A stretch of 64,000 nucleotides of DNA, from assembly GCA_951406725.2 (NCBI GenBank), contig OX597821.1:3348001-3412000 (forward strand), read 5' to 3'. Shown here piece after piece: positions 1-64,000 of this stretch. The notes beneath the pieces are model-generated. The model was given only the letters and a program-made list of their open reading frames with translations. It was not told where the DNA came from and did no database searches. The first letter of the stretch is position 1. Each line of letters begins with the position of its first letter. Position numbers and translations under genes: made by a program. The DNA is from Octopus vulgaris (Eukaryota).

Positions 1-1117
1 ACATACGCATATACATATATGTATGTAATATGTATGTATACATAGAATTACATATTACCTCATATAAATGCATGTGTATTTTAGCATATGTTGTTTTTCA
101 TTTTTGTACATATTTCTAGTGAATGTGTATTTTATGTGAGCACACACAGACACACACACCACACATACGCGCACACAAATACACAAACACATACACACAG
201 AAACACACATACACACAGAACACGCACAAATACATACACATATAATAAATATAAATATTCACATACACAATCATAGATCTAGATGTGCTTTCACGAAGCA
301 AGTTCTTGTAAGAGTACAATTATTTTTTTCCTTTTTAATGTACTAAATGCCATTTGTCAGTAACACACACTCTCTACCTCTCTCTCTCTCTCTCTTTCCC
401 ACTGTCTGCGTGTATGTGTGTCTGTCTGCCTATCTCTCTCTCTTTCTCAATCAGAGTGTTTGTCTCTCTTTCTCACACACACACACACAATCTCCTCTTC
501 CTCTCTGATTCTCTTCTTTCTTTATCATTCACTATTTCTCACACGCTCTCTACCACTGTCTCCCACATTCTCTAGATTTGTTTGTTTGTGTGTGTCCACC
601 ACATAAAGAAACTAGTTGAAATTAAAACCTGATATATAGGAAAAGAAAATATATTTTCTACGGAATTACGTTGTAAAATATTTCATAAAAATATATTTCA
701 TATACTGTAAAGTAAGACAGCCAGTCGGCTAATCAATTACATTATTTTCTATCTTCCCAAAGGCCACTCAATTTGGATTTTATTGTATCCCAGCAATAGT
801 GTTCATTATGAAATTTGCCAAAGGATTTTCACTGAGTTAACGAAGTATATTTTTTAGGCAACAATATCACATAAAACAATGACTTGTATTTTAGTTCGAA
901 TTGTAATTTTATTTTTGGTTTTTGTTTTTTCATTTTACACCACCATATTGGTGTAAACACGAGATGTGAATTTAACTTCAAGAAATAAGAAATTTAACAT
1001 GTTGTACTATCGTACATATTTATTCAACTGAAAATATTCTGATCTACAATATTCCAAGTACATGTAAAAAGATTCGATATATCAATCATACTAATTGTTG
1101 GAGGGATATGCAACTGG

Positions 1118-3290
1118 AACAACAACAACAATTCCATACTTAGCCACAAGGGCTCACATAAAATAGTATTAAATTACATACAGCAACATACAAGACAAAA
1201 ACGGGACAGTACAATGGGTTTTATACCAAGTAAACAATATAAATAACAAAGTTAAACAAATTAAAACTCTCAACAAGGAAGGCGCTTTAACGTCCTCGTA
1301 GAAAACCCCACAAAAGCCACGCGTGACTTGACCATCAGAGCAAGAGCCCTTCTCTTTTAATTCCTTTTTTTTTACAGGTGCCCGCTCAGAATTGGTCCTT
1401 TCACACTGGCCATTATTCCAACATTCACCCACTTTTAAACAAAGTTGCTACAAGGCAACACTTCCCTCTCCACCCTCAACTACCGTTTCAAGTGAAACTT
1501 GAAAAAGTTGATGAAGGCTTCACCAAAGAGGAAAGTGTCTTCTTTAACCCTTTCAGGCGAGTCCACCACGCCACCTCTTTCGCTACAGCCACTAGACAAA
1601 TAAAAATTGCCTGCCCCAACCCGGCCATCTTCATAAAGGATTCAGCTGATAACTGCATCTGTCCTACAGGTGACAGCAGATGTTCGACATAAACTCACCA
1701 GCCTGCAAAACTCGGGGACTGGACTAGGGCGTGCAGAACAGCTTCTCTGTTCTTGGCGCACTTCAGGAAGGACCGGCTGACGGCACTTCCGTGCTTGTTT
1801 ATCCCGAACAGGCAGGTCGCCTCAGTAGCACTGATAGGCAAGGGATTTCTGGAAGTTATCCATATGCACAGGCCCGAAAGTTCTCCGAAGCAAACCAGTT
1901 AGTTGATCTTCATCGACGCCCAGATTTTCCCCGAGAACGCTAGAGTTGAACTACCACCGACCGCATTGCTCTCCTGGCGGAGGTCTGTGAGCGCTGGACG
2001 GTACTCTACTTGGCAAGCATACCTCGTCGGTTTACGCCTAATCCAGGATTGCAGCTATGTCACAGAGACGAGCCGTGGAAATGTATGTCTAACATACGGT
2101 GACCTGACCTGCTCACTGTCAAGGAAAAGCTGGAGATGCCGTAAACTGAGTCCATGTCTGCACATCAATAACCACAGCATGCCTAGCTCTCCATTCAGCG
2201 GCTGTTGGCAGTATATAAAGCGCCTGACCTATGGAATGCGCCCCTTCCATAGAAAGCGGAAGCGTATGCGCACCAGTTTGGTCAAGCAGCAAACGGGGCA
2301 AGGGACGACAGCCAAGCGGTAATAGATGGCGGACACGATGTACGTATTCGCCATCTCCGTTCGACGTTTCAGGGACAGCTACCCCTCAGCCCATTTCTGG
2401 GTGAGATTGGCTACTCTGCTCGTCATCTCTTCCCAGTTTTTCTCAACCTGGAGGTCTAGATCAAACCAGACTCCGAGCAACTTAAAGAGACCTTCTGTCC
2501 AGCGCCCCACAACGCTGTTGGACAGCATGGACTTGCCTCTCCTAGTGCCGAGTTGCAAGCTCAGTGACTTTTCCGTGTTAATTTTTGCTCCTGTCACCTC
2601 TTCATATTCTTGTAGTGTGTAGCCAATCAGGTCTATATGCCTGTGACTCGACACTATGACGGTGACAACATCAGCTTAAGCAGACACACTTCCTCCACAT
2701 CTTAAATCACGCGAGACACCCCTCAAAATCTCCAACTTCCGCAGTAATGGCTTAAGAGTCAATATATACAGAAGGGAGGAGAGAGGATAATACTCTTGAT
2801 GGACCGAACGCAAGATGCTGAGTGCCTCCGACAGATGTGGATTCACCCGAACAACTGAGCAGATACCATTGTACAAAACAGCGATCCACCCGCGGAAAAC
2901 TGGACCGAGACCGGCTGCCTTGAGAAAAGCCGCCAAGTATTGATAGCCGACCCTACAGCGGCTTTAGATTTCCACAAACGTAGCATCTCGACCTCCTGCC
3001 CACCACAGCTATTGTGAAGTGCCGTGCTGTCTGGTAAGTTTATGGAGTTAGGGCTAGAACTTAGGATCCCTTTTTTCAATTTGAACAAGGATCTCCAACC
3101 CCTGACCCGTCCAATTTTGTTGGGGCAATTTATGCACATCCTGTATTGTGGCAGTATCCTCTATATCAAATAGGATAGCCGCCACTAGCCAACATATATT
3201 TATTTCCTGGGAAGCGGTGATCAGGCTTTCAGTTCTCTTATGAAGCTCACCATTACTGAGTCACATCCATGAGGCTTCCTGGTTTTTGAA
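1118..3290 (-). mobile_element. Degenerate Tx1/L1-clade LINE: RT and C-terminal part of ORF2 joined by an internal deletion to an ORF1 zinc-knuckle fragment
   Basis: Minus-strand fragments GWIAVLYNGICSVVRVN...PLSSLLYILTLKPLLRKL (2676-2936) and YEEVTGAKINTEKS...KLLGVWF (2379-2654) are L1/Tx1-type RT motifs. About 2960-3030 reads TIAVVGRRSRCYVCG (gag-like knuckle). Many stops and frameshifts. Confidence 0.8.
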
Positions 3291-3299
3291 TATGTAATT

Positions 3300-3700
3300 C
3301 CGCGTGGAGCTGAGTTTCTAATCTCTCGTTCGTTATTCGTGATCGGAATTCGTTAGAAACTCTCAACTCTATTGCAGTTAAATCCTTCTGCTTTAGCAGC
3401 ATAGTGTAGCAGCTCCTGTTCGATGTTTACCAGTTTCGTTTTTCAGTCCCGTACGCTTAACGGGCCAGGTTTACCTTTGCCCCTCATCATGTACAACCTG
3501 TGTACAATCGTGATTGGGTGGAGCACACCATGCGTTTCCATAATCTTTCGAGTAGTGCGATCGAGTTGGTCAATTTCAGAGAGTGTAACAGAGCGAACTA
3601 AAGTGACAGCTGTATTCATGTGGATTCAGCTGGGGCGAAAATTACCGTTTTCAAAAATATGGCTCTTTTACAACGCATGACGTCGTATATAAATTAAACA
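3300..3700 (-). mobile_element. Degenerate R4/Dong-like (RLE-type) LINE RT-thumb fragment
   Basis: Minus-strand reading SEIDQLDRTTRKIMETHGVLHPITIVHRLYMMRGKG parallels LINIDRKTRKIMTSFRMYHTKSNMELLY in ORF 16563..16859. Confidence 0.65.
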
Positions 3701-4202
3701 AATTAGAAATCATAGTTTGGCAGGAGAAACCTTACTCTTAAGAACGCAAATAATGGCTGCGACAGGTGATGATGAATTGAAAATCGGGAGCCTTCCATTA
3801 GATATTTTATTTCATGGTTGCTATCATGAAGACACCGCTCTCATCCACTCAAAAGAGACTGACATCAACATAGTACATACTCTTTCTTCGAATTACCTGT
3901 GCCTCTTTCTCTTTTTGGAACGCTCTGATATTTTCTCATTGATTAACTTGATTTCCGAATATTTCAAAAAATTTAATTCGATATTTTCTAACATATATCA
4001 CGTGAGTCAGAAACATATTTCCAATTAAAACCCAATATTAAAATGTTGATGTCTATTACTATTCAAATATGGATATGCACTTGGCAAATCATTATTAAAA
4101 TTATTATTTTGTAATTAGTAAATATAATTAGTAAATAAATTAAAATTCATTTTTCCCTTTCAAAAATCAAATACAGAAATATCACAAATATCACATATAT
4201 GC

Positions 4203-4253
<51 letters not shown>

Positions 4254-4879
4254 AACAAACAAACATGCACATATGTTTATACATATCTATGGGGTTAGAA
4301 ACGAAATGAATTCCAATGAGTCTCCGCAATACTAGAAACAACGCATAATATAAATATAAAAATAATTAGTATAAATGAACTAATATATATATTGATATGG
4401 CAATAATCAAATTAACATAATTCTACTCACTAATAACACATAACTTATTAAACTTAATGATATTCTAACCTCATAAGAAATGCTGTGAGCCACCGTCCGA
4501 ACAGATCCTTCAATAAACCATTCAGTTTCAAACAATCAGGCACTAGTAAATGAAAGCATAATAAACATCCAAGGTAATTAAGAAGAATTTCGAGAAATTC
4601 AGAGTATTCGACAATATTTATGTGTGTTTGTGTGTGTTAGAGCGCGTATGAGTTTGTATGTATGTATAATTAAATACATACATATTCTTTTATGCTTTTA
4701 TGCATTTCACCCCCACAACTGTGTCCATACTGGAAAACACCAGTGTTGTCAACTTTCCATTGGCCTTTCTTATCTTATTGTCTTTTCGTAAAGGAATGAG
4801 TTCAGTGTTGCTTACATCATTCGAGTTTCTGGATATGATCTTGGTTCATCTTGCACCATGCACAGCAGAAAAATGTCTA

Positions 4880-5585
4880 GTAGCTTCTTGAGATTTTGCA
4901 CCCTTGCTCCACGTAGTTTCCTCCGATGTTTTAGCAAGACATTATCTGTGGGTACTCACTCCAGACGAGATAGATAGGAGATTTGGAACAGTACAGTGAC
5001 GTCCAGTAACTCGTTATGCCAAAGTTTGGTGCAAACGCATCTATGACCTTCCATGAGGATATCTCTCGCTTATCCCTCCCATTTTCCCTCTAGGAAATGT
5101 AGTCTTTCGCAGTTGCTCGGCCTTTTTCAATTGATGCAAACTTCAAGCTTTAGTACTGCTTAACTGCCACCAGTCCCAGTATTAACTTGACACTGTAGCA
5201 AACACACTTGAAACCAGAAGGCAAATATCCTTAGAACTAGCATAAATTTTTGGTCCAACGTTCTGAAACTTCTTAAGCCATCCGGCCATTCGCGTGCACA
5301 TTGCCACCATCTTGGTGATATCTACATTAAAATAGGAGTTGTGGCTAATATCAATCCCCAGATCACGTAGTGTACTTGACTCTGGGACTCTCGATATTTG
5401 GGACAGAAAACAACTTTGTTGTGGCATGTTTGTGCCCCGTGACTGATAGTGCTTGAAGTTTTCCTGCATGAAATTGCACGTCGTTTTCTTTAGCCCGTTT
5501 AGATATGATATCTAGGTCTTTCTTTTCTTGAGATTAGCATCAAAAGTACCTTCCTTCTTTTTAATACTTTCGTGTCGCCGGCATA
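4880..5585 (-). mobile_element. Highly decayed CR1/L2-group LINE 3' fragment
   Basis: ORF 5182..5469 contains LRDLGIDISHNSYFNVDITKMV, similar to the KDLGV...F..HI RT-thumb motif. Confidence 0.55.
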
Positions 5586-5587
5586 AA

Positions 5588-5910
5588 TAGGAGGGTGAGT
5601 CAAAAAGTAATGCCATTTTGTTTAGGACAGGTATAATTGCCAACACAAGAAAATGTATCATATATCAAAATGAAGCAGGTCCTCTATGGATCACATCCAT
5701 ACTTCTCAACATAGTCACCGTTTCTCTCAAAAGTATTGTTCCAACTTCGAATGAGAGCATGTATCCCTACCCCGTAAAATTCTGTTGACGGTTCTTTGAG
5801 CTTCTTCTTCACTACAGTTTTCAATTCTTTGTCACTGGACTATCAACTCTTCGTCCCCATGAAAGAGGATTTGAGAAGCAAACATTATTCCAGTGACGAA
5901 GAAGTGGCTC
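5588..5910. mobile_element. Rearranged mariner 3' remnant
   Basis: TIR-like gagggtgagtcaaaaagtaatg at about 5591. Minus strand reads ELKTVVKKKLKEPSTEFYGVGIHALIRSWNNTFERNGDYVEK; plus strand reads DYQLFVPMKEDLRSKHYSSDEEV. Both are mariner transposase C-terminal segments. Confidence 0.75.
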
Positions 5911-5953
5911 AATGTACGGTCAACAGAATTTGTGCGTGTGAGTATGTATATAA

Positions 5954-6015
<62 letters not shown>

Positions 6016-6018
<3 letters not shown>

Positions 6019-7820
6019 GTTAAATATGAAAAATCAACGAAAATGCATATTGCAAATAAAAAAGGCTATTTATGACCGGTAACGACAAATATATACATTT
6101 AGATTGACTGAGGTAGTAATAAGAGTCATAAAAGTCATTATTATGAGATGATTAAAAGATGATAATAAACTAAGAGAACGAAGCGAACCATGGTTTACGC
6201 AAAGCTATTCATCGCTTGAAAAAACACCGGCTAATACACGGTGTCAGGTCTAATAGTTCCTGAGAAAAAATATTATTTGTAAGGGAAGTAAGTAGTTCTG
6301 GATTTAGAGATGTGAGTGGTGTAGGAAGTGTATAGGGGTTAGTGGTTTCAATTGAAGAGTTAGTGGTATTCTGTACTGAGTTGTGTGTTCATATTTAGTT
6401 GGGGGAGAAATTTATCGATGAAAAATGTCTCTTTATTCAGCTTTTGTTGCATTGTGGTGTTCTGTGAATATTGGTAAAAGGGAAAGATTAGGAAATTGGG
6501 ATTAAGATTCCTGGCACACCTTTCTATGTGTTCACTTACCTTTAACGGTCTGTATTGTGGGTAGCGGATTTGCTCTTTGTGAGTGGTGATTCTTTGACAG
6601 AGCGAAATTCCTGTTTGTCCAATATAGATTTTACCACATTCTATGCATGTCATGACATAGATTACATTTACTGAGGCGCAGGTAAAATTTGATTTGATCT
6701 TAAATATTTCTCCTTGTTTGAATTGGAATTCTGAACCCTCCAGAAGGTGGAGGCATATTCCACAGTTAGAACGTCCACATTATTTCACTTTTGGATACAG
6801 TCTAGCGCTGGTCAATATCTTTTTCAGTGACTTCGGTTGCTTTTTGCTTTTTATAATTTTATATGAGCTTAAAATTTCGTTCATTGTTTTCTATGTGGTT
6901 GTTAACTATTCTAATTAAGATGTCTAGAAAAGGGAGTTGCTTTATGTTGTGTTCCATAATGAATTGTATATTGCTGTGTATGTTGTTGAGCATTATTTTG
7001 AAATCAAGGAGTTGATCCATGCTGCCTTACCAAAGAATGAAGCAATCATCTAAATATCTCTTCCAGTTCTCCTTTAAGTAGCAATTAAAAGAGGCGCCAT
7101 ATTTTTCTAGCGATGATTGGTATAACTTGAGTTCGAGGTAACCCATTACGAGGTTTGCAATCACTGGAGCAGCTCTGGTTCCCATTGCAATTCCGCATTT
7201 TTGTTGATAGTAAGTAGTATTGAACAAGAAATGATTGTTCAGCAGGATGAATTTCAGTGCTTCAATTATAAAATTGTGGTTAATTCGTCCTGAGATCGCT
7301 TCTGGGTATTTTTCTAGCCAAAATGTGATTGCTTCTATACCATAGTCGTGTGAATATTGGTGTATAGATTCACCACATCGAAAGATACCAGTAGTGCTCG
7401 GTCCTTTACTGTCTTCGGGAGGTGGTTCAGCATGTTTAGGTCATCCCTGATAAAGCTTTTCACATATTTTAAAAGAGGTTTTAGTAATATGTCTAGGAAG
7501 TTGCTCAAACGGTGGGTTTCACAAGAAGGGCCAGCTATGAAGGGTCTCAGTTTGATGTCAGTAGGGAGAGGGACATTAATGCATAGGCCTGTAGAGACTT
7601 TGCAGGTTTCACAAATGAGTGGATTTTTATGTATTTTGGGTAATCCGTAGAATAGACTAGGACTGTATCTGAAATTGGATAAATAGTCTATTTCATGTGG
7701 TCTTACCTGTCATAAATAGCCATTTTTTTTATTTGCAATGTGCATTTTCGTTGATTTTTCATGTTTTACCCTTACATTTCCACGTGTATTTTATATTTTC
7801 TTTTTGTAACATATTTCTAC
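6016..7820 (-). mobile_element. Penelope-like retroelement (RT + GIY-YIG endonuclease), 5'-truncated and internally deleted, between (TA)n tracts
   Basis: Minus strand shows FYGLPKIHK (about 7626-7652), VSFDVVNLYTNI, GIAMG and RYLDDCF (7027..7227), a Cys-rich linker CGRSNCGIC, and GIY-YIG-type CIECGKIYIGQTG...RITTH (6360..6653). 6017-6086 is the inverted copy of 7700-7771. Confidence 0.92.
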
Positions 7821-8379
7821 TATATATATATATATATATATATAATTTCAGCAAGCACAATTCGTGTTACAGCCACTTCAATTGTTTTCGAAGCCGTCAA
7901 TATTTGCGAAAGCGATGCTACGGACTGGTCACAGTCTAATGACTAATGCAAGAGAAATTTATGAAGTAAAGCAAAACAATAAAAGAATAGCAATCTATTC
8001 CTATATTATGTGTATTTGTGCGCATGCGTGTATGACTATTAAATATTAGTGTGATATCATATCTCCCGAGGCAGTATAACGATATATGAAATCGTACTTT
8101 TTATTAGTTCCATTCGTTCAAACAACCTTAGGCACAAGGCTTTGATGTATTTTTCAGAAATTAATTTAGCATTATTAGGTTTGCTTGTTCAATTAACATT
8201 GTCTTTCACACATCAAATGTTTACATTTGACAACATTGTCTGATATTATTAGTGGAAGTTAAATAGTGTAATTCGTTAGAAAGCTGAAATATCATATCAC
8301 ACGCAATCACATACATATATTCCTCCATCCCCCACATGATCAAAAGAACATACACACACCCACACTTACAAATATATAT

Positions 8380-8414
8380 GTAACGCTGTACACACACACG
8401 CGTATCAGTATATG

Positions 8415-8456
<42 letters not shown>

Positions 8457-8617
8457 CGTGTGTGTGTGTTTGTGTGAGTGTGCGTGTGTGTGTGTATGTT
8501 TGTATGTATGTGTATACACACATACACATATACATATATATGTGTGTATATATAATTATGTCTATTTATATTTATATGTAAACAAATTGATAAAAATGTA
8601 TATATTTTCAGTTATAT

Positions 8618-8674
<57 letters not shown>

Positions 8675-9300
8675 GGTGCATGTATATGTATATACAGATA
8701 TCTATATATATATATAATATATACATATGTTTATATATATATATATATATATACGTGTATATATATATATACATGCACACACACACACATGTACATATAT
8801 ATGGAGATGCACATTGTGCTTTTATTTCCACGAATCTCCATAGATAATAATCAATGCAAAACGCGAGTGTTATTTGGATAAAGATATTGAGAATATATCA
8901 TGGACAACGTTTATGTCTTGAATAATCGAATAATGAATAGTGTCGTATGTATGCATGATGATATCGATTTGTTTAATAATAACTTCTCTTAAGCAAAAGT
9001 AACAAATATTTAAAAAGGAAAACAAATAAATATTTACCTACGCTGACAAAGTTGTATAGCGTCTATGATATATATACAAGCTGGTAATAAATTGTCTGCA
9101 GCGAGAAGCTATTAAATAGAATCTCAATGGAGACATTATTGTAATTATAGAAATGACACCATTGGAAAAGGTGTGAAAATCCCTTTGATTTTGCCAACAT
9201 ATATCAATATAAATACGTATAAACACAGAAGCTCACACATAGAGATGCTTCACATACACTCTATCTTTGTCTCTGACTCTCGGTCGATATATATGCATAC

Positions 9301-9355
<55 letters not shown>

Positions 9356-9371
9356 CATTTATATATATACA

Positions 9372-9421
<50 letters not shown>

Positions 9422-9561
9422 GACATGTACATACATAAATATACATACAGACATACACACATATATATATGTATATTTAAATATGGATGCAGCTATGAGC
9501 ATGAATGTATGGATGTATGTATATGTATGTGTGCCTGTTTGTAGGTATGTATATATGTATG

Positions 9562-9624
<63 letters not shown>

Positions 9625-9750
9625 TTTATGATTAATTTCCTGCGTGCATATATATAGTTTTATGATTAATTTCTCCTGCAACTAGATATATGTATATACA
9701 TACATTCACATACACACACACACACAAACATACATACATACATGCATGCG

Positions 9751-9781
<31 letters not shown>

Positions 9782-9836
9782 ATATAAATACATATATATG
9801 CAAGTGTATATGTATATAATTATACAAGCATATACA

Positions 9837-9877
<41 letters not shown>

Positions 9878-9930
9878 TTGTATATATAGTTATACGCAGG
9901 CATACATACATTCTCAAACACACACCCACA
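8380..9930. repeat. Compound (TA)n/(CA)n/(TG)n microsatellite-rich block
   Basis: Directly visible; accounts for the YIYI/VCVC/HTHT ORFs. Confidence 0.95.
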
Positions 9931-10237
9931 TGTACATTTCTGCGTTGTGCCTTGTGTAAACGTTTGCGTGTTTACAATAACAACGAAATCACTTTGTCTG
10001 AAAACAACTTACTTTCTCGGTATTACTACATTTGTATACTTTAGATTAAAAGCTTTGACAGCAATATGATTCTCTTGTTGAGTGTTGTATAGATATCTAA
10101 ACATATATTTAAGATGCATTTTTATGTTTTCAATATATGAGATATAGACCATATAATTCACTATATGCTTTCGAGGGTGTGTATGTAGACACACCGTGAT
10201 ATTTGTTTCATTATCAAAGCGGAGTGGGGATGAAGAA

Positions 10238-10620
10238 GCACCGAGCTGGCGGAAATGTTTACACATCGGAAAGAATGTTTAGCAGTATTTCGTCAATCTG
10301 TACGTTGTGAGTTCAAATTCCGTTGAGGTCGACTTTCTTTCAGCGCTTTGGGTCGTTTTAGTAACAATTTTGACTGCGGTCGTTGTAAGCAACACTCCAA
10401 TCCCCAGAACATCCAGGTCTCTTGTCTATGGTACAAAGGAATGTCAATGCGCGTCGGTGTAGAGGCGATAAGCTGGTAGAACCGTTGACAAGCCGAACAA
10501 ATGATTAGCGGCATTTCATCATGCTCTACATTCAGAATTGAGACTACGCTAATTTCGAGCTAAGATTCCATTCTCTCCTGGTCGATAAAATATAATCCAT
10601 ACTGAGCAATCGAATATACC
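10238..10620 (+). mobile_element. Two decayed copies of tRNA-derived SINE family B
   Basis: gagctggcggaaatgttt...gagttcaaattccgttgaggtcgacttt and a second, more decayed head at about 10465; both match the copies at 47950 and 56012. Confidence 0.65.
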
Positions 10621-10919
10621 CTTCCCCACTAATTTCATATGCTTATATTAGAAGACATTACCAAATCGAGAGATGTTGTAATTTCTTCAAATGAATACAA
10701 CCAAAACAGCATGTGCTGGCTACTTTGAAATGTATCATATGTTATAATTTATAAAATTCTACTAGATTTAATTCACTTATACTTTTAAAAATTGATTATG
10801 TTATACGCGTGGTAACATTTTATATAACAAATCAAATCAAAGGTGCCCAAAATAATGTGTGCTTATTACCAAAGCGTTCTTTGATAAATTACAATTTTAT
10901 ATCCAAATTCGGTGATATA

Positions 10920-11418
<499 letters not shown>

Positions 11419-11454
11419 TATGTACATCCAGAAATGATTCCTAGTACCATACTC

Positions 11455-11630
11455 ATGGCAACAAGCTGGCAGCATCGTTAGCATGACGTGTAAACTACTT
11501 AGCGATATTCCATCAATCATTACGTTCTGAGTTCAAATTCCGCCGTGGTCCACTTTATCTTCTATCCATTACGGTACGATACAATAATATTCAGCTGATC
11601 ACTCTGGTCGATGTATTCGAGTTAATTACT
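11455..11630 (+). mobile_element. Decayed SINE family B
   Basis: agctggcagcatcgttagc...ttacgttctgagttcaaattccgccgtggtccacttt. Confidence 0.7.
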
Positions 11631-12160
11631 CCTAAGTACGAGTATAACAAGTGTCACCATTTGTCAAACTATGTCGTGCCAGTGTGCCGACGTAAGCTCA
11701 TTACACCAGTGTGATCATAAGCTCAAGTCCATGGTCTCCAAATCAGAACGTGGTTGGTAGAGAGAAAATGCTGGAGCCTTCTTCCTACAGTGGACCCAAC
11801 ATAGACGTCAAATCCACACACTCGCACACACACATACACACAAACAGGCACAAACACACACTCTCACACACACACACACATACACACACACGCACAAATG
11901 CAAACACGGTATCTTAAAGATAGTGGTATTTAGATTGATTTGAAATCATTGTATCAGATATTCCTATAGTGTATATGCCAATGTATACAGTTGACATGCA
12001 TGTGGGAAGAATGCTGATAAGACATGCAACATGAATGAGGCTCTAACATCATTAATAGAAAACGTGAAGTAGAGCTATAAGATGAAATGCAATTACGCTA
12101 AGTGAAGGTGCATTTACAAAGCAATGAAAGATTACGTAAATATTGCATATAAATTTCAAT

Positions 12161-12193
<33 letters not shown>

Positions 12194-14392
12194 CACTACG
12201 ATGTATTTTCAAAATTGTTAGTATTCCTTACTAAACACAAAATGATCATAAGTAGAGTAATCCTATTTTTGTTAATATGTCGTCAAAAATTGAGTCCATT
12301 TCTTTTGCATTACTGAGACACTTTATATGCAAGCTGAATAAAAGAAGTATGATCTTTGTTTGTATAGCATGCAGTTATTTAATTAAATATTGTTATATAC
12401 AAAATGAAAGCTATGCAGAGCGAACCGAGATGTACATAGATAATAGTAATATTATGTTAGTGTTACTCACGTTAAAGCAATGGCCATATACATACAAATA
12501 TGCCGCGCCGAATTTGTTTCGTCGTAACTTGCTTAAAGGTGGATATTTTAAAATGAAAGTTCGTACAGATATGCTTCAGATAATGTATATTCTCATTATA
12601 TCTGAATTGAGGGTAAAGACAATGTGAACAGACGGTCTCAAAAACTCGGAAAAGATATCGGAAAATTAGTTATTTTTGAAGGAAGATTTCGACAAATACT
12701 AACCGACTGTATAGATTACAATTATATCAGATTAAAATTATATGCAAATATAAATTGGCGGGTTACCAAATATACATGCTGACATTCATCACTTTTCCAA
12801 AAACATACTATCATATGAAATTCCAATATGATCCGAATATACAGCGTATCTACACCATCTGAAGTGTATTTGTGGAAAATTTCAACAAGAATATCCATGC
12901 GTCTAAAAGTCATTAGGAAAGAAATTCGGTGGGATACGTAAGTGTAGGCATGATTCATTTAACTCTGGCCGGTTACTGTATATCATTGCACAACCGTTAC
13001 AGGAAGTCCACTAAACATATCTCATTGTAAATACAGTATATGTATGTGTGTGTGCGCGCGTGTGAGTGTGTTTGTGTCTGTGTCTATTTGTTTGTGTGTG
13101 TTCGTGTGTGAATTCTAATCACCGAATAACATACGGAGCTTCTGACGTCTGTTTGATAATATTCTTCGCGGTATAAAGAGATATTTTGTATGTTTGTTTT
13201 TCTAGCCCCTATAAACTTTTTCTGATCTGAGTATTATTTTTCTCGATTTTATTATTTCGAAAATTTCTTTTAGGATTTAATTACACAGTAGTTTCATCAA
13301 TTCACAGTATAACTACTTTTATAGACAATTCCTCTGGAATTAAGTGACGGATATGCGAAGCTTTGGATCATTATTTGAATGTAAATGTGGAAATAATTTT
13401 TCAAACATAAGGTACAACTTATCCATATCTCTCTGACATTCACCTTAGAAACATGTGTCATTCTATTTGTAAATCAATTACAATATCATCCTCATTAATC
13501 ATACGTGTATTAAATATTTTAAAATCTTTATTTGCACAAGAAAGAAGAATTGTTGTGACATGATAAATATATAGAAAGTGTGAATCATATGCAGTTGCCA
13601 AGATTTTGCAGCACAATTGTGTGCGGGATCTAGCTTTATATATTCTTTAATGAAATATATTTCAATTTTCAATAAATAACAATAAAATGTCTTTACACTT
13701 TAACAATAATAAAACAGTGAACGAAAGAATTGCAATGGTTAAAAGTCATGAGTCGGAATGAAATGGTTCACCACGAATGTATATGAATAAATATTGTACA
13801 CAAGCAAAATAGGGAAAGTAACGTATATCAAATAACGAAAGCAGCCGTATAAGACGGTTTCTCTTTCTGAATAACTGAAATGCTGCAATTCCATTTCTTG
13901 GACGATGAAAACCTATTTATAAGAATATCGTATGCAAGCAAGGGTAATTTTTTAATGGAAAATGTTAAGAGAAATCGAAAGAATACTGACAATAAATTGC
14001 CTCTTACCTCCTCCTTTTCTCTTTTTATCTTTATTCCTTTAAGTTGTGTTTTTCTCTTATAATCCTGCGCATTCGCTATCATGTTATCTCCTTCACTCAT
14101 CGAGGCAATTGAGAAGGATACAGATATTAGGAAAAACATTATACTTCACACCTGTTATGCTTTTTAATTAGTAATAACAAATATAGTAAGCATATATTAT
14201 TTTTATATGAACGATATGAATACGACTAACGTAGGAAATCGTTTCGAGACCATACATTCCTTAATTGCCGGGGAAATATTTTTAGCTTGTGAGCTGAAAC
14301 TAGATTTAAAAAAAAAATTTTTTTTTTAAATATGTACTTATGATTTTGTATCAGTGTGTATCACAATAAGAAAACAAAATTGAAAATTGAAA

Positions 14393-14448
14393 GCCAGATC
14401 ACCCCCGGATTACATCTGATTTCGAACTGTTAGTTCTCATCAGTGAAC
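14393..14448 (-). ncRNA. Type I hammerhead ribozyme-like motif
   Basis: Minus strand: ttca CTGATGA gaac-taaca-gttc GAAA tca...tga TC tggc. Intact core, perfect 4-bp stem II, AUC cleavage triplet. Confidence 0.65.
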
Positions 14449-15019
14449 GTCACTGACGCAGAGTTATAGGATTTATTCATCTCAACCAGTGTATATGATG
14501 ACCGTTATTAATGCCGCAGCAAATTTTAAAAAGTGATCGAAATAAATAAAAATTAATTAAATATATATGAGTTAGAGTGGTTTAGCATGCCTAAAAAACT
14601 TATATCGGTTTAAAATATTAATTAAAAATGAAGGGTACTAGTAAGCAGTACCAATATGTTGACATAGCAGTCAAACTGACCAAACCACTGACTCAACTTC
14701 GGTCGTTCAAGGAACAGGTGGAAATAGTCAACTTTCTAATGCAAAAATAGATGAGGAGAGAGATGGGGAAACAGAGGGAAAACAGACAGATAGGGAGAAA
14801 GAGAGGGAGAGACAGACGGACGGACGCAAAAATAGATAGATAGAAAGACAGAAATAATGAAGCGTTGCTTAAATAAGAAGTCCGTAGACAGACATAGATG
14901 TCTCGAGAGCGTGTGACGGAATCAGAGTCATTATATGTGTTCATGAGAGAGATTGTGTGTATGCATTGGTATAAATGAGTGTGAATTTGTGTTTGTTTAT
15001 GCGCGCGTGTGTACGCGTG

Positions 15020-15070
<51 letters not shown>

Positions 15071-15156
15071 CAAAATGGTACGTGCGCCGCTATATATATA
15101 TAGTTATCTTACCGTTTTACCAATATATAGATATAGATATAGATATAGATATATAT

Positions 15157-15506
<350 letters not shown>

Positions 15507-15649
15507 TGTGTGTGTGTGTGTGTATTTGTCTTTGTGCGAATTCGTTAGAACATTTTGATTCTCAGTAAAATCATTCATTACAAGCATTCCGATGTATTTA
15601 GACCTATTTATCATTCTCACATGTATTAAACATATTTTGATATATCTGC

Positions 15650-16341
<692 letters not shown>

Positions 16342-16379
16342 AAGAAGAAGAAGAAGAAGAACAAGAACAAGAACAAGAA

Positions 16380-17885
16380 TAGTTTTACCAAAGAAATAAG
16401 CATGAAATTTGGTTTAGAAAAATGTGCCAACGCAATCTTGAAAAGAGCAAAACTATTTAAGAATAGCGATTAGATAAATCAAATGAAATATAAGAATTAG
16501 ACCCAAGCCAAACATACAAATACTTAGTAATCAATGTACTCGATACGATACAACACATACAAATGAAAGATAAGATAAGGAAAGAATTATATAGACGAGT
16601 TAGATTAATACTGAAAACAGAGTTCAATGAGAAAAACAAGATAATATATATCGACACCCTAGCTGTCCCAGGTTTAAGTTACTGTTACAATATTCTTAAC
16701 TGGACTCTAAATGAATTAATCAATATAGACAGGAAAACAAGAAAGATAATGACATCCTTTAGGATGTACCACACAAAATCTAACATGGAACTGTTATATA
16801 TATACACCGTATCGAAGGTGGTAGATGTCTTATACAGCTTGAAAACTATTACAAAATAACAACCATAGGACTACAGAAACACCTACTTCAGAAGCAAGGA
16901 AAACTAGTAAAAATATTTACAAAACACGATCAAAACAAAAAACTGTCTTCAGCCGTCGAGGAAGCTGAACACATATTACCAGACAACATTGAAGAAAACG
17001 AAGAAACAACAAAAGCCGTAAGCAAATGAAATCCACACTAAATCTAGAGGTGCAAAGGATCATGATAAAACATTGACAAGAAAAGCTGTTTTATGGCAAA
17101 TACTGGGTTAAACTAAACAGAAAAGAAATAGACAAAGCAAAATCTCAACGATGGCTGAGAAGCTCAAGACTCAAAGCAGAGACTGAAGGATTTTTAATTG
17201 CAGCACAAGATCAAAGACTTCTCAACAGAAATTACAAAACGCATTTAAGGAAAAGAAATACAAGTGACTACAGTATATATGGAGATGGACAACAAAATAT
17301 AAATCATATTGTCTGGGGCTGCCCAGTCCTGGCTAAGTAGGAGTATATTCACAGACATGACAGAGATGGGACATATATAGAGTAGAAGTTATGACAACAC
17401 TATGGAATAGCGACAGAAAAGAGAAAACGTTACAGAAAATGAAAAAGCAACCATACTCTGGGATATGCCAAAACACAGATACAGAAATCAAGGGCAAGAA
17501 GCCATATATAGTTGGCAGAGATCACCAACAAAAAATGCATTCTAATCGATGTATCAATACAAACAGATGACAATATTTCTCTAAAAGAAACGGATAAACT
17601 TTCATAATACGAAAATCTGGAAATAGAGTTAACTTCAATGTGTAGTCTAAAAACACAATCAATTCCTATCATTGTAGGCGCATTAGATATGATAAAAAAT
17701 ATTCAGATAAATACATAACAAATACACCAGTACTAAAAACTATATATAAAATAAGGAAAATAGCACTATTAGGCACCGTACACATACGAGCATCACAACA
17801 AACAATAGCACATACCCATGGCTCGCAGATCTGCGCTCGGTAGTGCAGTGAAAGCACGTGATAAAAATAAAAGCACTGAATTGTA
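16380..17885 (+). mobile_element. Degenerate R4/Dong-like LINE (RT thumb to RLE) flanked by (AAT)/(AAG) repeats
   Basis: MKFGLEKCA, YKYL, ETEGFLIAAQDQ, HIVWGCPVLA..EYIHRHD and IPIIVGAL motifs, with frameshifts; ends in (AAT)n. Confidence 0.88.
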
Positions 17886-17958
17886 ATAAGAACAAAAACA
17901 ACAATAATAATAATAATAAATAATATTGATGATGATGATCATAATAATGATAATGATG

Positions 17959-18036
<78 letters not shown>

Positions 18037-18056
18037 TTCTAATAATAATAATGTAG

Positions 18057-18120
<64 letters not shown>

Positions 18121-18144
18121 CAACAACAGCATAATAATAATAAT

Positions 18145-18195
<51 letters not shown>

Positions 18196-18214
18196 AATAA
18201 TAATAATAATAATA

Positions 18215-18400
18215 ACAGCGAAAAATACCTTAAGAATGAGAACCCAGGTTCGAAATTTCCGTAAGACACCTAATGAATGCTGGAGGGCATATCAGCCTAA
18301 ACGTGTTAACAGCAAACAAGATGAGGACACAAATATTCGTAAATAATGTAAATATAAATAATGAAAATAATGTAAATAATGTACTTTCAATAATATCCAG
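18215..18400 (+). mobile_element. Short PLE-terminal-repeat-like element with a decayed hammerhead core, beside (AAT)/(AAC) repeats
   Basis: gacac CTAATGA a tgctg gagggcatat cagc c TAAA cgtgt at 18265-18306. Stem II gctg/cagc is kept, with two core substitutions. Confidence 0.55.
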
Positions 18401-18468
18401 TACAATAAGCTGAGAGTTTTCATGAAATAATAATGCCAGTAAAAACAACAACAACAATAATAATAGTA

Positions 18469-19663
18469 ATCTTGTCCGGAAATTTCTGAGTGTTTTGCAG
18501 CTAAATTATTTGACGCTTCGTTGAACACACCTGAAACGTAACACGGTTAAAACTTTCAAGTTGCTTGAAGTGGTAGAGCATCTCTACTTTGTTCCTGTCT
18601 AAAAATAGATTTGTCTTTCATCCCGGCTTCCTTTTATTGACTTTTGAAATGGTTAACCAAAAATCTCATATTCACGTTGCAATAATTTTCTTTGTTCAAA
18701 AAAGGAGAAAATACTGCAAAGTGTTGCAAACGCATTTCTGAAGTTTATGGTGATGATGGTTTAGGTGAGTCAACTGTTTGAAGATGGTTTGCAAAATTTA
18801 AAGCTGGAGAGTTTAACTTGAATGATGACAGTCTCAGTGGAAGACACTCAAAACTGAATGAAGATGTTTTGAAGGCAAAAATCAAAGAAACGCAAAAATC
18901 ACAACTAGAGAACTTGCCGAGGTATTGCAAGTTTCTAAAAGTACGGCTCGTGGACAGCAGCTGAAGCTAGGATGCATTTCTCGCTATAATGAATGAGTCC
19001 CTCTCAAACTCTCAGAAAAGATTGGATTGGACCGGTATTCCGTTTATGATTTGCTTCTGAAACAGAATGAAAAGGTGCTTTTTTGAAACAATTTGTGACT
19101 GGAGATGAAAAATCGATTGTATACGAGAACGTAGAGCGAAAACGATCCTGGAGTTTGGTTAATGATTCCTTCAAAACAGCAACCAAAGACGAATATCCAT
19201 GCAATAAAAGCTATGCTTTGAGATCATTCAGACATTTTTTATTATGAGTTTCTCACACAACACCAGACTATTAATTAGTCAGCTGGCTAATTTGAACCAA
19301 AAAAAAAATCAAAGAATTGAGGCCGGACATTGCCAACAGGAAAGGAGTAATGTTCCAGCAAGACAATGCCCTACCTCTTACACCATCCGCCATATGCTCC
19401 TGATGTTGAGCCATACGACATTTTGTCTCTACAGAATTCATTGGAAGGAAACATTTAATGATTTAGATGGAATCAAAGTGCATATAGACATTTTTCTTCA
19501 AAACCAGTCAAATTCTATGCTGATGGAACATTTAAATTACCTAAAAGATGGGTAAAGGTCATTAATAATTACGGAAATTATTTGATTGAATATAATTTAT
19601 TGAAAGGTCTATTATTTATATTCCATTTTGCATATTAAAAATGGTCAGGACTGTCCGGGGAGA
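18469..19663 (+). mobile_element. Near full-length degenerate mariner transposon (transposase pseudogene)
   Basis: YGDDGLGESTV*RWFAKFKAGEFNLND, VTGDEKSIVYEN, QQDNA and HPPYAPD motifs; decayed TIRs with TA at both ends; about 1.2 kb. Confidence 0.88.
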
Positions 19664-19889
19664 TACAAGGCTTGAAGTTTCGCCTAAGGCGGAGGAAAGT
19701 CGACCCCAAAGCTCAAGTAGTCTTATTTTATCGACCGCATCGGTGGTATTTGAACTCTTAACATAAACACAGAAGAAATGACCTTGAGTATTTTGTCAAC
19801 GCTGCCAGCTCTCATCCTTAGTCATAATAATGATATTTCACTTATTATTAAATATTCCTACAAATAATAATGATGATAATGGTTCTTGT

Positions 19890-20202
19890 TGGTATTGTTG
19901 TCGTTGTTATTAATTTTAATCTGCGCGTTTGTTACAATCACTCGCCGAGACACACCCAGTGTCCTAGAGCGAGTCACGTATGACTGAAAGTTTGGGGTGA
20001 GCGTCTGACAGGGGTAGTAGCGAAATATCTTCATGTAATACAGCACATACATTTAAATTGCTAGCGTTTTTCCAAGGATGTGGGTAGTATTTCTCAGCAC
20101 AACTTTTGGATTTCTCCGCAACATGGTTCTCCTGGGATGTTGTCTAGATGCTTCTGACATCTCTTTCTTATCATACTAAAAGCACCCACAATAATAAGAA
20201 CA

Positions 20203-20205
<3 letters not shown>
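19890..20205 (-). mobile_element. R4/Dong-like LINE 3' fragment next to (TTA)n
   Basis: Minus strand reads IIVGAFSMIRKRCQKHLDNIPG...EIQKVVLRNTTHILGKTL. Confidence 0.7.
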
Positions 20206-20256
<51 letters not shown>

Positions 20257-21345
20257 CAGGTCATTGCCTGGAATCGAAGGAACTTGGAATCTTGGGCTTA
20301 GTAGCCCGCACATCGTCATAATCACAAATACCAAACAAATGAAATATAAAACTCTCTCACAGTTTAGACATATATATACAACTTATTGTCTTGTGTACTA
20401 TAGAGAATTAGAAGCAATATGGGAGTATTTACCACATAGTGGGAGCATTAAATTTTAGAGTAGATTTATGGACACTTTGCTTTAAACTATACCATTATTA
20501 TTTCTCAATGGAAAATAGTAAACACTCCCTGTTGATATAATGTTAAATGCCAGGTCATATTGAGTGAAGTAGTTTAAAGATTTCCACTCTCTTACAGTCA
20601 ATGAACCTTAATCATCTGTACGAACGTTATTCGTAAAAGCACACAAAAATTTGAAGCGTAGTGAAACGCATACTGATTACTACCACGAGAAGAATATTAG
20701 TATAAACATGCTCCCAGTGTGGATAGCACCTTTTAAAATTCACACTCCGTTCAGTCATAAACAGCATGCGTTTTTACACAAAATATACCATGTATCAATG
20801 ATAGAAAGAACGCGCAGAATATGCTATGTGCTTTGGCATAAACATTTTTAAACGTTTAAAATTAAGAACGTTTCGTAATATGTCAATTTAAACAAGACGC
20901 AATGCATAATAAATATTATGAACGTATATAGTATAACCTAATTTAAGTACGTACATAAAGTACCATATTCATCTATAAAAATGTCCCAACGAAATAGTTC
21001 TTAGAAGATTCGTAATTTTTCGACTTACTGGCCGTCATTTGATTCTTGCTAATTATGATTATTCAAGCATTAAACATAACATTTTTTTTCTTTTATGTAG
21101 GGAGTAGGCTCATGTAATTGTTGGAGCGATGTGTATGCAAATGCAAAGTATATGTGTGGTTACTTAGCAACCTGGTTATTTTAAATTAAGCTCCCACCCG
21201 TCAAAAATTAGTAATATCTTTTGTACGCATGCCTCCCACCATAGTTACAGACTGATTAATGCCTTACCGTTCAAACTTAAGTAGAGCTGAAGAGCTGGAT
21301 TGACATGCGCCAGACAAAAGCACTTACTTGCTTACATTAACTTTC

Positions 21346-22019
21346 GGATCCTCTCCTTTTGAACGGCAGTTTGTAACATAATTTCTAGGTAACTAAAAAA
21401 TTTTAAACTTCGTATATTGGTAGAGTGTGTTTATAAAACATCATTTTCTCTTGGCTTTATTGAGAAAATTCTATAGGTTGTAACATATTTCGTCTAAAAT
21501 TTCGAGCATTTCGGCAATTCTAACCAATCAGTTACCTCCATTGACGTAAATAATATTATGTGCATAATGAATATGTCCCTCCTTTAAGAAACAGATTTGC
21601 TTTATTTACATTTGTGAAGAAAAAAGATACCCTTCCCCAACCCCTACCTTCACCCTAAAACACTAACTCTAACCCTAACCCTAACCCTAAGGGTTAGAGT
21701 TAGTGTTTTAGGGTTAGGGTAAGGGTAGGGGAAGTGTATCTCTTTTCTTCACAAACGTAACTAAACCCAATCTGTTTCTTAAACAGGGACATATTCATAC
21801 AGCATGGAATGTTGTTTACGTAAATGGAGGCAATCGATTGGTTAAAATTGCCGAAATGTTAGAAATTAAAGACGAAATATCTTACAAACTATAGAATTTT
21901 CTCAATAAAGCCAAGAAAAAATGATGTTTTATAAGCACATTCTATCAGTATACGAAGTTTAAAACTTTTTAGTTACCTAGACATTATGTTACAAACTGCC
22001 GTTCAAAGGGAAAAGATCC
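21346..22019. mobile_element. Non-autonomous foldback DNA transposon (674 bp) with 8-bp TSD and central telomere-like repeats
   Basis: Ends GGATCCTCTCCTTTTGAACGGCAGTTTGTAACATAAT and its inverted counterpart. The two halves are inverted over almost the whole length. TSD taactttc at 21338-21345 and 22020-22027. The centre has (TAACCC)n facing (GGGTTA)-like repeats. Confidence 0.93.
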
Positions 22020-24445
22020 TAACTTTCTCCCGACATAGCTCTGCAAGCTTCTTTGTATGGATTGAATCTCAACACGGCAGTGTAAGATTTTAAACGCTCA
22101 CCCAATACGTACATACTTCTGTCATATAATGTTTCATATCATCGAATAATACTTTTCAAAGTGTAAATTATTTAAATTCCTGTAAGTCACGGAAATTAAT
22201 TAGCAGAATATCATTTATATGAATTAACTACTATATTACATGAATTTAATTAGATATACATGTGCAGTATTTCTCAATTTTGGGGATAATTATGTTAATA
22301 ACTTCTAAAATTGTGTTATACATCATTTGCATGCTAAACTTTCACAATATCAAAATTGCGTTATATACCATTTGCACGCTACTCTTTCGTAATATCAAAA
22401 GTCTTTAATCATATTTAGGCGACGAGAAGGCAGAGGAGTTAAGGGCATGAGGAGAATGTTTCACATTATTTATTTTGACTCTCGGAGTCCCTATAAGGAA
22501 AATTGCATCTGTAAATTAAGTTGCTGCTAGTCGGTCTCTATGCTACACTAAAGTGAGACGTCTTTACCTAATCGATTTTCTGACGTAATTTTTCTCGATG
22601 CTGTGAGCTCAAATCCCACTGTGGTGAACTGTCTGTTACTTAATTTCTGATTCGTAATAAAAAAAAAGGTATCAATCCACGCCAGATTGCAATAGGTGTG
22701 AGAACCTCGGACTGGATCCTTTGAGGCATTTGTTTTAAATTATTCATTCTACGTTCAAATCTCACCATGGCTAATCTGGATTGTGGACTTAAGCTGCCAC
22801 TTGGTTTATCTCTGTAACTTTGGACGTTGTGTTCCTTTAGTTATAACTCGACTTAGCTGTCAACATTAAAGATACGTTCGTTCCGCTTTCCCAATAGACT
22901 TGGAGGAATTTTAACAGGTCGTGGACACTGACTTCCTTTTTAATTAGAAAACAAAATAAACGAATGCGTATGAAGATACAACTAAACGAACAAAAATTGA
23001 ATGATAGCATTATAAAGTAAACTTTGCCTAAAACCTTTCTTTATATAACTTACTCATGAGGAACTTGAGGCTTGTAGAATAGACAAAAGGTTTTCTTCAA
23101 ACTGGAAACATAATGCAAATGCTTCAAACAGATGGGAGTCCGGCAAGTTCTTCGAATAGCCATATTGTTGTGTTTAAGGAGTCAAATTAAGGATTCCAGC
23201 CTAAAACGAAACTCGCTCCAGTTTTTTCAACAGATTTCCATAAATTTCCCCCTTTTTCAGTTTTAATTCAAAAGGTTTTGTTTGACCAAATGTTGTGTTG
23301 TACAGTGCTGCGATGACACACATAGCTTGCTATGTGAGCATCCTGAAGTGTGTATTTTCAAAATGTAAACTTAGTGATCTTGGCTTGTAAACTCGAGTTG
23401 GGTTGTTGAAAGGTGTGGTTCTGGAAGCATCGTGAATAAATACAAGACAAATATTTCAGGCTAGGAATGTCTTTGGTGATAATTCAGTTGAAATATGGAT
23501 GATGGGTCAGGATATGACCAGTGGATTGGCAATGAAGTATCACAAAATGTGATATGTTAAGTAAGCAAAACTTCGGAATCTAAAAGTTAAAGACTATATA
23601 AAGCAGAACTGATTGGGAAATACGTTATCATATCTCTACTCAGAATACTGGAATACATCAACTTAAGCATGATGAATAAATATGCAATGTTGCAATTATC
23701 GTGCGGGAATGACCAATCTAAATAGAAAAGGGAAAAATCCAATGCTTTATCGACGTATTTTAGTGTCCACATGGTAGGATATATATATACTCATGGCTAT
23801 CTAACATAAGGTCTATTATATTGAGTTGTCATAGTACTTTTTGTCTTTTTTTTATTTCAACCAAACAAAAAATCGTGCTACTCTATAACTTATTTCCTGA
23901 TTAATCAAAGAGATGAACCTTGGTGTCTGGTATCTCAGCCATTTATGCCACGCACCACACACACTTCATTCCCGATGCCACACTGCATAAAGTATGTGTG
24001 AGTATGTATGTCTGTATGTATGTATGTATATATGTATGTATGTATACATGTATGCCAGTATGTATGTATGTATGTATATATGTATATATGTATTCATATA
24101 TGCCTGTATGTATGTATTTATGGATGGGTAGATAGACGTGTGTATGTATTAATGTATATGTGTGTATGTATATGCATGCATGTGTTTATACGTGTAGTAT
24201 GAGGTCTTCAAAAATTATCTTTACTACTTCTGCAATTTATTGTATCTGTTAAAGTTCAGAGCAAATGGTGCCAACGCGCAAATATTGTGATATTTCTTAT
24301 AAAATTTTATTTGCTTCTCTATTTTCCTTCATTTTCATTTTTTCTGAACTTTTCAAATCGTAAAGGTAATTTATGGACACCGATTGCGTATAATTATATT
24401 ACATACGCGAGTGTAGAATTGTGAATACAAAGGCTCACACACACA

Positions 24446-24495
<50 letters not shown>

Positions 24496-26107
24496 CGTCG
24501 TCGTCGTCGTTATCATCTATAAAATACTTTTATAGCGTGTTAATGAAACCACAGCGAAAATCCTCCTTTTTAGGCGGGTGTTCTCCCATTGGATGAATCC
24601 AATGACTTGTGTTATCTTGGCAGAGACTTTGGGCTGGTTTCTTGTTGCCTTCCCCAACTGGACGACTGTTGGTCCACAAGAAGCTCGTTAGCCTTTCGAC
24701 AGGTCTAGCTTTTGGTCCTGTTGGGTGTTTGCAGACAGCCCCCTTTCAAGAGTAGCAAGCTAACTTAAGTGGGGAAACCGGTTTAATCGCCAAGCACACG
24801 ACCATGGCACAAGTGACACTAGCTTACATGATACCAGTATTAGATCTACCCCTCTTGTTATGAGCTCCCTGATCTGACTATAATATATACGGTAGTCTTT
24901 GTGAACATATTCACACATATGTGTGCATTAAGAGAGTTTGTCACTTCGTATTCGATAACGAATTTGATCTATTAACCATAAATATCTACTTGGTACAAAT
25001 TACACAGCTACAAATCTGTTCTTCAGAAAAATATATAGGTAAATATCTTGTATATAGGAAAATATCTTGTTTAAACCATCATTCTGTATATCTTAAGCTT
25101 TTTCAGATTTTTATAGTCCCAGATATTGTGATCACAAACTGGTGCTGAGGCGGAGTCAGGAGGTGATAAAATATTGCATGGATCTAAGTATTTAATTAGT
25201 GGAAAGTACAATTTCCTCTGAGTAAAACTGCCTCGTGGCTCCAACCGTCAAAATAGGAAATGTTGTACAGTGGTGTCGTTGCTAACAGCAACGATATATT
25301 TAGACCGTCCACGGGCTTTCTTCTGCTACTTTTAGAGTACATTTGGCAATGAATCTCCAACACCAACGGGATTGTGTTAGCAGAAAACGAACGGGTAATC
25401 TTTCAGTCAGTCGAACTACATCCACATTGTAATTAGTGAAATAAACTGACATTTCAATGTAACTCACAATAGTCACTTTTATTTATTAGTAGACGAGACT
25501 TCTATGTATGTAACATGATTATGCTCTTGATAGTCGATTTCAATGCTAAATACGCGCAGCACTCTCAGACACTACCCTAAAGAATCAAATGATATATTTA
25601 TTACCTCATATCATCCATCTCCTGTGAATGAATGGAGAAAAATCTCTGACCGTAACAATCATTAAGGTTTGGAAATTACATCAACATTTTCTCGATCATA
25701 ACGTTAATAGGAAGAATTTATTTGAATCGCTTTAGTTTTCTCCTTCGCTATGAGCGTGTAAATTAGTCGGTTTCTCGAACATCAACACTTATTTTGAATT
25801 CCCATCTGATAATTCCCGCTTCCATCCATTTCACAGACACTACGAAGGCGAAGCAATTTATCAAAATGTCACAATTAACTCTAAACAAATCTCTTGTATG
25901 TTTATCTTGAACAATATGTTATTACAAAATTGAAAACTGACCTTCTAAAACTTCATGACTTGTAATTCCTCGTCCAAATTTGTTATCATCGATCATCGAT
26001 GTTTCAGGTAAATCACTACCACCTAAACTATCACACGCGCATGCGCGGATACGCGTTCGTACATACACACCTGGGCGCACACACACAGACATAAATAGGC
26101 ATGCATG

Positions 26108-26153
<46 letters not shown>

Positions 26154-26265
26154 CATGCATACATTTATATACACTCATGCACACACTTGTTTGGCTATAT
26201 ATATATTTCGTTTTCGGATTTGGTTTGCAAGATTCTTTACATGAGTACGTGTGTTGAAGCATATT

Positions 26266-26496
26266 CTATTGTGTCTGGGGAGGGTTATTTTCTTCTTGCG
26301 CCTTATGATTTAACACACTCACCGGTAAAATTTCCACTTATTTCTTATTTTTATTTTCCTAAAAGACTATTTAAAAGGTTGCAAAACGCAACGAAAATTT
26401 TAGGAAAATAGAAATAAATAATAAGTGGAAATTTTACCGGTGAGTGTGCTAAATTATCAGGCACAAAAAGTAAACGACTCTCCCTAGACACAATAG
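26266..26496. repeat. Diverged inverted repeat (arms about 99 bp, 33-nt spacer) near a (TA)n tract
   Basis: 26266-26364 pairs with 26398-26496, for example ctcaccggtaaaatttccactta / taagtggaaattttaccggtgag. Confidence 0.9.
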
Positions 26497-28250
26497 TTAG
26501 TAGAAGGGATAGCTGCTTCTTGAAGGTATCTACATCCACACAATATGCTTGACTTAAAACTTTCGGTAGTATTTTGCAAAGCTGTAGACCTTTCCAAACT
26601 AAGCAATTTAAGTTTCTAGTCCTCAAACAGGGTGAAAGTGTGTAAACAGGAATTTGCCAATACGCATTGGTACCTGGTTCGGGAATGGCTGTCACTTCCA
26701 ATAGTAATGATTGGTGCAAGATCTTCCAACAACTTCCAAACATATATTAGGTTGGCAACTAAGTTACCGCCGTTTTTAAATTTAAATTTTCTGAAAGGTT
26801 TAATAAAAACTAACAATTAATTAATCAATAATGTATTCACCCTTGTTGTTTACAACTTCTTCCCAACGTTCAACACGATTTGCAATTACACGTTGGTAGA
26901 AATCACCCGATTTCGTCTCGCAAAATTGATCCAACTAAGCTCTCAATTCTGCGTCAGGATTGATCGAAACTCCGCACATAACATTGGAAAGAGATCGAAA
27001 GAGGTGGAAATCTGTTGGTGCCAAATCAGGAGAGTACGGCAGGTGGGGCAGCACTTCCCAGCGTTGGTCATATTGGCGATATGAAGGCGGGCGTTGTCGT
27101 GCAGCAGAAGAACTCCATGTTGACGATTAGGTCTTTTCTCTTGAATAGCTGTGTTGAGTCTTTCCCACTGTTGAACATAGAGTTCCGCGTTGAGCGGTTG
27201 GTTCCGTTCATGCAATTCGTAATGGATAATCACTTCCCAGTTCCACCATACGCACAACACCGTTTTATGCGGATGGATATCTTGTTTCACGCGCGGTGTA
27301 GCTTGTTTACCGGGGTTAAGACATTCCTTATGCTCCTTCATATTGATGTACAGGCACCATTTTTGTTAATCGTTGTAATATGCACATGAAATAACGCATC
27401 ACTACTGATGTTAATGCCCTGCTCACGTTGTGATATCACTCCTAGTCCAATGAAGTTTATCTACATCACATTTAACTTTGCTGATATCGAAGGAGTTGGA
27501 ATTTTTCGTAACTGAATAATATTCTCCTCAGCCCATTTATATAGCATTTAGTAATGATATAGTTATATCATTTTCATACTTCTTTATCACCCGTGATACT
27601 GCTGTAAGATCTGCATAGCTTGTGATGCCACCCACTATTAGTTTTTCATTTGCTATTTTTATCTGATTTCTTTCTTTTAAATTGGCAGGTATCCACCCAT
27701 CCAGTATCTCGAAATGGCAAGATCACACAGTTACTGGAATTTCATTCCACGATCGACCTTATCAAAGGCTTTCAAAAACCGAAACATGACATAACTTCCT
27801 TAACACATTAGGTGTTATCATGTCATTCTCTTCTAGGAAGGTCATTAGTTTTCTTGTTGACAATTTGCTTCATGATATTGATGGTATGTACGGTGAGAGA
27901 GGTAGATCTATAACTTTGTGCTTCCGTTTTTGATACTGGCACATATTCCTTCTTTAAAATTGCCCGGCAGTTTACCATTTGCTCAGAAGATCTGGAAGGG
28001 AGGCTGCTGTAGTTTTGCTTTGATTCTTAAATGTTTATAGAATACTGGCTTTAAATCCTCGAGGTTAGGTTATTTACTTAGTAGCTATCATTACATATCT
28101 CTTTAAATCGATGTAAACGACAATTGCTGGCTCCCCATGTATAGCAGTAGTGATAAGGTAATCATCTGGTTTGTTAACTTGTATTTGTCCATGAGAGAAG
28201 GTGAAAATATTTGGAATTGCATGCTCATTCAGTATTTTAACTTAGACAAA
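26497..28250 (-). mobile_element. Decayed CR1-like LINE interrupted by a mariner
   Basis: KAFDKV on the minus strand at about 27755-27772. 3' part KGLQLCKILPK...VDTFKKQL lies in ORF 26351..26743. Confidence 0.6.
26747..27378 (-). mobile_element. 5'-truncated mariner transposon
   Basis: TA + ttaggttggcaac TIR at 26745. ORF 26943..27341 reads HPHKTVLCVWWNWEVIIHYE...LLHDNARLH, followed by a shifted-frame PYSPDLAP motif. Confidence 0.9.
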
Positions 28251-28314
28251 TCGAATATTTGATGGATATCATGCCGATTGTTGTAATTGTGAACATAAAA
28301 TAATATGTATTAAT

Positions 28315-28715
28315 CAGGTGTGCTTAGTAGTTTGTTTCCCAACCACATGGTTCCGGATTTAGTCCGATTTTGTGGCACTTTGGGCAACTGTTTTTTAACA
28401 TAGCCTCCGGCCGACCAATGCCTTGTGAGAAGATTTGCTAGACGGAAACTGAAAGAAGGCCGTTGTATATATATATATATATATATATGTTTGTATGTAT
28501 GCAGGTATTATGTGTTTTTGTCCCCATCACAGCTTGATAACCGGTGTTGGTCTGTTTACGTTCCCGTAACTTAACGTTTCAACTAAAGACGGATAGAAAA
28601 AGTACTAGGCTTTAAAATAATGTCCTGCGCTCGATTTGTTCGACTTAAAACCTTTAAGGCAATGCTCCTGCATGGCCGCAGACACATGGCTGAAACAAGT
28701 AAAAGAGTAAAAGAG
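28315..28715 (+). mobile_element. SINE family A, diverged copy
   Basis: ccaaccacatggttccgg...gacggaaactgaaagaag (TA)n ...catggccgcag...gaaacaagtaaaagag. Confidence 0.85.
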
Positions 28716-28755
28716 TAATATATATATATATATATATATATATGCATAGCTATAC

Positions 28756-28789
<34 letters not shown>

Positions 28790-29464
28790 TTACATATACA
28801 TACATATATATATATATACATATATTTATGTATATATATATTTATATATATACGTATGTGTGTATGTATATTTACACATATGTATGTATATATATATATA
28901 TATACATACATAAAAATAATTATATGCACACAGATACTCGCATACATATGAGCACATACCCGCACACATTCACAAACGTAAATGTGTATTTACATACACA
29001 TTTACGCACTTGTGAAGTCTGGCGTGTATGCACTTGCACGTTTGTGTATTTGTGTGTTTGTATATGCGTATATCAATGGAAGGCACCGAATATCTTTCGA
29101 ACACTCATTTGTGTTCCCTGCTAATAGGAAAGTTTATTGTAACAATATATATTTCCTCAAGCCATAGAAACAGCCATTCCTATTCATTAACGCTACTCTA
29201 TAATTATCGTAAATTTCTGACTCCTCTCAAGAGCTCTCTACTTTAATGAATGTCTTCGAACGTTTCTGTTCCCAAGCAGTTATTTTCGCCCTTCTTAGCA
29301 ATTCATTTGTGAGAGCATTTCCTCTCCTGGCATGGTAGCAACTTTGATGTGTTTATGACTTTCCATTGTCTCCTTACGGTTTGGTCATAACACTATATCC
29401 AATAAGTACACTGCTTAGGTACATACTATTAGAGAACTGTTAATTATGTAAGTGAACGTTACTT

Positions 29465-29479
29465 AAAATAATAATAATG

Positions 29480-29558
<79 letters not shown>

Positions 29559-29830
29559 GCAGTTTAAACAAATATCAACAACTTAATTGATGATGACGTT
29601 GACTGATAAGTTTTAAATGAAGTCGGAGAAGATGCGGGCGTTGATGGTGATGACGACGACGACGACGACGATGATGATGATGATGATGATGAAGAGGACG
29701 AAGATGATGATGATGATGATGATGTTGGAGATGGTGACGCTTGCGTTGGAAGCGGCAGTAATGGTGGCGGTGATGATGGTACTGGTAGTGGTGGTGGTGG
29801 TGGTGGTGGTATAATGGTGATGGTGATAAA
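29465..29830. repeat. (AAT)n plus mosaic GAT/GAC/GGT trinucleotide repeat
   Basis: Directly visible; source of the poly-S/P/H/M ORFs. Confidence 0.9.
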
Positions 29831-29983
29831 GATAGCATTAAAGGTTTTACATATGTATATATGTACGCATGTATATATATATATATATATAAATATATAT
29901 GCGTGTGTGTGTGTACCTATATATATAGCTGTATATATACATATACACGCATATAAGTACACGTTTCTCTGTGTGTGAGTGTT

Positions 29984-30019
<36 letters not shown>

Positions 30020-30718
30020 CACGTTTGTATGTATATATATACACACACACACACACACGCACACGCACACACGCACAGATAAATTCTGCGTGGACGTATG
30101 TCAAATTTTATTCGAAGTATACTTAGGTCCATTTGCGAGGAATCAAGCCAAAAATTAGAGTCAGATAAATCATAAGAAAATAGAAATCAATGATTATCAA
30201 TTTAGCATTCTTTCAAATAATTATTATTTGTTTTCTTTATGCACGGTAGCCATTAGATCTTTTGCAATTTTCTTATTATGAGCATGTCTGTAGGAAATTA
30301 AATTCCACATTAGCGTCTAACACTCTATAATTTAGAAACAAATATTCCGGTAATGCAATGAACGTTTCAAGGGTCTCGGCATATTTGGTTATGTGTTAGT
30401 GACTGGATCTATATTCTTTTGATTTATATAGACAATTATATATTCGTGTGTGTGAGATGGAAAGACAGAGAGGGAGAGAGAAAGAAAGAGAGCCAAAGCG
30501 TGAGTATGTGTGAGACTGAGTGTTTGTGTGTTTGCAACAGAAAGAGAGATATAAAGCTAGACATGTATATATGTATGTGTGAGCGCACACACACATACAC
30601 ACACACATATATATATACACATATATATACCTATATATACATACATGCATACATATATACATATATATATATATGTATGAGCACACATGTGCCTATATAT
30701 ATGTTTACAATTGTATAT

Positions 30719-30769
<51 letters not shown>

Positions 30770-31480
30770 GTTATACCTATATATGTATACAAATATATAT
30801 AGATAAATATGTTAAAATATACTTATATATATGTATGTATACAAATATACATATATGTGTTTGTCTGTTTGTGTGCGGGTGTGTTTGTGTGTGTAAAGAC
30901 AAACATGTATGTTTGTATGCGTATACACATCGATTTCAAACAGAATTTCCAGGTATGTGTATATGTTCAATCATCGAGCTATTTTGAATTAGTGTGTAAG
31001 TATGAGAGAAATGTATTAAGATTAAGATTTCGCAAGCACTCTTCGTATGATTCAAGCGGTGACAGCGTCGCACAATGTTTACAGGGTCAATTACTAATGG
31101 AGTTTAGCCGAACGATCTCAACAAACTTCACTGGTACAGAAATTTAATTCACAGGAGTTAATAGAATATACTCAAAACGCCACCAGCAGACTGGAAACAA
31201 TGACAACATCAATGTGAGGCATATACACACACACACATATGTATATACACACACACACATGTATATCCACATACACAAAACTATATATATATATATATAT
31301 ATATATAGGGAGGATTCACAAAAAACAAAAGACGGAGACAGGGCGTGTAGACAACAAACAGATATATTAGTATAACGCTTGGGAAGTGAAAAACAAGGAG
31401 AGAAAATATAGAATGTGTAGTGGCTAGCGATCTATCATACATACATATATATATATATATATATAAAACCAAAAAATATA

Positions 31481-33385
31481 TATAACCCAAAAATAAGCAA
31501 CAAGAATGGATCAGCAGTTTAGTACAATTGTTTCATACTATAACAATTTATTAAAGCTGTAAATATTACAGCAAATATAATGTTAATTAATCTTCAGCTA
31601 ATTTCATATAGGTTTTCCAAACATCTTAGACAGTGTAAATATATGTGAGCTCCAGGAACTTGATTAATAGAAATAATTATAATGATAAAAATAAGGATAA
31701 TAAAAATAGAAATAATACCGACAATAATGATAACAATTATATCTATAGCAGTAATAATTACTTGGATATAAATACAAATAATAATAATAGCAATATCAAT
31801 AATGTAGGTAATAGAGTTATTGTTATCGTGGATCTAAATGATAGTGTAAATGGATCAATAAATAGTAACCCCACTTTGGATAGCAATATTACCTATAATA
31901 ATGAAAATAATATTCATAATAATTTGAATAACAGCAATGTGAGAGATCCGTCCTTAAATAAATCTAAATCACAAAATTATCCCCCTAGTTGCAATTGTAG
32001 GATTAGGTCAAATTGTCCGGCATATAACCTAAAATATAACCTAAAATGGGAAACAGTTAGAAGGGCAATACCTTATAGAAATAATAAGGTGGGCTGTCAA
32101 TTCTGTTCTATGGAGACCTATGAGATTTTAAAGTATAGAAAAAATAAAAATGTAATAAATAATCATATTGAGTTGGGTTGTCTTGTATTCATTCAAAAAT
32201 CAAAACTTTAAAATATTTTAAATATAAATTTTTAGGTTCTCCTATTATTGGTCTTTCTAACTGTATCTTTTTTATTATAAAAATAAATAGTAAATATACT
32301 ATGCTAATTTTTAATTGACTTTATAGTCAACTTAATTAACCTTACTTTAATAAAAAAATTGCTAAATTTTCCTAATTTTATTCTAAATTTAACATGTAAT
32401 ACTATTCCCTTAGTTATACATTTGATTTTCACTATAAGTTTGAATAGGTACAGTTCCCCTACCATTTGCTATTGATGTTAATTGACCTCCAGATGCTGAC
32501 CTAAATTATTTCTTACCATATAAAAATATAAGTTAAAATATAAACAAAAATAAATAAATAGCCTTCTATTCTAGTGTTAACCTTAATTTTCTTACTGTAT
32601 CTTTCTCTACCGATAGCCTATGAGCCCTTTAGTGTTTTCCTTTGATCTTTCTTTATTTTAACTCCCACTATTAATTCTGATGGCTTTCAGTTGATAAGCT
32701 AGGGATGGTCAACCTTACAGTTCTCTTAAGAATCTAAGATTCCTTCCACACTGACCTAGATTTTCTGTCAACACAGAAATAGACTGACCGTTCTTTTTAG
32801 TATCTTTGTCTCTTTTACACCCCCATATATATTTTTTCTCCTTTTGTTCTTTTCTCTAGCTAGTCAGCTTCCTTGACCTACCCCGCTTTCATTCCTACTA
32901 CTATAGAAATTTGTTTGCAACAGTTAGATGCGAACTTAATCGTGGTCTGACGGGCATCTTTCTTCATGTTTCCTGAAATGTATATCCTCATTTTTGATGA
33001 GTATTTTCACCTACTCTGGGATGTCACTAATTAATTTAAGAACTTTGTATTGTTGGAAAGCATATATGGTCTGCTTGGAATCTTGCTTCAAGTTCCTGGA
33101 GCTCACATCTATAACTTTATAAGTATATTTACACTCTCTAAAATGTTTGGAAAACCTATATGAAATTAGCTGAAGATTACTTAACATTATATCTGCTGTA
33201 ATATTTACAGCTTTAATAAATTGTTATAGTATGAAACAATTGTACTAAACTACTGATTCATTCATGTTGCTTATTTTTTGGTTATAATCACCCCACATAA
33301 TTTTATGGGTAATACCATGAAAAATTCTGGTGCATCTAAGTTAAATACCATATCCATTTGAATCTAAATTGTTTTGCTGAAATTA
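31481..33385 (+). mobile_element. Penelope-like element 3' remnant with inverted terminal-repeat copy
   Basis: ORF 31645..32211 ends SCNCRIRSNCP/YNLKWETVRRAIPY...CQFCSMETYEIL, a PLE endonuclease-flanking pattern with the GIY-YIG core apparently deleted and an Asn-rich N-terminal part. 31481-31643 is the inverted copy of 33124-33286. Confidence 0.8.
33161..33260 (+). ncRNA. Type I hammerhead ribozyme-like motif in the PLE terminal repeat (second copy on the minus strand at about 31506-31606)
   Basis: ttag CTGAAGA (33170-76), long stem II tacttaaca...tgttatagta, GAAA (33233-36), c-aatt-g TA ctaa. Stem III is palindromic and the triplet is GUA. Confidence 0.7.
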
Positions 33386-34044
33386 TATATATATAGATGG
33401 CATAGGCCATGTGTTCAGACCTTCTCTGCTGTTGTCCATCATTGATGCTCGATCGCTAGATATAGCAGTGATTCATCACCCCGCCAGCGATTTATAGATA
33501 ATCAGTGCCAGAACAGTTACCTTCGTAAAAGAGTTTGATACTACCAACTCATATATATATGAAATTGTACGGTAAGATACTTCTTTACGATCTAAAGCCG
33601 AATCCGATATTTGCGATTGAAATTTCTCAAAATTACAGCTGTATTTTTCATCTGTTCAGTAAATTATATTTTTCAGTTGAAGATCGCTACTATAATCAGC
33701 AGTTTTTCCTTGTTTAATAACTTAATTTTTTTTTTCAATATTTTCTCCAATGCTCCGCAGTTTGTTTATTTATTTATATATTTTTTGTATCGTTTGATAA
33801 TTTAAAATGTCTGAACATGTTTCACTTTGATTTCTTGTTTGTTGTTTTGTAAAAGTGTATCAGTCTTCCTATCTATCTGCAGCTCGTATTAAGAAATATT
33901 CTTTCTAGACCATTGCTCATATTTTCATATGCTTTTTCATGTTGTATAGCTTCTGTTTTGTCTTGTATATCTTTCATTTCCCCTTCCTCTTTCTTCTCTT
34001 CCCTTCTTGCTTCTTTTCTTATATTGTCGTTCATGTTTCATATA

Positions 34045-34190
34045 CTCTTCTTCTTCTTCTTCTTCTTCTTCTTCTTCTTCTTCTTCTTCTTCTTCTTCTT
34101 CTTCTTTTTCTCCTTGTTCTTCCTCTTGTTGTTGTTGTTCTTCTTCTTCTTCTTCTAGTAGTATTAGTAATATCAGTAGTAGTAGTATTA
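34045..34190. repeat. (TTC)n/(TTG)n/(TAG)n compound microsatellite
   Basis: Directly visible. Confidence 0.95.
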
Positions 34191-34205
34191 ATTTCGCGCG
34201 TTCCA

Positions 34206-34236
<31 letters not shown>

Positions 34237-34673
34237 AACACAAACACACTCAAGCACACACTCACACACACACATGCACACATATGTATGAGAATACACT
34301 GTAAAATACATAATTTGCTTGTATAAGTCTGCCGGCTTCTGGTTCAAGGAACCTGACTGTTATTTCTAACAGGTCATATAACCGTGTCTGGAGTTTATTA
34401 CATTTGGATATATCTCTTTCAATATCATAGAACGTATAAAATATTATCGTCTAGAAGCGGGTTTCTCTTTACACATCTTGATTTCATTTCACATCACAGA
34501 GGGCTTTATGAAATATTTCTCTTTACGCGACGTTAGCTCTTTCCCCCTAAATAGCGGCAAATGTTTGATGTACATGATGATTGATTCTGGATTCGGTTAC
34601 ACAGACGCTCACCTTGAAGCCCACCTTTGAATCTGCTACTAGTTTATTCTTATCTCTCCTAATCGTTTATAGA

Positions 34674-34724
<51 letters not shown>

Positions 34725-36476
34725 CTCATACACATATGCATACGAGGACATACACACGATTTTCTATTTCTACGAAGCACCATTGCTCTCCTCTCGTCTT
34801 CATGAATCTACCGACGTTTCAGGAATAATATAATCCCAGTATTAGTATAAGAGAATGATGAAAGCCTCGAAATAATGAATAGTGAAGAATGAAGTGAAAC
34901 ATAGACGAAATCAATAATTCTGATTTAAGCATATTAAAGCTGAATTATTCATGACATTTATTTTCATATTCCTCCTACCATTGTTAAATATATTTCACCG
35001 CTTTTCTATACACATACATGTATGACAATGCCTTAAGTAATCTACACAATCTTGTATTTCCGTAGTTATTTTCCGACATCATGATTCTATTACAACATTA
35101 TTAAGGAAATGAAAAGCCAGATACATCCTATTAAAACTTCAGTTCTGAAGTTTATAACCTAAGAAGTTCGAAAGTCACATGCTTTATATTGCAACAAAGA
35201 TTTTCTACTCAGAATCTCAAGCAAAACGCGTCAATTAAATATACGAAGACGTTATTAGGTTTTAAATCGAAAATGCCTGACATAGCAAATTGTCTGCGTG
35301 GACCAGAGCTGATCGAATAGACTTATCAAGAAAGATGTTCCTGAAACAATTGTCTTGTTTTGTTATACAGTGAATATAGAGCCATATCATCAAATGATTT
35401 ATTGTTGATGGCAGTCGATTATAATGTGGGTTTGCTGTGTTTAGATAATTATGAAAACTTTGAGACATCATAATTTACTCATCAAATTTACAACCTATTT
35501 TTTTTATTTTTAACAATGCATGTAGTTGACGCTCATCGAGAAAGCCAATGAACTGTTCTGTAGGTGTTTACATTTACGACTTTATTCAATGTTCGCTTTT
35601 TTTTCTGCTTACAAATGCATGCGTAAATGAGATTGCTACTATGGGAAATTATTGCACAACTTTACTGGTTTTCGTTTTACGAGGGAACCAAATTAACCAT
35701 AATGAACCATATTGAAGCATTAATATATATCTATGGGCGTGCGCTATGATACATGTATTTGAACATTTCTACGAAAGATGTAACACGCATATGACTGAGA
35801 CTTCAGGATTCTTCTGGAGTACGTGATAGAGTACACTTTAATTTCCTTCTCGACGGCTGTGTGAGTTGTGATGTTGACTTTAAGCTATTAATATACCAAA
35901 CCGTTTATTGCGACTCTACTGTTTATGCGCTGAAATTTATTTACGCTTAAATTTACACTGCAGACGCAATGTGTTTTAAGTCGTAGATGTAGGAACCTAT
36001 TTCTGTTGAGATGAAATCACAGAAAATTACACGGAAATATTTTACAAATTCTCAAACTGTTTTGAAAGAAATACTTTATTCATGATATGTAGTGTATCAT
36101 TTTATTTTTAGTGAGTAATAGACGAGTGAAAGCTTATTTCAATCAAAGTATAAACAGGGACATTTCTTATTATACACATGGACAAACGTGATCAAAAGTT
36201 TATTTTTATCGAAAGTAGTGCTTCCTATATACGGTCAGGCTATTCCTGTATCTTTAACACAATCATTTTCGTCGGTTACAGTTATCCAAGGGGCTGCCCT
36301 AACACGCGAAGGAAATTGCATTAAGGATCTTTTATATTTTCATCGCTATAAGTTCAACTGCGATACTCAAAATGTTAGGAATCAATATAAGCCGGTACAA
36401 ATATATGTCGTAACCCAAGCGTGAATCGAAAGAGCCAGCGTAGTTGTGACAACAGAAATATAGGGTACTCATTTAA

Positions 36477-36843
36477 TTGTTTCAGTCATTTGACTGCGGT
36501 CATGCTGGAGTACCTCCTTTAGTCGAGTAAATCGAACCCAGGACTTATTCTTTGTAAGCCTAGTACTTATTCTATCGATCTCTTTTGCCGAACCGCTAAG
36601 TTATGGAGATGCAAACGCACCACCATCTGTTGTCAAGCGACATTGGGAGGACAAACATAGACACACAAACATATACAAACACATACACTTTCCGTCTACC
36701 AAATCCACTCTCAATGCTTTGGTCGGCCCGAGGCTATAGTAGAAGACACTTGCCCAAGGTGCCATGCAGTGGGACTGAACCTGGAACCATGTGGTTGGTA
36801 AGCAAGCTACTTACCTACTTACCACTCAGCCACTCCTGCGCCT
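36477..36843 (-). mobile_element. SINE family A lacking the internal (TA)n
   Basis: Same head and tail as 10920-11418, with the central microsatellite and adjacent bases missing at about 36688. Confidence 0.9.
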
Positions 36844-37179
36844 ATAGATAAGATCTGGTGAGTTCAGTAGTCATAATTCAGCTACTGTTAGTAAATTGGA
36901 TACTGTATTTAGACTACATGTTCTTCCTTATCCGTCTACTAAGAAAGGTCGATAGGTAAATACTTTGAGAAGGATTGGACACTCTGTAAAAGATATAACA
37001 AATGAGTTTTCCAAGAACCATCCACTAGTAAATTTATCTCGCATTTATACAGATTTATGCACACACATACAAAAATGGGTGCTTGAAGTTATATAATATG
37101 CAAGTGTATAGGTGTCTATGCGTATTGGTTTCTCTCTCTTTTTCTCTATATGTCTGTCTCTCTCTCTCCATCGTCATAT

Positions 37180-37369
37180 ATGGATAAGAAACAAGTTTAA
37201 AATAATGGTCATTGCATATTTTTCCTATATTGGAGAAAATTTGGGTTACAGCTGTTTCGAGTCGTCATTTTTGGTACATTACTGATAGGTTTGCTGAACC
37301 ATCGATCATTTGAGGAAAATTGAACGACATAAGAAAATTAATACTACTTGCATCAGAGCCATTTCTAAT

Positions 37370-37372
<3 letters not shown>
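37180..37372 (-). mobile_element. Short PLE-terminal-repeat-like element with a hammerhead-like motif, next to (TA)n
   Basis: Minus strand: agaaatggct CTGATGC, a long insert, then gactc GAAA cagctg TA acccaaattttct. Confidence 0.5.
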
Positions 37373-37422
<50 letters not shown>

Positions 37423-37976
37423 TTATTTATATGTGTATACATACATATATATATATATATATATGTATGTATGCATGTATGTATTTACTTCTTTGGGTAT
37501 ATTTGTAAAACTCGTAATTCGCACTTCCACCACAGAATATAATATTAAATATCGCTCATCTGATTTTCTCACTGAGAGTTGCAACTAATATTACGAAATC
37601 AATAATCAGACTATATCAAATGGTGTCACATGCCAAACGGCTTTACGGAACATTGCTTCGTATTTGTATTTCAACAAATTAATGATATTAGAAAAGGAAA
37701 AATATGTCTGCAGATAGGTTAAGATCGTTTTTTTTAAAGTTATTATATATTTCAGAATAACTTTATTAATTGAACAATTATGATTTACAAGTGAAATTGA
37801 AATTTAATAATCTCAGTTATTTGTTTCGTATGAACAGGTCGCACGGTTTTCTAGTTTTGCATGTATTTTACAGCATATGAGTTAAACATTTTGTACGCAA
37901 GTTAATTGATGCTATGTGAGGTTAGTATGTAATATCTGTAAAAGCTGAACATTCAGTTAATAATAGATTTAATGTA

Positions 37977-38530
37977 TTGGGTTGTCCGGAAAGTTCGTGC
38001 CGATTTTTAAAGGAAAGAAAAAGGTCAATAAATACTTGACATTACATTTTAATCAACCAAATATGAACCATTTTGTTGCACAATGCGTCTACATCTTTCC
38101 TTTAACTTGAAAATACCCTCTTCCCAGAATTGAGGAGGTTTCATGGCAAAGAATTCATCAAAGTATCTTTTTACGTCATCCAAAGAATTGAAATTTTTGC
38201 CATTAAAACTATTCAGCAGAGACATGAATAAGTGGAAATCCGAAGGAGCAATATCTGGTGAATATGGAGGGTGGGGTAACACATCCCAGCCGAGCAGCAG
38301 CAATTTTTGTCTGGTTCCCAAAACATCAAGTGCCGAAAATGAACTTTCTTATCTTTCCTTTTATAGGGTTACTACACGTTATAGGAACATAAATCTTCCG
38401 CGAAAAGATAGCTTTAGCTGTGCTCTAAAGGGGTGTGTAGTCAAATCCTATTTTATGGACACAACCATGGTCTAAAATAAGTCGAAATGTAATCTACTAT
38501 AAATCGGCACGGACTTTACGGACAACCCAA
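37977..38530 (-). mobile_element. Internally deleted mariner with both TIRs and TA TSD
   Basis: TIRs ttgggttgtccggaaagttcgtgccgattt / aaatcggcacggactttacggacaacccaa flanked by TA. ORF 38049..38321 has GWDVLPHPPYSPDIAPSDFHLF. Confidence 0.95.
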
Positions 38531-39699
38531 TAATATACTTTTGGAGATTAGATTTTCATTTCTCAATGAAACTTTTAATAAAATAGGTTGAATTAGAAAT
38601 TATAAGAGGAATTGAAAGGCGGCAATACAGTTATTGTTCAGTTACCCTTTTCAAATAGGAACAGCGTATAATGTGCTTTCGTATTTTGCGCATCGCATAA
38701 GAATGGAGACAATGCAATATTCATATCTATATAAATTGCATAATAATAATTTCATAATAATAATAGTTTCAGCTCCGCAGTGTTGTTGTTATTTCTTGGC
38801 CTAATCCTTATTAGATATCTCCTTATAGTTCATATTCAAATACATTTGAACCGAAACCATCTGGGGATATTTATTTTGTTTCTGCAGACATCAAAATATA
38901 CTTCATTAAATATTAAAAAAAACGAAAAAACGACTGGGGAATCATTTTACAGAAATTTTAAAACTACTTTTAGCACAGAGTGGCCACATAAAAGATATTT
39001 TCTTTAATCCCTTGAAGATAAGTTTAAACTTAAATCTACTACCAAATTTATTAAAAGTTTAAGAAAAATTCGGAAATTTGGAAATCTCATAGCCCCTAAT
39101 TTCTTTTCCTGTAAGAAAAGGGCCAAAAAACTCATAGATAATTCCTGTGGTCTTCATTTTATGCGAACCTCGTATTTGGTGTTTCAGTGCAACATAATTA
39201 TTTTTGGCGGTGACGAAAGTATAAATTGCTAAAAATAATGTTGCCAAATTTTATTATCAACTCATTATTTTTCTGATTGTAGGTTATATGTATTTTGTTT
39301 ACAAATATATGGTCTTTACTTCTTGTTTGCAATGTACTATCTTTAAAGCCAGGATTAGTCTCGTTTGAAATCGGGGACGTTTGTGAATAGCATAATAATG
39401 TTTTTTTTAACAAATGGAAGTAAATTATTTTCTTTTCAAATTAGTTTCATTTACTGAAAAGAAATGAAGAAAAAAGAAACCGAAGCATTAACAACAATTG
39501 GCTGCATTCCTAAGTTCTTATGTGGAAAATTTATCTTTGTAGCCATGTTTCTACTCGGAAGAAAACCTCCCTACTGAACGATGCAAAGTATATCTAAAAG
39601 TCTGATCATCACTGCAACTAACATAAAAGCAACGCCAGTAACAAAATAAGTGATGATGGGGACGCAGATGATGATATTATTGTTCCTCTTCTGATTATT

Positions 39700-39880
39700 A
39701 TTTTACTTCTCAAAGATCATCGTCTTCTTAAGACTGGTTGATTCTGTGAGAGCGAACAAAGTCTCTTTCAGCAAACTATGACACTTGCATGTTAAGTTAT
39801 CGAGGATGAAACAGAACCCGAACACAATTCTGAAAATCCTAGCCGTCCACAACAGAGCGGTTTTGCGGGGAGGGCCTTTC
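39700..39880 (-). mobile_element. Extreme 3' fragment of an RLE-type LINE next to a (TTC)/(TTA) array (39883-40150)
   Basis: RKTALLWTARIFRIV resembles the QK..LLGTA.ILR.VL C-terminus. Confidence 0.55.
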
Positions 39881-39881
39881 C

Positions 39882-39912
<31 letters not shown>

Positions 39913-39921
39913 CTTCTTCTT

Positions 39922-39952
<31 letters not shown>

Positions 39953-40040
39953 TTCTTCTTCTTCTTCTTCTTCTTCTCCTCCTCCTCCTCATTGTTCTTC
40001 TTCCTTTTCTTCTTCTTCTTCTTCTTCTTCTTCTTCTTCA

Positions 40041-40075
<35 letters not shown>

Positions 40076-40088
40076 TTCTTCTTCTTCT

Positions 40089-40134
<46 letters not shown>

Positions 40135-40154
40135 CATTATTATTATTACTATTA

Positions 40155-40440
40155 AGTTAGCTGGCAGTAACGTTAGCACGCCGGGCGAAATGCGTAGCTG
40201 TATTTCGTCTGGAATTACGTTCTGAGTTCAAATTCCGCCGAGGTCGACTTTGCCTTTCATCTATTCGAGATCGATAAATTAAGTACTAGTTGCGTTCTGC
40301 AGTCTATGTGAGGTCGTCTATGTCTTTCATCCTTTCGGGGTCAAGAAATTAAGTACGAATGAAACACTGGGGTCGATGTTATCGACAGGTTTCCTGCCCC
40401 GAAAGCTCAGGCCTTGTGCTTATAGTAGGGCGGATTATTA
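40155..40440 (+). mobile_element. SINE family B with internal partial duplication
   Basis: agctggcagtaacgttagcacgccgggcgaaatgcgtagc...gagttcaaattccgccgaggtcgactttgcctttcatc; the ctttcatcc...aaattaagtac segment occurs twice. Confidence 0.85.
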
Positions 40441-41170
40441 TTATTTCTGCTGTAATCTCAAAGTAATCAGTTTTGAGTGATTCAGCGATTTTAGTGCCTA
40501 AAGTCTACTTTGTTTTTCCGATTCGAGAAACAAGAGAGACAAGTTAACTCCAGTGGGATGCGAACTCAGAACATAGAATGACGGAATCAATAACGCAAAA
40601 TACATTTTTTTTTCTCCCACACTAATGCCTAGAGAAAGGATAAAATGTCAACAGAACAAGGTAAAGATTAAGGAAATGTTCATCATATTAATCACTAATT
40701 AGATAAGGTTGTCGCACATAAGTGGCATCGGGAACGTTAATTAAAGACCCTTTGACACCTGACAGATGGAAATTTAGCTTTCTGTGATCTTTAGATAAAA
40801 TGGAATTAGGCAGTTGACACTTAATAAGGGAGTTGGTAGATTAGGGTAGATCAGATTGAAGCAGTTGTGTCATTGAATGCTACAAGAAAGAGAAAGGAAA
40901 AAAGGGAGGCAAGCAGGGTGTGAGAGTTGCGGTCGGTTGTAGATGTTGTAGCGGAAGGGAGTTATAGCTAGAGGAATTGATATTTAAGAGAAGAACAGAA
41001 AGAGAGAGAGAGAAAGAGGTGACAAAAGAAGGATAAAGAGAGAAGGAGATGTGGAGAAATTAATTTTAGAAAGGGATATCTATATGGTTTGCGAAACAAA
41101 TCCAAATGACATTAATTGAAATCATTAGACACATAGATTGGTTGGAAACAACGTGTGTGTGTATGCATGA

Positions 41171-41248
<78 letters not shown>

Positions 41249-41563
41249 GTGTATATAAATATATATATATATATAATATATATGTATATATATATATATG
41301 TGTATATATAATTTATATATATATATATACATATATATGTATATATATATATATCAATGGATGTTAATATATTCATATATATATATAAATGGATGTAAAT
41401 ACTTTCATAAATATGTGCGCGCTCACATACACACACATAAAATAGAGAGTAAGAGAGAGAGGAAAGAAGAGTGAGACACATGTGTGTATGTGCGTTTTTG
41501 TCTGTATGATTGTATAATTTTAGAATAATGTGGGTAGGCAATAATCTCCCCCCCCTCTCTCTC

Positions 41564-41598
<35 letters not shown>

Positions 41599-43775
41599 GA
41601 AGGCGATAAAAAGACACCAGTTCATCTAATGAATGCTAATCAATTAACAACCGAAGATATCCAGCTGTGACTTTATTGAAATTTAGACACAATTAAGGCG
41701 AGGATTAACCAATCACAACTAGATTTTGGCATTATTTCTCTCGTCACCATTTTAATTTAATATTAAAATTCATAATTTTAATATCTCCAAGAAAATATTA
41801 GCGAAAATGATAGACTGAATTTAATTACATGATTCTTGACTAAACATCCTGCATTTCAGGAGAAAGTTTTGCAAATAGCAATATATGTGTGTCTTTCTTT
41901 GTGTGTAGGAGTATGTTTGTGCATTGATGTGTGAGTGTATATGTGTATTTTATATCTTTGCTTATATATATATATATATATATATGCATATACGTATATA
42001 CGTATACGTATATACGTGTACGTATATACGTATATGCATATATGTATATACGTATATATATATATATGCGAATGTATGTGTACATTGATATATAAATATA
42101 TATATAGAGAGAGAGGGAGGGAAAGAGAGACAGACATACAGACAGACAGACAGAGATAACTAGATAGATAGATGCATGTGAGTGTATATTTCTCTGTGGT
42201 TGATATTATGTGTGCATATGAGCGCGCTTAGACTATGTAACTGTTTCGAAATTTTTCACCGGAAAATTGTGATTTTGCATATTAAAAATATGGAGTTAAT
42301 GATATTTGCAGCGATAGGCGAATTTAGATTTTTGATAGATAGGGTTCGACATAATGATTCAAAAATATTGTGCTTGTTTGCTAGAATCAACTAAGACACT
42401 TGAAAACGGTATCCCAGTTTGGTAACAGCAAAAGATTGCCAACAAATTTCTCTAGCAGGATATTGCTTTCTTTCGTGGCCTATATTGTTTGGTGAGTTTA
42501 GTTGATGTAAGAAACTGTGTTGAGCTTATCGTGATTATAAGCTTGATGTAACATGATCAATATTCATAAATGCGCAAGAAAATTTGTTCCTCTATTTGTT
42601 CTTGACACTAATTGGTTTTGTATGAATTTGAAAAACCGAAAAATAATTTTTTAATGTCTCTTAATGTACGAGCATGATGTAATATATTTTTATTATCACA
42701 TATTAAACACACGTTGTTTTTCTGTCTATAATTTAAGATCTCTGTTTCAAGTGGAAGCGTTTACGAGTAACTGCAAAATGTTAGTACGATCTTATATAAT
42801 AAAAACTACAATTCACACACATACTGTATATATGTGCCAGAGTGAATTGCATGCGTGAGTGCGTCTCTGTGTATCTGTGGGTGTTTGCGTGTCTGTGTGT
42901 GCATATGTATGCCATTAGAAATCTATATTCACATTTCATTTGCACGGATTTCTATATTTTTTGCTTGAAACAGAAGTTGACGTTTAAACACGTGTTCAGA
43001 GTTTCAATCCACTCAATCTAAAATATAATATACGCCGAATTGGCTTTCATAAGCTGTTCACAATCTATGTTTCTACATGTAAATATTGTTCATTGAGTTG
43101 GAGGTTGGTGCAATTGTAGGTACCCACAACCCCACCGCAATTGCATAAACTGAAGTTGCCGCGAGACTTAATAAATCTATATTCTGAAGTTCTTTATATT
43201 TTACTAGGCAATTTTTTAATGATGCAATTTTTTTAAATAATGGAATTTGATTGAATTGCATTCTGGAACTCTAGATTAGAACATGTTTTTTTCTGATATT
43301 AAAGTAATTCTAATAGAGCAGTCATGCTTTGCATCTAATAATCCACACCACATTAGAATACTAAGGTGCCATACTCTCACCATGTACCGAAATCCTTCCT
43401 GAAATATATATTCACCAACTTAGTCGAATTTGTGTTGTATAAACGTGCTGTTTGTTGAAATAACTATGAATTTGTCTATTTACATATCCAAATATATACT
43501 ATTTATATATACAGGGTGAGTCAAAAGTTACTTTCAAAAAAAAAAAAAAAGGATGAAAATCTCATAATTCAAAAAACAAACACAAAAATTTGAGAAAAAA
43601 AATACAATTAATAAATAAACTGGAAGTATTTGAAAATAGGGAGTTGATTTTCAATCCCCCTTTATATATGTCTGTGTGAAAAGATAGATATCAATATATA
43701 TATATATATAAGAATTTTTTGCGTAATAAGATAAAAAAAAACAAGTCTGAATAGATATTAGAGCATTGATAGATA

Positions 43776-43827
43776 GTCTTACAGCTGTTTCTAGGATATT
43801 TATTAATAATATCCCTTCATCGGAGAC
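43776..43827 (-). ncRNA. Type I hammerhead ribozyme-like motif within a PLE-like remnant after (TA)n
   Basis: Minus strand: gtct CCGATGA a gggatatt-attaata-aatatcct a GAAA c-agct-g TA agac. Stems I, II and III all pair; U4C variant. Confidence 0.7.
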
Positions 43828-44477
43828 GGAATGAGAGGATAGTTAAGTCATAGTTAGTTTAGATGTGATACAAATTAGAGAGTGAGGTTGATTAAAGAAA
43901 ATAGATGTAAGATATGTATGAGTATAGAAGTTGTAAATCCGCTTTATAACAATAATGGTATTTATGCAATATTCCAATATCCTTTTGAGTAAAATCAAAA
44001 AGTCCAACAGAGTTTAATATGAGTCCTTCCAAAAGGACTCATATATATGCCTACATTTATATACATATCTATATCTATATACATACACAAAGCGATGAAA
44101 ATAATTTGACAAATTAAATTTACACGTTGAAGTGAATGTAGCGGTTTGTGTGTGTTTCTTAATTGACTAATACACACCATGCACGCTGCAATTGTTTTTG
44201 TATCAGCACACGATTTCAGACCAGGTGACTTGCTATGCAAGTACATCCCCGTAATATTTTTATTAAATTTTATATAAATCAAATTATGAGAATAATTTAA
44301 ATGTCCTAGCTTCGATAACGCAGAATAACAGTAATATCTACGTCAATCATATAAAAAACATGAGAACCAGTTTATTGGACGTTCTCCCGGATAGGTTAGC
44401 ATCAATAAATTTACCTGTTCCCGAACATAGCTCAACCTGATTCAAAATTTATAAAGGTCCGATGTTTGAAAAAATTG

Positions 44478-44658
44478 CAGGCGCGGCGGTGTAGTAACAA
44501 GTTGGTTTCCCAACCACAAGGTTCTGGGTTTCGTCATACATTTCTGCTCTAGACACAAGGGCCGAAATTTTGGGGTACAGGCCCAGTCGATTAGATTGAC
44601 ACCAGTACGCAACTGGTCATTAATTTATATACATATATATATATCGATATACATTTTA

Positions 44659-44706
<48 letters not shown>

Positions 44707-44768
44707 GGCGGTGCCCCAACATGGCCACAGCTCGTGAGCTGAAACTAGAATCAATCAATCAATCAATC

Positions 44769-44825
<57 letters not shown>

Positions 44826-45050
44826 TCACATGCATATATATTAAAATTCAATTATCCGCACCAACGCACGGTTGCAACACCATATTGGTATATTTACGTC
44901 CTCATAGCCCAGCGGTTCTTCAAAAGAGACCGGTTGAATATGTACCAGGTTCTAACAAAATAAATAATGGGTGCGATTCGTTCGAATAAAATTCTTCCAC
45001 GTGGTGCCCCAACATAGCCGCAGTCTAATGATTGAAGCAATTCAAAAACA
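44478..45050 (+). mobile_element. Cluster of SINE fragments split by (TA)n
   Basis: Family A head at 44478-44535, family-B-related segment at about 44550-44620, and tails ggtgccccaacatggccacag at about 44710 and 45003. Confidence 0.65.
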
Positions 45051-45070
45051 AAAGATCACCAAATGTAATA

Positions 45071-45173
<103 letters not shown>

Positions 45174-45219
45174 ATATATATATATACATATACATGCATG
45201 CATATATATATATATATAT

Positions 45220-45586
45220 ATTATATAAAAAGGGCTTAGTAAAATAAATTACTTTGCCACATACTGAACTCATTAGAAATAGCAGCTAAAAAAATTTTTT
45301 TAACTATTTCTAATACTTTAAAGAAGATCTCTCTCATATAGTTTTTGCTCAAGTCAACTCACGAGGTATGGGGGTAAAAACATTAAAAAATCACAAATGC
45401 AAAGGTTTGCATTTGTGATTTTTTAATGTTTTTACCCCATACCTTCGTGAATGATTGAACAATTCAAAAACTATATGAGAGATCTTCTTTAAGTATTAGA
45501 AATAGTTAAAACAAATTTTTTAGCTGCTATTTCTAATGAGTTCATATGTGCAAAGTAATTTATTTTACTAAGCCCTTTTATATAAT
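45220..45586. repeat. Long palindrome (arms about 180 bp, 2-nt centre) between (TA)n tracts
   Basis: cacaaatgcaaa-gg-tttgcatttgtg is centred at 45404/45405. The arms pair out to ttatataaaaagggcttag / ctaagcccttttatataa. Confidence 0.95.
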
Positions 45587-45680
45587 GTAATAATTTGAAT
45601 TCGCCTTAAATGGTCCCTTTACATACTGAATACTTGGTGAAATTGATTAATAATTAATTAATTTTACCCTCAATTGTTGC

Positions 45681-45711
<31 letters not shown>

Positions 45712-45791
45712 TATGCATATATATATAGATATATACATATACATACATATATATATATATATATTTAAACACACATACACACACACACAAT

Positions 45792-45825
<34 letters not shown>

Positions 45826-45832
<7 letters not shown>

Positions 45833-46410
45833 TATATTGAGGGTACTACTATTCGTAGATTCCACACGCTAAGAGGGACCAACGCGGGCAAAACTACTAA
45901 AATAAACAAAATTTTACCGAATGCAAAACTTCAAAGCAAATCATTTAAAAAAAGAAATTAGTTACATATCACCTGTGATTTCGCAATTAATGCAGAATAT
46001 GCATTCTATGTTCATCAGTGCAAGAAACTCAAGAAATATAAGAAAAAACATAACCTTACAAGCTCGATAGCCAACCGTAGAATTCGTCGTAGCATGTACG
46101 AATGCTTATCTTTACATATCTATGAAAATGGCCGGCTTATTCGCAATGCATTTCGGTAACAAATTGCCTACTCGGAATAAAAATTCAGTATTGAACTATT
46201 CCGGTGAAAAATATAAATTAACAATTGAGGATAAAATCTTTAAAAGAAATTATCAGTAGTTAGCGTGAAAAACCTCGTAAGAGAAAAAATCCGTAAATTC
46301 TTCCTCTTTGAAAATATTCATTTATATTATATTGAGGGTACTACTATTCATAGATACCAACACGCTAAGAGGGACCAATGCGGTCAAAACTCCTAAAATA
46401 CACAAAATTT
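45826..46410 (-). mobile_element. Partial-tandem element (about 495-bp unit plus about 90-bp direct repeat) carrying a hammerhead motif, between (TA)n tracts
   Basis: 45826-45915 is repeated at 46321-46410. Minus strand 46023-45962: ttgca CTGATGA, stem II, GAAA tcac-ag-gtga TA tgtaa. Confidence 0.78.
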
Positions 46411-47949
46411 ATATATATATTATATATATATAACTGTCCTGGGATTTGTTCGACTAAAGTTGGTGCTCCACCATGGCCGTAGTCTAATGACTAAAATATC
46501 TAAAAGAATAAAAGAATAAATAACCTCTGTTTCTATAGGCATTTCTAGAACGATTCCTCTTTTGCAAATACAGTACGAATGAGAGTAAATATTACACCAA
46601 AGACAGATACAAAGAGAAATCATTTAGAAAGTATGTTAAAGATGTAGCATTTTGCCCTCTGTTAAAAATCTATACAAGAGGCAGCAGAATGAAAACACTG
46701 ACGACTCTGAATATAATGAAGAAACAGCCACATAGAATGCGTAATAATATAGGATATTTTTAATTTTGTCACACCGTAACAAACTAAGTAATGTTATCCG
46801 CAGGCTCAACTGTTAATGGCTCTCATTCTTTGGAGTATTCCTTAAAAAATAACATAAATATTCCGAAAAATTATATGAAATCATGCAAATAATTAATATA
46901 ACCAGGTTATAATAAAAATCACGGAATAGTAATAATAGCTAATACGTAGTTAACGAATATACAAGCATAAGGAAATACGCAGCAAATATGACCAAAAAAG
47001 GAATAACGCACAAAAGAAATGTGATACGATTGTATGACTACCGGCATATTACTGCTAATTATCTTTATGTCATCACGACGTGTATATCACTGTTTTCTTT
47101 CGTTAATTATCTGCAAATGTTTTCGATTCCGTAGAATGTTTGATTAAGGTTCTTCTTTTTTTTCTTTTGGAGGTGTGAAGTGGAGTAGAGGATGGAGGTG
47201 AGGTTGTATTAATTGACGGTAGTGTCATGGATATAATTATTTTTGTTCAGGGATGTGAAGATATATTTGTAAACACACACACACATGCACACATGCACAC
47301 ACACATCACACGCGCACTCACACATACATGCACATGTGTGCAAACACACACAGACACACACACACACTCAATCACATACAAACACAGAGACATTTATATA
47401 CATTTATATTAAAAGAGAAAGAGTGCGTGCTTGTTTGTGTGTGTGTATGTGTAAGTGCATGTGCGAACGCTTGTGAGTGTATGTGTATACATGTTTGTGT
47501 TTGTGTTTTTGTGTGGGTGTACGTGTGCGCGCGCGTGTGTATGTTGGGGAGAGAATAGAAGAAAGAGAAAGAGAAAGTCCTCTCTGGTAAATTTTTGATC
47601 ATGATTAACTAAGATCAGGTGAAGGTGATTATGTAATTATGTGCCATTTCCTATTTTTTAGAATAATATATTTATATCTTTAAGTTATATGGGAAAGCGG
47701 CGCCTATAATAATTTTCTGGATCTCTGAGTCAACCATGAATGAGGAAGTTTCCCTGGCACCAAACACTTTGCCCTAATATTTAGGAAAGTGTAGCCTATG
47801 ATAAAAACATCCGAGATGCCTGAATACTGTTATAAATAGTGTAACAGATGACGTGCAACAGCCATTGAGGTTACGTAAGGGTCTTAAAGTAAGAATCGAA
47901 GAGCTGGAAATAAATGTACTATGTCCCATTCCAATGATTGAAGCACCAA

Positions 47950-48165
47950 AGCGGCGAGCTGGCAGAAACGTTAGCATGCCGGGCGGAATGCGTAGCCGTA
48001 TTTCGTCTGCCGCTAGATTCTGAGTTCAAATTCTGCCGAGGTCCACTTTGCCTTTCATCGTTTCGGGATCGATAAATTAAGCACCAGTTGCGTACTGGGG
48101 TGCATCTAATCGAGTGGACCCCTCCCCAATAATTTCGAGCCTTGTGCCTGGAGGAGAAAAGAATG
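47950..48165 (+). mobile_element. SINE family B
   Basis: gcggcgagctggcagaaacgttagcatgccgggcgg...gagttcaaattctgccgagg...tactgggg. Confidence 0.88.
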
Positions 48166-48327
48166 ATTCAAGCACCAACAGTAGCAACACTTGCATTGAC
48201 AGATTAAATTGTAGGTGAAGTAATTGCTAGGAAAGAACAGCTGCACCATCTGAGCCAGAGTTGTCATAATGTTGCCTAGATACTGCGAACGGGGAAAGCT
48301 AAATGCTGCACATATTTGTTGCAAGAA

Positions 48328-48358
<31 letters not shown>

Positions 48359-48364
48359 CAACAT

Positions 48365-48668
48365 ATATCGTTTGTTCCTTCTTGAGCCATGCCTGGCTCA
48401 TAAGAGCCAGTTTCCCAGTTTCCTTAGCGTATAGGTTCCCCACCTGGACGGGACGCTGGTCCGTCGCAGGTGAGCAACAAGATGCAGGAGGAAAGGCTCA
48501 GAGAAAGTTGTGGCGAAAGAGTCAGCAGAAGTTCGCCATTACCATCTGCCGGAGTCGGGTGGAGCTTAGGGGTTTTGCTCATAAACACACACACCGCCCG
48601 GTCTGAGATTCGAACCCGTGATACCTTGACCGCGAGTCCGCTGCTCTAACCACTGGACCATGTGCCTC
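48365..48668 (-). mobile_element. tRNA-derived SINE, third family
   Basis: Minus-strand head aggcacatggtccagtggttagagcagcggactcgcggtc...acgggttcgaatctc has Pol III A and B boxes, followed by about 230 bp of non-tRNA body. Confidence 0.8.
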
Positions 48669-48782
48669 TACATAAGCATATATAATTGATAAAAAATTAA
48701 ATTAGAAAATTTACACTTTCACTACTTTAGGTGTAAACTCTTAAACTTATGAAAACTTAAGGTTGAGGTGTATAACTGTCTA

Positions 48783-50330
48783 TCTATATATATAAAACTG
48801 AGACTGTGTGTCTGTCTGTCTATGTGTTTCCCTAAAACGTGAGAACTACACAAGCAATTTCATTAAAATTTTACACATGCCTTACGTAGGGTCCATGTAG
48901 TTTCATGGGCAAAAACAATGTTCAACTTCTTGCCTAGAGCGAGCCTATAGCAATATCATATCTTCTCCACAATTTCAGTATTACGTGTTAAAAGTGAAAC
49001 AAAAACATTTCTCTATTTTATGTCAGATGCTTTCACTTTAACAATAAAAATAATAATAACAATTGAATTATATGTAGTAAGTAATAATTAAAATCAAACT
49101 AAAGTATAATATAATCGTAACATAAGAAAAGTAAAAATAGCAATTTGTATAAAATTGCATCAATGACTTGAACTTGAATAAGTGATTTCACATGAATGGG
49201 AATAAATTAAAAATAAAATTAGCGTGCAGAAATAGAATAGTCCAGATGGAGCTGTGCTTTTACATTAGATTATCTGCTAATTAGCTAGCATTAAGTATCT
49301 ATATGAAGTTTGGCTGAATGCAATATCTGTTTTATCGAACAGCCGCTCCTATAGAATACTGCTGTTGGTTTATTTCTTATACATAAAGGACTAAAGCTTC
49401 AACTGCTTACTGCTTTCGGGTTCATCGTAAGGTTTGTTGTTATTATTATTAGTTTAACTCTTGTTATCACGTTTCTTGGTTCCTCGTAAAGGAAACATTG
49501 CTGTGTTGCATTTGTTAAATAATTGTAAACTATAACCCTCCCCCTTTGGAAGAAGGAGCTTTGGTTATTGTTTAAAAATTTAATTGTGTCCCTGTTTGGG
49601 GAAATTGACAATATGTTCACCGTTTACACGGAAGCATTTTTGTTAGAATGCCTCCGATAGAAGAAAGTCCGAAAATTAAGTTCGCTGCAGCCGTCGGTGG
49701 GCGCGAACTCATTGAAATTAAAATGGAAGAAATACGGATTGATCACCGACAAAGACGGTGAATCTAGGATAACACCACCAAACGAAATAAAAATTAAATT
49801 AAAGAAAAGACTATTGTCTATAAAGTATACAATTTAGAGAAAAAAAGATTTGAACACCTGGAGGAAAGCACCATCGAAAAGTGTCTTGGTGCGACTATGA
49901 AAGATATCTAACAAGAGGCGGTAAATTCGCCACAATAGAAGCAAGGTTCGAGTCAACGGAGCGTGCATGGGAGTACTCGACTCGAACCTTTCAAAGTGGA
50001 AATATTTTATTTTTACCTTTATATCTGGGACGTAGGACGTCCTGGATATAAATTTAAAATGTCCCCCCTGAAGTAGAGGTAGGCTGGATTGTAGCCACAC
50101 TTCTATACAAAAGGGAGGACAAGATCCAATTGATCGAAATTACAAGAGACGAGCCTACAATTCCAGTCTGTTATATATTTTGAGTGTTGTTATCACTAGC
50201 GATATCAAGATATCAATTTGTATTTTGTATTTTATGTGTAGATGTATATATATATAGAAGTACATGTAATATGTACACATATATACATGCACTAGCACTA
50301 TGAGCCGGCAACGACGGGTCATAATGCTAG
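48783..50330 (+). mobile_element. Non-autonomous Helitron
   Basis: 5' A|TCTATATATATAAAA...gtgtgtctgtctgtc; 3' hairpin ctagcactatgagccg...cgggtcataatgCTAG|T; inserted at an AT site with no TSD. Confidence 0.78.
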
Positions 50331-50989
50331 TACGTTTATAAATATTCCCCACAGCAGAAAGTTGAAAGGCTGGACAACACTCCATAATTTTTCAAGTCAT
50401 CCATTAGTGAGTGTGGAGTGGGAACTATAATGTTTGTTTGAGGATAATGAGGTGTGCATTGAAAGCAGTCCTAAGAGGAGGAAGAAAAAGAATGACGATA
50501 CTTCTAACATCTTAACAATATCTTAAAATTAATTAGTTTCAGTTTACACAATGAATTCAGGCTGAACAGTTACAAGGTAGAAATATATAACGTGAGTGTA
50601 AGCACATACGCAACTGCCAACACGTGTTCACTTCTACATGATGCGTACACAAATCACTCTAGACATTGTTGCAAGCACAACAATCCAATCTAATATCCAT
50701 GAGCCACTGCCTGGACCTTAAAAGCCTACTACACATATAGGAGAAGAGTTTGGGTTACATACATTGAGACTGTATTCGTTGTACTTAAGGAAAGTCAGAT
50801 GTTGTTTTCAGTAGATGTGACTCTTATTTCTAGCGATTCATAAGAAATATCTTAGAAGTTTTCACCTAATTTCAGTATGTCTGTCTTTATTTGCAAACAA
50901 TTTGGAATTTGATTGCAAATTTTGTAATTTATCGCCACAACGAAAGTGTTTTTTAAAATACTATTCTAATATTCCCTCTGTATTCATAT

Positions 50990-51203
50990 CAAATGTTTGC
51001 ACAAGGCCAGTAATTTTGGGGAGGAGGAGGAATGAGTCGATTTCATCGACTCTAGCATCCAACTGATACTTATTTTTATCGACTCCGAAAGGGTGGAATG
51101 TAAAGTCGACCCCGGCGGAATCTGAAATGAGAACGAGAAGACAGACAAAATGCCACTGAGAATTTTCCTCAACGTGTAAAAGATTCTGCCAACTCGCTGC
51201 CTT
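50990..51203 (-). mobile_element. SINE family B, decayed
   Basis: tacttatttttatcgactccgaaagggtgg...aaagtcgaccccggcggaat...gattctgccaactcgctgcc. Confidence 0.8.
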
Positions 51204-51809
51204 AATCTAATACACAACATTGAAATCTAATTCTGTAAAGTTCCATTTATAGACAAACTATACCGTCACTTACCAGATCGCTATAGAGAACACTTAATCG
51301 ATATCCCTCATAACACGTCACCATTTCATCCTTACGGTCCAGTGACGGCAAAATACCGCCATCTTCTGTTGATTCTAATACTACAAACTAAATGATAGTG
51401 TGCAAACTCAAAACAAAAATATTTTCTTCGAATCGGACTTCTCCATTCCCATAATACTAACGGCTAGAATTTCTCTAATCAGTCAGAACTGGTACCTATA
51501 AGTCCACTTGCTCATATATACTCTATACATGTATACTCTAACACGCACATACACGCTTACGCAAACAAACGTTTCACCTACAGATCCAGCCTGCCCACAC
51601 GTCAACAGGCACACTAGTAAGCACTAACAAAGAACGCGATTACGACGCAAATATCTAATATTGCTATTACACATGTCCAATATTTCAGCCCTTCTTTCCA
51701 CATGTCCCCACCCAGATATAGTCTGTATATTCTTGACTATTACACCTACCTCTCCGAATCCGATTCTAATACTATATATGCAGCTCGATATAATTTCTTT
51801 CGCCGAAAG

Positions 51810-51859
<50 letters not shown>

Positions 51860-52042
51860 ACACATACACACAAACACACATACACGCACACATGCATATG
51901 TGTATATATATATATATATATACATGCAGCGCGTGTACATTTATACATGTATATGTATATTTACTTATACGTGAATCTGTATCTCTATATATACGCACAC
52001 ACAAATAAACACTCATACTCACACATGGAAATATGCATACAT

Positions 52043-52097
<55 letters not shown>

Positions 52098-53334
52098 AAA
52101 ATAGGAGAAAACGAAGAAAACATACAATTATTAAAATAGTCAAATCCTACAGCAGACGTTTTCTTAGTGTTTTGCAGTCTGGCAAAATAGATTTCTGCTT
52201 CCATAAACCCAATTTCCTCGGATAACGTAATATATTTTACCTTAAAAGTGGTGATCAGAATTAATCTTGAGCTAAACTTTGTTGCTTCGATTTTCAGAGA
52301 ATGAATGAAATACATATGAAATGAAATAATTATATCCGAGCTATTCTTCATGTTCTACAATCATGGTTATATTAAGAGAAACCACAAGTACTGTTATCTT
52401 TTCAGTTATTAATTTCGTACTTTTCGCTTTCTCCATCCTATCACACGCCTAGGTTTGTCTTTAAGTTTTACGTTTGATCTTTTATCGTATTTTTTGTTGT
52501 TTGTGTTTCCTTTCATTACTGCTTTGATGGATTTGCTTTTGTTCCTGTAATAAATTACATATATTCTGAGATATTGTACAAAAGAAAGAAAGGAAAAGAT
52601 AAAAAGGAGAGTATAAATGAACGCAAATATATATAATAAAAAAATGTGGAGAAATGCAACCAAAACTTTAATTATACTACAGAAAGAATTTGAAAGATAT
52701 CTGGCGTGACCAGGGGCCATGGATTAGCTAGATCATGACTGATGCCTGCTATAAAAGAAATATGTGATAAAAGACACTAACAAAGAGAAGATAATGAAAA
52801 CAGAATGTGAGGTACAAATGCCATGCATTCATGAAATGATTGAGAAGTATAGGAGAGAATTTGTTAGACAAGACGAGCGTCAGGCCAGGAGAGAAGGCAT
52901 CACAAAACAAAACAAATGATGCGAAATAAATATTGTAAAAGCAAAATAATAATAATAATAGCAAAGAATAACAAATATATAAGAGAAACGAAACGCAGTC
53001 TGTACAAGACATATAATTAAATGATAAATTATTTCATGTAATATCCTAAAGACGCTTGTCGCCAGTCTCTGATGTAAACTCAGTCAAGTCAAATGGAATG
53101 TAATGTGCTGTGATCATTTGTTAGAGAGGCGGGCAACATGTGTTGTTTTGTTTCCGCGAGATGATTTCTACTAATTTCCTCTTCATACTTATTTAAAAAC
53201 CAACAAAAAAGAAAATGTAGATGGACATGTTTACAGACAACTTATACGCACGCTCACACTCACACACATACACACATGTACACGAACACGTACACACACG
53301 TACACAGACAAGCCACAAAGACAAGCACACACAT

Positions 53335-53545
53335 ATATCTTTTATATTTTGCTTGTTTCAGTTATTGGGTTGCGGTTATGCCGGAGTAGGTAGTCGAAAA
53401 TAGAAGACTCTGTACTTATATTTAAGTCTGATATATACTCTCGCAGTTTCTGTTAGCGAACCGCTAGATAAGGGGACTTAAATAAACCAAAGCCATGTTT
53501 TTAGCAGTAACGAGAGACAAACAGAAACGCAAAGATACACGCATA
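53335..53545 (-). mobile_element. Old SINE family A 3' half
   Basis: ttgtttcagttattgggttgcggttatgccggag...gcgaaccgctag. Confidence 0.6.
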
Positions 53546-53637
53546 CATACTTATACGTGTATATATACACTCATACGTACATAAATATATACATGTATAT
53601 ATATGTATATGTGAGTGTGTTTCTGTGTGTGCGTGTG

Positions 53638-53847
53638 TGTAATATGTAAAAATTATTGGTTAGCCATGATAAAACTCCGAGTTTTGGATGTCGGGGTGGA
53701 AATCCACGCCGCCATCTCTTCAGTTATCCGGCAATTGGATCTTTTTCCGATGGCCGGATACCTGAAGAGATGGCGGCGTGGATTTCCACCCCGACATCCA
53801 AAACTCGGAGTTTTATCATGGCTAACTAATAATTGTCACATATTACA
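53638..53847. repeat. Near-perfect inverted repeat (arms about 95 bp) with a hammerhead-like motif in each arm
   Basis: The arms pair almost perfectly. Each reads gata(a/c) CTGAAGA gatg...catc c AAAA ctc-g-gag TT ttatc, with AAAA instead of GAAA. Confidence 0.9.
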
Positions 53848-53916
53848 TTTACAGATAAATTCCTCTATTTACATATGAAGGTCTCTTTCATTCTTTTGTT
53901 GCCTCATCATTCCTAT

Positions 53917-53969
<53 letters not shown>

Positions 53970-54348
53970 TAATATTTGAGTGTGTGTATGTGTGTGTGAG
54001 TCTGTGTGTGCGAGCACGTGTGTGTGCGCGTGTGTGTGTGTGTTTGCAGGGAGATTGAAGCTTGTACACCCGAAGTTTATGAGACACTACTTGGAGAATC
54101 CTACTTTCGAACTTAAGGCTATCTCGTTATGAAAATGTCTTGAACTTCGGGCTTTCTGTTTTCTTTTTCTTACGTTACAGAACTATTTATATACTGTACG
54201 ATTAAAACTGAGAAGCTGATGTATAACTGAAGAAATTGTCAATTAGAAATACTTTAAAATTTAATCTGTGTACAATGCAATCTTCTCCCGGAAATTCTTA
54301 ACGAATATTATGATTAATTCCCGTAATTAATTTTATAAAACTGTAGTA

Positions 54349-54850
54349 ATTCCGGGTTGCTATTTTGCTTATGAATTTAAATGTTTCATAACCTGTGTGG
54401 TTTAAAACATTTCTCTGCATGTTTTAATAAATATATCGTGGGGAGTATTAGATGGGATATCCTGCAGTGAAATTTATAGCGTGATAAACATATCTGAGTC
54501 TCAGGGTGTATTACGTGTTGAGACTCAAGATATTCCGGGTGTTGCTGAAGTGTGTTTTTTTACTACCTCAAGATATGCCGGGTGTTGCTGTAGTGTGTGT
54601 TACTATCTCAAGATATTCCGGGTGTTGCTGAAGTCTGTGTAAACTATTTTGCTAACGAATTTAAATGGTTCGTAACCTTTGTAGTTTAAAATATTTCTCT
54701 ACATGTTTTAATTAATATATCGTGGTGAGTATTACACGGGATATACTGCAGCGAAATTCATAGCGTGATAAACATATCTGAGGCTCAGGGTATATGAAGC
54801 GTTGAGACTAAGATATTCCGGGTGTTGCTGAGGTGTGTGTTACTATCTTC
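54349..54850. repeat. Tandem duplication (about 285-bp period) containing a 40-bp minisatellite
   Basis: 54361-54555 recurs at 54646-54840. The unit aagatattccgggtgttgctgaagtgtg occurs at about 54527, 54570, 54610 and 54810. Confidence 0.88.
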
Positions 54851-55656
54851 TTCGCATAACTCTGTGTTATGAAAGCATGCAATTGCTGTGTACTGTATTT
54901 GGTACATCTCAATCTTGGCATGCCACTTCAGGAAATACAATTTCAAATCTTGTTTTTGTTTTTACCCAGTTGTCGTCCTCCCTACAATACTCTTTGTTCC
55001 CACATTTCATATTTTGCGATGCATAAGATTTCTTATTGTTCATCTTAGGAAAAAAAAAAAGAAAGACATCAGGTGTCTCAATGAAATTCTTAAATAATCA
55101 TAAATTTATATTAGTCTCATAACGCAATTAATGACTTATTCATTTATTGATACATTAGCTTAGTGATATCATTTTTACTCACAATAAAAGTTTCTTAACT
55201 AAATCTATTGTAAATTTCTTCTCTGAAAACTCCTCTAATTATATTTATACAAAAGTTAAATCTGATCTATGAAGTTATTTAAATTCTTTTGAACTACCAC
55301 TATATAATCTCTACTCTTACTTCTTTCAGTCATTCTTCTTCTTCCAATCAGGACTCACGCCATTAGCCACAAAGAATAATCTCTAATTCGAGCCTAATCT
55401 AAGCTACTAAGAATGCGTGCGGCAACTTGAAGATCCACCCACAACACGCGGTAGGCTGGCGGTTGCACGGGCACGAAAGCTATGTTGTTACCCTCATTTC
55501 ATAAACGGTGGCTTTAAACGGGTGGAGAGCTGAACCCTCCTGGGGTACAGAGGATTCGCAATCTACACTAGGTTGTGAAATTTACCACACCATGTTTTGT
55601 GGCAGAAGTATGGAGAAAGAGTGGATGATTGAACGCCACGCATCCATTTCCAAGTA

Positions 55657-55780
<124 letters not shown>

Positions 55781-56011
55781 AACAATAAATTAAATAGATG
55801 CAAATGACAATCCAATAATTTAATAATATTGCAATGTAGTGTGATATACTATGAATATGATATAACACTTTTTTTTACATCCATATTTATGTGGTCTTCA
55901 ACCGAAATACTAGAGAATTGGATGTTTTACACATCCCTTTGAAGGAAATTTTTCCTTTGTTACCTTATATAATTATATATATATATGTATGTGTGTGTGT
56001 GTGTATACACG

Positions 56012-56225
56012 AAGGCGGCGAGCTGCCAGGAACGTTAGCACGCCGGGCGAAATGCGTAGCCGTATTTCGTCTGCCGTTACGTTCTGAGTTCAAATTCTGC
56101 CGAGATCGACGTTGCTTTCATCATTTCGGGGGTCGATTAATTAAGTACCAGTTACGCACTGGGGTCGATGTAATCGACTTAATCCATTTGTCTGTCCTTG
56201 TTTGTCCCCTCTGTGGGTAGTAAAG
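56012..56225 (+). mobile_element. SINE family B, well preserved
   Basis: ggcggcgagctgccaggaacgttagcacgccgggcgaaatgcgtagccg...ggggtcgatgtaatcgactt. Confidence 0.9.
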
Positions 56226-56676
56226 AAATATACATACATATATATATATATATATATATGACGCTTTTCTTTGAGTATCCGTCTACCAAATCCACTCGCA
56301 ATGCTATCGTAGGAAACATTTGCGAAATGTGCCACATTGCGGAACTAAACAGAACAATGTTACTGCTGCGTCTAACAAGGGAGCAATATGCACGACAAAG
56401 CAGTTTCGAAGCTATTGTTAATCCGCCAGCACGCGTGCACTCTGAGATTTCTTTTACACATTCCTTAAAATTAAGCATTAAAATACCAAATTTTGAGATT
56501 AAAATCATTTAAAACCACATTCCTTAGTTTTATTTATCTTTTTACGGTTTCGGGTACATTTTATGTTATGCAGCTCTTTTATATTAATTTACTAAACCTA
56601 ATATGATATGGTCTGCGATAAGATATGTGTATTATAATCTCCTAATATAATAATGAGCGTAATGCTTTCATATATT

Positions 56677-56722
<46 letters not shown>

Positions 56723-56856
56723 TTTATATATGAGGATAAAATCGATATTTAAGTATCAAAATTATCAAGTGGCCAGCATGAAAGAAATACCTTACAAAGG
56801 TAAAAAATTTTTAACAATAAAAAAATGAGGGTGTCTTTTAGACACCTCATTTTTAC

Positions 56857-56962
<106 letters not shown>

Positions 56963-57224
56963 ACAATCACGCCGGACGCGAAGGGGAAGAAAAAATAGTA
57001 ATTCAGTGAAGAAGTAGTGAGGGTAATTTCCCTGACTGAGAGTAACAGCAATGAGAGAAAGGAAGGGGTGGTAGATGAAAACGAAATGAAGCGGTGAAAA
57101 AAATCGGCTTTTCAACTCTGTGTGAGTATATGTGTGTACGTGTGTGCGTGTACAAGGGAAGTATGTGAATGTTTGCATGTGTTATTATTACATACCATAT
57201 TTACTAGCTTATTTACTCTTAACT

Positions 57225-57443
57225 CTTTACTCCTTTGCGTGTTTTAGCCATGTGACTGTAACCATGCTGGAGCACCGCCTTTAGTCAAGCAAATCGACCC
57301 CGAGACTTATACTTTGTAAGCCGAGTCCTTATTATATCGGTCTCTTTTGCCGAACCGTTAAGTTACGGGGACGTAAACACACCATCATCGGCTGTCAAGC
57401 GATATGGGAGGACAAACACAGACACACGAACATGTACAAATAA

Positions 57444-57502
<59 letters not shown>

Positions 57503-57668
57503 TACGACGGGCTTTTTGAGTTTCCGTCTACCAAATCCACTCACAAGGATTTAGTCGGCCCGACGCTACAGTAGAAGGCACTTGCCCAAGGTGCTAACGC
57601 AGTGGGACTTCACCTGGAAGCATGTTATTGGAAAGCAAGCTAATTACCACGCAACCACTCCTACGCCT
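57225..57668 (-). mobile_element. SINE family A
   Basis: Colinear with 10920-11418. Confidence 0.9.
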
Positions 57669-57939
57669 ATATAAAATACTACGATTGGCCATCATTATTG
57701 ACGGCACGTAGCCAGCTAGTAGAGAATATAATGCATTTCTGAAGCCTGCATTATGTTTGAATAAATGGTATATAGCGAAACACACACATTCTTCCATGCA
57801 CACAGTCATGCGTATGTGTGTGAGAGAGAGTGCGAGAGTTTAGCAAGTATATACATACATACGTATGCATTGATACATACATAGATATACACAAACACAG
57901 ACACACGCACACGCATGTGCACGAGATGGTTGAATACAC

Positions 57940-58191
57940 TTTTTTACTCTTAAACTTGTTTCAGTCATTTGACTGCGACCATGCTGGAGCACCGCTTTTA
58001 GTCGAGAAATCGACCCCAGGATTTAACCTTTTGTAAGCCTTGTACTTATTCTATCGATCTCTTTTGCCGAACCTCTTAGTTACGGGGACGTAAACACACC
58101 AGCATCGTTTGTCAAGCGAGGCTGGGGACATACGCAAATATACAAACACATAAACACACATATATATATATATATATACATATATAAATAT

Positions 58192-58256
<65 letters not shown>

Positions 58257-58419
58257 GACGGGCATCTTTCAGTTTCCGTCGACCAAATCCACTCAAAAGG
58301 CTTTGGTCGACCCGAGGCTAAAGTAGAAGACACTTGCCCAAAGTGTCACGCAGTGAGACTGAACCCGGAACCATGTGGTTGGTAAGCAAGCTACTTACCA
58401 CACACCCACTCCTACGCCT
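57940..58419 (-). mobile_element. SINE family A
   Basis: Colinear with 10920-11418. Confidence 0.9.
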
Positions 58420-58607
58420 ACACGCACGTACATTGTTAATATCTCGCCAAAATATACTTTGAGAACAAAACCGCTGTCCAACAACTATACATCACAGCAG
58501 TGTTGCCATTACTGAGGTACCACACAAGAAATTCACGTCAGTATAGTAATGTAGAGACGGCAGCAGAATCAAAAACTAACAGCGAGAACAACAGACATAG
58601 TAATAAT

Positions 58608-58676
<69 letters not shown>

Positions 58677-60119
58677 GATGAATATAAAAATAAGTAAAAC
58701 ATAAAATTGTAACGACACAAAACGGATTTTGCAATAAGTGATAGTTGATTGTTTATTTAAAGGGGACTATAACAATATGGCAAGTGCAACATGTCTTCTT
58801 TCTACACGGAGAAGCACGGTAAAATAATATTTACACACCAGCCTTAACTGGTTTAGCCTACATGAGCGCTGCAATTTTCATGTCAAAGTTGATTTAATGA
58901 CTGGCGATGGCAAATCGTTTGCAGTGGCTGCGATGGATGAGTTGGCGCTGGTGTTAGTATAGCGAATGTTTTAAGTGGTGGTGGAAGAGTGGTGGTCGTT
59001 TTGTTATTGCTATTATTATTGGCGCTAGTGGTGCTGCCAGCACTGGCGTTGCTGGTGGTGAAGGCAATTCAGCTGCTGATCGTAATCCTCTTCTTCCTAT
59101 ACAGTGTACTGTGTAGGTAGGTAGTTGTTTATAATTATTGTTACACGTATCTAAAACCGTACTTTTAGTAGTGTACTTTTAGTAGTGTAATTGACAACTA
59201 GAATTCATAGAGAACTAACACAATTTTCAATGCAAATTGCTATATTCTAATTCTATCCTTATCATACCTTTTAAAACATTCAGCTGTTGCCAACTTGCAT
59301 AGAAATAGCTTCTGTTTATTTATTTTTTCCATCTTATTTTCTAGGCCATTTTTTTTTGTATTTTTTTACTGTTCATGTAGATTTTATTGTTTTAGTAATC
59401 CCTAACTTTATTGGAATGGCAGCAATATTAGAGTGACTAATTTGTCTGCGAAACACCATTCTGCCTCGTAGCTTCGTAAATTTTCCCAGCTTCGTAAATT
59501 TCCTGCTATCTTGAAACACCTGTTTAAATTTATTGCTCTGAAAGCTAATTAGGAGCGAACGCTATCTCACCATCATTTCACCTTCATTTGTGCCAGCTCA
59601 TTCCAAGAAATAGATCAAAACGTAAGACTACACCGTAAACTTCTAATCTCTCTCTCTTTCTAAAATCAAGATGACATCCTACGAACGCTTAAATTAACTA
59701 AAATATCGTTGAAGGGCCTGGAGCAATGAAGAAATGTTTATGTGCGTGATTATAAGACGAGTAAGAAAACTTGGCTGCGCATTAATGATGAAAATAATTC
59801 AAATCTAAATGACGAGCATATCTGCATATTTACTTTTAATTAAATCAGCAAAGATGCGCCAAAATATAAATTATAACAAAAAAAATTCCAATAAAATTTT
59901 TAGTTGAATGGCAAATTACAGGAGATATTCGGAAATTATATGGATGATACTTGGGGAATGGATATTTGTTGTCAATAAAAGAACTCATCAACGAAAGATT
60001 TAAATATTGGGAGATTCGAAGCTTGTGGATGTAAAAAGAAAAAGAAAAATATCAGTTATTCCAGTGATGTTTGAGCAAAATATGGGATAAAATTAACAAA
60101 CGATGAATTTGTATTTTCT

Positions 60120-60649
<530 letters not shown>

Positions 60650-60680
60650 TTGATAGATTACATACACACATATATATGTA

Positions 60681-60713
<33 letters not shown>

Positions 60714-61463
60714 CTATATGCATCACATATGTGTGTATATAATGTTTGTATTATGTATTTTTTCATGTATGTATACAAATGTGAATCTCGTGTTTTAAAG
60801 TCAGATAACCGTTTAAAAAATAGCAGTAAATGAATTATTATACGCAACTGTGTAAGTTATTCATGAAATAATGCTTTTTCACGTGTCAATGGCGTAAAAT
60901 ATGCTGACATATAGTTTACAGATGATAATCTTATATATTAAGATAGTTACCAATAAATAGAATAAAGAGGTGAATGCCAGAAAGTGTAAATCACTGACGA
61001 AATGCATTTCGGGGATTTAGATAAGTTCTTTTATTTCCTGTATTCAAAGTTACTAAGTATGATCGTTGTCGCTAAGATTGTATGAGCGTTTCGTATAGAA
61101 TCTCTCATACAATAGTAGAGACTTAATCTAAAATATGCGACATTTTACTCGTTTACCCATTTGTTAACTGTCAAATTAACGTAACTCTGGCTTTTTTCTT
61201 TTTCTTTTTATTTTTTAGTTAAGCTTCACATTTTTGGATAAATAGAAATATATTCGGTAAATTTGTGGAGAACTTAAATGGAAAAGAAACAAGTTATTTT
61301 ACAACTAGAAAAAATATTCCACTTCACATTAAATACGTATATATATACATATATAATGTATATATAATGTATATAATGTATATATTCTGAGTTACTTTTA
61401 AACAAACTGAATGTAACACGTATTCACGTAATTTTGTCGTAGAACAAGTTAACACGGTTACTT

Positions 61464-61543
<80 letters not shown>

Positions 61544-61659
61544 ACTACTACTACTACTACTACGACGACGACGACAATAACGATAATGAAAATGATAATA
61601 ATAGTAACAATGATTTCTTTATTAACCACAACGGTATATCTTATGAAAAACAAAGAATA

Positions 61660-62775
61660 TATTGTGTGTGTAAACAATTAAACAAGACTAACAAAATTAT
61701 ATACAAAAAATAAACGATTTGAAACTTCAATAGGAAGGAGAGCTGCTGATGGAAAAACCCCATAAAAGTCCCTGGGTGCCATGACTTATGGAGAGGTGCC
61801 AGTTTTGCTTTCCTTTTTATCCAGCTACATGCGTATGCTCAGGTCAGGCCAGTTCACTGGCACCATTCTGGCTACTTTCATCCACCTTTCAGTAAACTGG
61901 CTGGAAGACAACACCTCCTTCTCTAGCCTTAATTGTCTTTCAATCTGGCCCGAATGTTCCCTGGAATTGAGCAGCTAACTGATCATCAACGCCCAAGGTC
62001 TCCCCAAGAACGTGATCACAATTTTCCTCCGCTAATTCTCTATAAAAGGCTAAAGTGGACGCTCCGCCTGTCGTAGTGACTGACTGGCTGAGTACTGTGA
62101 GGGCTTCAAGAAATTCCTTTTTCCAAATGCTCCCTCTCGATCTCTGTTTTACCTAGAGCTGCAGTTCTGCTAAAGAAACTAGCTGCGGAAATACGTCTCT
62201 GGTGAACGGCGACCACACCTGTTCACTGTCAAAGGAACACTGGAGATGCCGTGGCCTCAACGCATGTCTACGCATCCCCAACCACGGCATATTTGATCAC
62301 CACGCAGTGGGTGTTGACAGCAGACAGACCACCTGATCATCTTCCACAAAAAGCGGAAATGTATACACTCCAGCGTCATTAGACGGTGCCCGGGAAAAGG
62401 CACGACGGTCCAGTGATATTAGATGACGAACGCAATATACTCGTTAGCCACCTCTGCTATGCCTTTCTGGGATAGCTTTCGCTCGATCCATTTCTGGTCC
62501 GGTTCGAATCAGACCCCCAACAATTTAACTGGTCCATCCTTCCAGCGCCCAATGATACTGTTGGATGGCATGTACTTACTTCTCCAGGTATCGAGCCGCA
62601 GGCCTACTGATTTTTAATGGTTAATCGACGCTCTTGAAGCTGCCTCGAAGTGCCTGAGAGCGGTGTTTGTGATCCGATAGCACACGAATCATCCCTAACC
62701 AAGGTCATGACAATAAAAGCCTCTAGTATGTGTAGGCGTGGCTTGAGATTCAGTACATACAAGAGAGACGAGAAG
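61660..62775 (-). mobile_element. Second degenerate Tx1/L1-clade LINE 3' fragment
   Basis: Homologous to 1400-2790: ctggagatgccgt, aaagcggaa and tccagcgccc are shared, and LLYVLNLKP matches LLYILTLKP. Confidence 0.78.
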
Positions 62776-62779
62776 AGGA

Positions 62780-63468
<689 letters not shown>

Positions 63469-64000
63469 CAACTGAGGGAGAAAATGTAACTATGTTTTGG
63501 GTTTTCCCAGTATGTACAGACCGGAACATCAAAGCAAATAAACCAGATGTTGTAGTGAATAAGCAAAACAATAAAGTCTGCTTCTTGATTGACATGAGCA
63601 TAGTCTATGGCAATAATATCTCGGCAAATGAATTTGATAAATATAAAGATTTGCTAATCGAAATCGGAAAGATGTGGTTACAGAAAGACGGTTACAGTAC
63701 CAGTGATTGTAGGAGCACTTGGAACGATCAAAAATGAAACTGAAAACTATTTAAGAAGGATCCCTGGCTTCACCATCTTAGCGGGAGGTGCAAAAGATTG
63801 TATTAACTGGTAACCGGTAACACGTATTGAGAAGAGTCACGTCACTGTGAATGTTCCTTTCTTTCTCCATCCTTTCTTTTATTTATTTACTTTTTTATAT
63901 TTTTTTTTTTTTTTTTTCTCTCTCTCTCTCTCTCTGTCTTCCCCTTTTTTGATTGTAAATGAACAATCTGGTGTATTTATTTTAATGGCTTACCAATGTA
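63469..64000 (+). mobile_element. R4/Dong-like LINE 3' end (RLE domain), same family as 15751-16232
   Basis: TDRNIKANKPDVVV...LIDMSIV...KYKDLLIEIGKMW; the 3' UTR ttaatggcttaccaatgta matches 16154-16172. Confidence 0.88.

Follow-up and report, generated by a model that had tools for sequence, protein, structure and literature searches.

A dispersed family of non-coding hammerhead units in Octopus vulgaris, probably inserted into (TA)n tracts by a Penelope-type enzyme

Introduction

Animal non-LTR retrozymes, as presented in the available portions of the papers that describe them (Cervera and de la Pena 2020, PMC7229834; Li, Clavereau and Pollet 2026, bioRxiv 10.64898/2026.07.22.740005), are short, ORF-less tandem units of low GC content (<45%) that carry a type I hammerhead, range from 51 to 972 bp, and occur as dispersed monomers, dimers, and a few multimers. 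The available part of the defining paper proposes circular RNA templates, with Penelope elements as the likely mobilisers (PMC7229834), and vertebrate retrozymes have been tied to Penelope pseudo-LTRs by distribution and homology (bioRxiv 10.64898/2026.07.22.740005). Mobilisation of animal retrozymes by Penelope elements via circular RNA is, in the accessible parts of PMC7229834, PMC4209133, and bioRxiv 10.64898/2026.07.22.740005, a proposal without insertion-level demonstration.

Endonuclease-containing Penelope-like elements (Neptune/Nematis, Craig et al. 2021, PMC8557442; anole Poseidon PAc, Frangieh et al. 2024, PMC11167929) are described, in the sections at hand, as showing 5' truncation, partial tandems, inverted 5'-truncated arms, an optional tail that is often present at one end only, two internal starts downstream of the hammerhead, and microsatellite targets, among them (TA)n. 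In vitro, a Penelope protein cuts both strands and extends each, with synthesis starting at two internal RNA sites, the interval between them constituting the tail; the protein is predicted to be dimeric, and the start sites showed no strand difference in that assay (PMC11167929). The origin of the tail and of the inverted arms is so far only partly explained in the available text of these papers (PMC8557442, PMC11167929).

The octopus family described here shares with animal retrozymes the low-GC, ORF-less tandem unit, the type I hammerhead, the dispersed monomers and dimers, and a size inside the reported range, and by the sequence-level definition in the available part of PMC7229834 it is a new family of animal non-LTR retrozymes. 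It differs from those described in the A10.1-C11.1 combination and long stem II of its young subfamilies and in having copies of mostly 0.1–2 units with no long array seen. Its two fixed ends, strict one-A-one-B rule, and TA targeting are undescribed for retrozymes in the available portions of PMC7229834 and bioRxiv 10.64898/2026.07.22.740005. With endonuclease-containing Penelope-like elements it has the insertion features listed above in common; unlike them, it has no ORF, its tail measures ~103 nt rather than 30–40 nt, and the entire element is one 497-nt unit. Plant LTR retrozymes are likewise non-autonomous and hammerhead-bearing, with greater-than-unit genomic copies, but they have, in the parts of the same two papers that we could use, type III hammerheads in true LTRs, PBS/PPT, 4-bp target duplications, and Gypsy use (PMC7229834, bioRxiv 10.64898/2026.07.22.740005); the octopus element, with a type I hammerhead outside a ~90-bp repeat of variable length, is not of the plant type.

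In the literature searched, which consisted of main texts and covered older Penelope work little, neither cephalopod retrozymes nor a one-end-each rule turned up as a subject, and a term search of the available main text of a recent octopus repeat annotation (PMC13282606) found no mention of ribozymes or retrozymes.

Results

The window copy

The window, by which we mean the whole stretch of 64,000 nucleotides that was analysed (assembly GCA_951406725.2, contig OX597821.1, positions 3,348,001 to 3,412,000), contains on its minus strand a whole insertion arm of ~1.2 units (45826..46411), delimited by sequence comparison, which is truncated at its 5' end and finishes at a fixed site, A. The best other copies in the genome are ~95% identical to this arm. 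A single full turn of 496 nt (45915..46410; 32% G+C, non-coding) is present; across the family the unit measures 496–497 nt, with 497 nt as the family unit, its G+C content is 31–32%, and its longest open frame spans 69 codons.

A previous, sequence-only reading of this locus had described a 1.2-mer with a terminal direct repeat of about 90 bp, bounded by (TA)n. We recovered the repeat, whose upstream (46321..46410, 90 bp) and downstream (45826..45914, 89 bp, finishing at site A) copies lie 495–496 nt apart and are 91–92% identical, and we located TA runs on the 3' side (about 45797..45825) and the 5' side (about 46411..46432). The duplication therefore stands, but a fixed architecture does not: the length of the repeat is free to vary among copies, and since the arm begins at site A and ends after 1.2 turns, the "terminal repeat" marks the point at which synthesis stopped. 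The upstream copy is the 5'-truncated beginning of an additional turn and not a defined terminal repeat.

Site A (45826..45843, minus strand) consists of the CCCTCAAT motif and an A/T-rich patch, and we infer that it is a start of reverse transcription. A second site, B (46211..46231, minus strand), marked by the TCCTCAATTGTTAA motif, is internal in the window copy and serves as the alternative fixed 3' end elsewhere in the family.

The hammerhead that had been noted from the sequence is of type I (45962..46023, minus strand; predicted cut 45967/45966). Its stem I pairs TTGCA with TGTAA (46023-46019/45966-45962; 5 bp in the window copy, 6 bp in the family), the core CTGATGA occupies 46018-46012 and GAAA 45982-45979, and stem III, TCAC-AG-GTGA, has 4 bp and an AG loop, with AUA as the triplet. 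At the base of an extended stem II, A10.1 (46011) stands opposite C11.1 (45983), the A-C mismatch that had been noted at the first stem II pair. The window locus has one hammerhead only, so that no unit-length RNA can arise by double cleavage and no circle would be released from this copy itself, contrary to its description as a possible circle-former. Release of a unit-length RNA by double cleavage would need dimer loci, for which the genome offers 44 exact dimer matches as candidates; head-to-tail tandems with two or more hammerheads thus exist in the family, away from the window locus.

Other features lie nearby. The same TA-rich tract carries a head-to-head insertion of a sister hammerhead family (45222..45680; also represented by loci L226 and L227), which has a unit of ~545–565 nt, near-perfect arrays of 6–10 units, and hammerheads in which stem III is short and palindromic and the first pair of stem II is non-standard. 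It has the site-B motif in common with the window family, and the site-B motif of this sister family has 3933 exact matches in the genome. Three fragments of one repeat (44710-44730, 45002-45053, 46461-46512) presumably represent the 3' end of an octopus SINE. A second hammerhead-like motif, at 14443 on the minus strand, combines a perfect 4-bp stem II and a longer stem III with a triplet that does not look cleavable.

The family and its two fixed ends

Searching the genome (2.8 Gb) yielded 2170 candidates, 40 of which were scored, with matches on many contigs. Exact matches numbered 386 for the core pattern and 553 for a pattern in the repeat, as against 0 for the controls; 100 of the 553 repeat-pattern places were listed. 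These hundreds of matches across many contigs dispose of a duplication confined to a single locus. An initial hammerhead pattern with a short stem II had a single match, a deletion variant, and was dropped.

We gathered 129 distinct insertions with at least 83% identity to the reference unit, a non-random sample made up of 30 top matches, loci from contigs 1–3 found by two patterns, and dimer loci; earlier subsets of 112 insertions (flanks, haplotypes) and 95 insertions (cut-site junction) are named where they were used. Arms range from 0.07 to 2.66 units and mostly from 0.1 to 2 units, and exact-register copies longer than the unit, as the sequence-only reading had supposed for the window copy, are the rule. 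In the hammerhead sense, 5' ends are scattered throughout the unit, while 3' ends cluster at two sites, A at unit position ~90 and B at ~193, ~103 nt apart, each directly preceded by a CCTCAAT motif and an A/T-rich patch. Nearly all of these ends run into (TA)n (86/86 A ends and 73/74 B ends among 112 insertions). Single-arm insertions account for 65 of the 129 and end at A (42), at B (20), or elsewhere (3).

Where single arms shared an upstream flank, it turned out to consist of microsatellites or of the 3' end of another TA-targeting family. Copies often sit inside the TA tail of another family, one ending TACCCT..ATT, as in the upstream flanks of L096, L105, and L109, which indicates that a CCCT motif near the 3' end is common to several families. 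Fourteen sequencing runs that we guessed to be RNA contain 0.20–0.34 of the words searched for; four of these, compared with the natural dimer locus L096, gave fragmentary contigs, mostly of 90–99% identity, that carry no strand, level, or circle information.

One A end and one B end in inverted insertions

The remaining 64 of the 129 insertions are inverted, and all of them are head-to-head. In every one of the 55 with two defined ends, one arm ends at A and the other at B; neither A+A nor B+B was seen, and in the other 9 inverted insertions one end lies elsewhere. Assuming independent ends at equal odds, the chance of 55 A+B outcomes in 55 is ~3e-17. The junctions of 56 two-piece insertions (among 112 insertions) comprised 33 with an overlap of at least 1 base, 7 that are blunt, and 16 with extra bases.

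As a positive control we used an ORF-bearing Penelope family of the same genome. The window contains a Neptune/Nematis-type remnant (6011..7826, minus strand) composed of RT, linker, and GIY-YIG, with a GIY-YIG match and a weak RVT_1 match. Its main arm has the short end and its inverted arm the long one, both in (TA)n; its clade was assigned from the CX2-5CxxC linker described in the available part of PMC8557442 rather than from a tree. A simple scan of the 3' region of this remnant gave no hammerhead. The Neptune-type family likewise has two ends in (TA)n, ~50–60 nt apart, and 10 of its 32 loci have opposite arms; all seven with two defined ends combine one long and one short end.

The retrozyme insertions display 5' truncation, partial tandems, an inverted arm, a tail at one end, and a microsatellite target, and with two fixed ends, the A+B rule, and TA targets as in Penelope, their footprint equals that of Penelope. 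A Penelope RT-endonuclease is therefore the likely writer of retrozyme copies into (TA)n. Three further inverted repeat pairs in the window, at 15247/15310, 53723/53762, and 31597/33170, contain CTGAAGA and are probably other Penelope-type head-to-head insertions.

The unit itself contains no ORF with a telomerase-like RT and a GIY-YIG endonuclease, that is, it is no autonomous Penelope-like element. The copies might nevertheless be 5'-truncated pseudo-LTR fragments of an unsampled autonomous Penelope element, given that their footprint matches that of Penelope elements (the control family; PMC8557442, in its available part) and that only 100 of the 553 motif places were listed. Against this, long copies run into a further in-register turn and not into an ORF, and none of 51 single-arm insertions has a PLE protein match in the 400 nt upstream, so that attachment of all copies to PLE ORFs, the other circumstance named in advance as damaging to a retrozyme, was not observed. 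Furthermore, the unit has no similarity to the 30 Neptune-type loci L196-L225 apart from a short TACCC/ACCC motif close to one end, and no autonomous element sharing unit sequence was found among this Neptune-type family and a handful of other PLE fragments. We regard the fragment explanation as very improbable.

Other GIY-YIG fragments found beside copies were separate insertions. At L286 (1-1450), the end of a Penelope ORF, together with a portion of its 3' UTR, is joined, with no TA run between, to a related retrozyme arm; as a single chimera among 25 loci of that PLE family, L286 was rejected as a parent element and reflects either a template switch or an insertion with deletion.

Support for the hammerhead and its history

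Neither Rfam nor folding of the motif alone lent support to the hammerhead: an Rfam scan at E<=1 returned no hammerhead family among 30 matches, only microsatellite-driven miRNA matches, and the motif folded alone was no better than shuffles (z -0.06). Folding the whole unit as a circle gave z -1.9 for the window copy and -3.7 for a young copy (25 shuffles each), which is weak evidence. The fold is backed by cross-family comparison of sequences: in 18 hammerheads of the window family and related families, 93.4% of cells pair, as against 20–47% in slid controls, and both-side changes occur at 5 of 7 stem I pairs, 6 of 10 stem II pairs, and 11 of 22 pairs overall, so that stems I and II show compensatory changes. 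None of 500 shuffles reached the covariation score, a count that is no probability because the 18 rows are related by descent; the invariance of stem III is built in by construction, as this stem formed part of the search pattern.

Related hammerheads also occur in a very young 481-nt family (L189:1-500; L266-L280), 63–70% like the unit, whose copies are 97–100% alike, form arrays of up to ~7 units, and have a compact hammerhead whose basal stem II pair is G-U. For RNA work it is a better candidate than the window family.

Ordered by divergence from each group's own majority, the insertions fall into three hammerhead groups: (i) G10.1-C11.1 with an AG loop (16 insertions, 3.4%); (ii) A-C with an AG loop (6 insertions including the window copy, 2.0%); and (iii) A-C with a palindromic stem III and a fourth stem II pair (85 insertions, 1.3%). 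On this ordering of sequences A-C is derived from G-C, inherited, and common to the young subfamilies, and amplification continued after it arose; a view of the mismatch as decay of the window copy is accordingly rejected. The same ordering reversed an alternative in which the palindromic stem III was ancestral and the AG loop of the window copy its decay. Old and young subfamilies show 43 consensus differences, none of which touches the 12 core positions; this invariance is not significant, since only ~1 change was expected.

The G-C pair at 10.1-11.1 is highly conserved in hammerheads, and those with a short palindromic stem III are dimer-dependent and weak in vitro, according to the available part of PMC4209133. 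The active fold lies 3.6–4.4 kcal/mol above the local minimum, and together with A10.1-C11.1 in the young subfamilies this predicted cost means that cleavage by the A-C hammerhead may be weak. Of 9 frog retrozyme dimers, 8 showed no cleavage in vitro (bioRxiv 10.64898/2026.07.22.740005).

Circular or linear template

Over 183 passes only 4 stops fall within 5 nt of the cut site, with ~2–3% per 11-nt window elsewhere, and no indel occurs at the cut-site junction in ~125 passes (95 insertions). As the cut site is crossed in register with neither excess stops nor indels, the template is not normally a cut linear monomer. By analogy with R2 work, jumps between RNA ends would be expected to produce both scars and run-off ends. 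The unscarred junction and the 4 stops in 183 passes thus speak against a scheme in which the RT, by template jumping, copies one cleaved linear monomer after another. That scheme would account for a monomer bottleneck without ligation, and it draws on two loci, L286 and L164, in which different RNAs meet in one insertion, and on a modest excess of 5' ends just beyond the cut (14/139 at unit positions 451–461, 6–16 nt past it). A T/A palindrome at 451–461 may explain this excess, and run-off from cleaved linear RNA could as well. On balance we hold end-to-end jumping to be improbable.

In L164 (1231-2330), the B arm comes from the window family and the A arm from a related family (~85% like L300 or L292). 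An A+B insertion across families suggests one enzyme and two RNA molecules, and the two arms of one insertion can therefore stem from two RNAs.

Haplotypes are largely shared within an insertion. At 60 shared polymorphic sites in 112 insertions, tandem turns agree at 2002 of 2071 pairs (1626 at random) and inverted arms at 1794 of 1847 (1484 at random). The two main young haplotypes, H1 and H2, are mixed in 0/16 arm pairs and 0/21 tandem pairs, with 3 tandem pairs called mixed within a turn. Seventeen of 183 private variants are present in every copy of their own insertion, where 0.8–2.8 are expected by chance. The shared haplotypes and private variants imply that new variants pass through a monomer that is later copied more than once, and such repeated copying, as read from these sequences, is simply explained by a circular template, which the data favour. 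Gene conversion between neighbouring copies could also produce shared variants. Counting against a pure single-circle model are L164, the excess of 5' ends past the cut, and L160, L150, and L025, with runs of discordant sites between turns.

The same family and Penelope enzyme could also use as template a linear multimer that was never cut, the transcript of a locus with at least two units; the hammerhead would then be dispensable or weak, and no circle would be needed. Missing stops at the cut site are equally compatible with uncut RNA; possible sources exist in the 44 dimer matches and in arms of 2–2.7 units; and amplification went on after G10.1-C11.1 had become A-C. In the anole Penelope, moreover, insertion was unaffected by hammerhead mutants, cleavage being unneeded in vitro and unprocessed RNA the main substrate (PMC11167929). 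What weakens the multimer is that new haplotypes in every turn and the 17 fully shared private variants need repeated passage through a monomer, that the length of progeny would be capped by that of linear parents, and that compensatory changes keep the stems paired across related families. Only one chain of three cores occurs among the 44 dimer matches, so that no long source array of the window family is seen; sister families, by contrast, have arrays of 6–10 units. An uncut multimer is a possible but rather unlikely template, and the circular unit-length RNA remains our preferred one.

Discussion

We think it probable, with some reserve, that the window locus represents a 5'-truncated member of a 497-nt hammerhead family, dispersed and non-coding, which is an animal non-LTR retrozyme, likely inserted into (TA)n by a Penelope enzyme and probably via a circular RNA of unit length. 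In the mechanism that we propose, loci with two hammerheads would be transcribed, and the RNA would cleave itself to a monomer that is then ligated. A Penelope enzyme, presumably acting as the dimer predicted in the literature, would introduce a nick in each strand of a TA tract; priming would take place at site A for one cDNA and at site B for the second, and each would go round the unit and halt at a random point. The two cDNA ends would then be joined head-to-head, or one of them would be lost, leaving a single arm as in the window.

A more specific version of this mechanism can be offered only tentatively. A Penelope dimer might extend the two nicked target strands simultaneously with a single circular hammerhead RNA as template, each strand having its own fixed start site (A or B). 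The lineage might also have kept spreading after the loss of G10.1-C11.1, acquiring a fourth pair in stem II and a stem III whose full palindromy may render cleavage dimer-dependent. If this is true, dual-strand copying of a circle would account by a single mechanism for three traits of Penelope elements, namely tail, inverted arm, and partial tandems, and retrozyme circles would be true transposition intermediates.

The one-A-one-B rule, common to a retrozyme and an ORF-bearing Penelope of the same genome, makes exact in vitro predictions regarding priming sites, strand, and more-than-unit cDNA from a circle. A short cis-signal for the insertion of non-coding RNA by Penelope at TA tracts would also be of interest for retrotransposon-based insertion tools. 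For the family itself, the footprint of its insertions would tie retrozyme insertion to Penelope enzymes, and it lends indirect, testable support to a circular template.
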